A stretch of DNA of 64,000 bases from a virus, in IMG/VR virus record IMGVR_UViG_3300042197_002243. One strand, written 5' to 3'. The position numbers and the translations under genes are program-made. A model generated the notes under the pieces. The model searched no databases. It was not told the origin of the DNA and saw nothing but the letters and a program-made list of their open reading frames with translations. How positions within the stretch are numbered: position 1 is the stretch's first letter; each line of letters starts with the position of its first letter. Below are positions 1 through 64,000 of the stretch, piece after piece.

Positions 1-28
1 ATTTACTTATATATTATGTATATGGGTA

Positions 29-472
29 ATGGCAGAAAGTATTAAGAGTCGCTATCAACCATCTTATCCCAAAAAGTATCAAGGTGATCCCAACAATATC
101 ATTTGTAGGAGTAGTTGGGAAAGAGTGTTTTGTCGGTGGTGCGATTTAAATGAAAATATAATTGCATGGGGATCAGAAGAAATTCGTATCAAGTATTATG
201 ATCCCGTAAGTCAAAAAGTTAGAAATTATTTCCCAGATTTTATTATCAAAGTAAAAGAGAACAACGGACAAATTAAAAAATATATTATTGAGATCAAACC
301 CAAGAAACAAACTGAACCACCAAAACCAAAATCGAGAACGACAAAATCATACATTCACGAAGTTTATACTTATGCAACCAATCAAGCGAAGTGGAAGGCT
401 GCAGAAGAATTTTGTAAGGATCATATGATTGAGTTTAAAATCATCACAGAAGAAGAACTTGGAATCAAATGA
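29..472 (+). CDS. gp4: Head completion protein (T4 gp4-like nuclease)
   Basis: KY.GDP.NII.RSSWE, W.SEE, YFPDF and IEIKP motifs typical of gp4. Confidence 0.9.
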   Translation: MAESIKSRYQPSYPKKYQGDPNNIICRSSWERVFCRWCDLNENIIAWGSEEIRIKYYDPVSQKVRNYFPDFIIKVKENNGQIKKYIIEIKPKKQTEPPKPKSRTTKSYIHEVYTYATNQAKWKAAEEFCKDHMIEFKIITEEELGIK

Positions 473-819
473 CATCGCCAAGAGTTAAAAAACTTCAACA
501 GAAATTGGATGGTTCTGAAGATGCAGAACTCATTATGATGAATATTCTTGAAGTTTTTACAGAAGCAGAATTTATTCCCGATGTTGGTAAATATTATACC
601 TTTATATACGTATCAAAGACTCCAAATATTGAATATGATCAGCACCCATTAATTGCTGTGACTGCTGTAGAGCGTTGGGGATTCAAAGGAATTAACTTTC
701 ACTGGGGACAATCTCGCAATTATACCTGGCAAGAAGTTGCAGGAAAGATGCATGTTGTAAGAAACAATGAGATTGAATATCTTCGTTCTTTGCCTTTTGC
801 CAAATTTGTCAATAAATAG
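469..819 (+). CDS. DNA end protector-like protein (gp2-like, short cyanophage form)
   Basis: GKYYTFIY..KT....YD.HPLI and GINFHW motifs; directly follows gp4. Confidence 0.6.
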   Translation: MTSPRVKKLQQKLDGSEDAELIMMNILEVFTEAEFIPDVGKYYTFIYVSKTPNIEYDQHPLIAVTAVERWGFKGINFHWGQSRNYTWQEVAGKMHVVRNNEIEYLRSLPFAKFVNK

Positions 820-832
820 ATAAAAAACTCCG

Positions 833-2158
833 ATGGCGGATCCAATTCAGACTTTACAATATCAAATGTCTCCTAGAAGTGGAGTTATATACAGATATCA
901 GACTGATGTAAATAAGAGAACTGGTGCATCGATTACATATGACATTTCAAATATTGGTCAAAAAACACCAATGTTTACTTCTGAGCCCGTAATTGTAAAC
1001 GGAAAGCAACAATATGAAACTCGTGTGCTTTCTTCTTATGATCCAATATATCAGAATTTATCTCCAGAACTTAAAGATTTTATAGCAAATCAAGTAGTTC
1101 CTCAATCATCAAATCAACGAGCTGCATTTATCAATAAAAATTATACAAACGCACAAAAACAGCAATTATTTTCTGGTATGCCAAAGGTGAGTAATACTGC
1201 AACACCAGCAAAACCAGCAAAACCAGATCCTACTGCACCAGATCCAACTCCTGTTCCACTTGATACATCAATTGCAGGATCTACAAAACAAACTGCAGGT
1301 TCTTATAATCCAGAAGGTAAACAAGTATGGATTTATCCAACAGGACTAGGAAACAATCAACAAGATTATATTCAATTTGAGATGATTGAATATGTCGGAA
1401 GAGGATCACAATTTCTGAACTCCAGTGTACCTTCACTGGCACAAAGAAATTTTGGTGTTGGAGAAACAAAAATACTTGGTAAAGTATACTTACCAATTCA
1501 ACCAACAATCAGTGATAATAACTCTGTAGATTGGCAAAATGATACCATCAACCCACTTCAACTGTTAGGAGCACAATTATCATTAAAAGGTCAGCAATCT
1601 GGATATACCGAAGCTGATTTCGCTAAACTTAAAACTATGTTCAAGGATAATCCAGATATTCAATCATATCTTCAACAATGGTTTGCCGGAAAAGCAGTTG
1701 GAACTAATATATTTTCAAGATTCTCTGGTGCTGTCGTAAACCCAAACTTAGAACTTTTATTCAATGGACCCCAACTTAGACCATTCAATTTCAATTTTAG
1801 ACTTTCACCAAGAAGTGAAGATGAAGCAAAGCAAGTGAAGGGTATTATTCGTTTCTTTAAAAAAGGAATGGCAGTTCGAAAAACTAGTCAAGATTTATTT
1901 TTAAAAGCGCCAAATGTTTTTAGAATAAAATATATTAATGGTAATAATGAAAATCAAGAACATACTTCAATTAATAAAATCAAAACTTGCTCTTTGACAC
2001 AATGTTCTGTTGATTATACTCCTGATGGATCATATGCAACTTTTTATGATAAAGAATCCACCATGACTCAATATGGTTTGACTCTTCAGTTTAATGAACT
2101 TGAACCAATCTTCAACGAAGATTATGATGAAGCAGCTAAAACTTCTATAGGTTACTAA
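833..2158 (+). CDS. gp48: Baseplate tail tube cap (gp48-like)
   Basis: NPNLELLFNGPQLRPFNFNF.LSPRS motif and C-terminal L.F.ELEPI; precedes gp53. Confidence 0.85.
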   Translation: MADPIQTLQYQMSPRSGVIYRYQTDVNKRTGASITYDISNIGQKTPMFTSEPVIVNGKQQYETRVLSSYDPIYQNLSPELKDFIANQVVPQSSNQRAAFINKNYTNAQKQQLFSGMPKVSNTATPAKPAKPDPTAPDPTPVPLDTSIAGSTKQTAGSYNPEGKQVWIYPTGLGNNQQDYIQFEMIEYVGRGSQFLNSSVPSLAQRNFGVGETKILGKVYLPIQPTISDNNSVDWQNDTINPLQLLGAQLSLKGQQSGYTEADFAKLKTMFKDNPDIQSYLQQWFAGKAVGTNIFSRFSGAVVNPNLELLFNGPQLRPFNFNFRLSPRSEDEAKQVKGIIRFFKKGMAVRKTSQDLFLKAPNVFRIKYINGNNENQEHTSINKIKTCSLTQCSVDYTPDGSYATFYDKESTMTQYGLTLQFNELEPIFNEDYDEAAKTSIGY

Positions 2159-2159
2159 A

Positions 2160-2834
2160 ATGTCAAAACCATACTTCCGCCAAGTTCCTAATTTTGAATA
2201 TGTAAGTCGCAACAAAGACGAACATTACATTTCAAACTATGATAATGTAAAAAATCTTTTTAAACGTGGAAAGATTCGTGAAGACATTTTTGGAGATCTT
2301 TCATTCTTTACTAAGTATCAAGTTGTAGGTGATGAAAGACCAGATAGTGTTGCATACAAATTTTATAATGAATCTACACTAGATTGGGTGGTTCTTTTAT
2401 CAAACAATATTCTCAACATCCAAACTGAGTGGCCAATGACTCAGTTTACCTTTGACAAATATCTTTTAGAAAAATATGGAGATTATGATACCTTGTACAG
2501 CGGTATTCACCACTACGAAACTGAAGAAATTTTGAATACTAACGGTATTGTAATTGTACCAAAAGGAACACAGGTTGATGCTGGATATTCAATCACATAT
2601 TATGATGATTTACTCGGACAAGAAGTTACAAAATCGAATATTGGGCATGTTGTGACGAATTACGATTATGAGAATCAAATTCAAGAAGATAAGAGAAATA
2701 TCTATGTTTTAAAGGCAAGATATCTGAATGTTCTGTTTAATGACTTGGATAATATTATGGAGTATAAAAAAGGTGGAGCTCAATACGTGAACTCCACCTT
2801 AAAGAGAGGCGATAATATCAGATTATTTGAATAA
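2160..2834 (+). CDS. gp53: Baseplate wedge subunit (gp53-like)
   Basis: YF..VPNFEY, GDERPD.VA, WVVLL.NNI and HHYET motifs. Confidence 0.9.
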   Translation: MSKPYFRQVPNFEYVSRNKDEHYISNYDNVKNLFKRGKIREDIFGDLSFFTKYQVVGDERPDSVAYKFYNESTLDWVVLLSNNILNIQTEWPMTQFTFDKYLLEKYGDYDTLYSGIHHYETEEILNTNGIVIVPKGTQVDAGYSITYYDDLLGQEVTKSNIGHVVTNYDYENQIQEDKRNIYVLKARYLNVLFNDLDNIMEYKKGGAQYVNSTLKRGDNIRLFE

Positions 2835-3776
2835 TCACTCGTCAACCAGTTTCTGGAAATACTTCATCGCATCATCTTCATCCTCATCTTCCACAGATGA
2901 AAGATTGGGAAGAGAAGGAGCAGACTTGCTCTTCTGATAAGATACTTCAAGTTCTTCCATCACTTTGTCTTCTTTCGAAGGAGTTTGAACATAGGATTCA
3001 TACTCTTCTTCTTGCTCAGCGACAGCACGAGCGGAATTCTTTTGACCCAGCACATACTTCAGACGCTTTTCAAGATCCTCATAGGACTTGAACTGATCAG
3101 GAGCAACGATTGCTGAAAGTGAATACTCTTTCTTCCAAAGAGTTTCCAGAGCATCGTCATCATCCATCAAAGGAGCAGCAGAATCAAACTCAGACTTATC
3201 ATAGTTCCAATAACCTTCAACCTTACGAATCTTCAGGCGGAAGTTAGCACCACCCCAGAAATCAAAAGGATTGATCGGCTCTTCATCTTCAAATTCTGGT
3301 TGCATAGCATTCAGAATCTTGTCGAAGATCTTTTTACCGAACTTGAACAGGAACACTTTACCTTCGTTCTGAGGATTAGCAGGATCCTTCACAACGTAGA
3401 TGTTGCTGTAGTAGTTCAGTTTGCGCTTCTGCTTACGCACGGTTTCTTTATCATTCTCGCTACCGCTGTTCCACAGTTCACGATTGTGCTCTGATACAGG
3501 ATCTTTTTGACCCAGAGTAGTCAGAGAGTTCTCAATGTACCAACCGCCAGGGCCCTGAAATGCATGGGAATACATCTTCACCCAAGGAAGATCTTCACCC
3601 TCAGGGGCAGGCAGGAAACGAATCACTGCAGAACCAACACCGGTTTTGTCCATTTCTGGTTTCCAGAAACGTTCATCTGCACCACCAGAACCAGTGTTCA
3701 TTTTCTCAACTTCTTTCACCAGTTTTTCGGTGAGAGAACCAAGTTTAGATTGCTTTTTAAGATTAGCAAAAGACAT
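2835..3776 (-). CDS. gp32: Single-stranded DNA-binding protein
   Basis: DERFWKP, AVIRFLPAP, WYIENSLTT motifs; acidic C-terminal tail. Confidence 0.95.
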   Translation of the reverse strand: MSFANLKKQSKLGSLTEKLVKEVEKMNTGSGGADERFWKPEMDKTGVGSAVIRFLPAPEGEDLPWVKMYSHAFQGPGGWYIENSLTTLGQKDPVSEHNRELWNSGSENDKETVRKQKRKLNYYSNIYVVKDPANPQNEGKVFLFKFGKKIFDKILNAMQPEFEDEEPINPFDFWGGANFRLKIRKVEGYWNYDKSEFDSAAPLMDDDDALETLWKKEYSLSAIVAPDQFKSYEDLEKRLKYVLGQKNSARAVAEQEEEYESYVQTPSKEDKVMEELEVSYQKSKSAPSLPNLSSVEDEDEDDAMKYFQKLVDE

Positions 3777-3822
3777 GTGTACCTCGTGTAAATTGGATTT
3801 GGCCTTTGTGTACTCCGTTATT

Positions 3823-4167
3823 CTAATCCTTCAGGTCGTTTTTGTCAATCTGGTCACGCATCACGTCAATCAGTTTTGACATGTTACCAAAAATGACGTT
3901 CATATCCACATTTTCGTCAAGACCCATCATCGTTGCAGATTCTGAGATCTTTTGCTTCATTGCTTTAGCTTCAGGATCATCAGAAAGACTCAAACGAGTA
4001 TAAAGAACCTGCTGCTTGTTCAGTAATTTTTGAAGCAAGTCAACATGTTTGATTTTATCTTCCTGAGACATTTTAAAGAAGCGAAATACGTTATGGTATA
4101 TTTCTTCTTGCATCTCGGAAATTTCTGTCATCTCAGAACGGACGACTTCGGATTCAAAAAAACTCAT
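3823..4167 (-). CDS. Conserved cyanophage protein (DUF1825-like)
   Basis: MSFF.SEVV and YTRLSLSDDPEA motifs; usual position between gp59 and gp32. Confidence 0.7.
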   Translation of the reverse strand: MSFFESEVVRSEMTEISEMQEEIYHNVFRFFKMSQEDKIKHVDLLQKLLNKQQVLYTRLSLSDDPEAKAMKQKISESATMMGLDENVDMNVIFGNMSKLIDVMRDQIDKNDLKD

Positions 4168-4760
4168 TGAGCACCTACCACGATTTCTTTCAAGATTTTT
4201 TTATAGCGGAATACATCGATATTTAGAAAGGGAGAATACTTTTTCATTTTCAGACTGACGATCTCCCAAATCGGGTCTTTTAATTTCTTGTCAAAAGATT
4301 TCCCGAACAGGAATATTCTATCATAGATTACCAGTGTTTCAAGGCTAATTTTCCCGCTCAGGAAACTTTTCAAAACTGGAGGATGTCCATTTTTACAATC
4401 AAAAACATCCTCAAATTTATTTTCTGAGAAAAGTTTATCTGATTCTTCCTTAAAAATATAACTCAGCGATTGAATCTTTCTTTGCCAGTCTGTATAATTT
4501 CTTTCACCTTCACGAATAATGCTTCCGACCCACAAATTAGCAGGATCAGAGGCCATAACAAAATTGCTGATAAAAAAGTCCTCAATTTCTTTGTCAGTTT
4601 TATTACGGGACATTTTTTCGAACCAGAATCGGTCCTTTCTTTTGTAAAAAGACTGGACACTCGCTTTAATTTTTCCACAATACTTTTGGTAATCATAATT
4701 AGGTTGTGTAAAGTGATTTTTCAGCGCAATATAGGTTTTGTATGTATCAAAGGGCATCAT
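4164..4760 (-). CDS. gp59: Helicase loader
   Basis: Y..YIALKNHFT...YDY.KY.GK, FYKRKDRFWF and ISLETL motifs. Confidence 0.9.
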   Translation of the reverse strand: MMPFDTYKTYIALKNHFTQPNYDYQKYCGKIKASVQSFYKRKDRFWFEKMSRNKTDKEIEDFFISNFVMASDPANLWVGSIIREGERNYTDWQRKIQSLSYIFKEESDKLFSENKFEDVFDCKNGHPPVLKSFLSGKISLETLVIYDRIFLFGKSFDKKLKDPIWEIVSLKMKKYSPFLNIDVFRYKKILKEIVVGAQ

Positions 4761-4840
4761 TCTAAAAAAGTAATACGCGAAAATTTTTGCCGGAGTTTTT
4801 TTCGACCAAAAATGAAATCAAAGATCAATTTTACTGGCCA

Positions 4841-5563
4841 TCAAAGTAAATATTGTGGAATAAACGGGAGGTTATCACGAGTCCACTCTACAAGTTGACG
4901 AACCTTATGATTATTGTAGCATACTTCATCAGAAATTACACCGTGTTCTGCACCGACACGAATTACTTGATTCATGTTTGGAGAGACCATACTCAATTCC
5001 ACATTATTGTTATTCATTCCAATCGATTTTACATTAATTTCTGCAAGATCAATATTTTCCACCTTTTGCAATTCAAAATAATCGCAGACAAAATCTAATG
5101 TTTCTCTTTTATTTGATAGAAAATCGTTTGAATTTATCCATAAAATATCAGAACATTCAGAAATCCACATAATTCTGTTAGCCCACAGAAAAATATTCAT
5201 TTTCTCTATTGAATCAAATTCAATATTTTTTAAACTCGGATGAATTGTTTTGCGAAAATATGAATAATAATAATCAATATATACAACTCTCATATTAAAA
5301 ATAATTTTGAAAAGATGTTGTTTTAATTGTCGATACAAAAATATTTTTTTTCCGCATGTTTTATGTGCATAATTGCACAATCCACTTGGTAGTTTAATTA
5401 CTCCACTTTCATAATTTTCAATATTTTCAAAGAAATCTGCAGAATTTTGAACAACTTGATGACACCAAGATGGCTCAGAATATGCTTGGGTGATATCTTT
5501 CAATAATGAAATTAAAAGAGTCGAACCACAATGAGATGTATGATAAATTTGATTGATCATCAA
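4841..5563 (-). CDS. Hypothetical protein, sulfotransferase-like
   Basis: N-terminal HTSHCGSTLL resembles a PAPS-binding loop; AT-rich insertion between gp33 and gp59. Confidence 0.5.
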   Translation of the reverse strand: MMINQIYHTSHCGSTLLISLLKDITQAYSEPSWCHQVVQNSADFFENIENYESGVIKLPSGLCNYAHKTCGKKIFLYRQLKQHLFKIIFNMRVVYIDYYYSYFRKTIHPSLKNIEFDSIEKMNIFLWANRIMWISECSDILWINSNDFLSNKRETLDFVCDYFELQKVENIDLAEINVKSIGMNNNNVELSMVSPNMNQVIRVGAEHGVISDEVCYNNHKVRQLVEWTRDNLPFIPQYLL

Positions 5564-5817
5564 AATACTAATCTAGCTCTTGAACTACGCTTAAGAAAGT
5601 TTAATTGCATTGCCTCATATTTAATTTTTTCCTTAAGTGGTTTTGAAATCAACTTAGGAACACTTTCCAAATCAATGCTATTTTTTTCGCAAAAATAAAC
5701 GATGGCATCAATGTAGTTCATGCTTAAATCGCTATGCACCAAACCCTCGATTTCCTGAGCAAATTTTGCTGGGCAGAAAAACTTGTCTTCGAATACTTTT
5801 TCGAGCTCATTCTGCAT
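5560..5817 (-). CDS. gp33: Late transcription coactivator
   Basis: YIDAIV.FCE.N.ID.ESVPKLISKPLKEKIK.EA..LNFL motif. Confidence 0.9.
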   Translation of the reverse strand: MQNELEKVFEDKFFCPAKFAQEIEGLVHSDLSMNYIDAIVYFCEKNSIDLESVPKLISKPLKEKIKYEAMQLNFLKRSSRARLVF

Positions 5818-5879
5818 TTGACCTAAAACAGTGACGTACATTTATAATAAAACTTTTGATCATCATAATACATAACTTA

Positions 5880-6563
5880 TTATTTGTCAATGCTTGACAA
5901 TTTATCTGTAACAAATTTTTTGATATATTGAGTCAACAAACGAAGATATTTTTCCTTGTCTCTTTCTTCATATACTACGCATTCTCCAGTTTCGCAAGTC
6001 ATGATAATCACGAATTTTTTAACTGACAGTCCAGTCAACTCATGAAGCATACATGCATATGCACAGCACTGTACGAAGTAATGTTCGATCCACTCCTTTG
6101 GTTTTGGTTTTTTGGAGGTCTTAAAGTCAATAATAGAAAGTTCTCCATCATGCTCTGCAATACAATCTACAGTTCCAGCAATTCCTAGATACTTACTATA
6201 AAGAGAACCTTCTAGTGCATAGATATTATTTATACGTTTTAACTCTGGGACTGCAACTTGAAACAACATCTCAGAAATTGGAAGAATGTCTGAGTTGCAA
6301 TCCATGTTACGAAGATACTGTTCAATCAACGTGTGAGTGTCAGTTCCTCTTGCGGTGGACATGCGAGTAATTTTATCTGCCTCTGCATCACCAACTTTCT
6401 TCCTCCAAGAAGCAAAAAACTCTTTATTGAAATGGCTGATAACAGAAGTGATGGAGACTAATTTGATTAAATCAGTCTCCCCAGGAACACTATAGTATCT
6501 TACTCCATCAATAGTATCTCTTTCCAATCTTGGGAGATCAAGTTCTACATGATTAAATGCCAT
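5880..6563 (-). CDS. PD-(D/E)XK exonuclease (Cas4-like fold)
   Basis: SITSVI, RGT..H, AGTVDCIA, IIDFKTS and YFVQ..AY motifs. Confidence 0.85.
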   Translation of the reverse strand: MAFNHVELDLPRLERDTIDGVRYYSVPGETDLIKLVSITSVISHFNKEFFASWRKKVGDAEADKITRMSTARGTDTHTLIEQYLRNMDCNSDILPISEMLFQVAVPELKRINNIYALEGSLYSKYLGIAGTVDCIAEHDGELSIIDFKTSKKPKPKEWIEHYFVQCCAYACMLHELTGLSVKKFVIIMTCETGECVVYEERDKEKYLRLLTQYIKKFVTDKLSSIDK

Positions 6564-7324
6564 TACATTCCTAATTCAGCTTTAGCGACTAAGTATTCTT
6601 TACAGAGACCAGATCTTACAATATCTTCTAGTCCAAATTCAATCAATTCCATTGAAGGCATTTGATGAAGAATTCTCATGAAATCAATAATTCCATTCTT
6701 TTCATTTGTCTTCACCAAATCACTTTGAGTTGCATCTCCACAGAACATAATCTTTGTATTCTCACCAACACGAGTAATTATACTATCCAATTCATGAAAA
6801 TTCAAGTTTTGAAACTCATCAACAATAATTACAGAATTATCAAGAGTTGTACCACGAATGAATGATGTACTCCAGAAAGAAATCGTTCCCTGATTCTTTA
6901 AGTTGCCATACAACATTTCAAAATCATTATCTGTCGGCATCTCAAACATATACTTTACCATATTCTTATATGGAATCTGGTAAAGTGACGACTTATCTTC
7001 GTGATCTCCAGGAAGAAAACCAATCTCACGAGTTGCAACAAGAGACCTAACGATATAAATTTTTTCGTAAGGAGATTTTTCGTTTAAAACATCTTGAAGT
7101 GCGTTGTAAAGAGTGATAAAGGTTTTACCTGTTCCTGCAGCACCATATGCAACGACGTTTTTACCGTCATCATATGCATCAAATAAACGCTCTTGATTAT
7201 CTGTAAGAGGATCAATAACTCTCATGTAATCAAGATTGATTGGTTTCTTCCTCTTCATTTGTTTGTTGCTCATTCCAAATGGAACTGGACTGGTTCCGAT
7301 TCCTGCTGATTTTTTTCTTGGCAT
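6563..7324 (-). CDS. phoH: PhoH-family ATPase
   Basis: GAAGTGKT, RGTTLD, IIVDEFQN, GDATQSD and DIVRSG motifs. Confidence 0.95.
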   Translation of the reverse strand: MPRKKSAGIGTSPVPFGMSNKQMKRKKPINLDYMRVIDPLTDNQERLFDAYDDGKNVVAYGAAGTGKTFITLYNALQDVLNEKSPYEKIYIVRSLVATREIGFLPGDHEDKSSLYQIPYKNMVKYMFEMPTDNDFEMLYGNLKNQGTISFWSTSFIRGTTLDNSVIIVDEFQNLNFHELDSIITRVGENTKIMFCGDATQSDLVKTNEKNGIIDFMRILHQMPSMELIEFGLEDIVRSGLCKEYLVAKAELGM

Positions 7325-7325
7325 A

Positions 7326-7571
7326 CTAGTTAAAAGGTCTAACTTTTGATCCTGGAGCTTTAGAAGCTTTTCTTAACACGTCATTCCACCCTGGGTTTTT
7401 TTGAATGAGTTTATCAGCCCATTCTCCAATCTCCCCCGCAGATGCACACCCCTCAGACCAATCCCTTTTCCATTCTGGATTGTCTTTATACCATTGAGTA
7501 ATGTCATGAACACTCATTTCGATTACTCGTTTTTCTCCCGTCTCTACGTGAATAATCGGATAAATTGCCAT
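7326..7571 (-). CDS. Conserved cyanophage hypothetical protein
   Basis: Clean ORF upstream of phoH with GW.DVL..ASKAPGS motif. Confidence 0.7.
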   Translation of the reverse strand: MAIYPIIHVETGEKRVIEMSVHDITQWYKDNPEWKRDWSEGCASAGEIGEWADKLIQKNPGWNDVLRKASKAPGSKVRPFN

Positions 7572-7599
7572 AATGTGTAATAGTGTGTAATATTATTTA

Positions 7600-8106
7600 T
7601 TATAACCAATTGAAGTTAATATTATATCTCGCTTTATTAGTTGTAGTTGTAGAATTGTGCAATAAAGATCCATCAAAAAATACTATTCTATTTTCAATAC
7701 TGTCAATTTTAGTTCCATCATTCATTCTGGTAAACCCATCACAAGTGTTTAAAGAAAATAAAGCTGCATGATGTGGAAATTCATAATCAGCGTGCTTTTC
7801 ATTTTCTCTTACAATATTTGTGTGAGGATATAAATTCACTTTGATTCTAAGTAAAGATTTTACTCCAACTATTTGACTAAATTTTGGAATAAAAATATCA
7901 TAAATGCTTTTAAAATGATCGCTATATGGAACATTATTAGTATATATCATATGATTCGCATACCAACGCCAATCATATTCTGATTCTTCGGCAAACGTAA
8001 CTTTGTCGCTAATATATAGAGGAAAATTTGACCCATAAACAATTAGATTTTTTAAATTTTCAAATTCTTCTTTGGGTAAAAAATTATTAATTACTTTGTA
8101 ATCCAT
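7600..8106 (-). CDS. 2OG-Fe(II) oxygenase-like protein
   Basis: HAD (HxD) motif, distal H in LLHNS, and RYNINFN. Confidence 0.75.
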   Translation of the reverse strand: MDYKVINNFLPKEEFENLKNLIVYGSNFPLYISDKVTFAEESEYDWRWYANHMIYTNNVPYSDHFKSIYDIFIPKFSQIVGVKSLLRIKVNLYPHTNIVRENEKHADYEFPHHAALFSLNTCDGFTRMNDGTKIDSIENRIVFFDGSLLHNSTTTTNKARYNINFNWL

Positions 8107-8738
8107 TCTAATGCCTCCGAAACAAAAGGAAATTGTTCAGAAAATACTTTCTTACATTCAAGTGCAATATCCAGGTGTTCTTTTTGAGTCCCGTTTGCCG
8201 AACGGAGATTGATATAATGAATCCAGGAACGGCAAGAACCCGTCATATAAATGCGTGTGGGCGTCGCTAAGGGTAGTACAAATCGAGCACATTCCTTTGC
8301 TACTCCATGATTAAGAAGTTTCTTATAGAGTTTATTTGCATCTTCAAAATGCTTTGCAATTTCACCTTGAAGAGTAAGTTTTAAATAACCATCAAAATCA
8401 TCAATGGAATTTTGACGATTCTTGGTGTCTTGGCGACGAAGTTCTGGAGTTGGAATGTGTTCAGACAAAAGATTTGTGTCCGCATAACGTTGCGAAAATT
8501 CCTGAAATGTAAATGAACGGTGACGCAAAATTTGTGCTGCAATACCACGAGTCGTCTCAATCTCAAGCGTCATAGAAGACTGTTCAAACACAGACCAATG
8601 ATTATGCTTAATGCAATAAGCAAGCAACTTGGCATAGTTCTCGTTATCCTGATTAGCAGGATTAGAGACTCGTGCAATGTATGCCATTGTTTTTTCGGCA
8701 TCTGGAGTAACGCTAATGAGTTTTACTGAAGTGTTCAT
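8091..8738 (-). CDS. thyX: Flavin-dependent thymidylate synthase
   Basis: HWSVFE, RHRSFTFQEFSQRY signature, KECARFVLP. Confidence 0.97.
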   Translation of the reverse strand: MNTSVKLISVTPDAEKTMAYIARVSNPANQDNENYAKLLAYCIKHNHWSVFEQSSMTLEIETTRGIAAQILRHRSFTFQEFSQRYADTNLLSEHIPTPELRRQDTKNRQNSIDDFDGYLKLTLQGEIAKHFEDANKLYKKLLNHGVAKECARFVLPLATPTRIYMTGSCRSWIHYINLRSANGTQKEHLDIALECKKVFSEQFPFVSEALEWITK

Positions 8739-9241
8739 AACATTTTTAATAACTGATAATTTTTGTGATGCATTCGATCACGAGTATAAGTTTTATGTAA
8801 ATTTTGTTTTGTTAGATTATTTTCAATACAAAATCTAGTTAGATTATCTACTTTTATTACATCATTATTTGGTGTTTTAACCAACCACTTTTTAGAATTG
8901 TCTGGCATTTTATAAACATTATTTTTGATAGCATCTTCGATATTTTCTTTTATTGTTCCCCATTTAAGATTAGATAAAGAATTATTTTCTTTGTTATCAT
9001 CCAAATGTCTAACTATTTCATAATTTAATGGATTTGGAAGAAAAGCCATTGCTAATAATTGGTGCAATGCTTTATGTTTTCTTTTTCCAAAAGCATCATA
9101 TAAAGTAAAAGCATAATATCCTCTTTTATTTTTGTGACCACTAATATATTTTTTAAGTTTAATTGAATAAACTTTTCCATCTGGATATATTTTATAATGA
9201 GGATACTCCTCAATTATTTTATAATCCGTCTCCATCATCAT
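8735..9241 (-). CDS. HNH homing endonuclease (NUMOD4/HNH_3-type)
   Basis: HQLLAMAF, VRHLDDNKENN..SNLKWGT..EN; stop overlaps the thyX start. Confidence 0.85.
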   Translation of the reverse strand: MMMETDYKIIEEYPHYKIYPDGKVYSIKLKKYISGHKNKRGYYAFTLYDAFGKRKHKALHQLLAMAFLPNPLNYEIVRHLDDNKENNSLSNLKWGTIKENIEDAIKNNVYKMPDNSKKWLVKTPNNDVIKVDNLTRFCIENNLTKQNLHKTYTRDRMHHKNYQLLKML

Positions 9242-9467
9242 CGTTTATTAATCGATATGATTTATTTATAGAATTAGTCACATCATCTTCGTAGTCATCG
9301 TCTTCAAACACCTCATCATAATCGTTGAGGGCTGCTGTAATTTTATCATACTCTAGGTAACTTTGAGTGTCAGAATAAATTTCAGACTTCAAAGAATCTA
9401 CTAGCAATTCAAGATTGCGAACAATCAATTTAAGTTTGTCTTTGTCCATAAAATGATATTCTTTCAA
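9219..9467 (-). CDS. Conserved cyanophage hypothetical protein (acidic C-terminus)
   Basis: KLKLIVRNLELLVDSLKSEIYSD motif. Confidence 0.7.
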   Translation of the reverse strand: MKEYHFMDKDKLKLIVRNLELLVDSLKSEIYSDTQSYLEYDKITAALNDYDEVFEDDDYEDDVTNSINKSYRLINDDDGDGL

Positions 9468-9480
9468 TTCATTTTATCAT

Positions 9481-9506
9481 AAAAAAAGGAGGGTGTAAAC
9501 CCTCCC
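9481..9506 (-). terminator. Intrinsic terminator ending the DUF4278 micro-operon
   Basis: Minus strand GGAGG-GTTTACAC-CCTCC hairpin followed by a T run. Confidence 0.75.
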
Positions 9507-9510
9507 AATT

Positions 9511-9594
9511 CTATTTGAATAAAAATTGAATATAAAGAGACAATAAAACAAGTACAACCGCAGATCCTGCGGCAATTTGTAATACTGCGAACAT
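9511..9594 (-). CDS. 27-aa hydrophobic peptide (MFAVLQIAAGSAVVLVLLSLYIQFLFK)
   Basis: ATG overlaps the upstream stop (TAATG); single TM-like segment; absent from the ORF track. Confidence 0.55.
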   Translation of the reverse strand: MFAVLQIAAGSAVVLVLLSLYIQFLFK

Positions 9595-9692
9595 TACTTT
9601 GCTCCAACGAGTTGTGCTAATTGTGCTTGATAACGACGCTCTTCTTTTTGTTTTTGTTCTTTAATGAGTTGTAGAAAGTTAAGTTTCTTCAT
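9594..9692 (-). CDS. 32-aa basic helical peptide (MKKLNFLQLIKEQKQKEERRYQAQLAQLVGAK)
   Basis: TGATG translational coupling to the DUF4278 ORF; absent from the ORF track. Confidence 0.65.
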   Translation of the reverse strand: MKKLNFLQLIKEQKQKEERRYQAQLAQLVGAK

Positions 9693-9829
9693 CACTTGTG
9701 CCCCTCCTTTACAAACTTAACTCCACGATATGTTTCATTATATTGTTGAGGCTGTTGCATCATTTGCTGTTGGTATTCGATACGCTTTTGCGTATCATAT
9801 TCGACACCACGATATACGACTTTAGACAT
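9692..9829 (-). CDS. DUF4278-family small protein (45 aa)
   Basis: MSKVVYRGVEYD...YRGVKF with two YRGV motifs; AAGGAG SD at 9837-9842. Confidence 0.85.
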   Translation of the reverse strand: MSKVVYRGVEYDTQKRIEYQQQMMQQPQQYNETYRGVKFVKEGHK

Positions 9830-9861
9830 TAGGTTGCTCCTTTACTTGGTTAGGGTATTGG

Positions 9862-9917
9862 TGCGTTCCTTCAGTTTCCCTACTTCCGTTCGCCATTTGA
9901 AAATAGCGAATGAACGT
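9862..9917 (-). ncRNA. glnA-type (glutamine-I) riboswitch
   Basis: Minus strand CGTTC-ATTCGCTATTTTCAAATGGCGAAC-GGAAGTA-GGGAAACT-GAAG-GAACG: P1 CGUUC/GAACG, P2 hairpin, E-loop GGAAGUA/GAA; sits upstream of DUF4278. Confidence 0.85.
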
Positions 9918-9940
9918 ATAATATATTAGATACTTTTTTT

Positions 9941-9954
9941 GTAACTTTTGTTAC
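9941..9954. promoter_or_regulatory. NtcA-binding site (GTA-N8-TAC)
   Basis: GTAACTTTTGTTAC palindrome about 25 bp upstream of the riboswitch 5' end. Confidence 0.7.
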
Positions 9955-10277
9955 CGTTCTATGTAACTCAGAGTATGATTCTGAGCATAGAGTTGTTGAA
10001 TGATTATATCACATCCTATTTTTGGGTTACATTCCCCACAAGTATAAACGTCCACCGCTGCCTTGCCTTCCTCAGGCCATGTGTGAATACTGATATGACT
10101 TTCTGACAATAGACAAATAACGGTGACTCCTTGCGGTTCAAACTTTTTTGAGATGGTTTGAACGACAGTGGCTCCACTAGCAGCCGCAGCATTTTCCAAT
10201 AAATCTATAAGGCAACGTTCATCATCTAAAAGCATGAATGAACAACCATATAAGTTTAGTAGATAATGCTTACCCAT
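9951..10277 (-). CDS. speD: S-adenosylmethionine decarboxylase proenzyme
   Basis: MGKH.L, F.PQGVT, LSESHISIHTWPE and DVYTCG motifs. Confidence 0.95.
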   Translation of the reverse strand: MGKHYLLNLYGCSFMLLDDERCLIDLLENAAAASGATVVQTISKKFEPQGVTVICLLSESHISIHTWPEEGKAAVDVYTCGECNPKIGCDIIIQQLYAQNHTLSYIER

Positions 10278-10455
10278 CGTCGTCTAATTCTTTAAGTAAA
10301 TTATTTACCAGAGTTTCCGTCCCATCCATAGTTTTAATTTTAAAAAGACTAGATCTTTGATATCGTTTAATTTTTTTATAAACTTTCAAAACTTCTTGAA
10401 GTTTATCTTTATCAATTGATACTTCAATTTTCTCTTCACTGAAACCTGAACTCAT
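10270..10455 (-). CDS. Hypothetical protein
   Basis: ORF coupled to both neighbours. Confidence 0.6.
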   Translation of the reverse strand: MSSGFSEEKIEVSIDKDKLQEVLKVYKKIKRYQRSSLFKIKTMDGTETLVNNLLKELDDDG

Positions 10456-10721
10456 TTTTTTGTTTTCTCCGTTTTAGCTTGCCACAATTTGGGATTTACT
10501 CTCCCATCAGTCCATCGTATATTCTGCAATCCTTCACGATATTTATCCCAATACATATCAAAGATATCAACCTGTTTGTTACAAATTACAATATCATAAA
10601 AAGTTTCCTCTTCAGAAATATATGTAACAAGATAAGAGTTTAAAGGCAGCGATTTATCTTTCGCTGCCGACTTTTCACATTTCTGATGAAGAACCAAACA
10701 CATCAGGAACGACCTCCCCAT
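10452..10721 (-). CDS. Conserved cyanophage hypothetical protein
   Basis: LP.NSYLVTY, DIFD.YWD and G.VNPKLW motifs; start may be near 10703. Confidence 0.7.
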   Translation of the reverse strand: MGRSFLMCLVLHQKCEKSAAKDKSLPLNSYLVTYISEEETFYDIVICNKQVDIFDMYWDKYREGLQNIRWTDGRVNPKLWQAKTEKTKK

Positions 10722-11188
10722 TGAATATCGGGGTAAGCTTCTGAGACAAGATCTTTCGTAATTTTATATTTAGATTGCAATTGCTTATCTTTTACAAGAC
10801 AAAGAACTTCTGCTTCGTCGGGATGAAGACCTTCGAGAATCTGAATGAAAATTGTTTCTCTACGGATACTTGGCAGAGTGTCATTACCACCTTTTACAAA
10901 ATTGTAAAAGTGCTTGAACTCTCGTCTCAATGATGAGTGGTCAGTTCCTAATGGACTTTCATTTGGTTTAAAAGGAACTTCTCCTGATGGGAGAACAGAA
11001 ATAACAGAATCATCAAAGTTCCAAATGAGTAGCGATTTCAACGCATCGTTCTCATACTCTTTCAGAACTTCAACTTTTTTTGCATTAGTTTTTTGCTTTG
11101 AAGCGAGATCTAGGATCTCATTCATAAATGGATTGGGCGGAAGTTTAACTTCAGTTTCAGTCGTCTTCCTCGTCTTCGTCGTAGTCAT
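10703..11188 (-). CDS. Conserved T4-like hypothetical protein
   Basis: LIWNFD.S..S.LP.GEVP and RRE..FIQ.LEGLHP.EA motifs. Confidence 0.75.
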   Translation of the reverse strand: MTTTKTRKTTETEVKLPPNPFMNEILDLASKQKTNAKKVEVLKEYENDALKSLLIWNFDDSVISVLPSGEVPFKPNESPLGTDHSSLRREFKHFYNFVKGGNDTLPSIRRETIFIQILEGLHPDEAEVLCLVKDKQLQSKYKITKDLVSEAYPDIQWGGRS

Positions 11189-11378
11189 AATCGTTTTCAA
11201 ATCTCACAGCTAAAATTTCATCGGGAATGATGTTTCCATTTGAATCAAACATCTCTGGGTGCGTATACACTGGCGAAGTTTGATAAAAATGTTCCTTTGC
11301 CATCCATCCTATTACACCACCAACAAAAAAGAACATGATTGAAACTAATGTGCCGATGGTAAGTGTTACTGCTAACAT
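11157..11378 (-). CDS. Small membrane protein
   Basis: N-terminal TM segment; HPEMFD..GN..PDEILAVRFE motif. Confidence 0.7.
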   Translation of the reverse strand: MLAVTLTIGTLVSIMFFFVGGVIGWMAKEHFYQTSPVYTHPEMFDSNGNIIPDEILAVRFENDYDYDEDEEDD

Positions 11379-11395
11379 TTTAGTTCTCCAGAGAG

Positions 11396-11620
11396 TTATT
11401 TGTTTCTTACATCAAAGTGAAACTCAATGTAGAAATGATACTCTCTGCGGAAAAGAGAAATCATTTTACCAAATTTCACTTGAAAAGTTTTTGGCTTTGA
11501 TGATCTCTTCCTCCTATTTCGTAGTAGTAACTCAACACCCCGATTAATTTGGGGTTCATTTCTATTTAGTTTGCTTTTTGCGTCGCCCGCGTCTCTTGTC
11601 ATGATTATACTTCCAAGCAT
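11396..11620 (-). CDS. Hypothetical protein
   Basis: INRGVELLLR motif; start uncertain. Confidence 0.55.
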   Translation of the reverse strand: MLGSIIMTRDAGDAKSKLNRNEPQINRGVELLLRNRRKRSSKPKTFQVKFGKMISLFRREYHFYIEFHFDVRNK

Positions 11621-11921
11621 CTTCTAAGATGCCATACAAATATTCTTTGATTTTTCTTGCCATTGGTTTTGGAATGTGTCCATAGGCTTCACGAAGTTGT
11701 TTGTGCATTTCATCAGCACCACCTTCAAGATAAGATTCAAGTTCCATTATAAGCTCATTGAGTTGCTGAGCAGTTGTGCTCTCAATAAATTCCTCAACTT
11801 CTACCTTTTTAGTTCCGCGAATTTTAAGATAGTCATAGAACTTCATTACAAATTGACCATTGAATGCATAATCAATTGCTTTTTCTATGTCAGAATAAAT
11901 TTCCTGAATGTTATTTTCCAT
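11562..11921 (-). CDS. Conserved cyanophage hypothetical protein
   Basis: EKAIDYAF.G.F and QLREAYGHIPKP.ARKI motifs. Confidence 0.7.
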   Translation of the reverse strand: MENNIQEIYSDIEKAIDYAFNGQFVMKFYDYLKIRGTKKVEVEEFIESTTAQQLNELIMELESYLEGGADEMHKQLREAYGHIPKPMARKIKEYLYGILEDAWKYNHDKRRGRRKKQTK

Positions 11922-12157
11922 TAAACCAGATTCTGCTCCTTCAGATATTGAACCGTATCGGTGCATCCACCGATGTGTTGATTATTTACAATCACTTGAG
12001 GAAAAGTAGATCCTTCTCCAAACTCCGCATAGAATTCTTCACGAGTGAAATCAGTATTCAGTTTGTATATGACATATTGCAACTCAGCCAATTGTAACAC
12101 CTGCTGCACTTTTGTGCAATATGGACATCCGTCTTTTGAGTAAACTGTAAACTTCAT
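11921..12157 (-). CDS. nrdC: Glutaredoxin
   Basis: CPYC active site, TFPQV and IGG motifs. Confidence 0.92.
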   Translation of the reverse strand: MKFTVYSKDGCPYCTKVQQVLQLAELQYVIYKLNTDFTREEFYAEFGEGSTFPQVIVNNQHIGGCTDTVQYLKEQNLV

Positions 12158-12192
12158 ATCTGTTTATAAACTGAAAAATATTTAGAGAAAAT

Positions 12193-12214
12193 AAAAGGAG
12201 GGTTATCCCCTCCC
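12193..12214 (-). terminator. psbD terminator
   Basis: GGAGGG/CCCTCC hairpin plus T run on the minus strand. Confidence 0.65.
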
Positions 12215-12220
12215 AGTATA

Positions 12221-13282
12221 TCACAGGGCATTGCCTCTGGGCAATACTTCTTCTGGGAATACAAAGTTCTCATGAGGTTGGTCTACTGGTGCCATCCAAG
12301 CACGAAGGCCTTCATTCAAGAGAATGTTCTTGGTGTAGAAGGTTTCAAACTCAGGATCCTCTGCCGCTCTGATTTCTTGTGAAACAAAATCATAAGCTCT
12401 AAGGTTAAGTGCAAGACCAATAATACCAATGCTACTGGTCCAAAGACCCATAACAGGAACAAACAACATAAAGAAATGAAGCCAACGCTTATTGCTGAAT
12501 GCAATTCCGAAAATCTGAGACCAGAATCTGTTGGCAGTGACCATCGAATAGGTCTCTTCTTCTTGTGTAGGTTCAAATGCCTTGAATGTATTTGCTTGGT
12601 CACCATCTTCAAATAGAGTGTTTTCTACTGTTGCTCCATGAATCGCACAGAGTAGTGCTCCTCCAAGTATACCAGCAACTCCCATCATATGGAAGGGGTT
12701 GAGTGTCCAGTTGTGGAAACCCTGAAGGAATAGAAGGAACCTGAAGATCGCTGCTACACCAAAGGAGGGAGCGAAAAACCAACTGGATTGTCCCAGTGGA
12801 TACATCAGGAATACAGAAACAAATACTGCAATAGGACCAGAGAATGCGATTGCATTGTAAGGACGGATTCCGACCAAACGAGCAATCTCAAACTGACGCA
12901 ACATGAAACCTATAAGAGCGAAGGCTCCGTGAAGTGCCACAAAAGTCCAGAGTCCCCCAAGTTGGCACCAGCGGACGAAATCCCCTTGAGCCTCAGGACC
13001 CCAGAGAAGAAGAAGAGAATGACCCATAGAATCTGCTGGAGTACTAACTGCCGCAGTAAGAAAGTTTGCACCCTCAAGATAGGAGGATACAATCCCATGA
13101 GTGTACCAACTCGTAACGAAACTTGTCCCAGTAAGCCAACCACCAAGAGCAAGATAAGCTGTGGGAAAAAGAAGAAGTCCAGACCAGCCAACAAAAACGA
13201 AACGATCTCTTTTAAGCCAGTCATCGAGTACATCGAACCATCCTCTTTGTGAAATTGGTTGTGAAAGTGTTGAAGAAGTCAT
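12221..13282 (-). CDS. psbD: Photosystem II D2 protein
   Basis: Unambiguous D2 sequence ([16 protein letters not shown] ... [10 protein letters not shown]). Confidence 0.99.
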
Positions 13283-13303
13283 AACCTCCAATCGTATTTC
13301 TCA

Positions 13304-13337
13304 TATTTAGTTTACAATACTTTACAATAAAAGTCAA
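13304..13337 (-). promoter_or_regulatory. psbD sigma70 promoter with an HLR1 (RpaB) direct repeat and an overlapping late-promoter-like CTAAATA
   Basis: TTGACT-17bp-TAAACT; plus strand TTTACAAT-AC-TTTACAAT at 13311-13328. Confidence 0.75.
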
Positions 13338-13717
13338 TGAGTATTAGTGCTCAAATATTGAACTGCTCTCATCAGACCATCAATGTTATCTCCTAAATTT
13401 CCTATAGCAGTATTACATTGATAGCACAACCATCCTCTAAATTTTCCAGTTTCATGGCAATGATCAAATATTAGTTTCTGATCTGCCTTACCGCAATTAT
13501 CACAAGGAGTTCCTAATGGTGGTCTTTTCATTCCACTCTGCTCCATTAGTTTTTTTGCAGCAGAAGAATGAGCTTTACCACCAACTCTTCTACATTTTTT
13601 ACATTCACTTCTATATCTTACTGGATAAATTTTTCCATTAATAATTTTCTCATTGGAGCATTTATGAAATTCTGATAATGGTTTTTTAATACCACAAATT
13701 CTACATTCTTTAATCAT
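13334..13717 (-). CDS. Endonuclease VII-family homing endonuclease (F-CphI-like)
   Basis: N-terminal CxxC zinc finger; C..CG, DHCH.TGKFRGWLC..CN.AIG.LGD. Confidence 0.88.
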   Translation of the reverse strand: MIKECRICGIKKPLSEFHKCSNEKIINGKIYPVRYRSECKKCRRVGGKAHSSAAKKLMEQSGMKRPPLGTPCDNCGKADQKLIFDHCHETGKFRGWLCYQCNTAIGNLGDNIDGLMRAVQYLSTNTH

Positions 13718-14145
13718 TGATTTAAATACTCAATCATTTTTTGAAGTGTGTTTATATTATCTCCCACAAGACCCAGTGCGGTGTTGCAGTTATGACAAAG
13801 TAGTTTTCTAACCTTACCAGTGGTGTGACAATGATCTACAACAAAGTAATCACTATTATGTCTTCCACCAGGTTCTGTTGTATTGCAAATAGCACACTGG
13901 TTATTTTGCTCCACAATCATTACCTCATAATCTTGTTGAGTAATGCCATACATTCTTTTAAGTGCTTGCTCTCTTTTTACAATAGATGGAGTTGCAGATA
14001 CTCTCATTTTAGTGCATTCTTTACAATGATTATGTCTTGTATTTGGTGACTGTTTTCCACCCCTTTTATAAAACTCTGTGATTTCTTTGGTTACACCACA
14101 CTTGGTGCAGGTTTTGCTTCCAGTAGTTTGAGTTGGTCTTGCCAT
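13714..14145 (-). CDS. Endonuclease VII-family homing endonuclease (F-CphI-like)
   Basis: KTCTKC..K...EFY, YGIT...Y, Q...CAIC, VDHCH.TGKVR.LLC.NCN.ALG. Confidence 0.9.
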   Translation of the reverse strand: MARPTQTTGSKTCTKCGVTKEITEFYKRGGKQSPNTRHNHCKECTKMRVSATPSIVKREQALKRMYGITQQDYEVMIVEQNNQCAICNTTEPGGRHNSDYFVVDHCHTTGKVRKLLCHNCNTALGLVGDNINTLQKMIEYLNQ

Positions 14146-14177
14146 TCGTGTATTATATTCGTGTATTATTATATATT

Positions 14178-14208
14178 AAAAAAGGGACTTTTGCAAGTCC
14201 CCCTTTTG
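14178..14208 (-). terminator. psbA terminator
   Basis: GGGACTT/AAGTCCC hairpin flanked by A and T runs. Confidence 0.75.
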
Positions 14209-14230
14209 ATATTATTCAGTTTTTATTTTA

Positions 14231-15313
14231 TCAACCGATGGTTGGAGCAGTCAGAGCAACAGGAGTTGACTCGGCAGCCGCCAGGTCCAGAGGAAAATTG
14301 TGAGCATTCCTTTCGTGCATTACCTCCATCCCGAGTCCAGCACGGTTCAGTACATCTGCCCAAGTGTTGAGCACACGACCCTGAGAATCAATGATGGACT
14401 GGTTGAAGTTGAAACCGTTCAGGTTGAAGGCCATCGTGGAAACACCAAGAGCGGTGAACCAGATACCAACTACAGGCCATGCAGCGAGGAAGAAGTGCAG
14501 AGAACGGGAGTTGTTGAACGAAGCATATTGGAAGATCAGTCGTCCAAAGTATCCGTGGGCGGCAACGATGTTATAGGTCTCTTCTTCTTGTCCAAACTTG
14601 TAACCATAGTTCTGAGACTCTTGCTCTGTTGTCTCGCGGACAAGGGAAGACGTAACCAGACTTCCGTGCATAGCACTAAAGAGAGAGCCACCAAATACCC
14701 CAGCAACCCCAAGCATATGGAACGGATGCATAAGGATATTGTGTTCTGCTTGGAAGACGAGCATGTAGTTAAACGTGCCTGAGATTCCAAGAGGCATTGC
14801 ATCAGAGAAGGAACCTTGACCGAAAGGATAAACAAGGAACACCGCAGAAGCAGCAGCAACAGGAGCGGAGTAAGCAACACAGATCCAAGGACGCATCCCA
14901 AGACGATAAGAAAGTTCCCATTCACGACCCATATAAGCGTAGATACCGATAAGGAAGTGGAACACTACCAGTTGGAAGGGACCACCGTTGTAAAGCCACT
15001 CATCTAGGGAAGCAGCTTCCCAGATGGGGTAAAAGTGCAGTCCAATTGCATTGGACGAAGGAATCACAGCACCAGAGATGATGTTGTTTCCGTACATGAG
15101 TGAACCAGCAACGGGTTCACGAATACCATCAATGTCCACGGGTGGGGCAGCGATGAAGGCAACGATGAAGCAGATAGTAGCTGCAAGCAGGCAAGGAATC
15201 ATCAGAACGCCGAACCAACCGACATAAAGACGATTATCGGTTGAGGTGACCCACTGACAGAACTGTTCCCAAGTATTCGATTGTGTTTGTTGACGCGAAA
15301 GTGTAGCAGTCAT
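14231..15313 (-). CDS. psbA: Photosystem II D1 protein (intronless, GREWELS Glu130 form)
   Basis: Unambiguous 360-aa D1 sequence. Confidence 0.99.
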
Positions 15314-15329
15314 TTTCGTTAAAGGGTAA

Positions 15330-15432
15330 GAAAGATCCAGGGGGAACTGGATAATACGGTATTCCCCACACCACCCTCCAGTGTGGGTATGAGAGACGTA
15401 ATTTATCCTCCCATAGGTCTCGGTTAACGGGA
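15330..15432 (-). ncRNA. Structured psbA 5' leader (PhotoRC-II-like RNA motif)
   Basis: GAGAC/GTCTC, CCCACAC/GTGTGGG and ATCCAG/CTGGAT stems upstream of phage psbA. Confidence 0.6.
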
Positions 15433-15460
15433 GTCTTAAGAAACGTTACATTCCTTAATC

Positions 15461-15496
15461 TTTATTTATCATAACATTGTCAGGAAATCCTGTCAA
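15461..15496 (-). promoter_or_regulatory. psbA sigma70 promoter with adjacent late-promoter-like ATAAATA
   Basis: TTGACA-17bp-TATGAT followed by AAATAAA. Confidence 0.75.
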
Positions 15497-16194
15497 GAGC
15501 CAATCATGTGTTCTTTGAGTTCGTTGATTTGCCCCTGCTGATGCTTGATACATTCTATCAGAAGGCCGATTAAACCGTTGTAGTTTACAACCTTGTGGGA
15601 TCCCATGTTGTTTACAAGTTCTGGCAATACCTTTTCAACGTCTTGTGCGATAACACCAACAGATGCCTTTTCGTTTTCAATCCAATTAAATGTAACACCA
15701 TTAATCTCAAATAACTTGCTGATTGGATTTTCTATGGTTTGTATATTTGTTTTTAAATTAATATCCGATGATGAGTTGAAATCGGTTGCGGTTATAATTC
15801 CAGAAACTTTAACATTTCCTGTAACATCCAATGCTGATGTTGGTGCTGTTGATTTAATTCCAACACTTGATGTTGTAGTAATACCTGTTTCACCTGTGGT
15901 CCACTGAGAAGAAGTTCCTCCTCCGCCACTAGCAGTTGCACTAATTGTGGCAATCCCAGAAAATTGAGTGATAGTAACATTTGCACCAGCATTCAATGAA
16001 GTAATGACACCGGTTAATGATGAACCAGAACCAAAGAACCTAGATGCAGTAACTACACCAGAAGCATTGACCCCAGTTGGAGCAATATTACCGAATGTAA
16101 TTGTTTGATTTGATGTAGTTCCCACACCAACAAATACATTATCAACAACCGTAACTAGGCGACCAAACTGCCCAAGTTCTCTATTATTAGCCAT
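15493..16194 (-). CDS. Short tail-fibre-like protein with C-terminal intramolecular chaperone (peptidase S74)
   Basis: G/T/S-rich fibre repeats; SSDINLKTNI, GVIAQDVEKVLPELV and VNYNGLIGLLIE motifs. Confidence 0.85.
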   Translation of the reverse strand: MANNRELGQFGRLVTVVDNVFVGVGTTSNQTITFGNIAPTGVNASGVVTASRFFGSGSSLTGVITSLNAGANVTITQFSGIATISATASGGGGTSSQWTTGETGITTTSSVGIKSTAPTSALDVTGNVKVSGIITATDFNSSSDINLKTNIQTIENPISKLFEINGVTFNWIENEKASVGVIAQDVEKVLPELVNNMGSHKVVNYNGLIGLLIECIKHQQGQINELKEHMIGS

Positions 16195-16208
16195 CTATAG
16201 TTTTTTAG

Positions 16209-16235
16209 ATATTTATGAAAGCAGAAATATAAATA
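16209..16235. promoter_or_regulatory. Divergent T4-type late promoters
   Basis: CATAAATA on the minus strand and TATAAATA on the plus strand between divergent ORFs. Confidence 0.6.
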
Positions 16236-16255
16236 CATCGTCAGCCCTATTCCAG

Positions 16256-16447
16256 ATGCCAAGAGAGTGGAATACTCCAATTCGAGAACCTTGGAATCCT
16301 GTCATTAAAAAGTGTCTTGATGCAATTGATGAGCACATCAAGAACTACACAAAAACAGGTGATGAGTGGCACTTATCACAAGCAGAAATATTAAGAAAGT
16401 ATGTAAAAGACTTGAAGGTTTGGATTCATAAGCAAGAAGGACGTTAA
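16256..16447 (+). CDS. Conserved cyanophage hypothetical protein
   Basis: PREWNTP.REPWN motif; late promoter upstream. Confidence 0.7.
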   Translation: MPREWNTPIREPWNPVIKKCLDAIDEHIKNYTKTGDEWHLSQAEILRKYVKDLKVWIHKQEGR

Positions 16448-16902
16448 GACATCCAGAGTTTTCCTTCTGCTTTTCTTCTACGAGCAAGACCCGCTTCTAC
16501 GTTTGAACCAGGATTACGGTAAAGATATAATGCATCAGGAACTTTAACCCACTCTTTGTTTTTAAGAACCTTGGTTATGGTATTGAAATTGGAAGAACCA
16601 TAAAAGGCCGCCCCCAAATTATAGGCAAAACTAAGAAGTGCTCCCTGTTGATTTTCATTCATTTCATTCCAATAAGGTATCTTAGATAAAGCAGGAATAA
16701 ACTCTTTCTTAATTTGATTCATTAAAAGGTCATCAGCAACCATTTGAGAAATTTTGTCACCAAGTTTAAATGGTTTTCCGTTGAAGTCTCTAGTGCTACC
16801 CCATCCTATGGTAATAGGTAGACCACCAGTAAGAGGATCTGGGTATGCTGATAAATGGCATCCTTCAAACTCCTTGATCAATTTAATACCAACTAACGGC
16901 AC
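16444..16902 (-). CDS. GH24 phage lysozyme domain (probably the -1 frame extension of the upstream peptidase)
   Basis: IKEFEG..L.AYPD, TIGWG, ALLSFAYNLG and GLARRR.AE motifs; GTG start has no SD and lies in a hairpin loop. Confidence 0.92.
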   Translation of the reverse strand: MPLVGIKLIKEFEGCHLSAYPDPLTGGLPITIGWGSTRDFNGKPFKLGDKISQMVADDLLMNQIKKEFIPALSKIPYWNEMNENQQGALLSFAYNLGAAFYGSSNFNTITKVLKNKEWVKVPDALYLYRNPGSNVEAGLARRRKAEGKLWMS

Positions 16903-16946
16903 ACTGTTAATTGGCGATGTTACTTTTTTGCGTCAAAAATTCTCCC
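16888..16946 (-). other. Programmed -1 ribosomal frameshift signal
   Basis: SD-like GGGAG (16942-16946), 12 nt, A_AAA_AAG (16923-16929), 7 nt, 10-bp hairpin (16888-16915). Confidence 0.8.
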
Positions 16947-17618
16947 CCACCCGTCATTACCTTTAGGACACCATCTACGAACAAGATCAGAACGCTTATA
17001 GATAGCACCCTTACCATTTGTTACAGGTCCAGTATAACCATCATTCAGGCTACCATACGGATCATTAACCACATAGTCTTCACCTTTCTTGCCGATGACT
17101 ACAACCATGTGCCCGCCAGTAGGAGCAGATAAAGAACCGCGATGAAGGATACCAATAACAACAGGTTTTCCAGCAGCAAGATTCTTATCAAGGTCATTAA
17201 AAGAAAGATTGTAACTAAAGTGTGACTTAATACCATAAGACGCAAGAACTTTGGTCTGAACTGTATGATCAGTTGTGTCACCAACTGCAAAGACTTTTTG
17301 AACGTAAGCATCATCTCCTTTAGGGCCTACTAAAGTTCCTGGTTTAAAGTATTCTAAACACATCGCACATGCAGATGAATTACAGGTTCTTTGAGCATCT
17401 CTGTAATTGTCTGTTTGAGGAAAAAACGGAACAGTTAAAATTCCTGGAACTTTTGGTGCTTCTACTTTGCTTCTAAAAATCTTTACCCAATTTGCATTAT
17501 CATCAAGCAAATCTGATGCTTTTACGAGAAGATCTTTTTCAAATTGCTCAACTGCCGCAACATGCTTTGGATTCTTTTCATCAAAATGCTTAAAGAAGTT
17601 ATGAAGATCGAATGTCAT
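16920..17618 (-). CDS. Peptidase C39-like cell-wall hydrolase
   Basis: L.VPFFPQTDN, TCNSSACAM (Cys), GHMVVVIG (His), VNDPYG (Asp); late promoter upstream. Confidence 0.85.
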   Translation of the reverse strand: MTFDLHNFFKHFDEKNPKHVAAVEQFEKDLLVKASDLLDDNANWVKIFRSKVEAPKVPGILTVPFFPQTDNYRDAQRTCNSSACAMCLEYFKPGTLVGPKGDDAYVQKVFAVGDTTDHTVQTKVLASYGIKSHFSYNLSFNDLDKNLAAGKPVVIGILHRGSLSAPTGGHMVVVIGKKGEDYVVNDPYGSLNDGYTGPVTNGKGAIYKRSDLVRRWCPKGNDGWGRIFDAKK

Positions 17619-17640
17619 TGACCTTGCCGAAACGCAAAGA

Positions 17641-17648
17641 TATTTATA
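17641..17648 (-). promoter_or_regulatory. T4-type late promoter
   Basis: TATAAATA about 22 nt upstream of the peptidase ATG, just past the prx terminator hairpin. Confidence 0.75.
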
Positions 17649-17678
17649 AAAAAAGCGCCCTTTCGGACGCTTCATATT

Positions 17679-18206
17679 TTAGGCAGTAGCACCAACTTTT
17701 ACAGTTGATTTGACATATTCTAAAACATTTTCAGGTGTCGATACTTCATATGGGTCTGTGTCCGCATTGTCACGCAGACCGTCCTCCACGAATACCTTTT
17801 CGATGATTCGATCATCCACGACCATAGCATAACGCCAAGACCGATCACCGAAACCAAGGTTAGACTTGTTGACAAGATATCCCATGGAACGTGTGAAGTA
17901 AGCATTGCCGTCTGGAATGAGTTTGACTTTCTCAATGTTCTGGTCCTGGGCCCAGGCATTCATCACAAACCCATCATTAACAGAGATGCAATAGATTTCA
18001 TCAATACCAAGTGCTTTGAATTCTTCATACTTCTCTTCAAATCCAGGCAGTTGATAAGCAGAGCAAGTAGGAGTGAAAGCACCGGGCAAACTGAAAATAA
18101 TCACCCGCTTACCATCGAAAAGATCATAAGAAGTGCGAGTTACAAATTCACCGTTCTCACGAAATTTAAATTCAACTTGAGGAATTTGATAATTCTCTTT
18201 ACGCAT
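17679..18206 (-). CDS. Peroxiredoxin (Prx5/type II)
   Basis: FSLPGAFTPTCS, SVND.FVM.AW and RSWRYAM motifs. Confidence 0.93.
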   Translation of the reverse strand: MRKENYQIPQVEFKFRENGEFVTRTSYDLFDGKRVIIFSLPGAFTPTCSAYQLPGFEEKYEEFKALGIDEIYCISVNDGFVMNAWAQDQNIEKVKLIPDGNAYFTRSMGYLVNKSNLGFGDRSWRYAMVVDDRIIEKVFVEDGLRDNADTDPYEVSTPENVLEYVKSTVKVGATA

Positions 18207-18217
18207 AGTCACTTCCA

Positions 18218-18337
18218 TCAAAATACACCAGGAATTACTTGTCCAGTGGTAAGATATGCGCCAACAGCGGCAACAAATCCAAGCATAGCCAGGCGTCCAT
18301 TCCAACGCTCAGCAAATTCGGTAAAAATTTTGTCCAT
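18218..18337 (-). CDS. hli: High-light-inducible protein (39 aa)
   Basis: MDKIFTEFAERWNGRLAMLGFVAAVGAYLTTGQVIPGVF; absent from the ORF track. Confidence 0.92.
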   Translation of the reverse strand: MDKIFTEFAERWNGRLAMLGFVAAVGAYLTTGQVIPGVF

Positions 18338-18338
18338 T

Positions 18339-18533
18339 TCAGAATACTCCAAAGAAAAAGTTTCCAGTTGCAACATAAGATACAAGACCAGCAACGAATC
18401 CCATCATGGCCCATCGACCATTGGTACGTTCCTTAACTTGATTTGGCGTCAACATGCCATAGTTTTCATAATACATTGTGGGCTCTTTTGCCCACATATT
18501 TTGTTGACCACGCTCATTAGTAGTTACAGTCAT
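18339..18533 (-). CDS. hli: High-light-inducible protein
   Basis: NMWAKEP and ERTNGRWAMMGF motifs. Confidence 0.92.
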   Translation of the reverse strand: MTVTTNERGQQNMWAKEPTMYYENYGMLTPNQVKERTNGRWAMMGFVAGLVSYVATGNFFFGVF

Positions 18534-18537
18534 CGTG

Positions 18538-18588
18538 TTTTGTAAAGAACTGTTGCACAATTATATAGCAAATATAAAGGGGAGTCAA
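18538..18588 (-). promoter_or_regulatory. hli sigma70 promoter with a downstream HLR1-like site
   Basis: TTGACT-17bp-TATAAT followed by GCAACAGT-TC-TTTACAAA. Confidence 0.65.
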
Positions 18589-18627
18589 GCTCCCCTCGTA
18601 TTATTGGATACTTAATTTTTCAGGAAA

Positions 18628-19506
18628 TCAGAACTTGAATCCAAGACCAGTGGTAAACACAGGCGAGTAAGTTCCGTTGGTAGCACCATAGCTATTAGCG
18701 GCATTGGTGGTAGGGAACTTCAGGTCAGCAAAACCAACCAGTGAGTTGGTCAGACGACCTTCAACACCAAGAGCAAGCACGAATTGACCACGATTACCAA
18801 CAGCGGACTGATAGTTAGCAGCAGTATCATTCACGAAAGGAATCTGATAACCAGCACCAGCATACACATTGGCACGGCTCACGCCAGACTTAGCACGGGA
18901 AACGCTCCAATCATAGGAAACAAGGGCGCCGCCGCCTGCACCTACCTGACCAGCAGGAGTGCCTACAAAGTTGGCATAAGGACGAACCGAAACAGCATTT
19001 TGGTTTTTGAAGTTCTTCACAGCATAACGTGCCTGAACCGTAGCACCAGCAACAGTGCGTTGAGCACCATAACCATTACCAGCAACACCTTGCTGATTGA
19101 GAAGCACACCAGCTCCCAGATAGTTACCAACGCCCTGTGCCTTTTGGGCAGCGGCAAGTTCAAGAGCACTTACACGAGTATTGGTAGCAGCAATCTCTTT
19201 GGAAAACTCTGCACGAAGAGCAGCAGCAAGAGCAGCATCAGCAGCACTTTGATACTCACTAATGCGATCAAGACAAGCATTAGTCAGAGCAGCAAGTTCT
19301 GCACGAGTCGCAGGTTGGCCAGGACGGAAGGTGCCATTAGGGTAACCAGCAACACAACCGTAACGCTCTACCAGATTAGTGATTGCTTGATAAGACCACT
19401 GGGTAGGTTGAACATCACGCAGTTGTGAAACACTGGTGACTTGTGCCATGGCAGGAGCAACTGCAGTAGTAGCAACAGTGGCGGCGGCAATAAAAGAACG
19501 AATCAT
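18628..19506 (-). CDS. SLH-domain outer-membrane protein (cyanobacterial porin N-terminus plus short beta-barrel)
   Basis: Signal peptide; DVQPT.WSYQAI..LVERYGCVAGYP.GTFRP...TR.E; C-terminal GLGFKF. Confidence 0.8.
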   Translation of the reverse strand: MIRSFIAAATVATTAVAPAMAQVTSVSQLRDVQPTQWSYQAITNLVERYGCVAGYPNGTFRPGQPATRAELAALTNACLDRISEYQSAADAALAAALRAEFSKEIAATNTRVSALELAAAQKAQGVGNYLGAGVLLNQQGVAGNGYGAQRTVAGATVQARYAVKNFKNQNAVSVRPYANFVGTPAGQVGAGGGALVSYDWSVSRAKSGVSRANVYAGAGYQIPFVNDTAANYQSAVGNRGQFVLALGVEGRLTNSLVGFADLKFPTTNAANSYGATNGTYSPVFTTGLGFKF

Positions 19507-19604
19507 AATAGATAATTGGTTTTAGATCTAAACGACATTTTGTGTTAAGAATTACAACAGAATCCTTAAGTACTTATTTATTGTAATCGATAACTCTTTG
19601 GATG

Positions 19605-20399
19605 TCAAGCACTTTGATGTGCTGAATTTTCCACAACCCTTCCAAGATAAGGATCATAATCCATAAGTTCCTCAATCTTTAATTCAGCTCCACGCTGACT
19701 CCAGAAATTAAGAAGTCCGTCATGATTACCCTTATGGAATGCATCAATATGTTCTGGATGAATCGACGATCCAAGTTCAATCTTATAAAGAAGAAGAGGA
19801 ATACTATAAGTATTGCCCGAATTATAGATAAGATCATCTGCAACAGGACGTGGTTTGCATCCATTATCAAGTTTATACTTTTCTCCCCGAACATGATGCT
19901 TCATTAACTTTTCCGCATGATGGCGAGTAATCATATAACAAGCGGTAGAAAAATCATTCACAAAACGCTTGTGCAATTTGACATGAAGATCTCCAGTACA
20001 AATAATTGCAATCTGCACAACATCCCAATCATAAGGAATACGTCCATAGAAATCACTCCAGGTAAAATTCCAGAACCGCACAAGATCCAAATTGCAATCA
20101 TCTTCCATCATGATAGCATAGGGGCTATCAGACGTTTCAAGCCAATGTTTAATTGCTTTTAGATGTGATGTGGTACATCCAATTTCACCAGAAGTCATCA
20201 TCTCTGGATAGCGACCAGAAATAATATCACTCAGATCATCTTCTCTACCATCGTATGCGGAGATTCGAGTATAATTTTCAATCTCCCAGTACTTGAATTG
20301 ATCCTCCATATATTGCCATCTATCTGGTTGCCCATCAAGATTGATGCAATAGATTGGACCAATATTTTTTAATTTAAAAGTTGATTTATTTCTATCCAT
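19605..20399 (-). CDS. Glycosyltransferase family 25-like
   Basis: YCINLD...DR, RISAYDG, GEIGC..SH and MEDD motifs. Confidence 0.85.
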   Translation of the reverse strand: MDRNKSTFKLKNIGPIYCINLDGQPDRWQYMEDQFKYWEIENYTRISAYDGREDDLSDIISGRYPEMMTSGEIGCTTSHLKAIKHWLETSDSPYAIMMEDDCNLDLVRFWNFTWSDFYGRIPYDWDVVQIAIICTGDLHVKLHKRFVNDFSTACYMITRHHAEKLMKHHVRGEKYKLDNGCKPRPVADDLIYNSGNTYSIPLLLYKIELGSSIHPEHIDAFHKGNHDGLLNFWSQRGAELKIEELMDYDPYLGRVVENSAHQSA

Positions 20400-21193
20400 T
20401 AGACTTGATATACGGCTCCATGTTGATAAGTAAAACCTGTGACTGGTTGAATGTTTTCTTGTGGCATGAAAAGGTTGACTCCTAAGAATTTAATAGGAGC
20501 ATCACCCCATCTTTTGGTGTAGATTCCACCATGCTCATCGATCTTATTATAAAATTCCATGTAGGGACTTGTCAAGAACCAGTTCACATTCCCCAATTCA
20601 AAATTAGTGTAGAACATCATACCCTCAGGTATATTATTTGGGTATAAGTCATTCGTAAATTCCCACAGTCCTTCGATTACTTTGGGATTGTCGGTTTGAA
20701 CAGCAGGAGCGATAAAACCGTAATAACAATGATTACTTTCAGCCCAATCAAAAATATCATAATTCAATGGAGTATGTATAAAAGAATCTGTATCCAATCT
20801 AAGATAATAATTATAATTTCTTATAATACTTTGGTTGTACATTTCTCCGGAGAAAAATCTACACATGTGGCGATACCCCATAGAAAATCCTGGATGTCCC
20901 CAAGCAACAGGGCCATTTCCATGAGTTGGGTGTGGGAAAAATTCTGGTATGTGACGTGCAATTTCATTTGGATATTCTGGCACATCAAATTGAACTAGAT
21001 TGTACTTAAGGTTTAAATTCGTTTGAACCTTTTCTACATACGGAAAAAATGAATCTTCTACAAAAACAATTACATCTGCAGAAGTAAACTTAAGTACATT
21101 CTCTTCAAGAAGTGCAAGAGACTTATTGAACATTTCAACATCTTCATCAGAAGATCTGACAAGATAGATTATACAGTTCATAACATTTGCCAC
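20399..21193 (-). CDS. Glycosyltransferase family 15-like (Kre2/Ktr mannosyltransferase)
   Basis: YRHMCRFFSG, YYLRLD, FYTNFE and GGIY..RWGDAPI motifs. Confidence 0.85.
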   Translation of the reverse strand: MANVMNCIIYLVRSSDEDVEMFNKSLALLEENVLKFTSADVIVFVEDSFFPYVEKVQTNLNLKYNLVQFDVPEYPNEIARHIPEFFPHPTHGNGPVAWGHPGFSMGYRHMCRFFSGEMYNQSIIRNYNYYLRLDTDSFIHTPLNYDIFDWAESNHCYYGFIAPAVQTDNPKVIEGLWEFTNDLYPNNIPEGMMFYTNFELGNVNWFLTSPYMEFYNKIDEHGGIYTKRWGDAPIKFLGVNLFMPQENIQPVTGFTYQHGAVYQV

Positions 21194-22590
21194 TCTTTAT
21201 AGGGTATCATGTTTGGGCTATGCGTACCAATAAAAGATTCTGGATAAAATACTTTTGAGTTTGGTTGATTTGGATCTAAGAAGGCGGACCAAAAACTAAA
21301 CGTTGATACATGCAAAATATGGTACTCACATTCTACCATCTTTCGCAACGATTGAAAAGCATCTCCATCAAATATTTCGAAATGCATATCAAATTTTTCT
21401 CTGAACCATGCAAGTTTATGTCTTGCTTTGTTATTATCATCAGCAAAAATATAAACTTTACTTCTTGAAGGAATTTTTTCAAATACTTTTACATAGAATT
21501 GATCATCAACATATCCATTGACATGATCATCGGCAGGACGAGTACAAAATCTCAGATGCAATGAGACTGTTTCCGATACAGAATCTTTATTGATACTAAG
21601 AACATTTCGAACATCATCTAGATTTTCTACAGAACCAAATCTAAACATATCATTGATAACAAATTTTGTATCAAAAGTTGCAGAAAGATTTCCCTGCCAG
21701 TTTAGATTTGGAAAATACTTTCTCATATCACCATGACTTCCATCATGGCCGCCAAGAAGTCTATCTGAATTATATGATGAAGGATATAAGTTACCACCAT
21801 TCCATAGATCCCATGTACCAAACTTTGGTTCTGGTAGATTAAACTTTTTGCAGAATGAAATGACTTCTGCCATCTGAAACAGATTATTTCCCAATCCACC
21901 GTGCAATGTTGTACTGATTGTCCAATCGTTAAAGTTGACAGGCATTGAAACTGCTTTTGATGTACTATCAATACTTACGTCAATCCCAATCCATCCTAAA
22001 CAACACAATTGATATTCAGTATTACCAAAAAACTCTGGAGCATCAACAATCAAAAAGTTTTTTGGATACTGCTCTTGCAACTCATTTGCAATCCGATAAT
22101 ATTCATCCCAGTATCTTTCTGTGGCATGAAACTCATCTCTAGAATCACTATAATCTGGGAACTGACTCACAGCATATCGGTTATGACCAAATCCGATTGT
22201 CCTATCCTTTACATAACAAGGATTTCTATACGCCCACGATGTAGCCAAGGACTTGATAGAGTGTTCTCTTCTACCACGTAAACAGAAGAACTTCATGTCG
22301 GGATAAAACTCCAGAAACTCTGGAACATATTTCAAATATGAATGTGTGATGTTTGGAATAACCCAACCATCTTGATCATAATCAAAGTGAAAAGATACTC
22401 TACGAGTTCTTTCTTCTTTTGAAAGACTTTCAGAATCCCAAATCAATCCATTCTCATCACTCCAAGTTTCAAAACTATTTTGATACTTCGGACCACCACC
22501 TTTATATTTGATTGGAATATGATTTCTTAGCAGATAATTAGCACGAAGAAAACCACATCCACCAGATCCAATAATATGAAAATTACTCAT
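21178..22590 (-). CDS. Two-domain protein: P-loop/sulfotransferase-like N-terminus plus GT11-like C-terminus
   Basis: IIGSGGCG near the N-terminus; GGLGNNLFQ, SLHLR, IFADD and STFSFWSAFL in the C-terminal half. Confidence 0.7.
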   Translation of the reverse strand: MSNFHIIGSGGCGFLRANYLLRNHIPIKYKGGGPKYQNSFETWSDENGLIWDSESLSKEERTRRVSFHFDYDQDGWVIPNITHSYLKYVPEFLEFYPDMKFFCLRGRREHSIKSLATSWAYRNPCYVKDRTIGFGHNRYAVSQFPDYSDSRDEFHATERYWDEYYRIANELQEQYPKNFLIVDAPEFFGNTEYQLCCLGWIGIDVSIDSTSKAVSMPVNFNDWTISTTLHGGLGNNLFQMAEVISFCKKFNLPEPKFGTWDLWNGGNLYPSSYNSDRLLGGHDGSHGDMRKYFPNLNWQGNLSATFDTKFVINDMFRFGSVENLDDVRNVLSINKDSVSETVSLHLRFCTRPADDHVNGYVDDQFYVKVFEKIPSRSKVYIFADDNNKARHKLAWFREKFDMHFEIFDGDAFQSLRKMVECEYHILHVSTFSFWSAFLDPNQPNSKVFYPESFIGTHSPNMIPYKEWQML

Positions 22591-23398
22591 AAGCAATTCC
22601 CCTCAACTCATACTCCCAACGAACATCCATATTCATTCTTGGTTTACCATCTGCTTCAATAATCTGTCCAACAAAAATACCATACTCCATTGGTTCGTGT
22701 TCAGGAAAAGGCCTATTGTCCTGACCTGCAGGATAAATTAAAGCAAGTTGTCGTTTGACATCTCCAGTAATATATGGAATCAATCCGACACCATATGCTT
22801 GATCATGAGGAACATGGTCTCCTGGTTGTGTCGTTGGTTGCCCAGATGGTTGATTGTGAGACCAATGATCATGGCATACATGGTCATGAATAATCATAGG
22901 CCAAACATGGTTTTGCAAAACAGTTTGATCATCATCTCTATTGTTCTGTGCTTGAACATCAAGATTTAATTTACCATATCTTTGGTGATAAAGAGTATTA
23001 TTAATACCAAACATTCCTGCCATGATTGAGTAACCATGATTATGACAGTCTCTCATAAGATGGCAGGTCTTATCCGTTGTCAACCATTCATCTACAGCTC
23101 TACGCTCTCTCCAAGATAATCGACTATCACAATCTCGACTAATCCACGCATCAATAGTATCATCCAGAAAAGGAAGAAATCTCCAATTCAATGCATCATA
23201 GGCACTGTATCTTTGACGAAGATAAACTTCAGCATCATAATCTTTAAGTCTCCAAGTATACTCTTCAGGAGTATCCAGATCAACATAAAATCTTGCTGTC
23301 CAATCTGGATAGATTTCCTTTGCAAGTCTTGCGTTCTCTACCGCACCTTCACAATAAAGTGGATTGGAACCAAAAAGACTAAACGTTATCAGGCGCAT
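22583..23398 (-). CDS. Putative glycosyltransferase
   Basis: FSLFG..P.Y..GA..N, WRFLP, SRDCDSR...RE..AV.EW, MRD and DDQ..L motifs. Confidence 0.65.
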   Translation of the reverse strand: MRLITFSLFGSNPLYCEGAVENARLAKEIYPDWTARFYVDLDTPEEYTWRLKDYDAEVYLRQRYSAYDALNWRFLPFLDDTIDAWISRDCDSRLSWRERRAVDEWLTTDKTCHLMRDCHNHGYSIMAGMFGINNTLYHQRYGKLNLDVQAQNNRDDDQTVLQNHVWPMIIHDHVCHDHWSHNQPSGQPTTQPGDHVPHDQAYGVGLIPYITGDVKRQLALIYPAGQDNRPFPEHEPMEYGIFVGQIIEADGKPRMNMDVRWEYELRGIAYE

Positions 23399-23963
23399 AC
23401 CAAGTTCCATAATAACAATCAGCCCCATGAAATCCTGGGTTGCTTCCTCCCTTATAAATTTTACCAAAGTCACCTAAAACTTCAGTAAAGGTTTCCTTAG
23501 TGATGAAGTGTGGATGTGCTTCATCAGTCGCACTTCCAATACTTTCAAAAACTCGAATTACTTTTGATGTTTTCTTTGCAAGTTCGAGTTGTTCTTGGGG
23601 ATCAAGCACATGCTGAACAACATTGAAGAACCAAGTCTCATCAATCTGCTCATCAATTTCCAGATCTTCATATGGCGCTGCGATAATTTCTACACCAATC
23701 GCTTCATAATCCTGACGGATTTCTGCAGGCCAGCGATCAATCAACGGTTCAATAATAATTCCTCTTTTGAAATTGCCTTCAGTCAAAAGAATAGATCCTC
23801 TTGGACCTGCACCAACTTCAACAACAACTTTGTCTTTGAAATCTTCTTTGTAGTCAAATTCCAAATACTTAGCAATGCACTCAGAAGCATATCCATATGC
23901 TTCACGACTTAAATCTTGGTGATGTGAAAATTCTGTAGTCTGTGCCACAGCCCACCTATCCAT
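23379..23963 (-). CDS. Class I SAM-dependent methyltransferase
   Basis: VVEVGAGP motif I; NVVQHV.DP. Confidence 0.8.
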   Translation of the reverse strand: MDRWAVAQTTEFSHHQDLSREAYGYASECIAKYLEFDYKEDFKDKVVVEVGAGPRGSILLTEGNFKRGIIIEPLIDRWPAEIRQDYEAIGVEIIAAPYEDLEIDEQIDETWFFNVVQHVLDPQEQLELAKKTSKVIRVFESIGSATDEAHPHFITKETFTEVLGDFGKIYKGGSNPGFHGADCYYGTWYAPDNV

Positions 23964-23964
23964 A

Positions 23965-24789
23965 TCAATTCGCATAAGGCAACTCTCGATGTTCAACAAT
24001 TCTTCTGGTATTTATTAGATCTTTATGACGCTCATAAAAGATCTTGCTGTTTTTATGATGTGCTTTTAAAAGCCATGGAGCGGGGGATCCAGTTTCCACT
24101 CGTGTTCCACCCCAGCAATCATCACTCTCATAATCAATCCAATATGCACCTACGACTTTTCCAAGTTGTTTGTACGCACGATAACAAAGATCATGATCAT
24201 CCATATCTTGTGGTTCAAATGCCTCATCAAGATAATCCAATTTCTTAAGATCATCATGATCAATCATCAACGGTCCACGATTTACGGAACATCTGACGGC
24301 AAATACATCACGAGGTAACGCATGTTTGCGATCAGCATGATCAACATGATTGACAATATCGCACCAACAATTATCAAGATTCTCTTCCATTCCCAAATGC
24401 TGTGAGTCTGGATTGAATACCCAATTGTGTGCAGTTCTGGAGGTCACCGCAAACACATCATCGAAAGCTCTGAATGGTTTTTCCAATCTTTTGTTCCAAT
24501 CTTGCTCCTTGATAATCATATCATCTTGAACGATAATGATCTTATCTCCCTCAGCATTTTTCATGCCAAGATTATTTGCTTTTGTTTCAAAAACATTTGG
24601 AGCATGAAGAAATTTTCTTTTAACTGGAGTACCACTCAAAGAATCCCAAATAATTTTTTCAGAATTATCTGTACAACCATCAATCACCACGATTAATTCA
24701 TAAGGTTCTGCTGTGTATTTGTAGATGCCTTCAATGACTCTTTCAATCAACCAGTCTTTATTATGGACTGTAAGAACAATACTATGCAT
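23965..24789 (-). CDS. Glycosyltransferase family 2
   Basis: SIVLTVHN, IDGCTDNS, N.G, QDD and DDHDLCYR motifs. Confidence 0.9.
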   Translation of the reverse strand: MHSIVLTVHNKDWLIERVIEGIYKYTAEPYELIVVIDGCTDNSEKIIWDSLSGTPVKRKFLHAPNVFETKANNLGMKNAEGDKIIIVQDDMIIKEQDWNKRLEKPFRAFDDVFAVTSRTAHNWVFNPDSQHLGMEENLDNCWCDIVNHVDHADRKHALPRDVFAVRCSVNRGPLMIDHDDLKKLDYLDEAFEPQDMDDHDLCYRAYKQLGKVVGAYWIDYESDDCWGGTRVETGSPAPWLLKAHHKNSKIFYERHKDLINTRRIVEHRELPYAN

Positions 24790-25522
24790 TTTCTTTAATT
24801 GCATTTAGGAACTGATCAATTTGGCGACCGTATCCTACACCACCACGCTCATACCAATAGTCATAATCACATTCAATATAATTACGGAACTCTGGGCCTC
24901 CAACGGTCAAACCATCTCGAATTGCAAGATTAGTCAGAATACTTTGATCATTTCTATGTGCCTCAAAGCCCTCCAGTTCCTCACCTTCTGTACTTGGATC
25001 ATTATTAATAATCCGAGGATCTAAACAATATTTCTGCCACTCCGCAATCACTTCTCTTGTTTTGTCAGTGACTTTCCAGACCATGAAACCACATTCAAGT
25101 TGTCTTTCATTCCAGTAGTCTTCTTCATCGCAGTCCATCAGAACAAAACAATCTCGCTTAGTATATTGACCATTCATATTATTGCTGATAAGCAACATTG
25201 AAATGTCATCAGTATTGTCCATTTCCTTTTCAACATATAGTCTCAACCCAGGAGAGAACATATCACCACAATCACAGTAGAGAATATAATCTCCATCTAC
25301 AGCATGTTCCATTGCCTGAGAAATGACATAGGGTTTCCATGCCCACCATCCAGCTCCAATAGGAGCATCAAGCAGTTCCTTATTTTCTGCATAGAAGTCT
25401 GTGGTTTCTAACCACTCACGATTGTATGTATGATGACAAAATTCTTCCTCATGAATTTCATGAAGATACTTTTGTTTATCCAAAAACTTTTCGTTTGCAA
25501 ATGTTACCAAATGCCAAGTCAT
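24782..25522 (-). CDS. Putative glycosyltransferase
   Basis: G.GWWAWKP, ILY.D.G, YTKRD and HRNDQSILT motifs. Confidence 0.7.
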   Translation of the reverse strand: MTWHLVTFANEKFLDKQKYLHEIHEEEFCHHTYNREWLETTDFYAENKELLDAPIGAGWWAWKPYVISQAMEHAVDGDYILYCDCGDMFSPGLRLYVEKEMDNTDDISMLLISNNMNGQYTKRDCFVLMDCDEEDYWNERQLECGFMVWKVTDKTREVIAEWQKYCLDPRIINNDPSTEGEELEGFEAHRNDQSILTNLAIRDGLTVGGPEFRNYIECDYDYWYERGGVGYGRQIDQFLNAIKENA

Positions 25523-26397
25523 TTCAGTCTCTCCTTAACGTAATCTTGATTCTCGTAGTATTCAATCAGTTGTTCTTTTGAAAGTGTTTTTAAGTACTCC
25601 CACAGTGCATTGTTGTTTTGCATATGTGGATTGTGGAACCAAGAGTTTTGAGTTCTTTGATGTTCCAGATGATAAGCGTGATTAGCTACCCTACCAATAT
25701 TATACCCTAAAGTTTGCCATCTGTGATGCCTTTCAATGTCTTCTGGAGCATAAGCGATGAATCCCTCATTTTCCAAATATCCATCAATGTAAACTTGACG
25801 ATTGAAGAACTGAACCATACCATATTCAGCCCATCCTTCTCCTTGATTACTTGGATAGTAGAAGAAACGATCATCAAAACATGTTGAATCATATTCTTTG
25901 ATGAACCGCGATACAAATTCCCCACCCTCAAAGTTATCCATGTCATCTTGAGTTTCAATCGTAAACCCAAGGTTTACTTTACGCTCACCATGATTACCAT
26001 AGCGATATGGATATACTAAGTCATACTCACCTTGAAGCATTTCTACAGCCTTAGTATAAGTATCGAGTGGAAGAACAAGATCTGTATCATAGTTCACTAC
26101 AATATCACACTTAGAACTCATGATCATATCATTAAGAACTTTTGTACGATGAAATGAATCGTCCGTTCTAGTTTCTTCTTCAAAGATGAAGTTAAGATTT
26201 GCAGTATCTACCAATCGTTTAATGATTGGTAGAGCATATGTTTCAAACCTACGCTCAGAATCTACTTCTTTAATCGTTACAGTACAATCAAAGTGGTGCA
26301 AAAGATATGAAGTACTAAGAATTACATTCCTTAAACGATCTCCAGTATCAATTCTTAGTGGGACAATAAAGTCCACAGTTTTTAAATCAGTTTTCAT
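25519..26397 (-). CDS. GT-A glycosyltransferase (GT2/GT7C-like)
   Basis: IVPLRID..DR..N, YDTD and ENE.F..Y.PED.ER motifs. Confidence 0.75.
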   Translation of the reverse strand: MKTDLKTVDFIVPLRIDTGDRLRNVILSTSYLLHHFDCTVTIKEVDSERRFETYALPIIKRLVDTANLNFIFEEETRTDDSFHRTKVLNDMIMSSKCDIVVNYDTDLVLPLDTYTKAVEMLQGEYDLVYPYRYGNHGERKVNLGFTIETQDDMDNFEGGEFVSRFIKEYDSTCFDDRFFYYPSNQGEGWAEYGMVQFFNRQVYIDGYLENEGFIAYAPEDIERHHRWQTLGYNIGRVANHAYHLEHQRTQNSWFHNPHMQNNNALWEYLKTLSKEQLIEYYENQDYVKERLK

Positions 26398-27196
26398 TTA
26401 CCATTCTCCATTCTTCAGGAAACAAATCCTTGGTTGATTTATTTGCATTATTGGGTCCAAACCATTTTGATGGATAAACAACCACCTTATCCTTTATATT
26501 GGATAACCATGCGCCCCACCATGAGAATGTAGAGTTGGCAATAATAAAATCAGAACACATTGACATCAAACACAAGTCAACATAAGAACTGCCACTTTCA
26601 CATACGGAAAATCTATCAGATGCAAACAGTTCTTGCTCCTTACACCAAGTAGGATCATCCGAAAAGATAACTACGTTCTGATCATCGGGAAATTGTTTCA
26701 ATGCATTTTCATAATATTTCATAGAAAGATTATGATGATTTAAATTATTGATCAGAAAATCACCTCGACGAATATGAAGTGCAATGGATCCTTGCATTTG
26801 TGGTCTATGAGGCTCGCATGATTCTAGATATTCTGGTTTGAATGTAAATTCATTTCTGATTACATCTTCAATATGTTTGAAATATTTTTCGGTCTGAAAA
26901 TATCCAACAATGGTAACATTGTCTGGACAGTTCTCAAGAATATCTTCATCAAAATGAAAATCTACTTCAGATCTTACACCGTCAGCTAATAGATATCCAG
27001 TTTGTTCTGGACGAATGTCAAACACATCAAATAATTCAATCCTCAGGATATTGCCTAGAGAATCTTTAATCTTTTCATTGTGGTCTGGAATGGTATAACC
27101 ATATCCACGTTTAGCAGCAATGCCCCTGAGAGCAGCGTATTGGAACATCTGGTTTCCCAGTTGCCCCATCCTACCAAGATAATTTAATCCAATCAT
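26387..27196 (-). CDS. GT11 alpha-1,2-fucosyltransferase-like
   Basis: GQLGNQMFQYA, GYFQ.EKYF, HIRRGD, FSDD and NSTFSWWGAWL motifs. Confidence 0.92.
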   Translation of the reverse strand: MIGLNYLGRMGQLGNQMFQYAALRGIAAKRGYGYTIPDHNEKIKDSLGNILRIELFDVFDIRPEQTGYLLADGVRSEVDFHFDEDILENCPDNVTIVGYFQTEKYFKHIEDVIRNEFTFKPEYLESCEPHRPQMQGSIALHIRRGDFLINNLNHHNLSMKYYENALKQFPDDQNVVIFSDDPTWCKEQELFASDRFSVCESGSSYVDLCLMSMCSDFIIANSTFSWWGAWLSNIKDKVVVYPSKWFGPNNANKSTKDLFPEEWRMVNEN

Positions 27197-28013
27197 CGGG
27201 AAGTAAATCTTTAGTGTCGTTATCTTTTAAAAGTTCTGGACCAAACCAAGGATCTGGTGCAATCACGGGATTTGTACGATTCTTTTGTAACCATGCACCC
27301 CACCAACTTAATGTGCTGGGAGAAATAATCGCACCGTTACAAAAACTCATCAAACATAGATCAGTATAGGGGATAAAAGAGTTTCTGTAAACCCCATCGC
27401 CTTCCATACACTTATGAGAATATTGCTGTACGCTTTCGTTAATTAAGAACCTTTCACCAGAGAAAAATTCTTGCTCCTTACACCAAGCAACATCATCACT
27501 GCAAATTAAAACCATTGCATCATCATCGAAATGCTCTAGAGCTTTACGATAATAATCAAATGTAGGAACTGGATGCAGGTGTTCTCTACCAACATTATCA
27601 CCACGACGAACGTGAAGGAAGATAATCTTCTCAAACTGATCTATAAATTCTTTACACGGATTTTGAATCTCATCAATAAATTCAAAGTCCTCACGAATCT
27701 CATCTTCAATATGCTTGAAATATTTTTCGGACTGAAGATAACCATCAAGGTTTGTATTATCAGTAAAAGTTTCAAGCAGATCTTCATCGAAATGAAAATG
27801 TGCCTCATCTCTTGTTGGATAAGGTACTTCACCAATGTTCTTAAGATGCTTCAGTTTGAATGGATGATGAATTCCATAGTTGGCAGATCGAGTACCGTCT
27901 TCAGGAATACACCACTCATATCCATGCTTAGCCGCGATACCACGGAGGGCAGCATATTGGAAGAGTTGATTGCCAAATCTTCCATTAATACCCAATCGAT
28001 TATAACCAATCAT
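27171..28013 (-). CDS. GT11 alpha-1,2-fucosyltransferase-like
   Basis: GRFGNQLFQYA, GYLQSEKYF, HVRRGD and STLSWWGAWL motifs. Confidence 0.92.
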   Translation of the reverse strand: MIGYNRLGINGRFGNQLFQYAALRGIAAKHGYEWCIPEDGTRSANYGIHHPFKLKHLKNIGEVPYPTRDEAHFHFDEDLLETFTDNTNLDGYLQSEKYFKHIEDEIREDFEFIDEIQNPCKEFIDQFEKIIFLHVRRGDNVGREHLHPVPTFDYYRKALEHFDDDAMVLICSDDVAWCKEQEFFSGERFLINESVQQYSHKCMEGDGVYRNSFIPYTDLCLMSFCNGAIISPSTLSWWGAWLQKNRTNPVIAPDPWFGPELLKDNDTKDLLPDDWIKLSW

Positions 28014-29125
28014 AATTCAATCCAGAATACTTCTTCATTAGGAATGCCAAAGATAATTCTATCATCACATTGAGATTTTACATGGTCTTCAACAACATAA
28101 ACTTTATACCCATGGTTTAAAAGATTTAAACACAGACGATATTGTTGACTTTCTGTAATGATATCCGTACCTTCTTTATATGAAACATAATGAAAAGCGA
28201 ATGGAAGATTGTTCACATTCTTCTTCATGAAATAATTTGTCAGGAAGATTGCATGTTCATCATTAAAGTTATCTGTAGTATAACCAAGATTATAAACAAG
28301 ACCCATCTTCTTAGCGAAAGCTGCGAACGATCGATTGTCTCTTGGCAGACATGGACCGCCATATCCATAACCATACCTTAGAAACTTTCTTCCTACTCGA
28401 CTATCATCACCAATAGCACCAAGAACAGTTTCAATCTCGTCTTCCAACCCCGCAAGAGTCATAACTTCGCCGAGCATATTTGCATAACTGATCTTGGTTG
28501 TAAGGAAACAATTCGTTGCAAGTTTTACAATCTCCGCTGCTTTTGGAGACATAAAATTAATCTTTGGTTCTGTTACCTGAATGCGATGGTACATCTCAGA
28601 TAATATATCAAAGACATCATTATCATATCCACCAATCAGAACCATGTCAGCTCTTTGAAGATCTCTAACGATTGTACCTTGTGCGATAAACTCTGGATTG
28701 TAAAAAACATTTACACCAGCTTCTTCCAATGCATCTTGGAATAAATCACAATCTCCAGGATTTGTAGTGCAACCAACGATCAAAGTTTTCCCTCGAACAG
28801 AAAATTCTGCATTCTTAAAATCTTCAACAACTTGCCATACAGAACTCACATCATAATCCCCACTAGGAAGAGATGGAGTTGCAACAAGTGTAAAAATAAA
28901 ATCACAATTTTTAATGACTTCAAGATTGTCAGTTACTGCTGTAAAGTTTTTAGCATTATCAAGCAGTTCTGCAACTTCAGGCTCACTAGTCGTGATGACT
29001 CTATTGTTCAATCCAATGACGTAATCGTGACGACAATCGGAAACAACAACTTCATAACCTGCTTTCTCTAAAAGCAGAGCAAGGCAGATGCCGAGTCTGC
29101 CTGCTCCAATCAGACCAATTTTCAT
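28010..29125 (-). CDS. ugd: UDP-glucose/GDP-mannose dehydrogenase family
   Basis: IGAGRLG, YNPEFIAQG, AEIVKL..N and GYGGPCLPRD motifs. Confidence 0.9.
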   Translation of the reverse strand: MKIGLIGAGRLGICLALLLEKAGYEVVVSDCRHDYVIGLNNRVITTSEPEVAELLDNAKNFTAVTDNLEVIKNCDFIFTLVATPSLPSGDYDVSSVWQVVEDFKNAEFSVRGKTLIVGCTTNPGDCDLFQDALEEAGVNVFYNPEFIAQGTIVRDLQRADMVLIGGYDNDVFDILSEMYHRIQVTEPKINFMSPKAAEIVKLATNCFLTTKISYANMLGEVMTLAGLEDEIETVLGAIGDDSRVGRKFLRYGYGYGGPCLPRDNRSFAAFAKKMGLVYNLGYTTDNFNDEHAIFLTNYFMKKNVNNLPFAFHYVSYKEGTDIITESQQYRLCLNLLNHGYKVYVVEDHVKSQCDDRIIFGIPNEEVFWIEL

Positions 29126-29862
29126 AGTTTAAATGTTGGGATAGGTTCCATTTTATGTTTGTTTTGGGAGTTGAATTTCTGAAGAACTTCAACACCAGGA
29201 CCAGTTCCGTACTCCATTGCCTCTTCCAGTTGAACATAAGAAGCTCCAAGTTGATCTTCATCTGTTCTACCATCATCCCACAGACCATCTGTGGGCGCAG
29301 CATTAATAATACGTTCGTCTACGCCAAAGTGCTTACCAAGTTCCCATACTTCAGTCTTATACAGATCTGCGATAGGAGCAATGTCAACTCCCCCGTCACC
29401 ATATTTAGTATAGAATCCTACACCATAATCTTCAACCTTGTTGCCAGTACCAACTACAATACCACCAACAGTTGTGGCAACCTGATACAGAGTCACCATA
29501 CGAAGACGTGAACGACTGTTTGCAAGAGCATGTTTGTCGGCACCAAACTCACGCATAGTGAATTGAAATGTATCAAAAACTCTTGTTAAATCAAACTTTT
29601 GAACAACAACATTTTCAAAATTTGATTGCAACCATTCAAGATGTGCATCAGAAAGGTTTTCTTGACCTTCAATTTGATGAATTGGCATTCCTAATGCATA
29701 AACTGGAAGACCAGTTTTAGCTGCAAGAGTGGATGATACTGCAGAATCAATACCACCAGAAACACCAATTACAAATGCTTTAATATTAAATTGTTGTGTA
29801 TAATCTTTCAACCAAGAAACGATACGAGTTTCAAGTTCAGAATAATTTTTGATGCGGTTCAT
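29122..29862 (-). CDS. nadE: NH3-dependent NAD+ synthetase
   Basis: GVSGGIDS, N..SRLRM, GTGNKVE, FYTKYGDG, DLYKTEV and PTDGLW motifs. Confidence 0.93.
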   Translation of the reverse strand: MNRIKNYSELETRIVSWLKDYTQQFNIKAFVIGVSGGIDSAVSSTLAAKTGLPVYALGMPIHQIEGQENLSDAHLEWLQSNFENVVVQKFDLTRVFDTFQFTMREFGADKHALANSRSRLRMVTLYQVATTVGGIVVGTGNKVEDYGVGFYTKYGDGGVDIAPIADLYKTEVWELGKHFGVDERIINAAPTDGLWDDGRTDEDQLGASYVQLEEAMEYGTGPGVEVLQKFNSQNKHKMEPIPTFKL

Positions 29863-30911
29863 TGTTTTTTCTCAATTTGTGTTTGAATCCATGCATATGT
29901 TTTAGCAATACCCTCTTCGAGAGTCATGGAGTAATCCCATCCTAACTTAGAACGGATAAGATCGTTGTTACTATTGCGACCACGAACGCCCAATGGTGCA
30001 TTTAAAATATGTTCTTTATCAACATATTTGTTTGCTACCTTGGCAGCAGTATCAACAAGTTGATTAATAGTAACCATTTCTTCAGATCCAATATTCACTG
30101 GACCCATGAAATCACTATTCATCATTCTACGAGTCGCTTCAATACATTCATCAATGTACAAGAAGGAGCGAGTTTGTAACCCATCACCCCACACCTCGAT
30201 TGTTCCACCTGCCTCTGGAAGATATGCTACTTTGCGGCAGATTGCTGCAGGAGCTTTTTCACGTCCACCCTCCCAAGTTCCTTCGGGACCAAAGATATTA
30301 TGGTAGCGAGCGACCCGTACAGGGATGCCATGGTTGCGGTTATAAGCAAAATAAAGACGTTCGCTAAAAAGTTTTTCCCAACCGTACTCCGAATCTGGAG
30401 CTGCTGGATATGCAGATTCTTCGCGGCAATCGGGATTATCAGGATCAAGTTGATTATATTCTGGATACATGCAAGCAGAACCAGAATAGAAAATCTTAGT
30501 TACATTCTTACCATGTCGCTCGTTCATCTGACGTTGCATTTCAAGAACGTTCAGGTTAATAGAACATGAATTGTGCATAATTTCTGCATCGTTTTCGCCA
30601 GTGAAAACAAATCCTGCTCCACCCATATCAGCAGCAAACTGATAGATCTCATCAAATACTTGAATATAACGATAGGGAACAGATTGATAGAAATTACCGT
30701 GATCCCCCTTCCATTCAAGAACACGACGAACAAAATCTACATTTCGTAAATCACCAACGACAAATTCGTTTGCTTCTGTTTTTGAATATTCGGGATACTT
30801 AAGATCTACGCCGCGAACCCAGTAACCTTCGGCTCGCAGTCTCTTTACCATATGACTTCCAATGAAGCCTCCAGCACCAAGTACAAGTGCCTTCTTAACG
30901 TATTGACTCAT
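29859..30911 (-). CDS. GDP-mannose 3,5-epimerase-like SDR
   Basis: GAGGFIG, AADMGGAGF, SACMYP, YGWEK, GGREKAPAA.CRK and GVRGRNS match the GME signature. Confidence 0.88.
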   Translation of the reverse strand: MSQYVKKALVLGAGGFIGSHMVKRLRAEGYWVRGVDLKYPEYSKTEANEFVVGDLRNVDFVRRVLEWKGDHGNFYQSVPYRYIQVFDEIYQFAADMGGAGFVFTGENDAEIMHNSCSINLNVLEMQRQMNERHGKNVTKIFYSGSACMYPEYNQLDPDNPDCREESAYPAAPDSEYGWEKLFSERLYFAYNRNHGIPVRVARYHNIFGPEGTWEGGREKAPAAICRKVAYLPEAGGTIEVWGDGLQTRSFLYIDECIEATRRMMNSDFMGPVNIGSEEMVTINQLVDTAAKVANKYVDKEHILNAPLGVRGRNSNNDLIRSKLGWDYSMTLEEGIAKTYAWIQTQIEKKQ

Positions 30912-30937
30912 AAAATTATTAATTGTTCACTCTATAT

Positions 30938-30972
30938 ATCATACAGAAAAAGGAGGTTGTTGTCAACCTCCT
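30938..30972 (-). promoter_or_regulatory. Terminator hairpin overlapping the sigma70 promoter of the glycan island
   Basis: GGAGGTTG-ACAA-CAACCTCC followed by T run; TTGACA-17bp-TATGAT. Confidence 0.7.
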
Positions 30973-30980
30973 CGTAACTC

Positions 30981-31068
30981 AGGCTCGCCACCAATTCTTT
31001 GACTGGAAATTGGAAACCAGGCGGGGTTTCCCCATCCGCACCACTTGTTTTTTAAAGAAACAAGAAAC
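30981..31068 (-). ncRNA. wcaG/manA-type cyanophage structured RNA (two UGGYG hairpin units)
   Basis: Two GTTTC-stem-TGGYG units upstream of an NDP-sugar epimerase; exact Rfam family not verified. Confidence 0.65.
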
Positions 31069-31779
31069 TTATTTTTTCCTAAAAAACCTAAATGGGCATT
31101 TGGAGGTTTTATTAGAATCAAATATAATATCCTGATATTTAAATCCCAAACTGTGTCGTTTTGAATTTACAAAAAATATTCTTTTATACATATCCGAAAG
31201 TTGTCGTGGATTAATTTCATTATAAATTAAATTAAAATTATCATTATGATTTTTACTATGAAATTTTATATAATATAAAGGATCTCCTCTATTAATGATC
31301 ATAGGTTTATCTCTATCCACAACAACTGCCCCAATATTAATTAATCTGGGCCAATTGCTCAAATTAAACCACCCACCACAATGATAAAAATTATTTTTTA
31401 AAGATGTTAATGGGTGAGGAAGAATTGATATCCAAATGTTTTTATCTTTAGTCCAAAAAAAATTGCTATACAAATTTGCAATCTGAATTATTGAATGTTT
31501 ACCGTTATTCCAATTTTTTGCAAGAATAATATATTCATCAAATTCTTTTTGATTTAAATTATTTGAATGAACATAATCAGAATTTGTATCTATTTGTAGA
31601 TGTAAATTTGATGATGCATAGACAGTAAAAATTTTAGAACTTTGATGAGCCCATACTGGACAAGATGAAAGAATAGAATCTTCTGAATAACTTGTATCAA
31701 TTTTTATTGGTACATGCAAATTCTCCACAGAAGATGGAGATTTTGGATCAGGATGATAAAAAATTTTTTTACTTTTCAT
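31069..31779 (-). CDS. Hypothetical protein (AT-rich accessory gene)
   Basis: CP.W, GWFNLSNWPR, I.RGDPLYY and C-terminal KCPF. Confidence 0.65.
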   Translation of the reverse strand: MKSKKIFYHPDPKSPSSVENLHVPIKIDTSYSEDSILSSCPVWAHQSSKIFTVYASSNLHLQIDTNSDYVHSNNLNQKEFDEYIILAKNWNNGKHSIIQIANLYSNFFWTKDKNIWISILPHPLTSLKNNFYHCGGWFNLSNWPRLINIGAVVVDRDKPMIINRGDPLYYIKFHSKNHNDNFNLIYNEINPRQLSDMYKRIFFVNSKRHSLGFKYQDIIFDSNKTSKCPFRFFRKK

Positions 31780-31803
31780 TTTAGGTCAAATTGACTCCAC
31801 CAC

Positions 31804-32037
31804 TTAGTTTTTCGAAACTAAGAAAAGTTGGGTTAACTTTGATATTTCGGAGATACCAAAGAATGCACACAAAAATAATACATCCCAAAGTTTAAGTTTA
31901 ATGGCAAAGGGCACTGTGAGAAGACCTCCAATACATTTTAACATTAAACCATATTTGAATTCTCCCCATAGCATGATTTGATATCCCACTATAAGGAAAA
32001 GGTTTCCAAGATATCTTAAGATACTTGCTTTAGACAT
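31804..32037 (-). CDS. Small multi-TM membrane protein
   Basis: Hydrophobic; similar to 60038-60295. Confidence 0.7.
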   Translation of the reverse strand: MSKASILRYLGNLFLIVGYQIMLWGEFKYGLMLKCIGGLLTVPFAIKLKLWDVLFLCAFFGISEISKLTQLFLVSKN

Positions 32038-32063
32038 AAGGGGTTTGCTCCCGACCAGTGCTG

Positions 32064-32306
32064 TTATAGACCATCCGTGTCTTCTTCATCTTTTATATAG
32101 CAAGGTACACCTTCAGGATCAAGCCATTTGGTGTATTCAAAATCTTCCATAGCAGTTGTCAATTGCATTCCGTTATCACATAAGTACATATCAGAATAAC
32201 GCTTAGTCCAACTATCTGCTTTTTGAATGCGATAGTCGGGGAACCCGTTGTCTAAGATTCCCGATTCTATGTAACGATAAGGAAATCGTTCAAGAATAAT
32301 CTTCAT
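32064..32306 (-). CDS. Conserved cyanophage hypothetical protein
   Basis: ERFPYRY, NG.PDYRIQK and EDFEYTKWLDP motifs. Confidence 0.75.
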   Translation of the reverse strand: MKIILERFPYRYIESGILDNGFPDYRIQKADSWTKRYSDMYLCDNGMQLTTAMEDFEYTKWLDPEGVPCYIKDEEDTDGL

Positions 32307-32518
32307 GCAACCTCAACAGATTCAAGATCATTATAAACATATTCCATGAGCATCTCATAGTCATCCAAAGGATCACCAGAAAATACTACACCTTCGCTTT
32401 CATAGTAACGACGAATCTTTTTATAAAGTTTCGGATTCTTTACATCAAGATAGTAATCGCCGTTAGCAGCGCCGCGAAGAGTCTGAATGTCTTTCTTGAA
32501 TTTGGAAACGATAGTCAT
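32303..32518 (-). CDS. Conserved cyanophage hypothetical protein
   Basis: LDVKNPKLYKK.RRYY..EGV.F.GD..DDY motif. Confidence 0.75.
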   Translation of the reverse strand: MTIVSKFKKDIQTLRGAANGDYYLDVKNPKLYKKIRRYYESEGVVFSGDPLDDYEMLMEYVYNDLESVEVA

Positions 32519-32566
32519 TGTTTTGAATGTTGACCTTGATATTATACTGGTTTGATGAAGGTTCTG

Positions 32567-34066
32567 TCAAGTCTTTTCGTAAATCTGATCACCAACTACC
32601 AGCACATCCAAATCAGTTGCAGAAAAAAGTTCCAAAGCATCATTTATTCTTCCACAAATTGGTTTTCCACCATTGTTTAATGAGGTATTTAAAAGCATTG
32701 GAACTCCAGTAATAGTTTTAAATTTTTCAATTAAACTATAATAAGAAGATAAGTTTGAAGAAACGGTTTGTGTTCTACAAGTTCCATCTATATGAGTGAT
32801 TGCTGGAAAACTTTGCTTGTTCAATATATTCATCACATAGAGCATATATGGAGAATGCCCATTCCAATCAAAATAATTTTGCGTTTCTTCTTCTAAAATT
32901 GATGCACCAAAAGGTCTAAACCATTCACGATGCTTAACTCTCTGGTTAAGAATATCTTTTCCATTTTTAATTAAAGGATTCATTAAAATGCTACGATTTC
33001 CAAGAGCTCGAGATCCAACTTCGCCGTTTCCTTGATACCACCCAACAATCTTACCATTTGCTAAATGTTCTGCAGTTTTAGAAATAGTTTTTTCGGAAAC
33101 AATGGAATCTGGTGCTTCATCAAATTGCCAAAAAGGATATCCAGAATTATCAAATTTTTCTTGTTGAAAATATTTTCTAAGAAATTCAATAACTCCTAAA
33201 GATAATCCTTCATCATTGCAGTGTGGGGGAATATGAAGATTTGGAATATGTTTTTTAATTTTACTATTAATAATAGTATTTTGAGCAACTCCTCCGGAGT
33301 AACAGACTATATCATTTTGATTGGAATATTTTTTAAAATGTTCAACATAAATGTCTTCAGTTATCTCGTGACATATTTGAATATGATTATATTGACCCTG
33401 TTTTTCTAATTCTGGGATACATTGAGTATTCCACAATATATCTAAAAAATTTAGATTAAATCTCGAAAGTCTTGTTTTTTCCCGCTCAAGTTCTTCTGAG
33501 GAAATATTTCCATATCCCTTTAATGCCATAACTTTTCCAGCATGATCATACGAAGATCCCCCAATATTCAAACACAATGCAACCCTCGAAAGAATTATTC
33601 CAAAACTGGGGGAGAATGTTCTATCATATTTAAGTGTTCGTTCTTCTGATTTAAAAATACTGTGGGTAATAAAATCATCTCCAAATCCATCAAATACAAA
33701 TCCTATCGTGGGATCAATATCCAATGGCCATGAACTTAAAAAATGTGCATAGTGATGATCTACTCTAAAAACTGGACAATTGAATCCCATGTTTTTAAAT
33801 AAGGGAATATCAATTGTCTCATATAGTTTACTTTCATCACATTTCAAATGGGGATGCCTAAAACAATCGAGAACAATTCCTATCGCATCTATCTCAGAAG
33901 GATTGATATTCCAACTATCAATTATTCTTTTCCACTGATTAAGATCTTGAAATCCGTGATGTTTAATTTGATAATCTCTTTCCGATTTGTAATATTTTAC
34001 ATATTTTCCATTAGAATAAGAAATATTTGAATCGTGTTCACACAATCTCAGTCCAATAAATTTCAT
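32567..34066 (-). CDS. Carbamoyltransferase (NodU/CmcH family)
   Basis: HDS, HH.AH, DGFGD, GKVMAL, SGGVAQN, GSRALGNRSIL, KHREWFRPF and LNTSLN motifs. Confidence 0.92.
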   Translation of the reverse strand: MKFIGLRLCEHDSNISYSNGKYVKYYKSERDYQIKHHGFQDLNQWKRIIDSWNINPSEIDAIGIVLDCFRHPHLKCDESKLYETIDIPLFKNMGFNCPVFRVDHHYAHFLSSWPLDIDPTIGFVFDGFGDDFITHSIFKSEERTLKYDRTFSPSFGIILSRVALCLNIGGSSYDHAGKVMALKGYGNISSEELEREKTRLSRFNLNFLDILWNTQCIPELEKQGQYNHIQICHEITEDIYVEHFKKYSNQNDIVCYSGGVAQNTIINSKIKKHIPNLHIPPHCNDEGLSLGVIEFLRKYFQQEKFDNSGYPFWQFDEAPDSIVSEKTISKTAEHLANGKIVGWYQGNGEVGSRALGNRSILMNPLIKNGKDILNQRVKHREWFRPFGASILEEETQNYFDWNGHSPYMLYVMNILNKQSFPAITHIDGTCRTQTVSSNLSSYYSLIEKFKTITGVPMLLNTSLNNGGKPICGRINDALELFSATDLDVLVVGDQIYEKT

Positions 34067-34097
34067 AAGTGTTTAAATTCTAAACGTATTTATTACA

Positions 34098-34170
34098 TGC
34101 TCCTTGAGGGGATTGAACCCACCTTAGCCGAATTATGAGTTCGGTGCATTCACCAGATTGCTAAAGGAGC
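34098..34170 (-). tRNA. tRNA with CAU anticodon (Met or Ile2)
   Basis: Cloverleaf; anticodon arm CCGAA-CTCATAA-TTCGG. Confidence 0.9.
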
Positions 34171-34174
34171 ATTT

Positions 34175-34255
34175 TGGGCGAGGGTGTCTGACCACGATAA
34201 TCTACGATTCAGCAGAGGGGACCCTTCGTTTAATACAACGTTCCTTGTTGCACCC
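34175..34255 (-). ncRNA. Unidentified ~80-nt structured RNA between two tRNAs
   Basis: GC-rich; terminal GGGTG/CGCCC stem plus internal hairpins; no canonical cloverleaf. Confidence 0.5.
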
Positions 34256-34257
34256 AA

Positions 34258-34329
34258 TAGGAACACTGGGAGTTGAACCCAGACTAACCCGTTATAAGCA
34301 GGCCGCTCTAACCATTAAGCTATGCTCCC
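34258..34329 (-). tRNA. tRNA-Ile(UAU)
   Basis: Cloverleaf; anticodon loop CTTATAA. Confidence 0.9.
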
Positions 34330-34330
34330 A

Positions 34331-34552
34331 CTACGATCCCTCTTCGTGATCGGTGTGGATGCGTATGATTTCTGAATCCACTTTAGATTCTTCAAATATT
34401 TCTATGACTTCCTTATAAGGAACCATAACCGCGTTTCCATGCTCGCTTGTTATGATAAACGATTCTCCATTTTCTACTCTAGACATTAGATTATCAAAAT
34501 CTGCTTGAAAATCTTCTACTGTGTACGTTTGAAGTTCGTGATTCATTTTCAT
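34331..34552 (-). CDS. Phd/YefM antitoxin-like protein
   Basis: TVEDFQADFDNLMSRVENGESFIITSEHGNAVMVPY fits the Phd N-terminal pattern. Confidence 0.6.
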   Translation of the reverse strand: MKMNHELQTYTVEDFQADFDNLMSRVENGESFIITSEHGNAVMVPYKEVIEIFEESKVDSEIIRIHTDHEEGS

Positions 34553-34565
34553 AAGTAAATTAATA

Positions 34566-34637
34566 TCGGGGCGACAGGGATCGAACCTGTGACCTCTGGT
34601 TCCCAAAACCAGCATTCTACCGCTGAACTACGCCCCG
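34566..34637 (-). tRNA. tRNA-Pro(UGG)
   Basis: Cloverleaf; anticodon loop TTTGGGA. Confidence 0.95.
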
Positions 34638-34661
34638 TTGTCTTTTCTTGAATGTACGACC

Positions 34662-34690
34662 ATTATACCCAAGATAGGGACCATTGTCAA
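34662..34690 (-). promoter_or_regulatory. Consensus sigma70 promoter for the tRNA-Pro/Ile/CAU cluster
   Basis: TTGACA-17bp-TATAAT. Confidence 0.85.
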
Positions 34691-34734
34691 CAGATAGCAA
34701 AGTGTTCCCAGGAATATATCATTATTTAACAAAG

Positions 34735-34938
34735 TTACGACAAGGTGATTTTGAGCCATGGCAGTAATGGTGGAATGACACCTATGAGTCTGAGGAGACC
34801 TTCAGCAAATAAAGCAAGAACGACCCAACCAACACACATAGAAATAATTGCGGCATTGCGGTTGTGCTGACGAATTGCATCATCGATCATCTCTTGTACT
34901 TCAGACCGACTTACAAGTTCATCTTGTTCTTGAATCAT
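34735..34938 (-). CDS. Small membrane protein
   Basis: EVQEMIDDAIR.HNRNA followed by a TM segment. Confidence 0.7.
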   Translation of the reverse strand: MIQEQDELVSRSEVQEMIDDAIRQHNRNAAIISMCVGWVVLALFAEGLLRLIGVIPPLLPWLKITLS

Positions 34939-35084
34939 TTTTCATCTCCAAGAAATTTTGCTAAGGGATCTCTTCTGGTTTTTATAATTTCAACTGCTCT
35001 TTTATAGAACATATTATCTGTATTACCAGAAGATTCAAAGGTTTCTTTGATCTTCACCCAATTATCATAGGTGTGTTGATCCAT
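34935..35084 (-). CDS. 49-aa hypothetical protein (MDQHTYDNWVKIKETFE...)
   Basis: ATGA coupling to the next ORF; own promoter (TTGACT...TATAGT) upstream; absent from the ORF track. Confidence 0.65.
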   Translation of the reverse strand: MDQHTYDNWVKIKETFESSGNTDNMFYKRAVEIIKTRRDPLAKFLGDEK

Positions 35085-35179
35085 GAGTTTGTAGTGATAA
35101 TACTACTATATACTAATCACTACAGTTCAAAAGTCAACCATTGTGTTCATTATGTAACACTGTTTAAGAAATTATTAAA

Positions 35180-36352
35180 TCACCAGAAATTTGTATAGGT
35201 ATCCTTAAACTCCATTTTTTGTCCCATCATACCAGCATGAACTTGAAGATAATCTTTATATCCAAAACATCCAATGTTGAAATATTCCCTTGAAGAGAAT
35301 TTTCTATCGTGCTGAAGAGCATCTTCATAATATTCTCGATTAGTAATATATGAAGTATTCATTAATTCTTGTGATCTTTTTACAACATCACTCCAAAATG
35401 AGGATTTGTATTTAGACCCATAACTGTAATGCCATGCAAGAGATAATTGATAGTTAAACATTTCTTTGTAATATAGTTGATTATATTTGACATAGTTTTC
35501 ATGCTTCCTGTCACCGATAAAAGAACAAATAAAATCCGCAAACATTGCGTAATAGTGTAATGATAAAGCTTGTAAAGGTTCTAAAAACATTAGTCGGTTT
35601 CCATTATAAGAACAAAAACGATTTTGAATCATTTTTTTACAATATTTTGGATCCCAAGATATGTGTTTTACATTTTCATATCCAATACTTTTTCTTGCAT
35701 CTTCAATACTTGTAAATTTTGAATTAAAAAGATATCCGTGTTTGATTAAGTTTCTATCTGGAAATGGAAGACCAAATTGCCAACCATCAATCGTCGCTAA
35801 ATGATGTGTGTATGGTTGACTACTGAAACATTCTTTAGAATAAACAAGTGCATTGTTCACCGTTTCAAAAATTGGTTTTCTATATTCATCTCCTCTATCC
35901 CATCCAGAACAACAAATTAAGTGATCATAAGAAATATCATTAATAATAATTTCTTCCAAATCTAAATTGACATCATATTTTTCAATTTTAAAAGCATGAT
36001 ATTTTACTCCACGTTTTTCTAAAATGTCATGAATAAATTTATTAAATGTGCCGCTTTCAAAATGAAAAGCTACAAAGTTACCATTAAAATAATGTCGGAA
36101 AGTATTTCCTATTCCCCATCCGTCAAATAATATACCATTTTTAAGTGAAACAATATTTTCATCTATTAAATCGCCTATTGAGATATTTAATGTTTCTTTA
36201 ATTATTCTTGCAATATGTGGAGTTGTAGATTCACCAACGTTTAAATGAGGTTTATTTGGATCAAAATATATTTCAACATCATAACCATTTTTAATACACA
36301 CAAGGGATGTAATAATTGCGGATGTCCCTTTACCTAAAATTGCTATTTTCAT
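35180..36352 (-). CDS. Tryptophan-halogenase-like flavin-dependent enzyme
   Basis: ILGKGTSA, VGEST.P, AFHF, GWQFGLP and GN...FLEPLQA motifs. Confidence 0.8.
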   Translation of the reverse strand: MKIAILGKGTSAIITSLVCIKNGYDVEIYFDPNKPHLNVGESTTPHIARIIKETLNISIGDLIDENIVSLKNGILFDGWGIGNTFRHYFNGNFVAFHFESGTFNKFIHDILEKRGVKYHAFKIEKYDVNLDLEEIIINDISYDHLICCSGWDRGDEYRKPIFETVNNALVYSKECFSSQPYTHHLATIDGWQFGLPFPDRNLIKHGYLFNSKFTSIEDARKSIGYENVKHISWDPKYCKKMIQNRFCSYNGNRLMFLEPLQALSLHYYAMFADFICSFIGDRKHENYVKYNQLYYKEMFNYQLSLAWHYSYGSKYKSSFWSDVVKRSQELMNTSYITNREYYEDALQHDRKFSSREYFNIGCFGYKDYLQVHAGMMGQKMEFKDTYTNFW

Positions 36353-36369
36353 TTGACACTACTTATAAA

Positions 36370-36454
36370 CGGAAGGGGTGGGATTCGAACCCACGGATGC
36401 TTGCACATCGCTAGTTTTCAAGACTAGAGCCTTCAACCACTCGACCACCCTTCC
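36370..36454 (-). tRNA. tRNA-Ser(UGA)
   Basis: Cloverleaf with long variable arm; anticodon loop CTTGAAA. Confidence 0.95.
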
Positions 36455-36459
36455 AATAT

Positions 36460-36708
36460 TTAACGAACGTCAAATTCGAGTTTACGAACTTTACGCTGTC
36501 TCCTTGCCTCCTGAAAGGCAAGATCTTGGGATGAAAGAATACCAGATTGTTTTTTCTGGTTATGTGATTCTACCACAACTATTTGAGATAAGTCAATCGC
36601 AGAGATCTTGTCCTCTTTCACTGACATCTGATTTGGGCAACCGCAAACCTGTAGTTTGGATGTACCAATCAATTCTTTGTTGCAGCATTTGCATCTGACT
36701 ACTAACAT
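36460..36708 (-). CDS. Conserved cyanophage Cys-rich hypothetical protein
   Basis: C..C, CGCPN and C-terminal RRQRKVRKLEF motifs. Confidence 0.75.
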   Translation of the reverse strand: MLVVRCKCCNKELIGTSKLQVCGCPNQMSVKEDKISAIDLSQIVVVESHNQKKQSGILSSQDLAFQEARRQRKVRKLEFDVR

Positions 36709-36804
36709 GATCCAATTTACCTTTAATCTCTTCTAATTCTTCGTGAATATCTTGATGATGAAACCTCAAGGGTCCCTGAATAAGTTTACTAATAGTTTTC
36801 TTTT

Positions 36805-37242
36805 TCATTCTTTTAAAAAGGAACGTAACATCCAAACATTTTTACCATGTGCTTCCATTAAATCTTGAACTAGATTTGCTGTAGCATATTGTCTTTGTTT
36901 TTCCGACTCTTCTGAAATTTTAGCACACATTTCACAAAATGTCTTGTTATCAGCAAGCAATTGACTGACCATCGATTCTGCAGTTGATGAAGTTTTTGCC
37001 TCAGGAATTTCCGAAGTTTCAACAACCATACTAATTGGACCTATGGCTTTCATGCGAAGATAACGCATATGTTCTGTAAGGCGATCAATTTCCTCAAACA
37101 TTGTTTCATATTGCTTACCAAATATTTTATGTAGTTGATAGAAATCAGATCCCACCACGTTCCAATGATAAACCCAGGTTTTCTGAAATAAACAGAAAAG
37201 ACTTGTTTGTGCTTTATGAAGAAGTTCGTATAACTCGTCCAT
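36805..37242 (-). CDS. dps: Dps/ferritin-like protein
   Basis: YHWNVVG.DF.QLH..F..QY, D.L.E..R and H.K..WML motifs. Confidence 0.92.
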   Translation of the reverse strand: MDELYELLHKAQTSLFCLFQKTWVYHWNVVGSDFYQLHKIFGKQYETMFEEIDRLTEHMRYLRMKAIGPISMVVETSEIPEAKTSSTAESMVSQLLADNKTFCEMCAKISEESEKQRQYATANLVQDLMEAHGKNVWMLRSFLKE

Positions 37243-37265
37243 TATCTTTTTGAAGTATTTATAAG

Positions 37266-37338
37266 TGGGAGCAGAGGGATTCGAACCCCCGACATTCTGC
37301 GTGTAAAGCAGACGCTGCTACCGCTGAGCTATGCTCCC
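37266..37338 (-). tRNA. tRNA-Val(UAC)
   Basis: Cloverleaf; anticodon loop TTTACAC. Confidence 0.95.
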
Positions 37339-37749
37339 ATATTTTGGATGATTTCCATTTTTATATCTTCCACCTTTACTTTTATTTGGAGGTTGAGTTT
37401 TTAGAGAATGACAATTTGGACATAAAACTTGCAAATTGTCTGGCGAATGATTAAATGGATTATCATCAATATGATCAATTTCAAGTGGAACTTTTCCTGT
37501 ATGAATATTAGTTCCAAACCACCCACATTTAGAGCACTTATGTTGTGCTGCTTCCATGAGGTAATTTCTTACATATTGAGATAAATTGTAAGAAGAACCT
37601 CCTGAAACTAAACCTTGTTTCCATTCAGCAATATACTGATTTCTAAAATGTTCTTGTTGGCACTTATTATTACAATACTTACCTCTTTTATGGTAAGGAT
37701 TATATTCAAATACCTTAGAGCAATTTAGACAGATCGCAGTTTGTTTCAT
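37318..37749 (-). CDS. HNH endonuclease in the tRNA cluster
   Basis: CSKCG, LEIDHID.N..N..P.NLQVLCPNCH; 3' end runs into tRNA-Val. Confidence 0.9.
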   Translation of the reverse strand: MKQTAICLNCSKVFEYNPYHKRGKYCNNKCQQEHFRNQYIAEWKQGLVSGGSSYNLSQYVRNYLMEAAQHKCSKCGWFGTNIHTGKVPLEIDHIDDNPFNHSPDNLQVLCPNCHSLKTQPPNKSKGGRYKNGNHPKYGSIAQR

Positions 37750-37753
37750 ATAT

Positions 37754-37792
37754 TTGGTAGAATACTTTTTTATTTATAAGGTATTCTACCAA
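37754..37792 (-). promoter_or_regulatory. 12-bp inverted repeat with a late promoter in its loop
   Basis: TTGGTAGAATAC / GTATTCTACCAA enclosing TATAAATA (37771-37778), 4 nt from the HNH ATG. Confidence 0.8.
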
Positions 37793-37864
37793 CTCCCCCG
37801 GCAAGATTCGAACTTGCGACCCATTGATTAACAGTCAACTGCGCTACCGCTGCGCCACAGGGGA
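37793..37864 (-). tRNA. tRNA-Asn(GUU)
   Basis: Cloverleaf; anticodon loop CTGTTAA. Confidence 0.95.
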
Positions 37865-37871
37865 ATTTAGG

Positions 37872-37942
37872 AGCGGGTAACCGGGTTCGAACCGGTGATT
37901 CCAACTTGGAAGGATGGCGTGTTACCGCTACACCATACCCGC
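37872..37942 (-). tRNA. tRNA-Gly(UCC)
   Basis: Cloverleaf; anticodon loop CTTCCAA. Confidence 0.95.
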
Positions 37943-37952
37943 TTATGAGACA

Positions 37953-37981
37953 ATTATAGAGTAATTGAGTATAATTGTCAA
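37953..37981 (-). promoter_or_regulatory. Consensus sigma70 promoter for tRNA-Gly/Asn
   Basis: TTGACA-17bp-TATAAT. Confidence 0.85.
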
Positions 37982-38055
37982 CAGGTCCAGCAGGACTCGA
38001 ACCTGCGACACACAGCTTAGAAGGCTGTTGTTCTATCCATCTGAACTATGGACCC
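37982..38055 (-). tRNA. tRNA-Arg(UCU)
   Basis: Cloverleaf; anticodon loop CTTCTAA. Confidence 0.95.
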
Positions 38056-38074
38056 TAACGACTTTCTTATTATA

Positions 38075-38488
38075 CTAGTCCTTGGGGCAGTCGTCAACCC
38101 ATATAGAACAGATTCTCATTGGTGGTGCAAGTGCTTTACATTCATCAGTGTAACACACAGATTCATCATTTTTTTCTTCCACATATTTTTGTTTATATTT
38201 GCGAGCATAATCGGAAATAATCCGATCATACTCTGGTGTGACATCACGAATCGCTCTATCAACATCCCGCTTGATTCTACGTTCTACTTTGTCAGAATCT
38301 TGAATAAAAATCTCATTGAGAATAGTTTGCGGGAAATACTTTCTCTGAATCTCATCCAATAAGTCCCAAAGTCCATTTTCTGATGCTCCAGTACATTGTG
38401 AGAGTGTTGCAATTATACTTGATAACACTACACTAAGTATAAGTAATTGCTTTTTATCTGGTTTCTTTTTACCAAAATTGAAGTTCAT
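38075..38488 (-). CDS. Hypothetical membrane-anchored protein
   Basis: N-terminal TM segment; Cys-rich C-terminus (CYTDECK.L.PPMRIC). Confidence 0.7.
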   Translation of the reverse strand: MNFNFGKKKPDKKQLLILSVVLSSIIATLSQCTGASENGLWDLLDEIQRKYFPQTILNEIFIQDSDKVERRIKRDVDRAIRDVTPEYDRIISDYARKYKQKYVEEKNDESVCYTDECKALAPPMRICSIWVDDCPKD

Positions 38489-38681
38489 CTTCTAGACCTT
38501 CAAGATAAATTTTTAGAGCCTTTTCTAATTCTTCCTCAGTTAAATTTGGCTCGTAATGTAAGTATGTATCAAGAGTAATTTTACAACGAGTCTTAAGTTG
38601 ATTATCACTCGACCAACTTAAAAGTTTTGATACAACCTTTGCTGAGATTGACATAAGAAAGGGGAGAACCTGCCTCCCCAA
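38469..38681 (-). CDS. Hypothetical protein
   Basis: ORF between rlpA and the next gene; start uncertain. Confidence 0.5.
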   Translation of the reverse strand: MGRQVLPFLMSISAKVVSKLLSWSSDNQLKTRCKITLDTYLHYEPNLTEEELEKALKIYLEGLEDELQFW

Positions 38682-38695
38682 TATTTATTATTCAA

Positions 38696-39058
38696 TTAGA
38701 CTCGTGAATAACATACGTTAGCAACGCCTCGACCTGGGTGAGAAATGGAAGAGAATGCACCATAAGACAAGTCAAGATCTCGTCCGCCAACGTAAGGGCC
38801 ACGATCATTTACACGCACAATTACAGATTTGCCATTTGATTGATTCGTTACTCGCAATTTAGTACCAAAAGGCAACCATCGATGTGCTACTGATTTTCCA
38901 TAAGCATTGTATCTTTCTCCATTAGCAGTTGTCTGCCCATGATATCCGTCACCAATACCATAATGTGATGCGAGGGAACATCCGCTCGCTGCCTTTGCTT
39001 GAAGGGGTGCCAGTCCTGTAACAGCAAAAGCAAGAATTGAAAGTGTTTTAAAAAGCAT
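38696..39058 (-). CDS. rlpA: RlpA-like (double-psi beta-barrel) lytic transglycosylase
   Basis: Signal peptide; AS.YG, TANGERY, AHR.LPFGT and VRVNDRGPY..GR.LDLS motifs. Confidence 0.92.
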   Translation of the reverse strand: MLFKTLSILAFAVTGLAPLQAKAASGCSLASHYGIGDGYHGQTTANGERYNAYGKSVAHRWLPFGTKLRVTNQSNGKSVIVRVNDRGPYVGGRDLDLSYGAFSSISHPGRGVANVCYSRV

Positions 39059-39191
39059 TAAAATTGATAGAACTCTACATCCTAATAGAGAAAGCGCACT
39101 TCCCCTTTCTCAAGGGGCAATCTCCTAGGCTCTAATTGTCATTCACTGTCTCATTATGAGAAAACCCGTCGAATTTGACGGGTATAAAAAC

Positions 39192-39220
39192 ATTATAAGT
39201 GATTATTTATTATTTGTCAA
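39192..39220 (-). promoter_or_regulatory. Sigma70 promoter of rlpA, giving a long structured leader
   Basis: TTGACA-17bp-TATAAT. Confidence 0.8.
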
Positions 39221-39434
39221 GAATGTCAATCTCTTGATCCCCAAATCCAGGGTGTCGTTCAAGCACAAGACACTGTAGGTGGTTTGGGCCTTGAGGAAGA
39301 TGAATCCACTCAGCAAATTCTTCTGCGATTGCAACTGCATCAAATTGACTTTTCAGATCTCCTTCAGCAAGTTCATGAATGCGATCAATACTCCAATCAC
39401 GAACATATGCAACTGGTTCAATCGTCTTTTCCAT
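39210..39434 (-). CDS. Hypothetical protein
   Basis: VRDWSIDRI and A.AIAEEF.EWI; start at MEKT. Confidence 0.6.
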   Translation of the reverse strand: MEKTIEPVAYVRDWSIDRIHELAEGDLKSQFDAVAIAEEFAEWIHLPQGPNHLQCLVLERHPGFGDQEIDILDK

Positions 39435-39861
39435 AATAATCTTTTCGGAAGTATCTGCTGAGGATGTTGCTATTGTACCACGCTGGGCTTCCATCGTCAA
39501 GCGATTCTGTGAGTACATTGTTTGCAAATAACTGCCGCGTTTCTTCGAAGTTTGTTCTGCCGCCTGTTTTATGTACTGATAACATAGTTCGACTAAAATT
39601 TTCTCTGCCAAACTTGATAATGTCTTCTTTAAGTTCCGGACAAGACCCATAATACTTTTTCCAATCAGATTCAGATTTTACTTTTCGACTTTTGCCTTTT
39701 GGTTTTCGAAATGACCAGAAGTATTTTCTTCCAATATATTTTCTACCGTTTAATTTGTTTTCAATCAAATAAACGAATCCAAAGTTGTCACCAATATTGT
39801 CGGAAAGAAACACTTGCCCATTATAGTACCATGGGTTCTCATAGTCAATATCGGTACTCAT
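39418..39861 (-). CDS. GIY-YIG-family endonuclease (Seg-like)
   Basis: GFVYLI.N..NGRKYIGRK, SDWKKYYGS and YN.NI motifs. Confidence 0.8.
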   Translation of the reverse strand: MSTDIDYENPWYYNGQVFLSDNIGDNFGFVYLIENKLNGRKYIGRKYFWSFRKPKGKSRKVKSESDWKKYYGSCPELKEDIIKFGRENFSRTMLSVHKTGGRTNFEETRQLFANNVLTESLDDGSPAWYNSNILSRYFRKDYYGKDD

Positions 39862-40006
39862 CAATAATGTCAATAACTTGATTCAGATATTTATGGGCAA
39901 GTCCTTTCATGTCCATATCGTGTCTTATATGATCAAGATAAAGTTGATGTTTCAATTCTAACACACGAGTTTTTATTTCTTGTTTAGAAATCTGATTTCT
40001 AGGCAT
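39845..40006 (-). CDS. 53-aa hypothetical protein (MPRNQISKQEIKTRVLELK...)
   Basis: Open frame downstream of the nrdB terminator; absent from the ORF track. Confidence 0.6.
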   Translation of the reverse strand: MPRNQISKQEIKTRVLELKHQLYLDHIRHDMDMKGLAHKYLNQVIDIIDEYRY

Positions 40007-40056
40007 AAAAAAAGAGGAGACTATTGCTCCTCTATGTATAATGTTTTATTTAAATA

Positions 40057-41247
40057 TTACAATTTAAAACCACTAAATGCATCTTTTTTCATATCTTGTT
40101 TGATTCCACCAACTACATACGATTCTACCTCCGTTTCCTGGGGAGCTACCTGAAGTCCCTTAGAAGAAATCCAGTGCTGAGTCCATGGAAGTGGATTATT
40201 GTTTGCAGAAATATCGTATCGTGGTTTAAGACCAATCGCTTTTAATCGACGATTTGCAACCCATTCTACGTACTGTTGAAGAAGTTTATCGTTAAGTCCA
40301 ATCATGCTTCCATCTTTGAACAGATAGTCTGCCCAACGTTTTTCTTCATTTACTGCACGATCAAACATTGCATAAACCCACTCCTCTTCTTCTTTAGCGA
40401 TTTGCTTCATTTCTGGATCATCACCATCACGCCACTTGTTTAAGATGTTTTGCGTGATTGCTAGATGTTGGTTTTCGTCTCTTGCGATAAGAGAGATGAT
40501 CTTAGCGGATCCTTCCATAAGCTTAAGTTCACCAAAGGCGAAACTACAAGCAAAACTAACGTAGAACCGAATACCTTCAAGAATGTTAACGTTTGCGACT
40601 GCTCTGTACAACTTTCGTTTAACATCGTTGAGTGTTTCCTTAGCGTACGGTACTCCTTCAAGATTATGCATCCAAGCATTAGATGCACCATAACTTTGCG
40701 CGGAATTTATGAAATCATCATATGATTCCGTGACACTCGAAGATCTTTCCAAGATACGTTCATCTGTGATGATTGTATCAAATACTTCAGATGGATCCGA
40801 ATAAACATTCTTGATGATGTATGTGTATGAACGACTATGGATCATCTCCATAAATCCCCACACTTCCATACATGCTTCCAATTCAGGAAGTGAGCAATAA
40901 GGTAAGAATGCCATTCCTGGTCCACGGCCCTGAACACTGTCAAGCATGATTTGATACTTCAGATTAGAAGTATAGATATGCTTTTGCTCTGGGCGGAGTG
41001 TTTGATAATCTCCGCGATCTTTTTGAAGAGAAACTTCTTCTGGTCTCCAGAAGTATCCTAATTGTTGAGTTGTAAGTTTTTCAAAAATTGGATATTTGTA
41101 TGAATCATATCGTTGAATTCCAAGTGGTTTTCCGAAAAACATTGGTTGTTTTTTGGAATCAAAGTGATCAGTATTGAATACTGTCATTCCTTTGACTTGC
41201 ATTTGGTTTTCCTTGGTGGATGAAATTTTAAACTGCACAGGATTCAC
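40057..41247 (-). CDS. nrdB: Ribonucleotide reductase class Ia beta subunit
   Basis: FWRPEE, E.IHSRSY, LEGIRFYVSF, RDE..H and VAPQE.E motifs. Confidence 0.97.
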   Translation of the reverse strand: MNPVQFKISSTKENQMQVKGMTVFNTDHFDSKKQPMFFGKPLGIQRYDSYKYPIFEKLTTQQLGYFWRPEEVSLQKDRGDYQTLRPEQKHIYTSNLKYQIMLDSVQGRGPGMAFLPYCSLPELEACMEVWGFMEMIHSRSYTYIIKNVYSDPSEVFDTIITDERILERSSSVTESYDDFINSAQSYGASNAWMHNLEGVPYAKETLNDVKRKLYRAVANVNILEGIRFYVSFACSFAFGELKLMEGSAKIISLIARDENQHLAITQNILNKWRDGDDPEMKQIAKEEEEWVYAMFDRAVNEEKRWADYLFKDGSMIGLNDKLLQQYVEWVANRRLKAIGLKPRYDISANNNPLPWTQHWISSKGLQVAPQETEVESYVVGGIKQDMKKDAFSGFKL

Positions 41248-43528
41248 ACTCTCCTTCTTCAACTTTACTTAACTCATTAATTAGATCTTCAAGATTGGGT
41301 TTCTTGTCTTCAGTTACCTCATCAGTTTTTGCATCATACGTGTTTTGGTAATAAGAAGTTTTCCACCCGTACTTGTATGTAGTCAAAAAGTCATTTGCCA
41401 TGACCGAAACTGGGACTTCATTATCTGGATAATTTTCTGGATTGTAACTCCAGTTACCAGAAATTGCTTGATCAAAGAACTTTTGCATCATAGCAACAAT
41501 TTTAATGTATCCCTCATTACTCTTCATATCCCATAACAATGTGTAGTTGTTTTTCAATGATGTGTATTGTGGAACAACTTGCTTAAGAGGCCCTTTCTTT
41601 GATTTCTTAATGGACAAAAATCCCCGAGGGGGTTCAATTCCATTGGTTGCGTTTGACACAACGGAACTGCTCTCCGATGGCATCTGTGCGGACAGTGTTG
41701 AGTGCCTGAGGCCGTGCTCCAGGATAGATAGTCTAAGAGTTTCCCAATCATGTTGATACTTAGGGACAACGATTTCGTCTACTTCTTTTTTGTAAGTGTC
41801 AATGGGCAGTATGCCATCTGCATACTTGGTACGACCAAAGTTTTCGCAATAGCCTTTCTCCTTGGCGAGTTGATTTGATGCCTTCAGAAGAAAATATTGG
41901 AATGATTCAGAAAGTCCGTGAACGGCATTCCATGCTTCTTGAGAGTCATATTTAAATCCAAGTTTTGCCAAATAGTGTGCCAACCCAATAAACCCTATAC
42001 CTAACGACCGACGTGCCTTGGTGGCGATCTCCGCTGCCTTTACGGGATAGTTCTGATAGTCAATCAACTCGTCCAGAGAGCGAACAGAAAGGTCACAAAG
42101 GTCTTCAAGTTCTTCATCAGATTTTACCTTACCAACATTGATGGCCGAAAGAATGCACAAAGCAATTTCACCATGCTCTTCATCGATATGTTGAATTGGA
42201 TAAGTTGGTAAAGTAATTTCTTGACACAGATTGCTCATCTCAATTTTATCCTTAAAGGATGAGTGAGAATTGCAATGATCAAGATTCATAATGTAGATGC
42301 GACCCGTCTCAGCACGTTCTTTGAGAAGGTCAAGAATGAGTTCTTGTGCCTTAACAGTTTTTTTCTTAATGGACGGATCGTTTTCATATTGTACATAGAG
42401 ATCGTCAAAGCGATCTGATCCGAAAGCATCATAAAGTCCAGGTACATCGTGTGGGGAGAAAAGAGTGATCTCGCCATCTTGAATGAATCTTTCATAGAAT
42501 AACTTGCTAATCTGAATTGAGTAATCGAGTTTGCGAACACGATTATCTTCTGTACCTTTATTGTTTTTAAGAACAATAATATCTTCTATTTCTTGGTGCC
42601 AGATTGGAAAGTGGACAGTAGCACTTCCACCACGAATCCCGTTTTGTGTACAACATCTGACAGTTGCTTCAAACTTTTTGAGGAATGGGATAACACCTGT
42701 ATGCTGCACTTCTCCACCACGGATTTTGCTGTTGATGCCCCTGATGCGACCTGCGTTGATACCAATTCCCGCTCTTTGAGCAACATACCGACCAATTGCC
42801 ATATCAGAGCTGAAGATACTATCAAGGGTGTCATCAACGTCAATAAGAACGCAACTTGCAAATTGGCGAAGTGGGGTTCTAACACCTGCCATGATTGGCG
42901 TAGGAATGTTGATTTTGTGCTTGCTGATTGCGTCGTAGTATCGTTTGACATAAGACAGACGAGTCTCCTTTGGATATTCTGCAAAGATAGTCAATGCAAT
43001 CATGATATACATGAATTGTGGGGTTTCATAAACTCCACCAGTACTGCGATCTTGTACGAGATACTTATCCACAACTTGGCGAAGGCCTGCATAGGTAAAG
43101 TTAAAATCTCGTTCATGATCAATAAAACTATTTACTTTATCAATATCCTCTTGAGAATATTTTGTGTAAATGTCGTGATCATAAACTTCTGCGGAAACGC
43201 AATCGACAATATGCTGCTCAAGATGAGGAAGTTCTCTCATCTTACCATAAAGATTTTTACGCAGAGAAAACATGAGCAATCTTGCTGCGACATATTGATA
43301 GTTTGGATGATCCAAATCAATCAAATCCGAAGCAGAACGAATCAAAATTTCTTGAATTTCTCCAGTGGTGATGCCGTCATAAAACTGGATTCCAGATTGC
43401 ATTTCAACTTGACTCGCAGAGACCCCTTTAAGACCCCTACATGCCTCTTCAACCATGATGTGCATCTTATCCAAGTCAAGAGATTCAATTCCACCATTTC
43501 TCTTGACAACTTTTGTTCCGTTACTCAT
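41228..43528 (-). CDS. nrdA: Ribonucleotide reductase class Ia alpha subunit
   Basis: ATP cone, QFASCVL, SNLCQEI, TSYY and C-terminal CESC. Confidence 0.98.
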   Translation of the reverse strand: MSNGTKVVKRNGGIESLDLDKMHIMVEEACRGLKGVSASQVEMQSGIQFYDGITTGEIQEILIRSASDLIDLDHPNYQYVAARLLMFSLRKNLYGKMRELPHLEQHIVDCVSAEVYDHDIYTKYSQEDIDKVNSFIDHERDFNFTYAGLRQVVDKYLVQDRSTGGVYETPQFMYIMIALTIFAEYPKETRLSYVKRYYDAISKHKINIPTPIMAGVRTPLRQFASCVLIDVDDTLDSIFSSDMAIGRYVAQRAGIGINAGRIRGINSKIRGGEVQHTGVIPFLKKFEATVRCCTQNGIRGGSATVHFPIWHQEIEDIIVLKNNKGTEDNRVRKLDYSIQISKLFYERFIQDGEITLFSPHDVPGLYDAFGSDRFDDLYVQYENDPSIKKKTVKAQELILDLLKERAETGRIYIMNLDHCNSHSSFKDKIEMSNLCQEITLPTYPIQHIDEEHGEIALCILSAINVGKVKSDEELEDLCDLSVRSLDELIDYQNYPVKAAEIATKARRSLGIGFIGLAHYLAKLGFKYDSQEAWNAVHGLSESFQYFLLKASNQLAKEKGYCENFGRTKYADGILPIDTYKKEVDEIVVPKYQHDWETLRLSILEHGLRHSTLSAQMPSESSSVVSNATNGIEPPRGFLSIKKSKKGPLKQVVPQYTSLKNNYTLLWDMKSNEGYIKIVAMMQKFFDQAISGNWSYNPENYPDNEVPVSVMANDFLTTYKYGWKTSYYQNTYDAKTDEVTEDKKPNLEDLINELSKVEEGECESCAV

Positions 43529-44493
43529 ATTTTTTTCCAAGTAGTAAACTTTAATTTTGCTTCTAATCCACTATAAGTATTTGATTCTATCACAGACTGA
43601 ACATTAAGTCCAGACAAAACCATATCATTAATATCTTTTTGAGTTATGCCAGATGGCCAGATGACGATTCTTTCCCCCCTATGAATAACTTTGGAGATGC
43701 GGGAATGTATTTCTGCATTTCGTGGTTCGTTATCATAGATCCACACAGGATTGCTAATCCCCCACTTATTAAGATCACCATCAGCTCCACACAGAGCAAT
43801 CGAATTTGAAATGAATGTTGAGTCAAATGGTCCTTCTGTAACATAAACTGTTTTTTCTTTGTTGAGATCATCAAGTCCATAAATCTTTGGTGCATCATCA
43901 AAAAGCATGACAGTGATATATTTATTGGGAGATGGACCCAATGCTCTTCCCTGAAAACCGATTAGGTCTTTCTGATAATACAAAGGAATTATGATGCGAG
44001 ACTCTTCGTAATCTGTGTTTGCAAATGTTGGCTTAAGCGAGTTAGCAAACTCTTTAAACTTTTCTGCATAATAAAACTTCGTTGGGTCGAGTTTACGTTT
44101 CTCAAGATAGGTTCTACCACGCTCCACTTCAGAACATAAAGGGAGAACAACCTTGGTTTTAAATACAGGTTTCTCAAAAACGAAATCGGGTTCATCGGTA
44201 ATGAAGTTTCTTCCAGTATGTCCCTCTTTAAACTTTTCAAATGTATATTGTTTGTATATTGCAGGATCTACTTGCTTCAAAAAATTATTGAACGAAATAT
44301 TAACTCCACAGTTATGACACTTGAAGTTTGTATTATTTTTTACTTGATACAGATATCCTCTGGATTTACTCTTGTTCTTTTTTGAGTCTCCACAGATTGG
44401 ACATCTAAAATTATAAAGATTATTTTTTATTCTTTTAAAATTTAACAGTCTTGCAGAAATCAAATTGATGTATTTAACATCAACATAATCCAT
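43525..44493 (-). CDS. gp61: DNA primase
   Basis: RCPICGDS, CHNCG, EGPFDS, DNEPRN and KDINDM motifs. Confidence 0.95.
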   Translation of the reverse strand: MDYVDVKYINLISARLLNFKRIKNNLYNFRCPICGDSKKNKSKSRGYLYQVKNNTNFKCHNCGVNISFNNFLKQVDPAIYKQYTFEKFKEGHTGRNFITDEPDFVFEKPVFKTKVVLPLCSEVERGRTYLEKRKLDPTKFYYAEKFKEFANSLKPTFANTDYEESRIIIPLYYQKDLIGFQGRALGPSPNKYITVMLFDDAPKIYGLDDLNKEKTVYVTEGPFDSTFISNSIALCGADGDLNKWGISNPVWIYDNEPRNAEIHSRISKVIHRGERIVIWPSGITQKDINDMVLSGLNVQSVIESNTYSGLEAKLKFTTWKKI

Positions 44494-44501
44494 AATCAAA
44501 T

Positions 44502-44876
44502 TCAATAATTTCGCTGCTGTATTATAGTACTTTCGCTGCCAGGTGTCAAGACTTCAATAACATTCGTATTCATCAAAAATGTCAGGCAAGCGATTGCTCC
44601 GATAGCCATCCACACACGCTTTTCTATTGCCTGTACTCTTGACACAATACTGTCATAATCGCTGTCAACCTTATCACGGAGTTTGTCAACTTTTGCAAAG
44701 AGTATAGTGTCAGTTTCTTCTTGCTTGGTGATTCGTTCTTCATGTACTGCGAGCATCTTACTCACATTACTATTTACTTCACTAAGTTTTTCGATAGCAT
44801 TATCAATCTTGACAATGATATCTTTTAAATCTTCCAGTTTTTGTTCTAGAATGGCGACTCTAATTTCTTCGGCCAT
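44502..44876 (-). CDS. Coiled-coil protein with C-terminal TM segment
   Basis: MLAVHEERI motif; hydrophobic WMAIGAIACLTFLM. Confidence 0.7.
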   Translation of the reverse strand: MAEEIRVAILEQKLEDLKDIIVKIDNAIEKLSEVNSNVSKMLAVHEERITKQEETDTILFAKVDKLRDKVDSDYDSIVSRVQAIEKRVWMAIGAIACLTFLMNTNVIEVLTPGSESTIIQQRNY

Positions 44877-44929
44877 GATGAGAATTTTTTACTCCGTTAT
44901 CTCAACGAATGGCATAGTGTTGGTCATTT

Positions 44930-45133
44930 TTATTTATCAGTTTTCCACCTTTTACGGGAACCTGGAGGTAACTTAATTTGTGGTCCCTTTCTTCTTTTCA
45001 ATCCCATAACAGGATCAAATCCAGCGGTTGGCCCTTTTGGATCTGAAGAACCACTAAACCCACCAGAACCTCCTGGAGCATTTGCTACCATTTGTTCCCT
45101 TATCATTTGAATAATTCTTTCAAGATTGGCCAT
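44930..45133 (-). CDS. Hypothetical protein
   Basis: IRE.M, GP.AGFDP and GSRKRW. Confidence 0.65.
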   Translation of the reverse strand: MANLERIIQMIREQMVANAPGGSGGFSGSSDPKGPTAGFDPVMGLKRRKGPQIKLPPGSRKRWKTDK

Positions 45134-45509
45134 TTTTACAAATGTTCTGAAGTTCTGATAGGCAGTTTATATCAACAGAAACATCATGAATATAACATCT
45201 TGGAGTCTCTGGCAATTTGTTTAAAAATAAAACAAATGTTTTTACTGTTGACCAAAGATCCTTTTCAATCTTATAAAATAGCATTGGAGTGGCAGCATCA
45301 CTAAAAATATTATAAAGAATGATAAAGTGATTCAAAAGCAAATGTGCTTTCAATTCTCCAGTGTTCTTATACTTTTTAAGCAAACGCTTAATGTATTTGA
45401 AATGCTGTAGATCTTTATCAAAATCTTCTTTGGTTACTGCCTGAGGATTTTCATAATGTTTGATGGCGAATAAAAGAAAATTTTCCTCATTCAATTCATT
45501 AAAAATCAT
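45120..45509 (-). CDS. Conserved T4-like hypothetical protein
   Basis: FAIKHY.NP, F..DL..FKYIKRL and LNH.I.LYN.F motifs. Confidence 0.8.
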   Translation of the reverse strand: MIFNELNEENFLLFAIKHYENPQAVTKEDFDKDLQHFKYIKRLLKKYKNTGELKAHLLLNHFIILYNIFSDAATPMLFYKIEKDLWSTVKTFVLFLNKLPETPRCYIHDVSVDINCLSELQNICKNGQS

Positions 45510-45515
45510 ATATTA

Positions 45516-46040
45516 TCAAGCAACTGTTGGATCGCCGTCGTAAATTGGAAGATTGCCAGTTGTGATACCGGACATTGCAACCAAAGTTTCAGACTTAACT
45601 CTCAGATTGCCATGAGTATCAACATAGGTTGTAACACCAACCCAACCTTCATGTGTCAGTGCATATGAAGTTCCTTGCGCTGCGGCAATTCCACCATCAG
45701 CGACACCATAGATATGTGGTTCATAACCTGTATTGGTTTCACTCCAGCGGCTATCAAGAACAGTATACTTAGGAAGTTCGCTGATCTGGAAATCGGTAGC
45801 AGCAACTGCAACACCACTTAAACCAGCAGTTGATGCAATAGAGAGTTGTGTGGTACTAGCAATACCAACAATTACAGCGTTTCCAATTTCTCCCTGTGGA
45901 CCAAAACGAATTACATCACCAGTGGCAGCTGCGCCAACTTGACCGAAGGTTGTGCCACTACCAGTTACAATAAGAGTAGTATAGTCAAGGGATACGGTTC
46001 CACCAGATCCTTTTGCGTCATTATTTCCCCAGAGTGCCAT
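45516..46040 (-). CDS. Probable virion structural protein
   Basis: MALWG N-terminus; H.GWVG and RVKSETLVAMS; TATAAATA late promoter upstream. Confidence 0.7.
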   Translation of the reverse strand: MALWGNNDAKGSGGTVSLDYTTLIVTGSGTTFGQVGAAATGDVIRFGPQGEIGNAVIVGIASTTQLSIASTAGLSGVAVAATDFQISELPKYTVLDSRWSETNTGYEPHIYGVADGGIAAAQGTSYALTHEGWVGVTTYVDTHGNLRVKSETLVAMSGITTGNLPIYDGDPTVA

Positions 46041-46090
46041 GTTTTTTTCCGTAAAAATTTTGCTAGAAATATTTATAAAAAAAGGAGACC

Positions 46091-46255
46091 TTACTTTTGG
46101 TCTCCCTTATGAAGCATAACTCTTAAAAAATTAGAAATAAGATCAAGTAAACCATTCTCCTCAAATCTTTTTGTTTTTGCTAACCACTCTGAAGCAGTTA
46201 ACAATAGACCGAGAACAATCGTTACTCCCCAGTTAGTAACTAGGCAAGTAATCAT
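46091..46255 (-). CDS. 54-aa membrane peptide (holin-like)
   Basis: MITCLVTNWGVTIVLGLLLTASEWLAKTKRFEENGLLD...; absent from the ORF track. Confidence 0.55.
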   Translation of the reverse strand: MITCLVTNWGVTIVLGLLLTASEWLAKTKRFEENGLLDLISNFLRVMLHKGDQK

Positions 46256-46425
46256 TTCTGTGGTGTGAATAACTTATCTTTAACTAATGCAAATACAACA
46301 TCATCAATCGAGTTATCTGTCGTTCTTACATACTTTGCAAGAAGGTCTACAACCAATTGCTTTACAGCAGGATGTGTTGCAATTGAAATCAGAAGTGGTT
46401 TTACAACCGCTACTACTGCGTCCAT
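46252..46425 (-). CDS. 57-aa hypothetical protein
   Basis: VK.LVVDLL.KYV..TDN.IDD; GGAGG SD; absent from the ORF track. Confidence 0.65.
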   Translation of the reverse strand: MDAVVAVVKPLLISIATHPAVKQLVVDLLAKYVRTTDNSIDDVVFALVKDKLFTPQK

Positions 46426-46466
46426 GATGTCCTCCGAATAGAGAGTATCCTGGACTATTTAGAAAA

Positions 46467-47834
46467 TCAATCTCTTGGAGAAGAGTGTAAGTATTCAGAA
46501 GTTTTCTTTTGATAATTAGCAGATGCCTTTTGTGCTGCTGCCTTTTGTGCTGCAGTTGGTTTTGGTTTCTTTGTCTTTCCAGTCATCAAAGCATCTTTAC
46601 CATATTGTTTTTCAACGCTTTGTCTTACAAGATCAAGTGCTGTTTTATCTGCCTCTGCCAACTTTTTTGCCATCTTTGTAGCAGTGGCAAGTTTAACCTC
46701 CATTCCACGGCCAGGATATCTCTTTTCAAAATCTTTGAGACTCATTGATGTTGCAATTTCTTCTCTTTTTCTTTTCTCTGCAGGAGTCAAAGTTTTTTCA
46801 TCAAGTTCAACTTCTTCATTTGCCTTTTTCATTTTTTTTTCTTTTTCAATAGCAACCGAAGTTTTTTTCATAGGTTGAGCAGGATAATAAGTTCTACCTG
46901 GAACTGCTTTACTTACAATTTCACCAGTCTCAGCATCTCTATGCATACCCTCATCAACTTGATACTCTTCACCTACAGGATCACCAGATCTAGATTTCCA
47001 GCTTCCACCATACTCTTTACTCATCTGCTTCTTAAATCCTTTTACAGCAGTTTTTCGTACAGATGCTTTGGGATGATCTGAAACATTCTGCAATGGACTT
47101 CTTCCGCTTGGTGTTTCACCGTGCTCTGGATCTACAAAAGCTTCATCAAATTTCTTTCTTACTGCAGAAACCATATCTTTGTGCGCCTTCGTCTTCATCA
47201 TCTCTTTGCGTGCTTTTTCATTTGCTTCTGCACGCTTCTTCATATCAGTCTCTAGATGTGAAGACTCACCAAGTTCTCCAAGTGCTTTATCAATTTCAAC
47301 AGTCTCAAGAAGAACTCCACCGAGTTCTTCCACCGCTTCTTTAAAATCTGGATTAATTACAATCTTGTTGTTTATATTTTTCTTTTCTTTGATTTGCTTA
47401 TGCTCATTATCCTTCTCAATTTTATCCATTACTTCAGCAAGATCTTGTCTCCAGTTAGAGAATGATTCTTTACGGGTTGCAATCGCTTTACCAATTGCCT
47501 TACGACGTTTATGAAGATACTTATCAGACTTATCTGTATCACCATCATTATCAATATCTGCATCCTCATGACCTACAGGATCCAGTGCTTCTCTTGCCAT
47601 ACCAGGAATATACTTTCCTTTCGTTTTCTTATCGACGTAAGAAATTTGGTGCCCCAGATACTTTCCATAATTCTTACCCTCGCTTGGGGGAAGTTTTTTA
47701 GTCAAGGTATCACCCGCTCTTCTTTCTGCAGAAGCAGCCTTTCTCATTTCAGTATCTTGTCCCCTTACAGCTTCCTGAACTGCAACTTTCTCCAAATACA
47801 CCTTGGAGATATCATTTAAAATATTTTGAGACAT
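46467..47834 (-). CDS. Low-complexity charged late protein (possible internal head protein)
   Basis: Modular K/E-rich segments and DIDNDGD.D.SDKYL motif; late-promoter-like ATAAATA upstream. Confidence 0.6.
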   Translation of the reverse strand: MSQNILNDISKVYLEKVAVQEAVRGQDTEMRKAASAERRAGDTLTKKLPPSEGKNYGKYLGHQISYVDKKTKGKYIPGMAREALDPVGHEDADIDNDGDTDKSDKYLHKRRKAIGKAIATRKESFSNWRQDLAEVMDKIEKDNEHKQIKEKKNINNKIVINPDFKEAVEELGGVLLETVEIDKALGELGESSHLETDMKKRAEANEKARKEMMKTKAHKDMVSAVRKKFDEAFVDPEHGETPSGRSPLQNVSDHPKASVRKTAVKGFKKQMSKEYGGSWKSRSGDPVGEEYQVDEGMHRDAETGEIVSKAVPGRTYYPAQPMKKTSVAIEKEKKMKKANEEVELDEKTLTPAEKRKREEIATSMSLKDFEKRYPGRGMEVKLATATKMAKKLAEADKTALDLVRQSVEKQYGKDALMTGKTKKPKPTAAQKAAAQKASANYQKKTSEYLHSSPRD

Positions 47835-47845
47835 CTTAATAAAAA

Positions 47846-49108
47846 TTACTTTTTCCTGTACTTATTTATAAAATTAATCCCATAGGACTTTCCACCATAC
47901 TGAAGATTTTCTTTTCCAACATCTAAAGATCCTGGAGTCATCTTTGCCGCTGTTTTAAAGTAACCAGTGGTTCCAATTAGTGTGTTTGGTTTCTTTGGAG
48001 TTCTCATTTGCTTATCCATCTTCACTTCAGTATATTCCATTAAATCTTTAATCCAAGACTTAAACATCCAACCTTCTTTGGTTACACAGATTAGATGATT
48101 AGCACCGCGACGCATTACTTCGCCAACCAAACCAGTGTTTAAATTTTCTACAAGATCTCCAAGTCTAAAAATCTTTTTGGTTATATAATTTTCACGGAGA
48201 TTCCACATATCAAACTTAGGTGCAATCTCCCAAAGATTATATGACTCTTTTGCAGATACTCTCATAGATTTGCGGAGAGCATTAAAAAGATTTTTTGTTT
48301 CTTCTGGACCTAAAGATTTTGGAATACCAGATTTAAAAGTTTCAAAATCATTATCTGCCGCTGCCTTTCTCATTTTAGATGCTGACATTCCTTCTACACC
48401 TTCAGCATCAGCATCGCGTTCACCTGCAGATACAACATTGATCATGTCAAAGGTATAAAGATCTCCATTATACTTATTAGCTAAGTTTTTAAATTCTCCC
48501 AAACGATCTGCACCGACAACAATAGTTATATCAGTAAATCCATCTTCATCAGCAACTTTTAGAACATCAAAGATTGATTTCATGTTATCATCATCAATAA
48601 TATTCTCCTCATATTTGGGGAACATTTTTTTCATGTATTCAATCTTAGTTGAAGGATCTAATGGATTCTTCTTTGCATCTTGTGTTCTTGATGGATAAAC
48701 TCTTAACTCAGATCCTGCAGAAATGTTTGATGCAGAATCAAGAAGTTTTTTATGTCCCGTTGTTGGTGGATTGAAGCGACCAAATACAACTGTTACACCT
48801 TTACCCTCTTCATCACCACGAAGAACTTCTGCTTCTTTTCTTTGTGGTTCTTGTTCTTGTGGTTTTGTTGCTGCTTGTGTTGCCGCAACTTGCTGATTTG
48901 CTTTGGTTCTTTGCTGAGGAATATCTCTTTGTCCAGTTCTCTGCCCTTGATTATAAAACTTTAGTTCCCCCCCTTCAGTTTTCGCAACAAATTCTCCCTG
49001 GGGATTGTACCAACCACCGTGGCCATCGCCCTTGAGCCCCATGCGTCGTGCCTGCATTGACGCTTGAGATTCTTTTGCTTCGGATATAAATCGGAAAAAT
49101 TCTTTCAT
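47846..49108 (-). CDS. Cytidylyltransferase-like nucleotidyltransferase
   Basis: FGRFNPPTTGH, KNPL, VVG.DR and SASKMR motifs. Confidence 0.85.
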   Translation of the reverse strand: MKEFFRFISEAKESQASMQARRMGLKGDGHGGWYNPQGEFVAKTEGGELKFYNQGQRTGQRDIPQQRTKANQQVAATQAATKPQEQEPQRKEAEVLRGDEEGKGVTVVFGRFNPPTTGHKKLLDSASNISAGSELRVYPSRTQDAKKNPLDPSTKIEYMKKMFPKYEENIIDDDNMKSIFDVLKVADEDGFTDITIVVGADRLGEFKNLANKYNGDLYTFDMINVVSAGERDADAEGVEGMSASKMRKAAADNDFETFKSGIPKSLGPEETKNLFNALRKSMRVSAKESYNLWEIAPKFDMWNLRENYITKKIFRLGDLVENLNTGLVGEVMRRGANHLICVTKEGWMFKSWIKDLMEYTEVKMDKQMRTPKKPNTLIGTTGYFKTAAKMTPGSLDVGKENLQYGGKSYGINFINKYRKK

Positions 49109-49133
49109 ATTTATCTTAATATAATCTTATTTA

Positions 49134-50039
49134 TTACCAAGGATCACCAGACATTTTTAAACTGCTTGCGAGTTTTTCTGATTCATATTTGAATCTCATC
49201 TTGAGTATTTTTTTAGATCCTGCTTTGACACCAACAGAATCATTACCCACTTCTTCAAATGTTATTCTCTCATTGAGAATCGCTTTTAATTTTGGATTAT
49301 TTAGTGGATCTTCAACGGAAGCAGAATATGGATCCTTTGTTCCCCTTCCAGTAACTTTAACATATGGTGGATACAACTCTTCACTAGCATCAATCCAACT
49401 TTTAATAATATAATCTCTTCTTTCTTCTGGTTTTAATGTATTGAGTTTTTTAAGAAGAACATTTCTACAATCACTTAAAACCTTTGAACCCAATCTATCA
49501 GTTTGCATCTGAATTGCTTTATTCTTTCTAATCTCATTTTTTCTTGCTGATGCAGAAGCAGGTAATTTAAATTGTTTTACAATATTGTCCTGTTCCTTTT
49601 TATTAATATCGTTTAACTTTAATCCTAAATCTTTATCAACAGTTCCGACTCCAGGGTTTTTAAATCCAATATCACCCTTCCCCTTTGTTGATTTTGCAGA
49701 CAGTCCAAGATATCCACCTTTTTTAAATTTAACTAAAACATCTGTTGGATTTTTTCTTTGATCTACATCCACACCAACAACTGCCTTAAAAGAAAATCCC
49801 GGTCTAGCAGTCCAATACGTCTCTTGAATACCAGAGTAACCATTTCTTTTTGCCCATGTCAAAAATTCATCGACCATAGCAATTGCTCTACCAATCTGTT
49901 GATTGGCCTGCTCCTCAGTAATCATATTCAGTTTTTTATTATATTGTGATTCGGATGCGGAATCTGGAAATTCATTTCCATTTAATGCATATGCACAATA
50001 TATTTCATTAACATCTGCTAGGTCTGTATTTCTAGACAT
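49134..50039 (-). CDS. Hypothetical protein, possible PD-(D/E)XK nuclease
   Basis: NE, PTDVLV and GLSAK spacing resembles a restriction-endonuclease fold. Confidence 0.5.
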   Translation of the reverse strand: MSRNTDLADVNEIYCAYALNGNEFPDSASESQYNKKLNMITEEQANQQIGRAIAMVDEFLTWAKRNGYSGIQETYWTARPGFSFKAVVGVDVDQRKNPTDVLVKFKKGGYLGLSAKSTKGKGDIGFKNPGVGTVDKDLGLKLNDINKKEQDNIVKQFKLPASASARKNEIRKNKAIQMQTDRLGSKVLSDCRNVLLKKLNTLKPEERRDYIIKSWIDASEELYPPYVKVTGRGTKDPYSASVEDPLNNPKLKAILNERITFEEVGNDSVGVKAGSKKILKMRFKYESEKLASSLKMSGDPW

Positions 50040-50057
50040 TCGTTTTTGAAATATTTA

Positions 50058-50130
50058 TGGAGATAAGGAGACTCGAACTCCTGACATCCTGCTTGCAAAG
50101 CAGGCGCTCTACCAACTGAGCTATATCCCC
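50058..50130 (-). tRNA. tRNA-Ala(UGC)
   Basis: Cloverleaf; anticodon loop TTTGCAA; G3:U70 pair. Confidence 0.95.
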
Positions 50131-50154
50131 AGGAAACCCCGAAGGGTAATTTAT

Positions 50155-50568
50155 TTATAGGTCGCCTTTGACTCGATTTTCAGAACGATAAACATCAAAC
50201 GCACCCTCAGGGTAACGAGCACTCAGTTTCTCAAAGTTCATTTGCAGAACTTCCTCAAAGTTAGTATCAAGAGCCATACATGCTTGTGCCAGATACCAAC
50301 AGATATCTCCAAGTTCCCGCTTTAGGTGAAAAACATTTTCTTCGTTGTAAGGTTTTCCTTGAAGGAAAATCTTTTTAACTACTTCAGTAAACTCACCCGC
50401 TTCTGCAGTTATACCAAGAGCTGCGGTAAGAAGACGAGGAACATCAGCATCAAATTCAACTTCAAGTTGAGACAAACGAGAAACTAAATCTGCATAGTTG
50501 CTACTTGCAGGACTTGTGGTTTGACGAACGAATTCAATATACTTGTTTGTATCAATAACTTTAGACAT
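50155..50568 (-). CDS. mazG: MazG nucleotide pyrophosphohydrolase
   Basis: EAGEFTEVVKK, ELGDI.WY and N..KL..RYP motifs. Confidence 0.92.
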   Translation of the reverse strand: MSKVIDTNKYIEFVRQTTSPASSNYADLVSRLSQLEVEFDADVPRLLTAALGITAEAGEFTEVVKKIFLQGKPYNEENVFHLKRELGDICWYLAQACMALDTNFEEVLQMNFEKLSARYPEGAFDVYRSENRVKGDL

Positions 50569-51944
50569 CAGAATTTAAATCCTTCAAATGATTTTTTTGG
50601 TTTCTTTTCTTCGTAATCATACTCCTCTTCTTTCTTATTGTCAAGGATATCATCTTGAGCAGATTGTTCACAATCATAAAGACGCATTTTAGCACGATCA
50701 ATTCCAATCACAAAACGTTTATGAATAGTAGGATCATTATAACGATTCTTTAATTGCTTTACAAGAATTTGTCCAAGTCCCTCAAGTTCTTCCGTACTAA
50801 TCAATGCAAACATAAGGTCTGCGGTAGCAGGAAGACCAAAGGATTCGGAAGTATCAGTAAGTTCAACGTCAGAGCTTCCATAACCAGAACGAGTGGTTTG
50901 AGTAGCAGAGACAATCGGAACGTTAAATTCTACTGCAAGTCCTCTAAGTTCCTCAGCAATTGCCTTGATATACGAATAAGAGTTAACGGAAAGGTTTCCC
51001 TTATACCGTGAAGAGGCACAAATATTCAAATAGTCGATAAAGATAATGTCCGGTTTAAATGATTTCTTAAGGGCGAGTTCATTAAGAAGTGATTTAAAAT
51101 GACCGCTATGTGCTGATGCAGTCGGATACTCTTTAATGATAAGAGTACCTTGAGTTTTCTTTGCAAGATTGGTTACTTTATTTTCAAAGATTTGTCTCGG
51201 CAATTCCGAAATTTCTTGGATGGGAACGTTAAGGAGATTTGCATCAACTCGTTCTGCAATTCGCTCCTCAGCCATTTCAAGAGTGATATAGAGAACATTT
51301 TTTCCTTGCAGTAAGATGGAAGCAGCCACATGGCACATGAATAAAGATTTGCCGACACCCGTACCAGCAAGAGCGATGTTGAGAGTCTTACTAGGCAAAC
51401 CACCTTTTGTAATCTTGTTAAAGAACTCAAGATCGAATTCAAGTTTTTCTTCCTTCTTGTGATATGACTCGTAACGTTGCTCATAGTCTTCTAAGTAATC
51501 GTGACCTACATGATTATCAAAAGAAACTGCTAAAGCATCAGACAGAATACTGGGAATACTATCACGATTCTTTTTTTCATCTTTGCCGTCAGCAATATGA
51601 ATTGACTCCATTAGAGCCAAGTAAATTGCACGATCACGACACCACTTTTCAGTAGTATCAACAATCCAATTTAATTCAATAGGAACATCATTAAGATTAT
51701 CAATCAAATGAACAATCTCTTTAAATGAAGTATCGGTAATGTCTTTACGATTTTCTACTTCGATACAAAGAATTTCCTTTGTTGCAAGTTTATTATATTC
51801 TTGCACAAAGGAAACAATCTCTTCGAATACAATCTTTTGGTTTGCATCTTCAAAATATTCAGATTTGATGAACGGTAAAACTTTTCTTAAATACTCCTCA
51901 TTGTATAATAAATTTCTAAGAATTAGAAATTCAACTTGCTCCAT
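50568..51944 (-). CDS. gp41: Replicative DNA helicase
   Basis: AGTGVGKS, LEMAEE, IDYLNI, ATQTTR and SESFGLP motifs. Confidence 0.97.
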   Translation of the reverse strand: MEQVEFLILRNLLYNEEYLRKVLPFIKSEYFEDANQKIVFEEIVSFVQEYNKLATKEILCIEVENRKDITDTSFKEIVHLIDNLNDVPIELNWIVDTTEKWCRDRAIYLALMESIHIADGKDEKKNRDSIPSILSDALAVSFDNHVGHDYLEDYEQRYESYHKKEEKLEFDLEFFNKITKGGLPSKTLNIALAGTGVGKSLFMCHVAASILLQGKNVLYITLEMAEERIAERVDANLLNVPIQEISELPRQIFENKVTNLAKKTQGTLIIKEYPTASAHSGHFKSLLNELALKKSFKPDIIFIDYLNICASSRYKGNLSVNSYSYIKAIAEELRGLAVEFNVPIVSATQTTRSGYGSSDVELTDTSESFGLPATADLMFALISTEELEGLGQILVKQLKNRYNDPTIHKRFVIGIDRAKMRLYDCEQSAQDDILDNKKEEEYDYEEKKPKKSFEGFKF

Positions 51945-52941
51945 AACTAAATTCCTTTTGTGCAATTTCGTCTAATTGTTGCATCACTTCTTCAGTGAAA
52001 TATTGATCAGGATTCTTCAGAATCTCTTTCGCATAAATTTTCTTACCATTAATCTCATAACGTCCAGCAACATTCTTCCAGAGTCCACCGAGTTCCCCGA
52101 GTTCTAAAAGACCATAGTAGCGATCAAGACCGCGCTCATCATAAAATAGACGAATTTCAACGTCTTTATTTTCCTTACTCAAACGCGACTTAGCAGTCTT
52201 AGCTTTGATAATATTACCGACCACTTCTGTTCCATCCTTCTCTTTCTTTTTGCTGAGATAGATGATCGTAGATGCTGCATATTTGAGTCCAGAACCTCCG
52301 CCCATTTCTTTCGTTGGTACGTAAGCTCCGATGACATCGTATGTGTGATTTGTGACAATAAGTGGAACATTTGCTTGACCTAATTTGAGTGTGAGCATTC
52401 GGAATGCACCCTTGACAAGTTGAGATTTGGTCATGTCACGAACCTGTTTGTCATTCAGTGCATCAGTAATTTCTTTCTCCGTAGAAAGCATACCCAAAGA
52501 GTCTAACACAAAAATGCAAGGTTTGCGTTCTTCTACAGGTTTTTTTGAGTAAATATCAACTGCCTTAAGTGCTTTACTACGAAACTCTTCAATTGTCACT
52601 ACATTTACAACAACTGTTCGAGCAGTATCAACACCACGAGATTCTAAGAGTGACTTGGTAATAGCAGCTTCAGTATCAAAGTAGAGACAGTAACCATCGG
52701 GATGAGTATCAAGAAAATTCTTAACCACAGCGAGAGAGAAAAAAGTCTTTCCAGTAGAAGACTCTCCAGCAATAGCAGTAATCTTATTCCCAGATACACC
52801 ACCAAATATACTACCTGAAACCAGTGCATTAAAAACATATGAACCCGTATCCACATATGTTTCAGTTTCGTCAATATCTGATGCTAACTTGGTGTAATCA
52901 TCACCAATTTCTTTTACAATATCCTTTAAAAAGTCCATCAC
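51931..52941 (-). CDS. uvsX: RecA-like recombinase
   Basis: GESSTGKT, FDTE, LDSLG and MGGGSG..YAAS motifs. Confidence 0.95.
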   Translation of the reverse strand: MMDFLKDIVKEIGDDYTKLASDIDETETYVDTGSYVFNALVSGSIFGGVSGNKITAIAGESSTGKTFFSLAVVKNFLDTHPDGYCLYFDTEAAITKSLLESRGVDTARTVVVNVVTIEEFRSKALKAVDIYSKKPVEERKPCIFVLDSLGMLSTEKEITDALNDKQVRDMTKSQLVKGAFRMLTLKLGQANVPLIVTNHTYDVIGAYVPTKEMGGGSGLKYAASTIIYLSKKKEKDGTEVVGNIIKAKTAKSRLSKENKDVEIRLFYDERGLDRYYGLLELGELGGLWKNVAGRYEINGKKIYAKEILKNPDQYFTEEVMQQLDEIAQKEFSYGAS

Positions 52942-53065
52942 TTATTTCCAATAAAAACATAATCTGGATTTTGAAATTTAAACATTTCTACTGCTTCTTT
53001 AGTTTTAAAAAATTTAAAGAGTATTGTGTTTGGAAACTCTTTGATATAATAATTCAGTTTAATCA

Positions 53066-53230
53066 TCATGCCACCATCCCGTATTGTTCACGTAAAATTT
53101 TCTTATAAGGTAAACCTTGTTCTTTAAGTTCTTTAACTAGTTTCAGTTTATGATACAGAGCAGAATCTCCACCAAAACTAAGTGCTTTTACAATTGTATT
53201 CAGTTCTTCGTCATTAATAGGTAAATCCAT
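53066..53230 (-). CDS. 54-aa hypothetical protein (MDLPINDEELNTIV...)
   Basis: TAATG coupling to the gp43 stop; absent from the ORF track. Confidence 0.65.
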   Translation of the reverse strand: MDLPINDEELNTIVKALSFGGDSALYHKLKLVKELKEQGLPYKKILREQYGMVA

Positions 53231-55725
53231 TAGGCAAAAAATGATTCAAGGTTTACAGTTTTTTCTACATTCCAACCAATCGCATCTAGGATTGATTTCA
53301 GTGGTTCAAGAAATGCTTTCTCAAATTGTAGGTCATGATCCACATATTTGTCAAGACCCAGTTCTTTGGGAAAGTCTTGAATAAAAGAAATAATATTTTC
53401 TTGAATGGTATTCGGTTTTTTCAAATATACAAACTTAATCTTTTCACCATTTCCAATCAAAGAATACTTATTCGTAAGTTTTTTCTGTTTGACATAATGA
53501 TTGAACAGTAAAGCTCCGCGCACATGAATGGGTGTGCCCTTACTATAAATTTCTGATGAAGAATGATATTTTTGAACATCAGATGCTGTTCTTGGAAAGG
53601 CAATATCTTCTGGACGAAGCGATCTAAACTGTTCACGACACTTATCAATAAAATTAATCACATCATCTTCACTACCAGTCATCATGATCTTAAGAGCATC
53701 TTTGATCATTTTACGACAAGGAGCAGGAGTGGAGGATTTGACTGCTTCAATTCCCATGATCTTAAGTTTGGGTTCAGAATATGCAACACCTTCACTGTTC
53801 CACACATTCAGAATGTAACGTTTCTTTGCAGTCCAGATTCCACGATCTGCAATATTCTCACGCTTCATCTGCATCTTCTGATCATAGGCATTCACATAGT
53901 CAGCCAATTCTTGGTAAGAACCTTCAATATACTTTTCAAGTTCCATTTCACAGATCTTGTCAAGGAACGAAACAATGCTTTGAGTAGTTTTCTCTCTTCC
54001 TTTGAATACACATTCAACCAAAGGACCCATGTTAAGGTAGATAGAATCAGTATCTGAAGCAATAACATAATCAACATCATTTGTCTTGAGAATTTTATTG
54101 AGATAAGAATTCATCTTTCCTTCAATCCAGCGAATACTGACTTGTCCAGAAAGAGTAATTGCCTCTGCATTGGCTAATTTATAGTAGCGGAAATACTGAT
54201 TGCCGATAGCACCATAAGCAGAGTTAAGAGAAATCTTTTTTGCCATCTGGATGTTGTTGCATCTTGCAATTTCCTTTTCCAATTCTTTCGTCGGAGTTTT
54301 TTCATACTTCTTTTTTGCCTCAATCATTTTCTTTTTGAAAATAACTCGTTCGTTATACATCTTCTCCATAAGTTCTGGCAGAAATCCACGAACATCCTTA
54401 CGGAACATTGCTCCGTTGGCACAAACTGCCTGGTCTTTATAGAGTTCAAAATTAATTTCTTGATTTAAGATCTTTTCAACAGTTGCAGTGGGATGTCTTT
54501 CGTCCAGGAGGGTTTCTGGCGAAATGTTGTACTGCATAATAAGATGGGGATAAAGAGAATTGAGATCAAAGTTGACCACCCAATCATATACCCCAGGATT
54601 CGGTTCCTTAACATATGCCCCCGCATACTTAGTGTCTTTTGCTGTACGTTCTTTAGGGGGAATAACAATATTCCTCTTCTTTAGATAGTTATAGATGATG
54701 TTGTCCCACATGCGAACTTGATAGAAAACATCACCAAAGTTTACTTTCGCATCGAAAGCCATAGTGAGAGCAAGTTCAATGAGTTTCATCTTATCTTCCA
54801 AACGGTCAACAAGTTCCACGTCAACGATGTTGTACTCTACAAACTTTTGCCAACCTTTGCTATAGAAATCTTTGAATGTATCAAACTCTGAGTGGTCAAG
54901 TTTTTTCTGTCCCAGTTCAACTTCAGCAATATGATCTAGGCGATATGATTCTTGGGCTTTATAAGTAAACTTTTTATAGAGATCCAAATAATCAAGTTGA
55001 GTAATACCACCGACATCAAAATAAACCTGCTTTCTACCGCTTACATAAATCTCGTTTTCTGTATTCAGTCCCCAAGGAGACATGCGTTTCATTTGCTTCT
55101 CACCCAAAACTCTGTTGAGTCTTCGGCAAATGTATGGAATATCGTAAAGTTGCACGTTCCATCCAGTAATCACATCTGGATGATTATGATCCCACCACTC
55201 AATAAAAGTTTGTAGTAGATTATATTCATCACCACATTCATAGTAAGTGACATTATCTTGTTTATTTTTAAACGGATTTGTTCCCCAAGTAATAATCTTT
55301 TTTGTATTATAATCTTGAATCGTAATCAGAAGAATTTCTTCTGAAGCTGACTCTACGTTTGGAAACCCATTTTCAGATGCAACCTCAATATCCAAACTGT
55401 ACAAACGAATTTTAGAAATATCAAATTTGATTTCGTCTTCTGGATATTTTTCAGAAATGTATTGAGAGACATATCTATCATTTCCATAGATACGAAACCC
55501 ATCTACACCCTCATACTTTTTATAAAACTCTCTACAGTCTCTTACAAATCCAGGTTGAATTGGTTCAACACTTTCTCCTTCAAGAGTTTTATACTTTGAT
55601 TCTTTTTTTGTTGGAATAAAAAGAGTTGGAGTATATTCCTCCTTGAACATTACATAATTTCCATTATCATATGCACGAACTAAAAACTGATTTCCAATTA
55701 ATTGTACGTTTGTGTAAAATTTCAT
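53230..55725 (-). CDS. gp43: Family B DNA polymerase
   Basis: DIE exonuclease motif, DLNSLYP, K..LNSAYG and DTDS; no intein or intron seen. Confidence 0.98.
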   Translation of the reverse strand: MKFYTNVQLIGNQFLVRAYDNGNYVMFKEEYTPTLFIPTKKESKYKTLEGESVEPIQPGFVRDCREFYKKYEGVDGFRIYGNDRYVSQYISEKYPEDEIKFDISKIRLYSLDIEVASENGFPNVESASEEILLITIQDYNTKKIITWGTNPFKNKQDNVTYYECGDEYNLLQTFIEWWDHNHPDVITGWNVQLYDIPYICRRLNRVLGEKQMKRMSPWGLNTENEIYVSGRKQVYFDVGGITQLDYLDLYKKFTYKAQESYRLDHIAEVELGQKKLDHSEFDTFKDFYSKGWQKFVEYNIVDVELVDRLEDKMKLIELALTMAFDAKVNFGDVFYQVRMWDNIIYNYLKKRNIVIPPKERTAKDTKYAGAYVKEPNPGVYDWVVNFDLNSLYPHLIMQYNISPETLLDERHPTATVEKILNQEINFELYKDQAVCANGAMFRKDVRGFLPELMEKMYNERVIFKKKMIEAKKKYEKTPTKELEKEIARCNNIQMAKKISLNSAYGAIGNQYFRYYKLANAEAITLSGQVSIRWIEGKMNSYLNKILKTNDVDYVIASDTDSIYLNMGPLVECVFKGREKTTQSIVSFLDKICEMELEKYIEGSYQELADYVNAYDQKMQMKRENIADRGIWTAKKRYILNVWNSEGVAYSEPKLKIMGIEAVKSSTPAPCRKMIKDALKIMMTGSEDDVINFIDKCREQFRSLRPEDIAFPRTASDVQKYHSSSEIYSKGTPIHVRGALLFNHYVKQKKLTNKYSLIGNGEKIKFVYLKKPNTIQENIISFIQDFPKELGLDKYVDHDLQFEKAFLEPLKSILDAIGWNVEKTVNLESFFA

Positions 55726-55979
55726 TTAGTCAGTTGCTCGTATTTTTCAAGAAGTGTTGGCTTTGGATCAGTAATTGTCAAAATCTTATCAGAATGAATC
55801 ATGAAAACATTTTGGTTTGTTACGTTTACCAACCATGGTTCTAAACTATCACCTCTTACAACAAAGGGATTTGTCAACTTACAATCAGGTTCTCCCATTT
55901 CAGAACCGACTTCTTCTATTTGTGTGATCAAAATTTGATCTTCGGACAAAACTAATAACTTAACCATAATCACATCCAT
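55722..55979 (-). CDS. Conserved hypothetical protein
   Basis: GEPDCKL..P and SDKILTI.DP motifs. Confidence 0.7.
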   Translation of the reverse strand: MDVIMVKLLVLSEDQILITQIEEVGSEMGEPDCKLTNPFVVRGDSLEPWLVNVTNQNVFMIHSDKILTITDPKPTLLEKYEQLTK

Positions 55980-56015
55980 TTACATCCATTCTAACAGAAA
56001 AGAAAAAAAAGTCAA

Positions 56016-56396
56016 TCATAAGAAAAATAAAAATGCCGTTGGAAGTCGTGACAAAAATCTTGCTTCTAACTCTTCGCCTGATGAGTAATCGTTTTCGTGA
56101 AGAAATACAAAAAGTTTCTCACGATCATCCATAAAATGCTTAATTAAAAAGTGATGTAAAGGAGTTGGTAGAATGGTTTTTTTAATTTTTTTCTTATCAT
56201 AAACATAATGAATGTATTCGTGTTGAATGACTTCTGTTTTTGATATGTTGTGCTTTTGAATATTCTCTTCGCAAATCAGTATCTCTTTTGTTCCTACTCG
56301 ATACTGCCCCATAAGGTTCTGATTAACACAATCATTCCCCCCACTCTGGATTGTAAGTCCATTGACCCAGATTAAGAGTGACAAAAGAATGTCCAA
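56016..56396 (-). CDS. Putative zinc metalloprotease-like protein
   Basis: HEYIH (HExxH) and downstream E.EAR. Confidence 0.6.
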   Translation of the reverse strand: MDILLSLLIWVNGLTIQSGGNDCVNQNLMGQYRVGTKEILICEENIQKHNISKTEVIQHEYIHYVYDKKKIKKTILPTPLHHFLIKHFMDDREKLFVFLHENDYSSGEELEARFLSRLPTAFLFFL

Positions 56397-56492
56397 CTCG
56401 TAACATACAGGTTTTGTTTATTTATACAAAAAAGAGGGGAAATGACTGGATTGTGCCAGTCTCCCCTCTGCGCCGACGATATTCAATTCTAT

Positions 56493-56924
56493 TTAGATAT
56501 AATCTTTTCTTTGATGATGTTGAGGAACGATTTTTTTCAATTCAATTGAAAGAAGTCCATCTTCGAATTTAACTTCTTTGACTTCTGTATCATCTGCGAT
56601 TGTCCATGCTCTCTGGAAACTTCTTTGAGCCACTCCTCGATGGATGTAGTTGGATTCAGAGGATTTATCCTCCTTTTGCCCTTCAACAAAAAGTTTTCCA
56701 TACTCGGTGTACACATGAACTTCCTCCTTCTTAAATCCAGCAAGTGCAAGTTCTAAACGTGATTCTACATTGCTTACTTGAACAAGATTGTATGGGGGAT
56801 AATTTGAATTTGATTCAAAGTTAAACAGACGATCAAGATACTCGTCCATACCAATACTATTGCGAGTGATCTTATCCATCAGTGCAGGAAGATCCGCAGC
56901 AGTGTAACGTGTAAGGTTAGTCAT
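56493..56924 (-). CDS. hsp20: Small heat-shock protein
   Basis: YPPYN, ALAGF, HRG.A.RSF and F.DGLL motifs. Confidence 0.95.
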   Translation of the reverse strand: MTNLTRYTAADLPALMDKITRNSIGMDEYLDRLFNFESNSNYPPYNLVQVSNVESRLELALAGFKKEEVHVYTEYGKLFVEGQKEDKSSESNYIHRGVAQRSFQRAWTIADDTEVKEVKFEDGLLSIELKKIVPQHHQRKDYI

Positions 56925-56990
56925 TATGGTAGCTCCTTTAAAAGCGAGTTTGTGTTTTGTGGACCCTTGCGGCATCCACTACTAATTATA
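56925..56990 (-). promoter_or_regulatory. hsp20 leader with ROSE-like SD-occluding hairpin
   Basis: -10 TATAAT; 5' GCAA-loop hairpin; CUCGCUUUUAAAGGAG. Confidence 0.55.
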
Positions 56991-57031
56991 CAACAATCAC
57001 AAAAAAGGGGAGTGTTGAACTCCCCACAAAA

Positions 57032-57475
57032 TTATTCGGTTTCTTCAACCACCGATTTCTTTTTACCAATATTATATTTCTGTTCCAGAATCCACTCACT
57101 CTTATCTCTATGTGCAATTACTTTGATTTGATTCAAAGGAGCAATGTCTTGGACCAAATCTTCGTTAATAATAGTGATTAATCCCCAATCGCCAAGTAAA
57201 CGTACAATTCGATTGCGGCGCTGAACGTCGTTTACGGTAAGATTTGCATATTTGCCATCTAAAGCAAATAATTCCTTAAAGTGAACGATATAATACTTTC
57301 CTTGTTTATGTAAAATGTGACAACTTTGGTAGAGTTTTTTCTCTTTTCTTGATGCCACTCCGATACGAGTCAAGGTTTCCCGTACCTTTAGAAAATCGTC
57401 AGGTTCGTTTAAAAGGACTTCTACCATCATATGAGGAGCCCAATTTACCTGAGGTTCAGTTGTTTGGTTTGCCAT
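57032..57475 (-). CDS. regA: Translational repressor
   Basis: DDFLKVRETLTRIG and LYQSCHILHKQG.YYIVHFKE motifs. Confidence 0.96.
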   Translation of the reverse strand: MANQTTEPQVNWAPHMMVEVLLNEPDDFLKVRETLTRIGVASRKEKKLYQSCHILHKQGKYYIVHFKELFALDGKYANLTVNDVQRRNRIVRLLGDWGLITIINEDLVQDIAPLNQIKVIAHRDKSEWILEQKYNIGKKKSVVEETE

Positions 57476-57839
57476 TGTTTCCACCAGTTTCAAGTCGTTT
57501 TTTTATGAAGTCGATTTGTTGTTTGGATAAAATCTTCAAAACTTGAGATGCTTTTTCATTACTATAACCATAGTACTGCTTAACGCATTCTAAATCTTTG
57601 ATATTATCTTTTCGGATCCAAGGAGAGAATCTCTTTTTTTTCCTTAGACTATTTAGATAAAAGGAATATTGTAGATTTTTATCAAGATGATGATTCATGT
57701 TCATTTCATTTGCAAACATGATGCAATCAATATGTCCAGATAAACATCTATTGATAATATATGGTGGATAAGATTTTATCTCTTCGGATAAATCTTCTTT
57801 TGTAAAGTTAATTGAATTTAACCAGTCTTTGAGTTCCAT
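57456..57839 (-). CDS. gp62: Clamp loader small subunit
   Basis: YPPYIINR.LS, KKRFSPW and YYGYS..KA motifs. Confidence 0.92.
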   Translation of the reverse strand: MELKDWLNSINFTKEDLSEEIKSYPPYIINRCLSGHIDCIMFANEMNMNHHLDKNLQYSFYLNSLRKKKRFSPWIRKDNIKDLECVKQYYGYSNEKASQVLKILSKQQIDFIKKRLETGGNNGKPNN

Positions 57840-57982
57840 TATTTAAATTTTGCAGTTACAGCAATTACTTTTGCATTGGGATTACGAGCAAGAGCGACTT
57901 CTTTTGCTTCTTTATAATCTTTGGCAATTACAGTCTCATAAAAAACCGTGCCAGCAACATAGAGTTGGACTTCACATTTCAT
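57839..57982 (-). CDS. 47-aa hypothetical protein (MKCEVQLYVAGTVF...ARNPNAKV)
   Basis: Coupled to both neighbours; absent from the ORF track. Confidence 0.65.
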   Translation of the reverse strand: MKCEVQLYVAGTVFYETVIAKDYKEAKEVALARNPNAKVIAVTAKFK

Positions 57983-59094
57983 CGGATAATTTGAATTTCA
58001 TCGTCGTCCGTCCAGAGTTCGACCTTAGTTCTGAATCTATTTTCTATTTTTAGTTTTTCATATCGTTTTGCTGATTTCTTCTTCCACCAAGAAATAATAT
58101 TTTCTACATAAAACTTATCCCAATTTAAACCACGAAGAAGTTCTTTCTGTTCGCCAAGAATTACTTCTCTAACATTTGAATAACCATAATCGCAGATATA
58201 AAATCTTTTCTTTTGAGTTAATGCAAATGCGGCGCCAATTACAGAATTAAATTCAGCAAGTTTTTGTTTATCTTGAAGTGAATTGCGAATAATAGAAATC
58301 ATCTTTGTCTGGCGCTTCATCTTTTTGGATGAAGCTTTGTTATCCGTCAATGGAGTATTATTATTCAATAAAGTAAATCTGTCATGCAACTTATGGAATA
58401 CCTCATCATGAAGAAGCGGAAGAAATTTACTTTCTGTCAATCCCTTGTACCGCATAAAAGGTTTTAGACCATCATACTGAGATGCATCTGTTGTGGATCC
58501 ATAAAGAGATGTAGTCTCAAACAAAGCAATATCCTTCTCAAATACCTCATTTAGAGACTCTCTCGCAAGATGTGAACAACAAAGAAGGGCAAGAAGTTTA
58601 CCACCAAGATAATTATATCCAAAAGGTTGCGATGGGACAATTACAAATCCCATAGCTGCATGTCTATTAAAGATAGTAAGATCTGGTGACTTACCCAACC
58701 ATTCATTTCTAGGTTTTGAATTGATTGTGGGTGAACCAAAACGAATAAATCCAAGAACTTTTTTGGTGTTCTTTTCAAACACCATCCAACGCAATTCACG
58801 TCCTGGAATATTTGCTTCATTATTATGCGAAGAAACTGCTCTCAGAAGATTGACATAATGTTCTTGAGGGACCGCATTTTGAAATCGAGTACCAACAAAC
58901 TTAATATCAAAATCCATGTCTTCAGGATGAACATCTTCATTAAAAAATTCATCGTGCAGTGATACAAGAGAACTTGTAGATGCAATCACTTCCTTTTTTA
59001 CAAATCTCAAATAGTCTTCAATGTTAGACATATGAGAAAAATATTCAATAAACTCATTTGCAGCCCAAACTGCATCACTTTCACTAACAATCAT
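57979..59094 (-). CDS. DUF4338/DruA-like protein
   Basis: P.QPFGYNYLGGKLLAL and TTSLYG...SQY motifs. Confidence 0.65.
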   Translation of the reverse strand: MIVSESDAVWAANEFIEYFSHMSNIEDYLRFVKKEVIASTSSLVSLHDEFFNEDVHPEDMDFDIKFVGTRFQNAVPQEHYVNLLRAVSSHNNEANIPGRELRWMVFEKNTKKVLGFIRFGSPTINSKPRNEWLGKSPDLTIFNRHAAMGFVIVPSQPFGYNYLGGKLLALLCCSHLARESLNEVFEKDIALFETTSLYGSTTDASQYDGLKPFMRYKGLTESKFLPLLHDEVFHKLHDRFTLLNNNTPLTDNKASSKKMKRQTKMISIIRNSLQDKQKLAEFNSVIGAAFALTQKKRFYICDYGYSNVREVILGEQKELLRGLNWDKFYVENIISWWKKKSAKRYEKLKIENRFRTKVELWTDDDEIQIIR

Positions 59095-60041
59095 TTGAAT
59101 TCACATTCAACCATAATTTCAGTTAACGCTGCAAGCAAATTAATCTCTTGATCTGCTACGAAAGCAATCTGATATTGGTATTTAGCTATGATCAAAACAG
59201 CAGCAGGAATAGAACTAGGAACAAGAAACTCGTAAGATGAGTCATAAATGCGACGAAGCAGATCAGAAGAATCGTTGTCCAAATTATTGACCACCCATTT
59301 ACGAACTTCGGGAAAGTTTTTTTCTTTAAGGTTTTTAATAAGTTCATTGACGGAAACATCAGAAAAAGATGCAAGAATTGCTGAGTCTATTTTACCATTA
59401 GATGCATATCTCTGACACTCATTCAATACACGACGCCAATCTGGAAAGTGCTTATTGATCAATTCAATCAAAACTTTTTGATCAAATTCTACACCTTCGG
59501 TTTGAAGGATTTCTTGAAGGCGGTTATAAAAACCTGCAGCAAGTTTGGCTTTGTCTTTTCCTTTGATTCCAAATTCAACGACTGCACATCGGGAGTGAAG
59601 TGGCTCGATGATTTTGTTTTTGTAGTTGCAGGTGAAGATGAATCTACAATTCTTACTAAATTCCTCAATAGACGCCCGTAAAAGGAGTTGAACATCTGAG
59701 GTTGTGTTATCTGCCTCATCAATGATGATGACTTTGTGTTTAGCAGTTGACGAAAGCGATACGGTCGAAGCAAAGTTTTTCGCATTGTTTCTGACAGTAT
59801 CAAGGAATCTACCCTCGTCGGATCCATTGATGACATAAAAGTCTACTCCCAATTCATTACAGAGTGCCTTAGCAACTGTGGTCTTTCCAATACCAGGAGG
59901 ACCAGCAAGAAGCATATTTGGAATTTCACCCTTATTTAGAAAGTCGCTAAAGGTTTTCTTAATACTTTCGGGAAGAATACATTCTTCAATTGTTTTGGGA
60001 CGATACTTTTCAACCCAAATAAAATCGCTGTTCATAATCAA
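59091..60041 (-). CDS. gp44: Clamp loader large subunit
   Basis: WVEKYRP, GPPGIGKTT, DEAD and SRC motifs. Confidence 0.97.
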   Translation of the reverse strand: MIMNSDFIWVEKYRPKTIEECILPESIKKTFSDFLNKGEIPNMLLAGPPGIGKTTVAKALCNELGVDFYVINGSDEGRFLDTVRNNAKNFASTVSLSSTAKHKVIIIDEADNTTSDVQLLLRASIEEFSKNCRFIFTCNYKNKIIEPLHSRCAVVEFGIKGKDKAKLAAGFYNRLQEILQTEGVEFDQKVLIELINKHFPDWRRVLNECQRYASNGKIDSAILASFSDVSVNELIKNLKEKNFPEVRKWVVNNLDNDSSDLLRRIYDSSYEFLVPSSIPAAVLIIAKYQYQIAFVADQEINLLAALTEIMVECEFK

Positions 60042-60295
60042 AAAAAGAAAATCTCAATAAGCTTTGCTAGTTCTATGATAGCAAAAAAACTACGAATAGT
60101 CATCATGTCCCACATCCTCACTTTGTAAAAATATGGAAATGATAATAGATTTCCAAACAATCTAAAATAAATTCCAAGTTGTACACTATTAAAAAGAATT
60201 ACTGCATATCCTATAATAAAAAATGTATTACCAACAATTCGCAACCAACTTAATCTTGGATATTGTGGGTGTATGAATTTATCTGTTGAACTCAT
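60038..60295 (-). CDS. Small multi-TM membrane protein
   Basis: Similar to 31804-32037 (LR..GN..FI.GY, P.....WD). Confidence 0.65.
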   Translation of the reverse strand: MSSTDKFIHPQYPRLSWLRIVGNTFFIIGYAVILFNSVQLGIYFRLFGNLLSFPYFYKVRMWDMMTIRSFFAIIELAKLIEIFFF

Positions 60296-60296
60296 T

Positions 60297-60806
60297 TTAA
60301 ATCCATTCTGGCTTTCGTTGTGGCATACGAAGATAATTAGTTGCAACCCAAGGTTTAGATGCAATATACATCTTATAAGCAGTAAAAGTGTCAATGCTAG
60401 TATCATATTTCCACTCTTCAGGCATTGCTCTTGCGAATGGCGTTACGTTAGTAAGTTTTCCTTTAGGAAACAAATAATATGACTCTACAAGTGCATTTTG
60501 ACATGCATGTATTTTATTATAGCGCAAAGTGTATTCATCACACAAGTTCAATCCCCACTTAATAAGCCAATAGGCATTATCAATTGTCTTTGCTGCCCAT
60601 TGTGTACATGGGTGATTGCGAAACGCACCCTTTGCAGTTGAATATGGATTGCCATCAGTTTTATGAATTTCTCCATAATTGTGATACCACTTGGATGCCA
60701 CGATAGAAAGCATCTGACAGCACTCAAGTGGCATTTTAACTATGTGTTTGTCTGGAAGACAAATTGCACTTTCTGCAGGAAAAGGACTGGTTACAAAAAT
60801 GTTCAT
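60297..60806 (-). CDS. Pyrimidine-dimer DNA glycosylase-like protein
   Basis: MNIF, DKHIVKM.LE..QMLS, NHPCT.W and F..AMP motifs. Confidence 0.75.
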   Translation of the reverse strand: MNIFVTSPFPAESAICLPDKHIVKMPLECCQMLSIVASKWYHNYGEIHKTDGNPYSTAKGAFRNHPCTQWAAKTIDNAYWLIKWGLNLCDEYTLRYNKIHACQNALVESYYLFPKGKLTNVTPFARAMPEEWKYDTSIDTFTAYKMYIASKPWVATNYLRMPQRKPEWI

Positions 60807-61495
60807 CCAAAAGTAGAATCGGGTTCAAGAGCTACATAATAGCAGAGATCGTGATTGGTACTAGTAAAGCGCGACAAAAGTTTAGAAGAGACAACCACTT
60901 CATACGAACCAGGAAGAATCTTAATGTTCTCCACTTTAAAGTTAAATACAAAGTTATCGTCAGTTTCACCAACTACGATTGAGAAATCGTTAGATGTATC
61001 GTTCTTTTTATCACGTACAACCAACTTGACTACACCTGCCTCACCAATTGCAGAAAGATCTGGAAGTTGGTACACAGCAGCTGCCTTCAGGAGTTTATCC
61101 AGTTCCTTAGTATCAAGAACAAAACAAACATCTTCAGTGGGAAGATTGATAGACTTGTCGGGAGGAACAACAATTACATTTGGATCTGCAAAGAAATACT
61201 TGGAACGAGATTTACCTTCACGAATCACAACATAGTTATCATTCTGAAAATCGAGTTCCGCACTTTGATGAAGTGACAGACCATTCAGAAACTGGTTAAG
61301 ATCATAGATACCAAAGTCTTTGGGAAATTCTTCTTCGATTGTTGCTTCTGCGAGAATATTTTTCATCACAGAAATAGTACGAAGTTGTTTACCTTCCTTA
61401 ATCAGAATCGACTGATTGATATTCGAAAAGTTTTTCAGAAGGTTTACAGTTTTGTCAGAGAGTTTCATAGTTTTGTCTTTCAGTTTCATGATCAA
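60803..61495 (-). CDS. gp45: Sliding clamp
   Basis: LKNFS.INQSI, FGIYDLNQFL and Y.VALE motifs. Confidence 0.95.
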   Translation of the reverse strand: MIMKLKDKTMKLSDKTVNLLKNFSNINQSILIKEGKQLRTISVMKNILAEATIEEEFPKDFGIYDLNQFLNGLSLHQSAELDFQNDNYVVIREGKSRSKYFFADPNVIVVPPDKSINLPTEDVCFVLDTKELDKLLKAAAVYQLPDLSAIGEAGVVKLVVRDKKNDTSNDFSIVVGETDDNFVFNFKVENIKILPGSYEVVVSSKLLSRFTSTNHDLCYYVALEPDSTFG

Positions 61496-61899
61496 CGAAA
61501 TTCAGTAAGTCCATTATCTTTACGAGAATAATGTCCATCGAAGTGAAGCAGTAGCATAGCATAGTGAATGACTTTCATCAAGTCGCGTTTATTACGTCCG
61601 TCTTTATCACCATAACGGCTTCCATACTTAAGAATATTTGCCTGACAGAAAGACACTGCTAGATCTTTTGCTGCCATCAGATCAATAGTCTGAATATCAT
61701 CTTGATTGTGACCACAATAGTGACTGCCATAAGTACTGGTCACATAGTCCTGAATGTCTTTCAGGATTTTATCTTCATTGTATTTCCAAAGATTGTTTTT
61801 GGTTTCACTCATAACGGGGGTTTTTGTCAAATTAAGCATTCCCGTCTCTTCATTTTGAGACAGGGTGAATTGGTATTCAGAATAAGGATACTCGTCCAT
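61492..61899 (-). CDS. Conserved cyanophage protein (DUF3310-like)
   Basis: KYNED.IL, TY..HY, NILKY.SRYG.K and D..K.IHYA; the real start is downstream of the ORF-track start. Confidence 0.7.
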   Translation of the reverse strand: MDEYPYSEYQFTLSQNEETGMLNLTKTPVMSETKNNLWKYNEDKILKDIQDYVTSTYGSHYCGHNQDDIQTIDLMAAKDLAVSFCQANILKYGSRYGDKDGRNKRDLMKVIHYAMLLLHFDGHYSRKDNGLTEFR

Positions 61900-61939
61900 A
61901 ATAAAAGGGAAGGGCCATAATTTACCTTCCCCAATTATA

Positions 61940-63070
61940 TCAGAAAGGAGCGGGTTGGTCAATGTGTGGGAGAACTTCATTTGAGACTTCGGTAGGCATC
62001 TGAAAGTCAGCATCCACTTTATCGTAGAGTTCAATAAAAGCCATCTTCGTCTCATCATCAAATCTTGACGTACAAACATCAATTGCTTTTGCCTTGTTAC
62101 CAAAGATGCTGTAAGCACGAATGATATGAACCAAGCGGCGGGTGCTGATGATTTCTTCAATGCCACCATCATAGAATGTCTTACGAATGATATCAGCCCA
62201 ATCTGCAAGTCGCTCACAGAAAGCAAAGTCATCGACACCAACAGATTTAGCAACACCTTGCAAAATGCGACACTCAATTTTAGCAGTGGGATATTCCTGC
62301 TCCAGAGTCACAGGAAAACGCTCAAGGAATGCTTCGTTGAGCACGTTGGTGCCGATAAAGCGACCGTCGTCAGAACCTTTGCCCTTAGTGTTTGCGGTGG
62401 CAACAACGTTGAAACCTGCGGCAGGTTTCACAAAGCGACCAATCTTTTTCAGGAAGACACCCTTACCTTCCAGAACAGATTGCAGGCACAGAATCTTATT
62501 AGAAGCAAGGTCGATTTCATCTAGCAGCAGGACAGTGCCGCGCTCCAGTGCTTCAATCACAGGGCCGTTATGCCAAACAGTTTCACCATTGACCAGACGG
62601 AAACCGCCGATCAGATCATCCTCATCAGTCTCGATGGTAATGTTTACACGAATTAGTTCGCGCTTAAGTTGGGCACATGCTTGCTCAACACTGAACGTTT
62701 TACCATTACCCGAAAGACCCGTAATGAACGTAGGATAGAAAAGACGGGATTCAATAATTTTTTTAATATCGTTGAAATTACCAAACTTGACGAAGGTATC
62801 ATCTTTATCGGGAATAAGGTTTTGTTCCACAGGAGGGATTACAGCGGGAGCTTGGAAAGTGCGTTCAATTTCATCAACTTTTTGTTGAGTGACTTCCAAA
62901 TTCCACTTACCACGACCAACTTTGAACTGATCTAGACGCTTGGTAACAGTCGGGTATGAAACTCCTTTTGATGCACAAAAACCGCGAACATCAGCAGCGG
63001 TAAATTCTACACCAAAAGTAGTTTTGAGATCGGCAAGAATTTGGTCGTCGGTCATTTGAATGCGGGACAT
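61940..63070 (-). CDS. cobS: CobS/MoxR-like AAA+ ATPase
   Basis: GLSGNGKT, LLDEID, ATANTKG and NEAFLERF motifs. Confidence 0.9.
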   Translation of the reverse strand: MSRIQMTDDQILADLKTTFGVEFTAADVRGFCASKGVSYPTVTKRLDQFKVGRGKWNLEVTQQKVDEIERTFQAPAVIPPVEQNLIPDKDDTFVKFGNFNDIKKIIESRLFYPTFITGLSGNGKTFSVEQACAQLKRELIRVNITIETDEDDLIGGFRLVNGETVWHNGPVIEALERGTVLLLDEIDLASNKILCLQSVLEGKGVFLKKIGRFVKPAAGFNVVATANTKGKGSDDGRFIGTNVLNEAFLERFPVTLEQEYPTAKIECRILQGVAKSVGVDDFAFCERLADWADIIRKTFYDGGIEEIISTRRLVHIIRAYSIFGNKAKAIDVCTSRFDDETKMAFIELYDKVDADFQMPTEVSNEVLPHIDQPAPF

Positions 63071-63093
63071 GATGTGTGTTTTTCACTGAAGCC

Positions 63094-63130
63094 ATTATAA
63101 GGGCAGAGTGAGGCAGAGTTGGGGCAGAGT
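63094..63130 (-). promoter_or_regulatory. Three ACTCTGCC direct repeats abutting a TATAAT -10 box
   Basis: Plus strand GGCAGAGT at 63102, 63112 and 63123; no TTGACA. Confidence 0.65.
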
Positions 63131-63132
63131 GG

Positions 63133-63318
63133 TCAGTTGGCCAACTGGTTTCTCAACTCATTCAGATAATTCTCACTCGCAATATGAGTAGTGTATCCTG
63201 GATAGAATTGTTTGACGATAGTCCCAATCCCCATCGCAGTGATTGCACTATCACATTTTACCCATACTTCTTTTGTATCAGATTTGACTACGTGGTCAAA
63301 TGGGAATTTAGATTTCAT
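63133..63318 (-). CDS. Hypothetical protein
   Basis: VW..CDSAITAMG and YPGY. Confidence 0.65.
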   Translation of the reverse strand: MKSKFPFDHVVKSDTKEVWVKCDSAITAMGIGTIVKQFYPGYTTHIASENYLNELRNQLAN

Positions 63319-63827
63319 TTTTCAACTGTAAATGTTTTGTTCTTAACTTTGGTATCAAACTCACCAGTTCTACCAGGTTTCATACTTCCTATTTTAACAT
63401 TCTTTCCCTTTCCAGGCCAAGAAGTTTTTGAAGTTCCTTTAAGAGTTGATTCTCCACCTTTTTTGCGTTGAATCAATACAGAGTCTTGGTCATACTTTTT
63501 ACCAAGTTTTTCAATTGCTTTTTTAAACTTTCTCTTACCTTTCTTACCAGGAGTAATGATATGAGATTTTTCACCCACTTTCTTTTCTTGCGAAGTTCCA
63601 GGATTTTCTGTATATCGTCCAGAAACTTTGGTAGGTCCAGGAAGACCAGCACCCCTTACATCTTTTTCAAGTTGCTTTGAGCGGGCTTTGTTTTCTTTTT
63701 TAGATTTATCCCCCCTCTGGGCAGACATAATTGCCATTCCACCTTTTTGAGACTTTCTCATTACTCTCGTAAGAGAAGTCTCTTGAATAGAATAACATTC
63801 TACCATAAATTCTTGGAAAGTTTTCAT
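63315..63827 (-). CDS. Basic hypothetical protein
   Basis: MKTFQEF, E.SL.R, SA.RG and LGKKY.QDSVL motifs. Confidence 0.7.
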   Translation of the reverse strand: MKTFQEFMVECYSIQETSLTRVMRKSQKGGMAIMSAQRGDKSKKENKARSKQLEKDVRGAGLPGPTKVSGRYTENPGTSQEKKVGEKSHIITPGKKGKRKFKKAIEKLGKKYDQDSVLIQRKKGGESTLKGTSKTSWPGKGKNVKIGSMKPGRTGEFDTKVKNKTFTVEK

Positions 63828-64000
63828 ACGACCAAAGAGATGAACTCGCCCAATACTTTTTTATTTAGTTTTTTAGTTTTAAGAGATTTAATGAATGCAG
63901 ATTTAATTTCAGATTTAGTTGCAGCATCATCAACATTGAATTCAGAATTTTGAGAAAGTGCAGTTGCAGACATTCCAAAGTATGCATCATATCCAGATTT
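63824..64000 (-). CDS. C-terminus of a probable CobT-like/peptidase partner of CobS (partial)
   Basis: ...GYDAYFG...ATKSEIKSAF.KSLK.KK.NKKVLGEFISLVV*; truncated by the window edge. Confidence 0.6.
   Translation of the reverse strand, partial: KSGYDAYFGMSATALSQNSEFNVDDAATKSEIKSAFIKSLKTKKLNKKVLGEFISLVV

Follow-up and report, generated by a model that had tools for sequence, protein, structure and literature searches.

The minus strand of the analyzed window (the whole 64,000-nt stretch of DNA from virus record IMGVR_UViG_3300042197_002243) carries, after speD, a palindromic box, a glutamine aptamer, a Shine-Dalgarno (SD) sequence, three small genes and an intrinsic terminator, in this order, as determined by sequence inspection. 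The arrangement is best explained by assuming that the DNA comes from an uncultured freshwater T4-like cyanophage and that the cassette is a self-contained unit that mimics the nitrogen-status control of the host. We consider it probable, with some reservation, that this host-mimicking cassette yields a modulator of host nitrogen assimilation. A first-pass annotation had proposed a box, a glnA-type fold, a strong SD sequence, three coupled ORFs and a terminator; each of these was recovered at, or a few bases away from, the positions then given (Table 1), and the proposal that they form one unit running from box to terminator was borne out.

Table 1. Features of the cassette and its upstream neighbour (window positions)
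Feature	Position	Strand	Remarks
speD, S-adenosylmethionine decarboxylase, 108 aa	9951..10277	-	Pfam AdoMet_dc 2.2e-35; upstream neighbour, context only
NtcA-type palindromic box GTAAC-AAAA-GTTAC (GTA-N8-TAC)	9941..9954	.	Putative NtcA site, from sequence and conservation
Candidate -10, TAATAT	9923..9928	-	Predicted from sequence; 12 nt after box, 6 nt before aptamer CGTTCA
Type-1 (glnA-type) glutamine riboswitch aptamer, single copy	9860..9918	-	Rfam RF01739
Candidate expression platform	9837..9864	-	GCACC (9864-9860) can pair with GGAGC of the SD
SD of ORF1, AAGGAG	9842-9837	-	7 nt before ATG
ORF1, 45 aa, DUF4278-type	9692..9829	-	Q-rich linker between two YRGV motifs
SD of ORF2, AAGGAGG	9709-9703	-	
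ORF2	9594..9695	-	33 aa (start GTG 9695) or 32 aa (start ATG 9692); basic, helical, net charge +5
GGAG site of ORF3	9605-9602	-	
ORF3, 27 aa, single-pass hydrophobic (transmembrane) peptide	9511..9594	-	Predicted from hydropathy
Intrinsic terminator	9506-9477 (stem 9506-9487)	-	8-bp G+C-rich stem, 4-nt loop, then T-run; closes the cassette

The glnA-type fold had been placed at 9864-9916, and a covariance-model search of the window with the Rfam glnA model (RF01739) confirmed it at 9918-9860, where the match scored 54.1 bits against a gathering score of 35 and spanned the full model (positions 1-53 of 53), with an E-value of 4e-9 over the whole window and 5e-11 locally. The aptamer exceeds chance expectation on its own. 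CGUUC/GGAACG forms the P1 stem, positions 9910-9889 hold the variable hairpin, and the conserved core reads ACGGAAGUAGG...GAAGGAACGCAC. The variable hairpin closed in all 80 of the distinct aptamer sequences compared, with more than 20 different stem sequences, i.e. with covariation; P1 is uninformative in this respect because it is invariant. On sequence grounds, the element is a genuine glnA-type glutamine aptamer.

The candidate expression platform downstream of the aptamer was weak. The segment GCACC consists of the last base of P1 and the four nucleotides that follow, and its pairing with the SD sequence had a probability of ~0.35 in the free ensemble and vanished when P1 was enforced. 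Masking of the SD by the tail of the window alone did not exceed that of shuffled sequences (P(SD paired), 0.49 vs 0.61), and the folding energy of the whole leader was no better than that of shuffles (z = -0.09). A clear anti-SD helix (CUCUUUA/UAAGGAG) was predicted at the equivalent place in most relatives (0.97-0.99). The predicted anti-SD alternative that would exclude P1 is weak in the window itself.

The GTA-N8-TAC palindrome, which was present as the first-pass annotation described it, overlaps the TAA stop codon of speD. Its count in the window was not above chance (12 matches vs 7.0 ± 2.8 expected), and the box exceeds chance because of its fixed place and variable N8 across relatives. 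Specifically, among 81 related loci at least 75 have the box in a fixed position ahead of their first aptamer; the GTA and TAC ends were kept, the eight inner bases varied and the flanks read tGTA...TACa. When unique promoter regions were anchored on the -10, 46 out of 52 carried the box, at an offset of 6-9 positions within the 30-nt stretch preceding the -35, a fixed position of the kind that marks an NtcA-regulated promoter. The box travels with the cassette and is found behind different upstream genes.

In classical NtcA activation, the box is centred at -41.5 and is followed by TAN3T 22 nt downstream, and in repression it lies over the core promoter or the transcription start. A convincing -35 was not found at the candidate promoter of the window. 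If TAATAT serves as the -10, the centre of the box would fall at ~ -31.5, resembling the NtcA-repressed gifA promoter, where the box is located at -30.5 (PMC6316151). In relatives with tandem aptamers, a good -35 follows the box after 8 nt, and the box is centred at ~ -50.5, which is neither the classical activating position nor a repressing one. The sign of NtcA control at this predicted box, whose promoter position depends on the candidate -10, is a guess. A sigma-70 scan returned one promoter near the box (GTTACA-16-TATTAT, 9945-9918, 9/12 matches), which was rejected, as its start would fall inside P1.

A competing reading of the box, which we regard as possible although somewhat unlikely, is that it is not an NtcA site; it could be bound by another factor, serve as an UP-like or structural element of the promoter, or be left over from the upstream terminator, in which case nitrogen would be sensed by the riboswitch alone. 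The unremarkable count in the window agrees with such a reading, as does the distance from the box to the -10, which varies by leader type (12-13 nt in that of the window vs 31 nt in tandem leaders) and in neither type equals the canonical 22 nt; moreover, in the S-SRM01-like subgroup an upstream terminator hairpin has the box as its 3' arm. However, kept triplets with an 8-nt spacing, free inner bases and tGTA...TACa flanks are typical of dimeric CRP-family sites and not of a hairpin. The motif is also shared with host DUF4278 genes (PMC6212724), and NtcA sites have been predicted widely in cyanomyoviruses (PMC3037559).

All three small genes were under purifying selection among 80 IMG/VR relatives, with pN/pS values of 0.06 for ORF1 (at a pS of 0.53, 67 unique sequences), 0.17-0.26 for ORF2 and 0.21-0.33 for ORF3, compared with 1.9-5.1 in off-frame controls. 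Because of this selection in relatives, the three ORFs exceed chance expectation. A translationally coupled polycistronic microprotein operon is indicated by the GTGATG/TGA and TAATG overlaps, by SD sites 7 nt upstream and by the pN/pS range of 0.06-0.33.

The YRGV motifs of ORF1 are located at residues 6-9 and 34-37 and flank a QQQMMQQPQQ tract. Although the Pfam PF14105 score of ORF1 itself fell below the cut-off (19.7 vs 25.3 bits, E = 0.0011), its earlier assignment as a 45-aa DUF4278 relative is supported by phage relatives, 11 out of 11 of which matched PF14105 (best, 5.4e-7), and by profile comparison. The ORF1 profile matched 149-150 aa DUF4278 proteins, taken as IF17-like from their length and architecture, with a probability of 96% (hhalign, E = 3e-9); ORF1 also matched phrog_5049 (2.5e-10), and the nearest Atlas clusters carry PF14105 (DUF4278). 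These comparisons make ORF1 a homologue of the DUF4278 portion of IF17-like proteins. The protein ends past the second YRG motif, so that it contains no C-terminal Arg-rich region of the IF7-like type. ORF1 has eight Gln codons (CAA/CAG), and the Q tract was found only in the close clade, being absent from the relatives in P-SSM2, S-PM2 and P-SSM7; that the run of Gln codons acts as a third nitrogen sensor is speculation.

ORF2 follows directly, its GTGATG start overlapping the TGA stop codon of ORF1. The basic 32-aa peptide noted earlier is present, as 32 or 33 aa depending on the start codon. It was found in 79 out of 81 loci, always with a 4-nt overlap with the ORF1 stop, and falls into two families (pN/pS, 0.26 and 0.17). 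Searches of Pfam and NCBIfam gave no match to ORF2, and its profile matched no PDB chain at E up to 10. The profile did match phrog_545, namely its N-terminal helix (hhalign, 93.6%, E = 2e-7); in this fused family, a basic helix and a YRG domain form one 54-aa chain (e.g. S-H9-2 QPB08419; 561 IMG/VR relatives). The match between ORF1 and the YRG part of phrog_545 was weak (probability 49%, 11 columns), and the AlphaFold2 model of the fusion family was poor (pLDDT 58, pTM 0.28) and unfit for a fold search or an argument from contacts. Compared with the window, the fusion shares the ORF2-like helix and two YRG motifs and lies behind a glutamine aptamer in S-H9-2, whereas its parts are fused and their order is reversed, with the helix first, in place of a separate ORF1 and ORF2. 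Because many other cyanophages make both parts as one polypeptide, ORF1 and ORF2 appear to act together, and ORF2 is probably the partner of ORF1.

In hosts, an NtcA box, a glutamine aptamer and a DUF4278 gene are combined in gifB, which encodes IF17 (Klahn 2018, PMC6212724), and sequence comparison supports the view that the phage control layout copies this host layout. The gifB gene of Synechocystis sp. PCC 6803 (PMC6212724, PMC6316151) shares with the cassette RF01739 in the 5' leader of a DUF4278-containing gene, an NtcA-type box at the promoter and a proposed translational ON switch, in which bases 3' of P1 mask the ribosome-binding site. However, IF17 has 149 aa with a C-terminal IF7-like region that binds GS, whereas the 45-aa ORF1 corresponds to the two-YRG DUF4278 part only; furthermore, the phage element is virus-encoded and adds micro-ORFs for a basic helix and a transmembrane peptide, which were not found beside the host genes examined. 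A second host counterpart is PMM1846/yfr6 of Prochlorococcus MED4, together with the picocyanobacterial 'Downstream-peptide' loci (PMC6212724, PMC2864571), where a short stand-alone DUF4278 protein is preceded by a leader glutamine aptamer and a GTA-N8-TAC box. The stand-alone host DUF4278 proteins examined had 55-73 aa, and in the DUF4278 genes of Cyanobiaceae a glutamine-II aptamer was preceded, at a distance of 5-7 nt, by a GTAGC-N4-GCTAC box. These hosts use the glutamine-II (DP) aptamer with a box that overlaps the transcription start, whereas in the window the aptamer is of type 1 and the box lies 24 nt ahead of it, and the host genes were monocistronic in the loci examined, in contrast to the polycistronic unit of the window.

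The first-pass annotation had gone further and suggested that ORF2 is a detached IF7-like module that binds GS and that the phage thereby controls host GS. If the cassette were such a GS-inactivating system, ORF1 would be IF17-like, ORF2 would be the detached helix and GS would be shut down at high glutamine. This is consistent with a control logic that is the same as that of gifB (PMC6212724), with the homology of ORF1 to the DUF4278 region of IF17-like proteins, with the basic and helical character that ORF2 shares with the GS-binding segments of the inactivating factors, and with the view of Klahn 2018 that short host DUF4278 proteins are candidate GS regulators (PMC6212724). However, hhalign gave a probability of 0.2% for the ORF2 profile against the C-terminal Arg-rich part of the IF17-like proteins, whose IF17 identity itself derives from length and architecture, and ORF2 matched the helix of the phage fusion family instead. 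In addition, IF17 reportedly does not need its DUF4278 part to inactivate GS (PMC6316151), and the cassette contains no GS-related gene. The IF7-like assignment of ORF2 was rejected, the claim of GS control is left without direct support, and we consider it unlikely that the cassette is a GS-inactivating system.

The 27-aa transmembrane peptide coupled to ORF2 was also present; the two genes are joined by a TAATG overlap, and the best 19-residue Kyte-Doolittle window of ORF3 averages 2.36. A transmembrane-like ORF occupied this slot in 31 out of 81 loci, in three to four subfamilies (pN/pS, 0.21-0.33), and relatives of ORF3 were found in MC09, metaG-MbCM1 and L099. No match was found in Pfam, NCBIfam or PHROGs, nor in a tblastn search of isolate phages (E up to 10); the reality of ORF3 rests on its IMG/VR relatives. 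ORF3 is a predicted accessory membrane peptide. Another possibility is that the peptides affect the membrane or the timing of infection (for example lysis timing, transport or exclusion) instead of nitrogen assimilation, with glutamine as a mere read-out of the host state. It could draw on the coupled transmembrane peptide in those 31 loci, on its position directly after the DUF4278 gene in some phages (L047, L008, L099) and on the glutamine riboswitch of phage Melnitz, for which a timing role without relation to glnA has been discussed (PMC9004378). This possibility appears improbable in that the peptide is dispensable, being absent in 50 out of 81 loci as well as in S-PM2, S-SRM01 and DSL-LC02, that ORF1 and ORF2, which are the invariant members, are soluble, and that the homologues of ORF1 are nitrogen-regulated host proteins only.

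At the downstream end, four terminator-like sites were found in the region, compared with 0.4 expected, and a promoter-like site of the next gene (TTTACA-17-TAAAAT, 9499-9471) overlaps the terminator. The boundaries of the cassette are thus supported by a terminator together with a separate promoter for the next gene. An equivalent hairpin and T-run ends the cassette in relatives as well. Contigs of relatives from lake metatranscriptomes (three studies) were confined to 9523-9986, the conserved core; the missing cover of the flanks is no evidence in such contigs, and their depth cannot rank expression. These RNA contigs are a weak hint of expression, as conservation bias or DNA contamination could also account for them. 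A narrow-pattern search of genome contigs returned seven loci, most of them from phage contigs that binning had placed in unrelated MAGs.

The presence of glnA motifs in cyanophages, which the first-pass annotation had treated as established, is documented in published lists, i.e. for the T4-like cyanophages S-PM2, P-TIM68, ACG-2014f and S-CREM1 (PMC9964418 Table S7) and in a second study (PMC9602691). These lists give coordinates only and leave the downstream genes undiscussed. The S-PM2 locus (speD - aptamers - p190 - p191 - terminator - p192 - td) shows synteny with the window. Its aptamers, like those of most relatives, are in tandem and score 29-38 bits, whereas the aptamer of the window is single and more canonical, at 54 bits. 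Other cyanophages with tandem leaders have a gene nested in an aptamer hairpin (L002, L003, L016, L032 and others) and share the box, the aptamer(s), ORF1, ORF2 and the terminator, with an ORF1 93-100% identical to that of the window. Compared with these, the cassette of the window is a reduced form: it has one aptamer and no nested gene, lacking the second aptamer and both nested ORFs, and an ordinary stem-loop of 22 nt serves as its variable hairpin. Cyanophage glutamine riboswitches, predicted cyanophage NtcA sites and the link between riboswitches and DUF4278 in hosts are already published; no description of the phage three-peptide operon was found in the searchable literature.

Under the reading that we favor, a host-mimicking cassette that modulates nitrogen assimilation, glutamine would stabilize P1 and take up the GCACC segment that otherwise pairs with the SD, as in the gifB leader. 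High glutamine would then increase translation of ORF1, and ORF2 and ORF3 would follow by coupling, i.e. as an ON switch. Host NtcA with 2-oxoglutarate might act on the box, whose probable overlap with the -35 (~ -31.5) would lead to repression under nitrogen shortage. ORF1, with its DUF4278 fold, and ORF2, as a basic helix, would work jointly, and ORF3 may be an optional accessory that anchors them to, or acts on, the membrane. The likely outcome would be a phage modulator of host nitrogen assimilation that is produced in glutamine-replete cells only, for which GS would be merely one candidate target.

A more specific version, which we hold only as a doubtful possibility, is that ORF1 and ORF2 (plus ORF3 if present) form a phage-specific complex rewired from the host nitrogen network, with a target contact other than the IF7 type. 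Candidate targets would be GS via a new interface, PII, PipX, NtcA or a membrane ammonium transporter, and a two-input gate (2-oxoglutarate via NtcA, glutamine via the aptamer) would confine the complex to the metabolic state of a productive infection. In the most abundant phototrophs of the sea, hundreds of glutamine riboswitches precede DUF4278/'Downstream-peptide' proteins, which, to our knowledge, are without demonstrated function. If such a complex does exist, it would provide the first functional handle on this large family.

The regulatory parts of the window are textbook, and its own weight is moderate. The natural fusion offers the concrete hypothesis that ORF1 and ORF2 cooperate, and the culturable relatives S-PM2, DSL-LC02 and S-SRM01 make this hypothesis testable. 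A cyanophage copy of DUF4278 that is placed under the same two nitrogen signals as in the host (the NtcA site being predicted), that is very strongly constrained by purifying selection (pN/pS, 0.06) and that is paired or fused with a conserved basic helix points to a small, tractable module by which viruses read, and probably adjust, the nitrogen status of their hosts.

All cassette elements lie on the minus strand, and the first-pass annotation proved accurate in its description of the locus, peptide lengths and motifs included (see table). The window comes from a T4-like cyanomyovirus that is uncultured. It contains wcaG and PhotoRC-II RNAs, speD, thyX, psbA-region homology and genes for ten tRNAs, and its DNA was matched in freshwater and lake metagenomes. 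The closest isolate genome, DSL-LC03 from a lake, showed 84.7% identity over only 11% of the window's first 25 kb. The phrog_878 gene found after the cassette, whose promoter-like site overlaps the cassette terminator, is likewise downstream of it in phages S-PM2, S-SRM01, S-H9-2 and P-TIM68 and in many IMG/VR loci. An HNH_3 homing-endonuclease-like gene separates the cassette region from thyX, and in phage MC09 a homing endonuclease is also immediately 3' of the cassette.

Positions of the cassette elements and other features in the window (all on the minus strand)
Feature	Position	Remarks
GTA-N8-TAC palindrome	9954-9941	overlapped by speD TAA stop
Glutamine riboswitch aptamer (RF01739)	9918-9860	starts 24 bases downstream of box
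AAGGAG site ahead of ORF1	9842-9837	
ORF1	9829-9692	45 aa
ORF2	9695 or 9692 to 9594	GTGATG start overlapping ORF1 stop; own AAGGAGG
ORF3	9594-9511	TAATG overlap start, preceded by GGAG
Terminator	9506-9477	8-bp G+C-rich hairpin and T-run; closes unit
Gene after cassette	9219-9467	MDKDKLKLIVRNLELLVDSLKSEIYSD..., acidic C-terminus; phrog_878, 4e-15
HNH_3 homing-endonuclease-like gene	8735-9241	3e-7
thyX	8091-8738	Thy1, 2e-49
speD	9951-10277	Pfam AdoMet_dc, 2e-35
PhotoRC-II RNA	15351-15448	82 bits
wcaG RNA	30977-31072	102 bits
Nine-tRNA gene cluster	34098-38055	
Further single tRNA	50058-50130	

A scan of IMG/VR based on aligned ORF1 relatives gave 348 confirmed relatives, 80 of which were kept; their ORF1 proteins are 93–100% identical, with far diverged DNA. 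For ORF1 (67 unique sequences), pN/pS was 0.06 (0.53 synonymous and 0.033 non-synonymous changes per site), compared with 1.9 and 5.1 in the two other frames. The values were 0.26 for the MKKLN family of ORF2 (44 unique sequences, 56 loci), 0.17 for its MNTYF family (15 unique sequences, 21 loci) and 0.21–0.33 for several ORF3 subfamilies (3–14 unique sequences each). ORF2 was present in 79 of the 81 loci, its start always within the ORF1 stop, and the third slot held a transmembrane-like ORF3 in 31 of 81; more distant ORF3 copies occur in MC09, metaG-MbCM1 and the phage-like contig L099. Together, this selection and the presence and placement of the ORFs show that all three are real genes, with ORF3 accessory. 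Lake metatranscriptome contigs from three studies aligned to 9523-9986 and nowhere else in 9100-10400; being only 85–95% alike to the window, they are assigned to relatives, and they give only a weak hint of transcription of these cassettes, because conservation is highest in the covered stretch and these libraries may contain contaminating DNA.

The assignment of ORF1 to DUF4278 held: the window protein itself scored 19.7 bits, under the 25.3-bit Pfam cut-off, and 11 of 11 diverse phage relatives matched PF14105 (best 5e-7). ORF1 is a member of phrog_5049 in PHROGs, and its nearest Atlas clusters are DUF4278. The family profile aligned (96%, E 3e-9) to YRG motifs two and three of DUF4278 proteins of 149-150 aa, which carry three such motifs and a C-terminal ...NLRRNLERRL... 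helix. By this length and layout they are putative IF17 proteins.

ORF2 had been proposed as a separated IF7-like GS-binding module, which we reject: its profile showed no similarity to the C-terminal region of the IF17-like proteins (probability 0.2%), and no similar PDB chain was found. It is instead homologous (93.6%, E 2e-7) to the N-terminal helix of phrog_545, a group of 54-aa cyanophage proteins with 561 relatives in IMG/VR, which join this helix and a domain with two YRG motifs in one chain. The order of the parts is reversed (helix first) relative to ORF1-ORF2. The fusion points to joint action of ORF1 and ORF2; its AlphaFold2 model (pLDDT 58) was too poor for further inference. IF17 is reported to inactivate GS without needing its DUF4278 part (PMC6316151), so the suggested phage control of host GS is unsupported by the encoded proteins. 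The observations of the first-pass annotation stood, and its interpretation was borne out in part.

A fourth coupled ORF of ~51 aa is present in some cassettes (loci L047:1421-1573 and L089:1436-1588; downstream of ORF3 in L013 and L060), with the pattern M..Y.YH.DDMD...PPACY.LTYRGC.YWSCY..., which includes one TYRGC.YW motif and four Cys; no match was found in Pfam.

The proposed glnA-type riboswitch was upheld by the Rfam covariance model, which matched over its full length (RF01739) at 54.1 bits, above the gathering score of 35 and with E 4e-9 when the whole window is searched. The variable hairpin closes in all 80 distinct aptamer sequences from relatives, with more than 20 different stems. 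Most relatives carry a tandem pair of aptamers of just 29–38 bits each, and none of the set is as canonical as the single window aptamer. The window cassette is a reduced derivative: it has only this aptamer, lacks a nested gene and differs in its promoter. In the commonest leader type, CUCUUUA, the seven bases directly 3' of P1, pairs with UAAGGAG, and the probability that the SD is paired was 0.97–0.99, compared with 0.6–0.8 in shuffles. The equivalent window pairing, GCACC (9864-9860) with GGAGC, is weak (~0.35) and lost once P1 is enforced; for the window tail alone, SD pairing was no better than in shuffles. Such P1-exclusive pairing would be consistent with a translational ON switch of the type proposed for gifB (PMC6212724).

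A complete conserved ORF is nested within the variable hairpin in many relatives; its ATG is in the aptamer 5' core, and its final codons and stop are in the 3' core. No such ORF occurs in the window. Nested ORFs occur in both aptamers (L032:755-1160, L072, L016, L047) or in the second only (L002:596-820, L003:599-830, L024). That in aptamer 1 encodes 68 aa with a signal-peptide-like N-terminus (MTKALLLLAWVPLL...), and that in aptamer 2 encodes 50–55 aa (M..LLLTCLQAQ...C.IDAK.D).

GTA-N8-TAC matches in the window were not significantly frequent (12 versus 7.0 ± 2.8 expected). The candidate NtcA box is nearly universal in relatives, with its GTA/TAC ends and 8-nt spacing kept, its inner bases free and flanks of the form tGTA...TACa, and it stays with the cassette where the gene upstream differs, with at least three such genes seen. 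Host Cyanobiaceae DUF4278 genes, for which 34 of 41 genomes searched had a match, carry GTAGC-N4-GCTAC located 5–7 nt ahead of a glutamine-II aptamer and downstream of the -10, a repressing position according to Klahn et al. (PMC6212724). The phage geometry relative to the promoter differs: tandem leaders read box-N8-TTGACT-N17-TATAAT-N7-aptamer, with the box centred near -50.5. The window promoter has no -35; if the candidate -10 TAATAT, 12 nt after the box, is used, the box centre would be near -31.5, resembling the NtcA-repressed gifA promoter (-30.5; PMC6316151). In S-SRM01-like leaders, a terminator hairpin also uses the box as its 3' arm. Tandem-leader promoters (e.g. L023:1013-1075, L063, L090, L069) carry a short inverted repeat around TATAAT that varies with compensation between loci (GGTC/GACC, GAGG/CCTC, GGGG/CCCC, GAGAT/ATCTC, GGGAG/CTCTC); an RNA hairpin is not an obvious explanation, because the 5' arm should precede the transcription start.

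Cassette copies were also found on contigs binned into Bacteroidota, Acetobacteraceae, Poseidoniales, Rhodospirillaceae and Dehalococcoidia MAGs (L091-L095), most likely mis-binned cyanophage contigs, and on a 189-kb contig from a Prochlorococcus single-cell assembly (L097/L099) that resembles a cyanomyovirus genome.

Glutamine riboswitches are on record in T4-like cyanophages (PMC9964418 Table S7, listing S-PM2, P-TIM68, ACG-2014f and S-CREM1; PMC9602691), as are predicted NtcA sites in cyanomyoviruses (PMC3037559) and the host aptamer-DUF4278-NtcA triad (PMC6212724). The literature searched made no mention of the phage DUF4278 gene or its coupled peptides. The main value of the cassette is in the putative ORF1-ORF2 partnership and in how strongly selection acts on a functionally uncharacterised family.

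What the first reader, a model, noticed from the sequence alone, without database searches (positions are those of the whole stretch)
16444..17648. Programmed -1 frameshift would fuse a C39-like peptidase to a lysozyme: two cell-wall hydrolases from one late gene
Seen: the peptidase ends GAC GCA AAA AAG TAA, so the slippery heptamer A_AAA_AAG (16923-16929) sits directly before the stop. An SD-like GGGAG lies 12 nt upstream (16942-16946). After a 7-nt spacer comes a 10-bp hairpin GCCAAUUAAC-AGUGUGCC-GUUAGUUGGU (16888-16915). The -1 frame reads K-K-V-T-S-P-I-N-S-V-P-L-V-G straight into the GH24 lysozyme ORF, whose GTG start has no SD and lies in the hairpin loop. Established: SD + A_AAA_AAG + hairpin is the architecture of the E. 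coli dnaX and IS3-family -1 frameshifts; known phage frameshifts are mostly in tail chaperone and structural genes. Inference: one late transcript (TATAAATA at 17641) yields a 232-aa peptidase and a ~391-aa peptidase-lysozyme fusion at a set ratio. I do not know of this being described for a cyanophage lysin.
Basis: partly seen in the sequence, partly recalled or inferred. Interest (0 to 1): 0.92.

Follow-up and report, generated by a model that had tools for sequence, protein, structure and literature searches.

The report
Frameshift-joined cyanophage peptidase-lysozyme lysin
In this T4-like cyanophage and dozens of relatives, including the lab phages S-PM2 and S-CAM7, ribosomes most likely slip back one base at the end of a peptidase gene, so one locus gives a short peptidase and a long peptidase-lysozyme; the mechanism is classical, the gene class is unusual, and no protein has yet been looked at.

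Summary
On the minus strand a 232-aa peptidase ORF ends GCA AAA AAG TAA. The GH24 lysozyme lies in the -1 frame, open from the heptamer, and a 10-bp hairpin starts 7 nt after it.

The heptamer alone is at chance level in this window (38 copies, 40.6 expected). Comparison carries the case:
- Of 68 distinct peptidase-to-lysozyme junctions, all put the lysozyme in -1.
- 64 have an in-phase slippery heptamer. The other 4 all have an ATG or GTG start.
- 26 have no start codon before the catalytic Glu.
- Downstream hairpins are strong (median -17 kcal/mol, z -4.3) and built from unrelated sequences. Two of three stem families show compensatory changes.
- Relatives encode the same protein as one in-frame ORF.

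Weak points:
- The window's own stem family shows no covariation.
- The upstream GGGAG is not conserved.
- This window has a GTG in the hairpin loop.
- Nothing is experimental.

New here: a dimer model passed its controls, with the interface in the N-terminal 50 residues shared by both products.

This scan has reported the same element on at least 8 other genomes. I found no paper describing it.

Verdict: a genuine -1 frameshift (about 0.85) and a new member of a known kind.

The parts
17652..17673 (-). Intrinsic-terminator-like hairpin plus T-run, ending the upstream peroxiredoxin gene
   Evidence: 9 pairs, 5 G-C, T-run. The same terminator-then-promoter layout is seen in many relatives.
17641..17648 (-). 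TATAAATA, a T4-type late-promoter-like box 22 nt (17640-17619) before the peptidase ATG (the box starts 30 nt upstream of it)
   Evidence: Sequence. NATAAATA sits at the same place after a terminator in roughly half of the unique upstream regions. Function is inferred.
17463..17618 (-). N-terminal helical domain (residues 1-52) of the peptidase ORF, a predicted homodimer interface. It is present in both the short and the long product.
   Evidence: Helices at 17-33, 35-38 and 43-48. The dimer model's interface is residues 3-52 only. It is 54% identical to the N-domain ORF in front of the lysozyme in other phages.
16923..17438 (-). C39-like papain-fold cysteine peptidase domain (residues 61-232) in the 0 frame
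   Evidence: Pfam PF13529 at 46.8 bits. Q68, C79, H170 and D186 are invariant in 45 sequences. Model pLDDT is 91.8. The best solved match is 3erv, a C39-like peptidase.
16942..16946 (-). GGGAG, a Shine-Dalgarno-like run 12 nt before the heptamer. It arises from the Gly-Arg codons GGG AGA.
   Evidence: It is present in 3 of 45 stop-adjacent junctions and 12 of 23 others. A possible extra stimulator here, but not a conserved part.
16923..16929 (-). Slippery heptamer A_AAA_AAG, in phase
   Evidence: It is kept in 59 of 68 distinct junctions, with C_CCA_AAG in 3, A_AAA_AAA in 1 and a T-run in 1. Codon usage alone would give NNA AAA AAG with probability 0.079.
16920..16922 (-). 0-frame stop TAA directly after the heptamer. 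The -1 codon here is GTA, which is not a start.
   Evidence: The stop is directly adjacent in 45 of 68 junctions, mostly TAG or TAA.
16888..16915 (-). Stimulatory hairpin: 10 bp, 8-nt loop, 7 nt after the heptamer
   Evidence: -11.5 kcal/mol, z = -3.09. In its stem family 98.8% of cells are paired and indels lie only in the loop, but there is no covariation.
16444..16929 (-). -1 frame reading from the slip site through a 7-codon linker into the GH24 lysozyme domain, to stop TAA 16446-16444
   Evidence: Pfam PF00959 at 79.4 bits. Solved lysozymes match: 9kbq at E = 1e-15 and P22 lysozyme 2anv at 4.5e-9. It matches positions 247-404 of the fused family phrog_3617.
16900..16902 (-). GTG in the hairpin loop, a possible but unconserved independent start
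   Evidence: The equivalent codon in the 8 stem-family relatives is GTG 4, GTT 2, GTA 1, ATT 1.

Best explanation
This is a programmed -1 ribosomal frameshift site at the end of a late-transcribed peptidase gene.

Most ribosomes stop at TAA 16922-16920 and release a 232-aa protein made of an N-terminal helical domain and a C39-like cysteine peptidase. A fraction is held over A_AAA_AAG by the hairpin 7 nt downstream and by the adjacent stop codon. The two lysyl-tRNAs re-pair one base back, and translation goes on in the -1 frame through a short linker into a GH24 lysozyme. The result is a 391-aa peptidase-lysozyme.

Shown here:
- the anatomy of the site
- its conservation
- the fixed -1 offset
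- the lack of a start codon in many relatives
- the existence of in-frame fused homologues

Inferred:
- that slippage happens, and at what rate
- that the transcript is late
- that both products act on the cell wall
- that the short and long forms pair through the shared N-terminal domain
For: 1. Split of one family. The two ORFs match positions 1-235 and 247-404 of phrog_3617, which is 405 positions long. ACG-2014f, L095 and L096 carry a single in-frame ORF. L106 does too, with an A7 run, and its sequence matches the predicted slip product of its nearest relatives.

2. Offset and heptamer. There are 68 distinct peptidase-to-lysozyme junctions from 94 loci, and all are -1. The heptamers are A_AAA_AAG 59, C_CCA_AAG 3, A_AAA_AAA 1 and an in-phase T-run in S-CAM7 1. 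The 4 junctions without a heptamer all have ATG or GTG at a TGA overlap.

3. Start codons. 26 of 68 have no ATG, GTG or TTG between the upstream -1-frame stop and the catalytic Glu. These include S-PM2 and S-CAM7, where annotators called only a 72-aa 'lysin'.

4. Linker. The stop-adjacent junctions show 12 different linker lengths, 32-116 nt. All keep the frame.

5. Hairpins. For the 45 stop-adjacent junctions the median is -17.0 kcal/mol and z -4.33, with 44 of 45 below z = -2. At least four unrelated stem sequences occupy the same place. Changes on both sides of a pair occur in 4 pairs of family 1 (reached by 2 of 500 shuffles; covariation score by 0 of 500) and 3 pairs of family 2 (11 of 500; score 1 of 500).

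6. Codon choice. NNA AAA AAG has probability 0.079 from the genes' own codon usage.

7. A paralogous gene uses G_GGA_AAG, a stop and a hairpin in front of the same lysozyme domain.

8. Dimer model of the 232-aa product. The score is 0.52 and the best of 3 controls is 0.00. That mark was reached by 20 of 30 proteins solved as pairs of one chain and by 1 of 23 solved as single chains. The runs share at least 78% of contacts and the partner pLDDT is at least 83. The interface is residues 3-52 only. The model supports binding; it does not show it.
Against: - No protein, ribosome-profiling or reporter data exist for any member.
- The window's own stem family shows no covariation: 0 pairs changed on both sides, and 500 of 500 shuffles do as well.
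- The window's hairpin is among the five weakest of the 45.
- This window has a GTG and a TTG in the -1 frame before the catalytic Glu, so independent initiation is possible here.
- The heptamer alone is at chance frequency.
- The related junctions are not independent samples, so the counts overstate the number of evolutionary events.
- The host's tRNA-Lys set, which governs slipperiness on AAG, is unknown. The 9 phage tRNAs in the window include none for Lys.
Confidence: 0.85

Rival explanations
1. The lysozyme of this phage is started on its own at GTG 16902, or at the TTG seven codons later. This could be instead of the frameshift or alongside it, and would give a free 152-aa lysozyme.
For: GTG 16902 and a TTG lie in the -1 frame before the catalytic Glu. 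Pfam's lysozyme profile begins at residue 10 of the GTG-started protein, so that protein would be complete. A subgroup of relatives, including S-SRM01, has a real ATG or GTG at an ATGA or GTGA overlap.
Against: There is no GGAG or GAGG before the GTG, which sits in the hairpin loop, while the TTG is further downstream, after the hairpin. The codon is not kept as a start in the 8 closest stem relatives. 26 of 68 junctions have no start at all yet keep the lysozyme intact. Independent starts would not force 12 different linker lengths to hold one frame.
Confidence: 0.15
2. RNA polymerase slips on the A6 run and adds one A to some transcripts. These then encode the fusion in frame, with no ribosomal slip.
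For: An extra A in the mRNA gives exactly the same protein. Runs of A or T are the shared feature of most sites, and S-CAM7 has a T8 run. One DNA contig (L106) carries A7.
Against: The run is held at exactly A6G and never lengthened. From my knowledge, efficient slippage by bacterial polymerases needs about 8-9 identical bases. C_CCA_AAG and G_GGA_AAG sites have only three A's. The codon phase, the adjacent stop and a strong hairpin 0-7 nt downstream in nearly all stop-adjacent junctions are ribosomal features with no role in transcription.
Confidence: 0.06
3. Sequencing or assembly error: the true genome has A7 and a plain in-frame fusion gene.
For: Homopolymers are error-prone. L106 has A7 and reads in frame.
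Against: 59 distinct junctions from many samples have A6G. Two S-PM2 records, AJ630128 and LN828717, agree over this stretch by blastn coverage and identity. I read the junction only in NC_006820. Non-homopolymer heptamers do the same job. The stop directly after the heptamer and the hairpin are conserved, which an error would not produce.
Confidence: 0.03

Closest known systems
E. coli dnaX tau/gamma -1 frameshift cassette (from my knowledge; the bare site gave 14-16% slippage in vitro, bioRxiv 10.1101/2025.10.02.679949)
   Same: The heptamer A_AAA_AAG is identical and a stem-loop follows a few nt downstream. In this window an SD-like GGGAG also lies upstream, at 12 nt against 10 nt in dnaX.
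   Different: In dnaX the shifted ribosome stops almost at once, so the frameshift product is the shorter one. Here it is the longer one and gains a whole enzyme. The SD-like element is not conserved among relatives. Rfam's frameshift families do not match.
IS3-family OrfA/OrfAB transposase frameshift, such as IS911 and IS150 (from my knowledge)
   Same: It uses A_AAA_AAG with a downstream structure and the 0-frame stop close by. The short product and the transframe fusion share an N-terminal part, and the fusion adds the catalytic domain.
   Different: The proteins are DNA-binding and transposase proteins of a mobile element, not cell-wall enzymes of a phage late gene.
Tail assembly chaperone G/GT frameshift of lambda and most tailed phages (G_GGA_AAG in lambda; from my knowledge; PRFect paper PMC10885494)
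   Same: It is a phage late gene with a fixed ratio of short and long forms that share an N-terminal domain and work together. The paralogous N-domain-to-lysozyme site found here uses the same G_GGA_AAG.
   Different: It belongs to a structural-assembly gene class. The lambda site has no strong downstream hairpin, whereas here the hairpins are strong (median -17 kcal/mol).
Two-product endolysins made by an in-frame internal start: CTP1L, CD27L, CS74L, Lys170, 2638A (PMC4777826)
   Same: One lysin locus gives two proteins that share a domain, and that domain drives oligomers. The homodimer model here is consistent with this.
   Different: Those use a second initiation site in the same frame, and the shared part is a C-terminal wall-binding domain. 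Here the shared part is N-terminal and the second product comes from a frame change.
In-frame peptidase-lysozyme endolysins of cyanophages: ACG-2014f 405-aa ORF, S-H34 'endolysin', phrog_3617, and the reversed order in S-CREM1, S-CBS2 and PSS2
   Same: The same three domains occur in the same order, and the linker resembles the predicted slip product.
   Different: They are a single ORF with no stop or slip, so they give one product only.
[quoted passage not shown] 1994), cited as a frameshift-containing lysin in PMC10885494
   Same: It may be an earlier case of a phage lysin spanning two reading frames.
   Different: I could not read it because the paper is not held. PMC4777826 describes it only as two overlapping genes. 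The host, enzymes and phage family are different.

Membership tests
-1 programmed ribosomal frameshift cassette (dnaX / IS3 type) | X_XXY_YYZ heptamer in the correct codon phase | tested here: met
   A_AAA_AAG at 16929-16923 with its first A in codon position 3. 64 of 68 junctions have one in phase.
-1 programmed ribosomal frameshift cassette (dnaX / IS3 type) | The -1 frame is open across the site and continues into a conserved coding region | tested here: met
   The frame is open from two codons before the heptamer to stop TAA 16446-16444. All 68 junctions are -1, and 12 linker lengths keep the frame.
-1 programmed ribosomal frameshift cassette (dnaX / IS3 type) | Stimulatory RNA structure about 5-9 nt downstream | tested here: met
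   A 10-bp hairpin after 7 nt, -11.5 kcal/mol, z = -3.09. Across the family the median is -17.0 and z -4.33.
-1 programmed ribosomal frameshift cassette (dnaX / IS3 type) | Covariation supporting the stem | tested here: inconclusive
   Met in stem families 1 and 2. Not met in the window's own family 3, which has 0 changes on both sides and 500 of 500 shuffles as high. Unrelated stems occupy the same position across families.
-1 programmed ribosomal frameshift cassette (dnaX / IS3 type) | Upstream SD-like stimulator (dnaX type only) | tested here: inconclusive
   GGGAG is present at 12 nt in this window, but in only 3 of 45 stop-adjacent junctions. The host's anti-SD was not examined.
-1 programmed ribosomal frameshift cassette (dnaX / IS3 type) | Transframe protein detected; efficiency depends on the heptamer and the stem | not testable with these tools
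   Needs mass spectrometry, a western blot or a reporter assay.
Peptidase_C39_2 / papain-fold cysteine peptidase | Profile match above the curated cut-off and a Gln-Cys-His-Asp set | tested here: met
   46.8 bits against 24. Q68, C79, H170 and D186 are invariant in 45 sequences. The best fold match is 3erv at E = 5e-6, TM 0.51/0.58. Substrate and bond cleaved were not tested.
GH24 phage lysozyme (PF00959) | Profile match above the cut-off and the catalytic Glu in the E-F-E-G motif | tested here: met
   79.4 bits against 22.3, covering the whole profile 1-125. It aligns with solved lysozyme 9kbq, KEFEG to KGFEG. The other catalytic residues were not checked.
T4-type late promoter | TATAAATA box at a fitting distance before the gene | tested here: inconclusive
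   The box is at 17648-17641, 22 nt before the ATG (it starts 30 nt upstream), after a terminator. NATAAATA is at the same place in about half of the relatives. Timing of expression is not testable here.

The most novel reading that the evidence does not exclude
The frameshift sets the ratio of two subunits of one dimeric lysin. The N-terminal 50-residue domain pairs a peptidase-only chain with a peptidase-lysozyme chain.

Cyanophage lineages reach the same two-enzyme assembly by three interchangeable genetic routes:
- an in-frame fusion
- a frameshift fusion
- two separate genes that each carry the pairing domain; some of these again have a G_GGA_AAG frameshift between the pairing domain and the lysozyme

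That would make recoding a tunable stoichiometry device for lysis enzymes.
Probability: 0.35. Interest if true: 0.72.

Novelty: new member of a known kind. Interest (0 to 1): 0.6.

Why it matters
- It corrects the annotation of reference cyanophage genomes. S-PM2 and S-CAM7 list a truncated 72-aa 'lysin', and in both the lysozyme domain has no start codon of its own.
- It affects a large family: about 1,900 peptidase homologues in the protein collection, all called as short ORFs among the best 120.
- It places programmed frameshifting in a lysis enzyme, whereas well-known phage cases are mostly structural genes.
- It gives a natural series of in-frame, frameshifted and separate-gene versions of one enzyme pair. 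That series could be used to ask why a fixed ratio of two wall hydrolases is useful.
- These phages kill abundant marine and freshwater Synechococcus, so how and when they lyse cells matters for carbon flow.

Tried and rejected
- The genome search 'own': no genome is held for this window, so I could not ask whether this is the phage's only lysozyme.
- Pattern scans allowing A5-A8 at the junction found nothing in metagenome contigs or viral contigs. The A7 assembly-error test for this exact phage is therefore open.
- Rfam at a permissive threshold gave only a chance sub-threshold snoRNA hit inside the lysozyme.
- Nine literature searches found no paper on this element. Shearman 1994 is not held.
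- Terminator reading of the hairpin: rejected, because no T-run follows it.
- Pseudogene reading of the lysozyme: rejected. It is 74-84% identical to 80 relatives, the -1 frame is uninterrupted from the slip site to the stop in this window, and the Pfam profile is matched over its whole length.
- GGGAG as a conserved stimulator: rejected for the family and kept only as a local possibility.
- I looked by eye for a pseudoknot between the loop and downstream sequence in this window and saw none. This was not computed.
Full report
**What is there.** The window is part of a T4-like cyanomyovirus. Around the finding it carries psbA, two hli genes, a peroxiredoxin and nine tRNAs. Its nearest cultured relatives are Synechococcus phages S-SRM01 and S-PM2, at 72-76% DNA identity.

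On the minus strand a 232-aa ORF (17618-16920) ends GAC GCA AAA AAG TAA. It consists of an unassigned N-terminal part of about 55 residues and a Peptidase_C39_2 domain. Directly behind it, in the -1 frame, lies a complete GH24 phage lysozyme.
- heptamer 16929-16923
- GGGAG 16946-16942, 12 nt upstream
- a 7-nt spacer
- a 10-bp hairpin at 16915-16888
- GTG 16902 in its loop
- TATAAATA at 17648-17641, after a terminator hairpin

The hairpin folds at -11.5 kcal/mol, z = -3.09. The heptamer by itself is unremarkable, with 38 copies in the window against 40.6 expected.

**The two ORFs are halves of one protein family.**
- PHROG 3617 is a 405-position profile. The peptidase fills positions 1-235 and the lysozyme fills 247-404.
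- ACG-2014f phages carry exactly such a single ORF, and S-H34 has a 422-aa 'endolysin'.
- S-CREM1, S-CBS2 and PSS2 have the reversed order in one ORF.
- Three uncultured contigs are in-frame fusions. One of them, L106, has an A7 run, and its sequence matches the predicted slip product of its nearest relatives.

**Comparative test of the frameshift.** I fetched 80 loci through the peptidase and 80 through the lysozyme from IMG/VR, plus cultured phages. I then classified every lysozyme by what lies upstream, without asking for a heptamer.
- There are 68 distinct peptidase-to-lysozyme junctions from 94 loci. In all of them the lysozyme is in the -1 frame.
- 59 carry A_AAA_AAG in phase, 3 carry C_CCA_AAG and 1 carries A_AAA_AAA. 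S-CAM7 carries an in-phase T-run (GTT TTT TTT) with its own hairpin.
- The remaining 4 have no heptamer, and all 4 have an ATG or GTG at a TGA overlap.
- 26 junctions have no ATG, GTG or TTG anywhere between the upstream -1-frame stop and the catalytic Glu.
- S-PM2 and S-CAM7 are among those 26. Their depositors annotated only a 72-aa 'lysin' from an internal ATG.
- In the 45 junctions where the stop follows the heptamer directly, the linker has 12 different lengths, 32-116 nt. All preserve the frame. That is expected for a translated linker, not for an intergenic spacer.
- From the genes' own codon usage, NNA AAA AAG would be chosen for [A/V]-K-K with probability 0.079.

**The hairpin.**
- In the 45 stop-adjacent junctions the sequence after the heptamer folds with a median of -17.0 kcal/mol and z = -4.33. 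44 of 45 lie below z = -2, and in nearly all the stem starts 0-7 nt after the heptamer.
- At least four unrelated stem sequences sit at this place. Insertions and deletions fall in the loops.
- Family 1 has 17 distinct sequences and 95.9% of cells paired. Four pairs changed on both sides, reached by 2 of 500 shuffles. The covariation score is 0.221 against 0.169, reached by 0 of 500.
- Family 2, which includes S-PM2, has 98.7% paired and three such pairs (11 of 500). Its score is 0.377 against 0.282 (1 of 500).
- Family 3, which includes this window, has 98.8% paired but only one-sided G-U-compatible changes. It shows no signal over shuffles.
- So the window's own stem rests on conservation and on analogy with the other families. 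It is among the five weakest.

**Other signals.**
- The upstream GGGAG comes from the codons GGG AGA of the conserved G-W-G-R motif. It is present in only 3 of 45 stop-adjacent junctions, but in 12 of 23 of the others.
- Those others are mostly a subgroup with AAG NNN TGA, an ATGA overlap and weak hairpins (median -4.6 kcal/mol). This hints at a trade-off between the 5' and 3' stimulators, but the subgroup is one clade, so I do not lean on it.
- The window's peptidase is closest to that subgroup, at 88-90% identity, which may explain why it has the GGGAG.
- A stop codon directly after a slippery run is a classical enhancer ('shifty stop', Weiss et al. 1987; from my knowledge, not checked here).
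- A terminator followed by NATAAATA lies 22-30 nt before the peptidase ATG in about half of the relatives. This fits late transcription.

**The proteins.**
- The peptidase model is confident (pLDDT 91.8). It matches C39-like papain-fold peptidases, 3erv first.
- Gln68, Cys79, His170 and Asp186 are invariant in 45 sequences down to 34% identity.
- The lysozyme matches solved GH24 lysozymes with the catalytic Glu motif aligned.

**The N-terminal domain.**
- In DSL-LC02, DSL-LC03 and many uncultured phages, the lysozyme is a separate gene that starts with its own copy of this domain. The copy is 54% identical.
- A dimer model of the 232-aa product passed. The score was 0.52 and the best of 3 controls 0.00. 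That mark was reached by 20 of 30 proteins solved as pairs of one chain and 1 of 23 solved as single chains. The runs share at least 78% of contacts and the partner pLDDT is at least 83.
- The interface lies entirely in residues 3-52. The model supports binding but does not show it.
- If the model is right, short and long products, or separate peptidase and lysozyme proteins in other lineages, could pair through this domain.

**Rivals.**
- Independent initiation at GTG 16902 is possible in this phage. The codon is unconserved, lacks an SD and sits in the loop. It cannot explain the family.
- Transcriptional slippage would give the same protein. It does not explain the fixed A6G, the non-homopolymer heptamers, the codon phase, the adjacent stop or the hairpin.
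- Assembly error is contradicted by 59 distinct A6G junctions and by non-homopolymer heptamers doing the same job. Two further S-PM2 records align over this stretch with the same coverage and identity, but I read the junction itself only in NC_006820. I could not inspect reads or other assemblies of this phage.

**What is known.**
- The mechanism is that of dnaX, IS3-family transposases and phage G/GT.
- Two-product endolysins are known, but they arise by in-frame internal initiation (PMC4777826).
- The PRFect paper lists lysins among genes known to frameshift, citing a 1994 lactococcal phage study that I could not read.
- Nine searches found nothing on cyanophage lysins.
- This scan's own notes report the same element on at least 8 other genomes. 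Those are AI notes, not independent evidence, but I re-derived their main claims here.

**Verdict.** A conserved -1 programmed frameshift is the best reading (0.85). It is a new member of a known kind of signal in an unusual gene class, and it is untested at the bench.

Noticed in passing
L102:932-1159 and lysozyme downstream; likewise L110-L115, L119, L121, L122, L124, L131, L139, L142: A second frameshift-like site sits in a paralogous layout. A 72-76-aa ORF made of the N-terminal domain alone ends ...CPHCGKPLGK with CTG GGA AAG TAA/TAG (G_GGA_AAG plus a stop). The lysozyme follows in -1 behind a GC-rich hairpin (13 distinct junctions, median -30.2 kcal/mol, z -3.6). A separate peptidase gene lies about 40-130 nt upstream. 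These lysozymes do have ATG codons just before the domain, so independent starts are possible.
   Followed up: partly
L002:1272-1343 (S-PM2) and L089:1880-1960 (S-CAM7): Both reference genomes annotate only a 72-aa 'lysin' from an internal ATG. The full lysozyme domain is open in the -1 frame from the end of the upstream peptidase ORF and has no start codon. S-CAM7 uses a T-run (GTT TTT TTT CCA CAG TAG) instead of A_AAA_AAG.
   Followed up: yes
L136 (about 60 nt before the lysozyme motif) and two similar junctions: These peptidases end ...QELPK with a C_CCA_AAG heptamer plus TAG or TAA and a GC-rich hairpin. It is a third heptamer doing the same job.
   Followed up: partly
L106, junction about 700 nt into the ORF: One contig has GTA AAA AAA GTA (A7), which makes a single in-frame peptidase-lysozyme ORF. 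Its sequence matches the predicted slip product of its nearest relatives. It is either a natural fused variant or a homopolymer miscall.
   Followed up: no
window 18628-19506 (-): A 292-aa ORF has a signal-peptide-like start and an SLH domain (43.8 bits), followed by a Gly/Ala-rich region. The neighbouring gene in DSL-LC03 is annotated as an autotransporter outer-membrane beta-barrel protein. This may be a phage-borne cyanobacterial porin-like protein.
   Followed up: no
window 34097-38055 and 50057-50131 (-): There are nine phage tRNA genes: Met, Ile-TAT, Pro, Ser, Val, Asn, Gly, Arg-TCT and Ala. None is for Lys, so slippage on AAA/AAG depends on host tRNA-Lys.
   Followed up: no
window 15493-16194 (-): A 233-aa ORF carries a Peptidase_S74 'chaperone of endosialidase' domain (58.8 bits). 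It is probably a self-cleaving tail-fibre-like protein and lies just downstream of the lysin locus.
   Followed up: no
window 16256-16447 (+): A 63-aa ORF on the opposite strand converges on the lysozyme's stop, sharing its last 4 bases (16444-16447). It has no Pfam match. Small opposite-strand ORFs sit at the same place in S-SRM01 and S-PM2.
   Followed up: no
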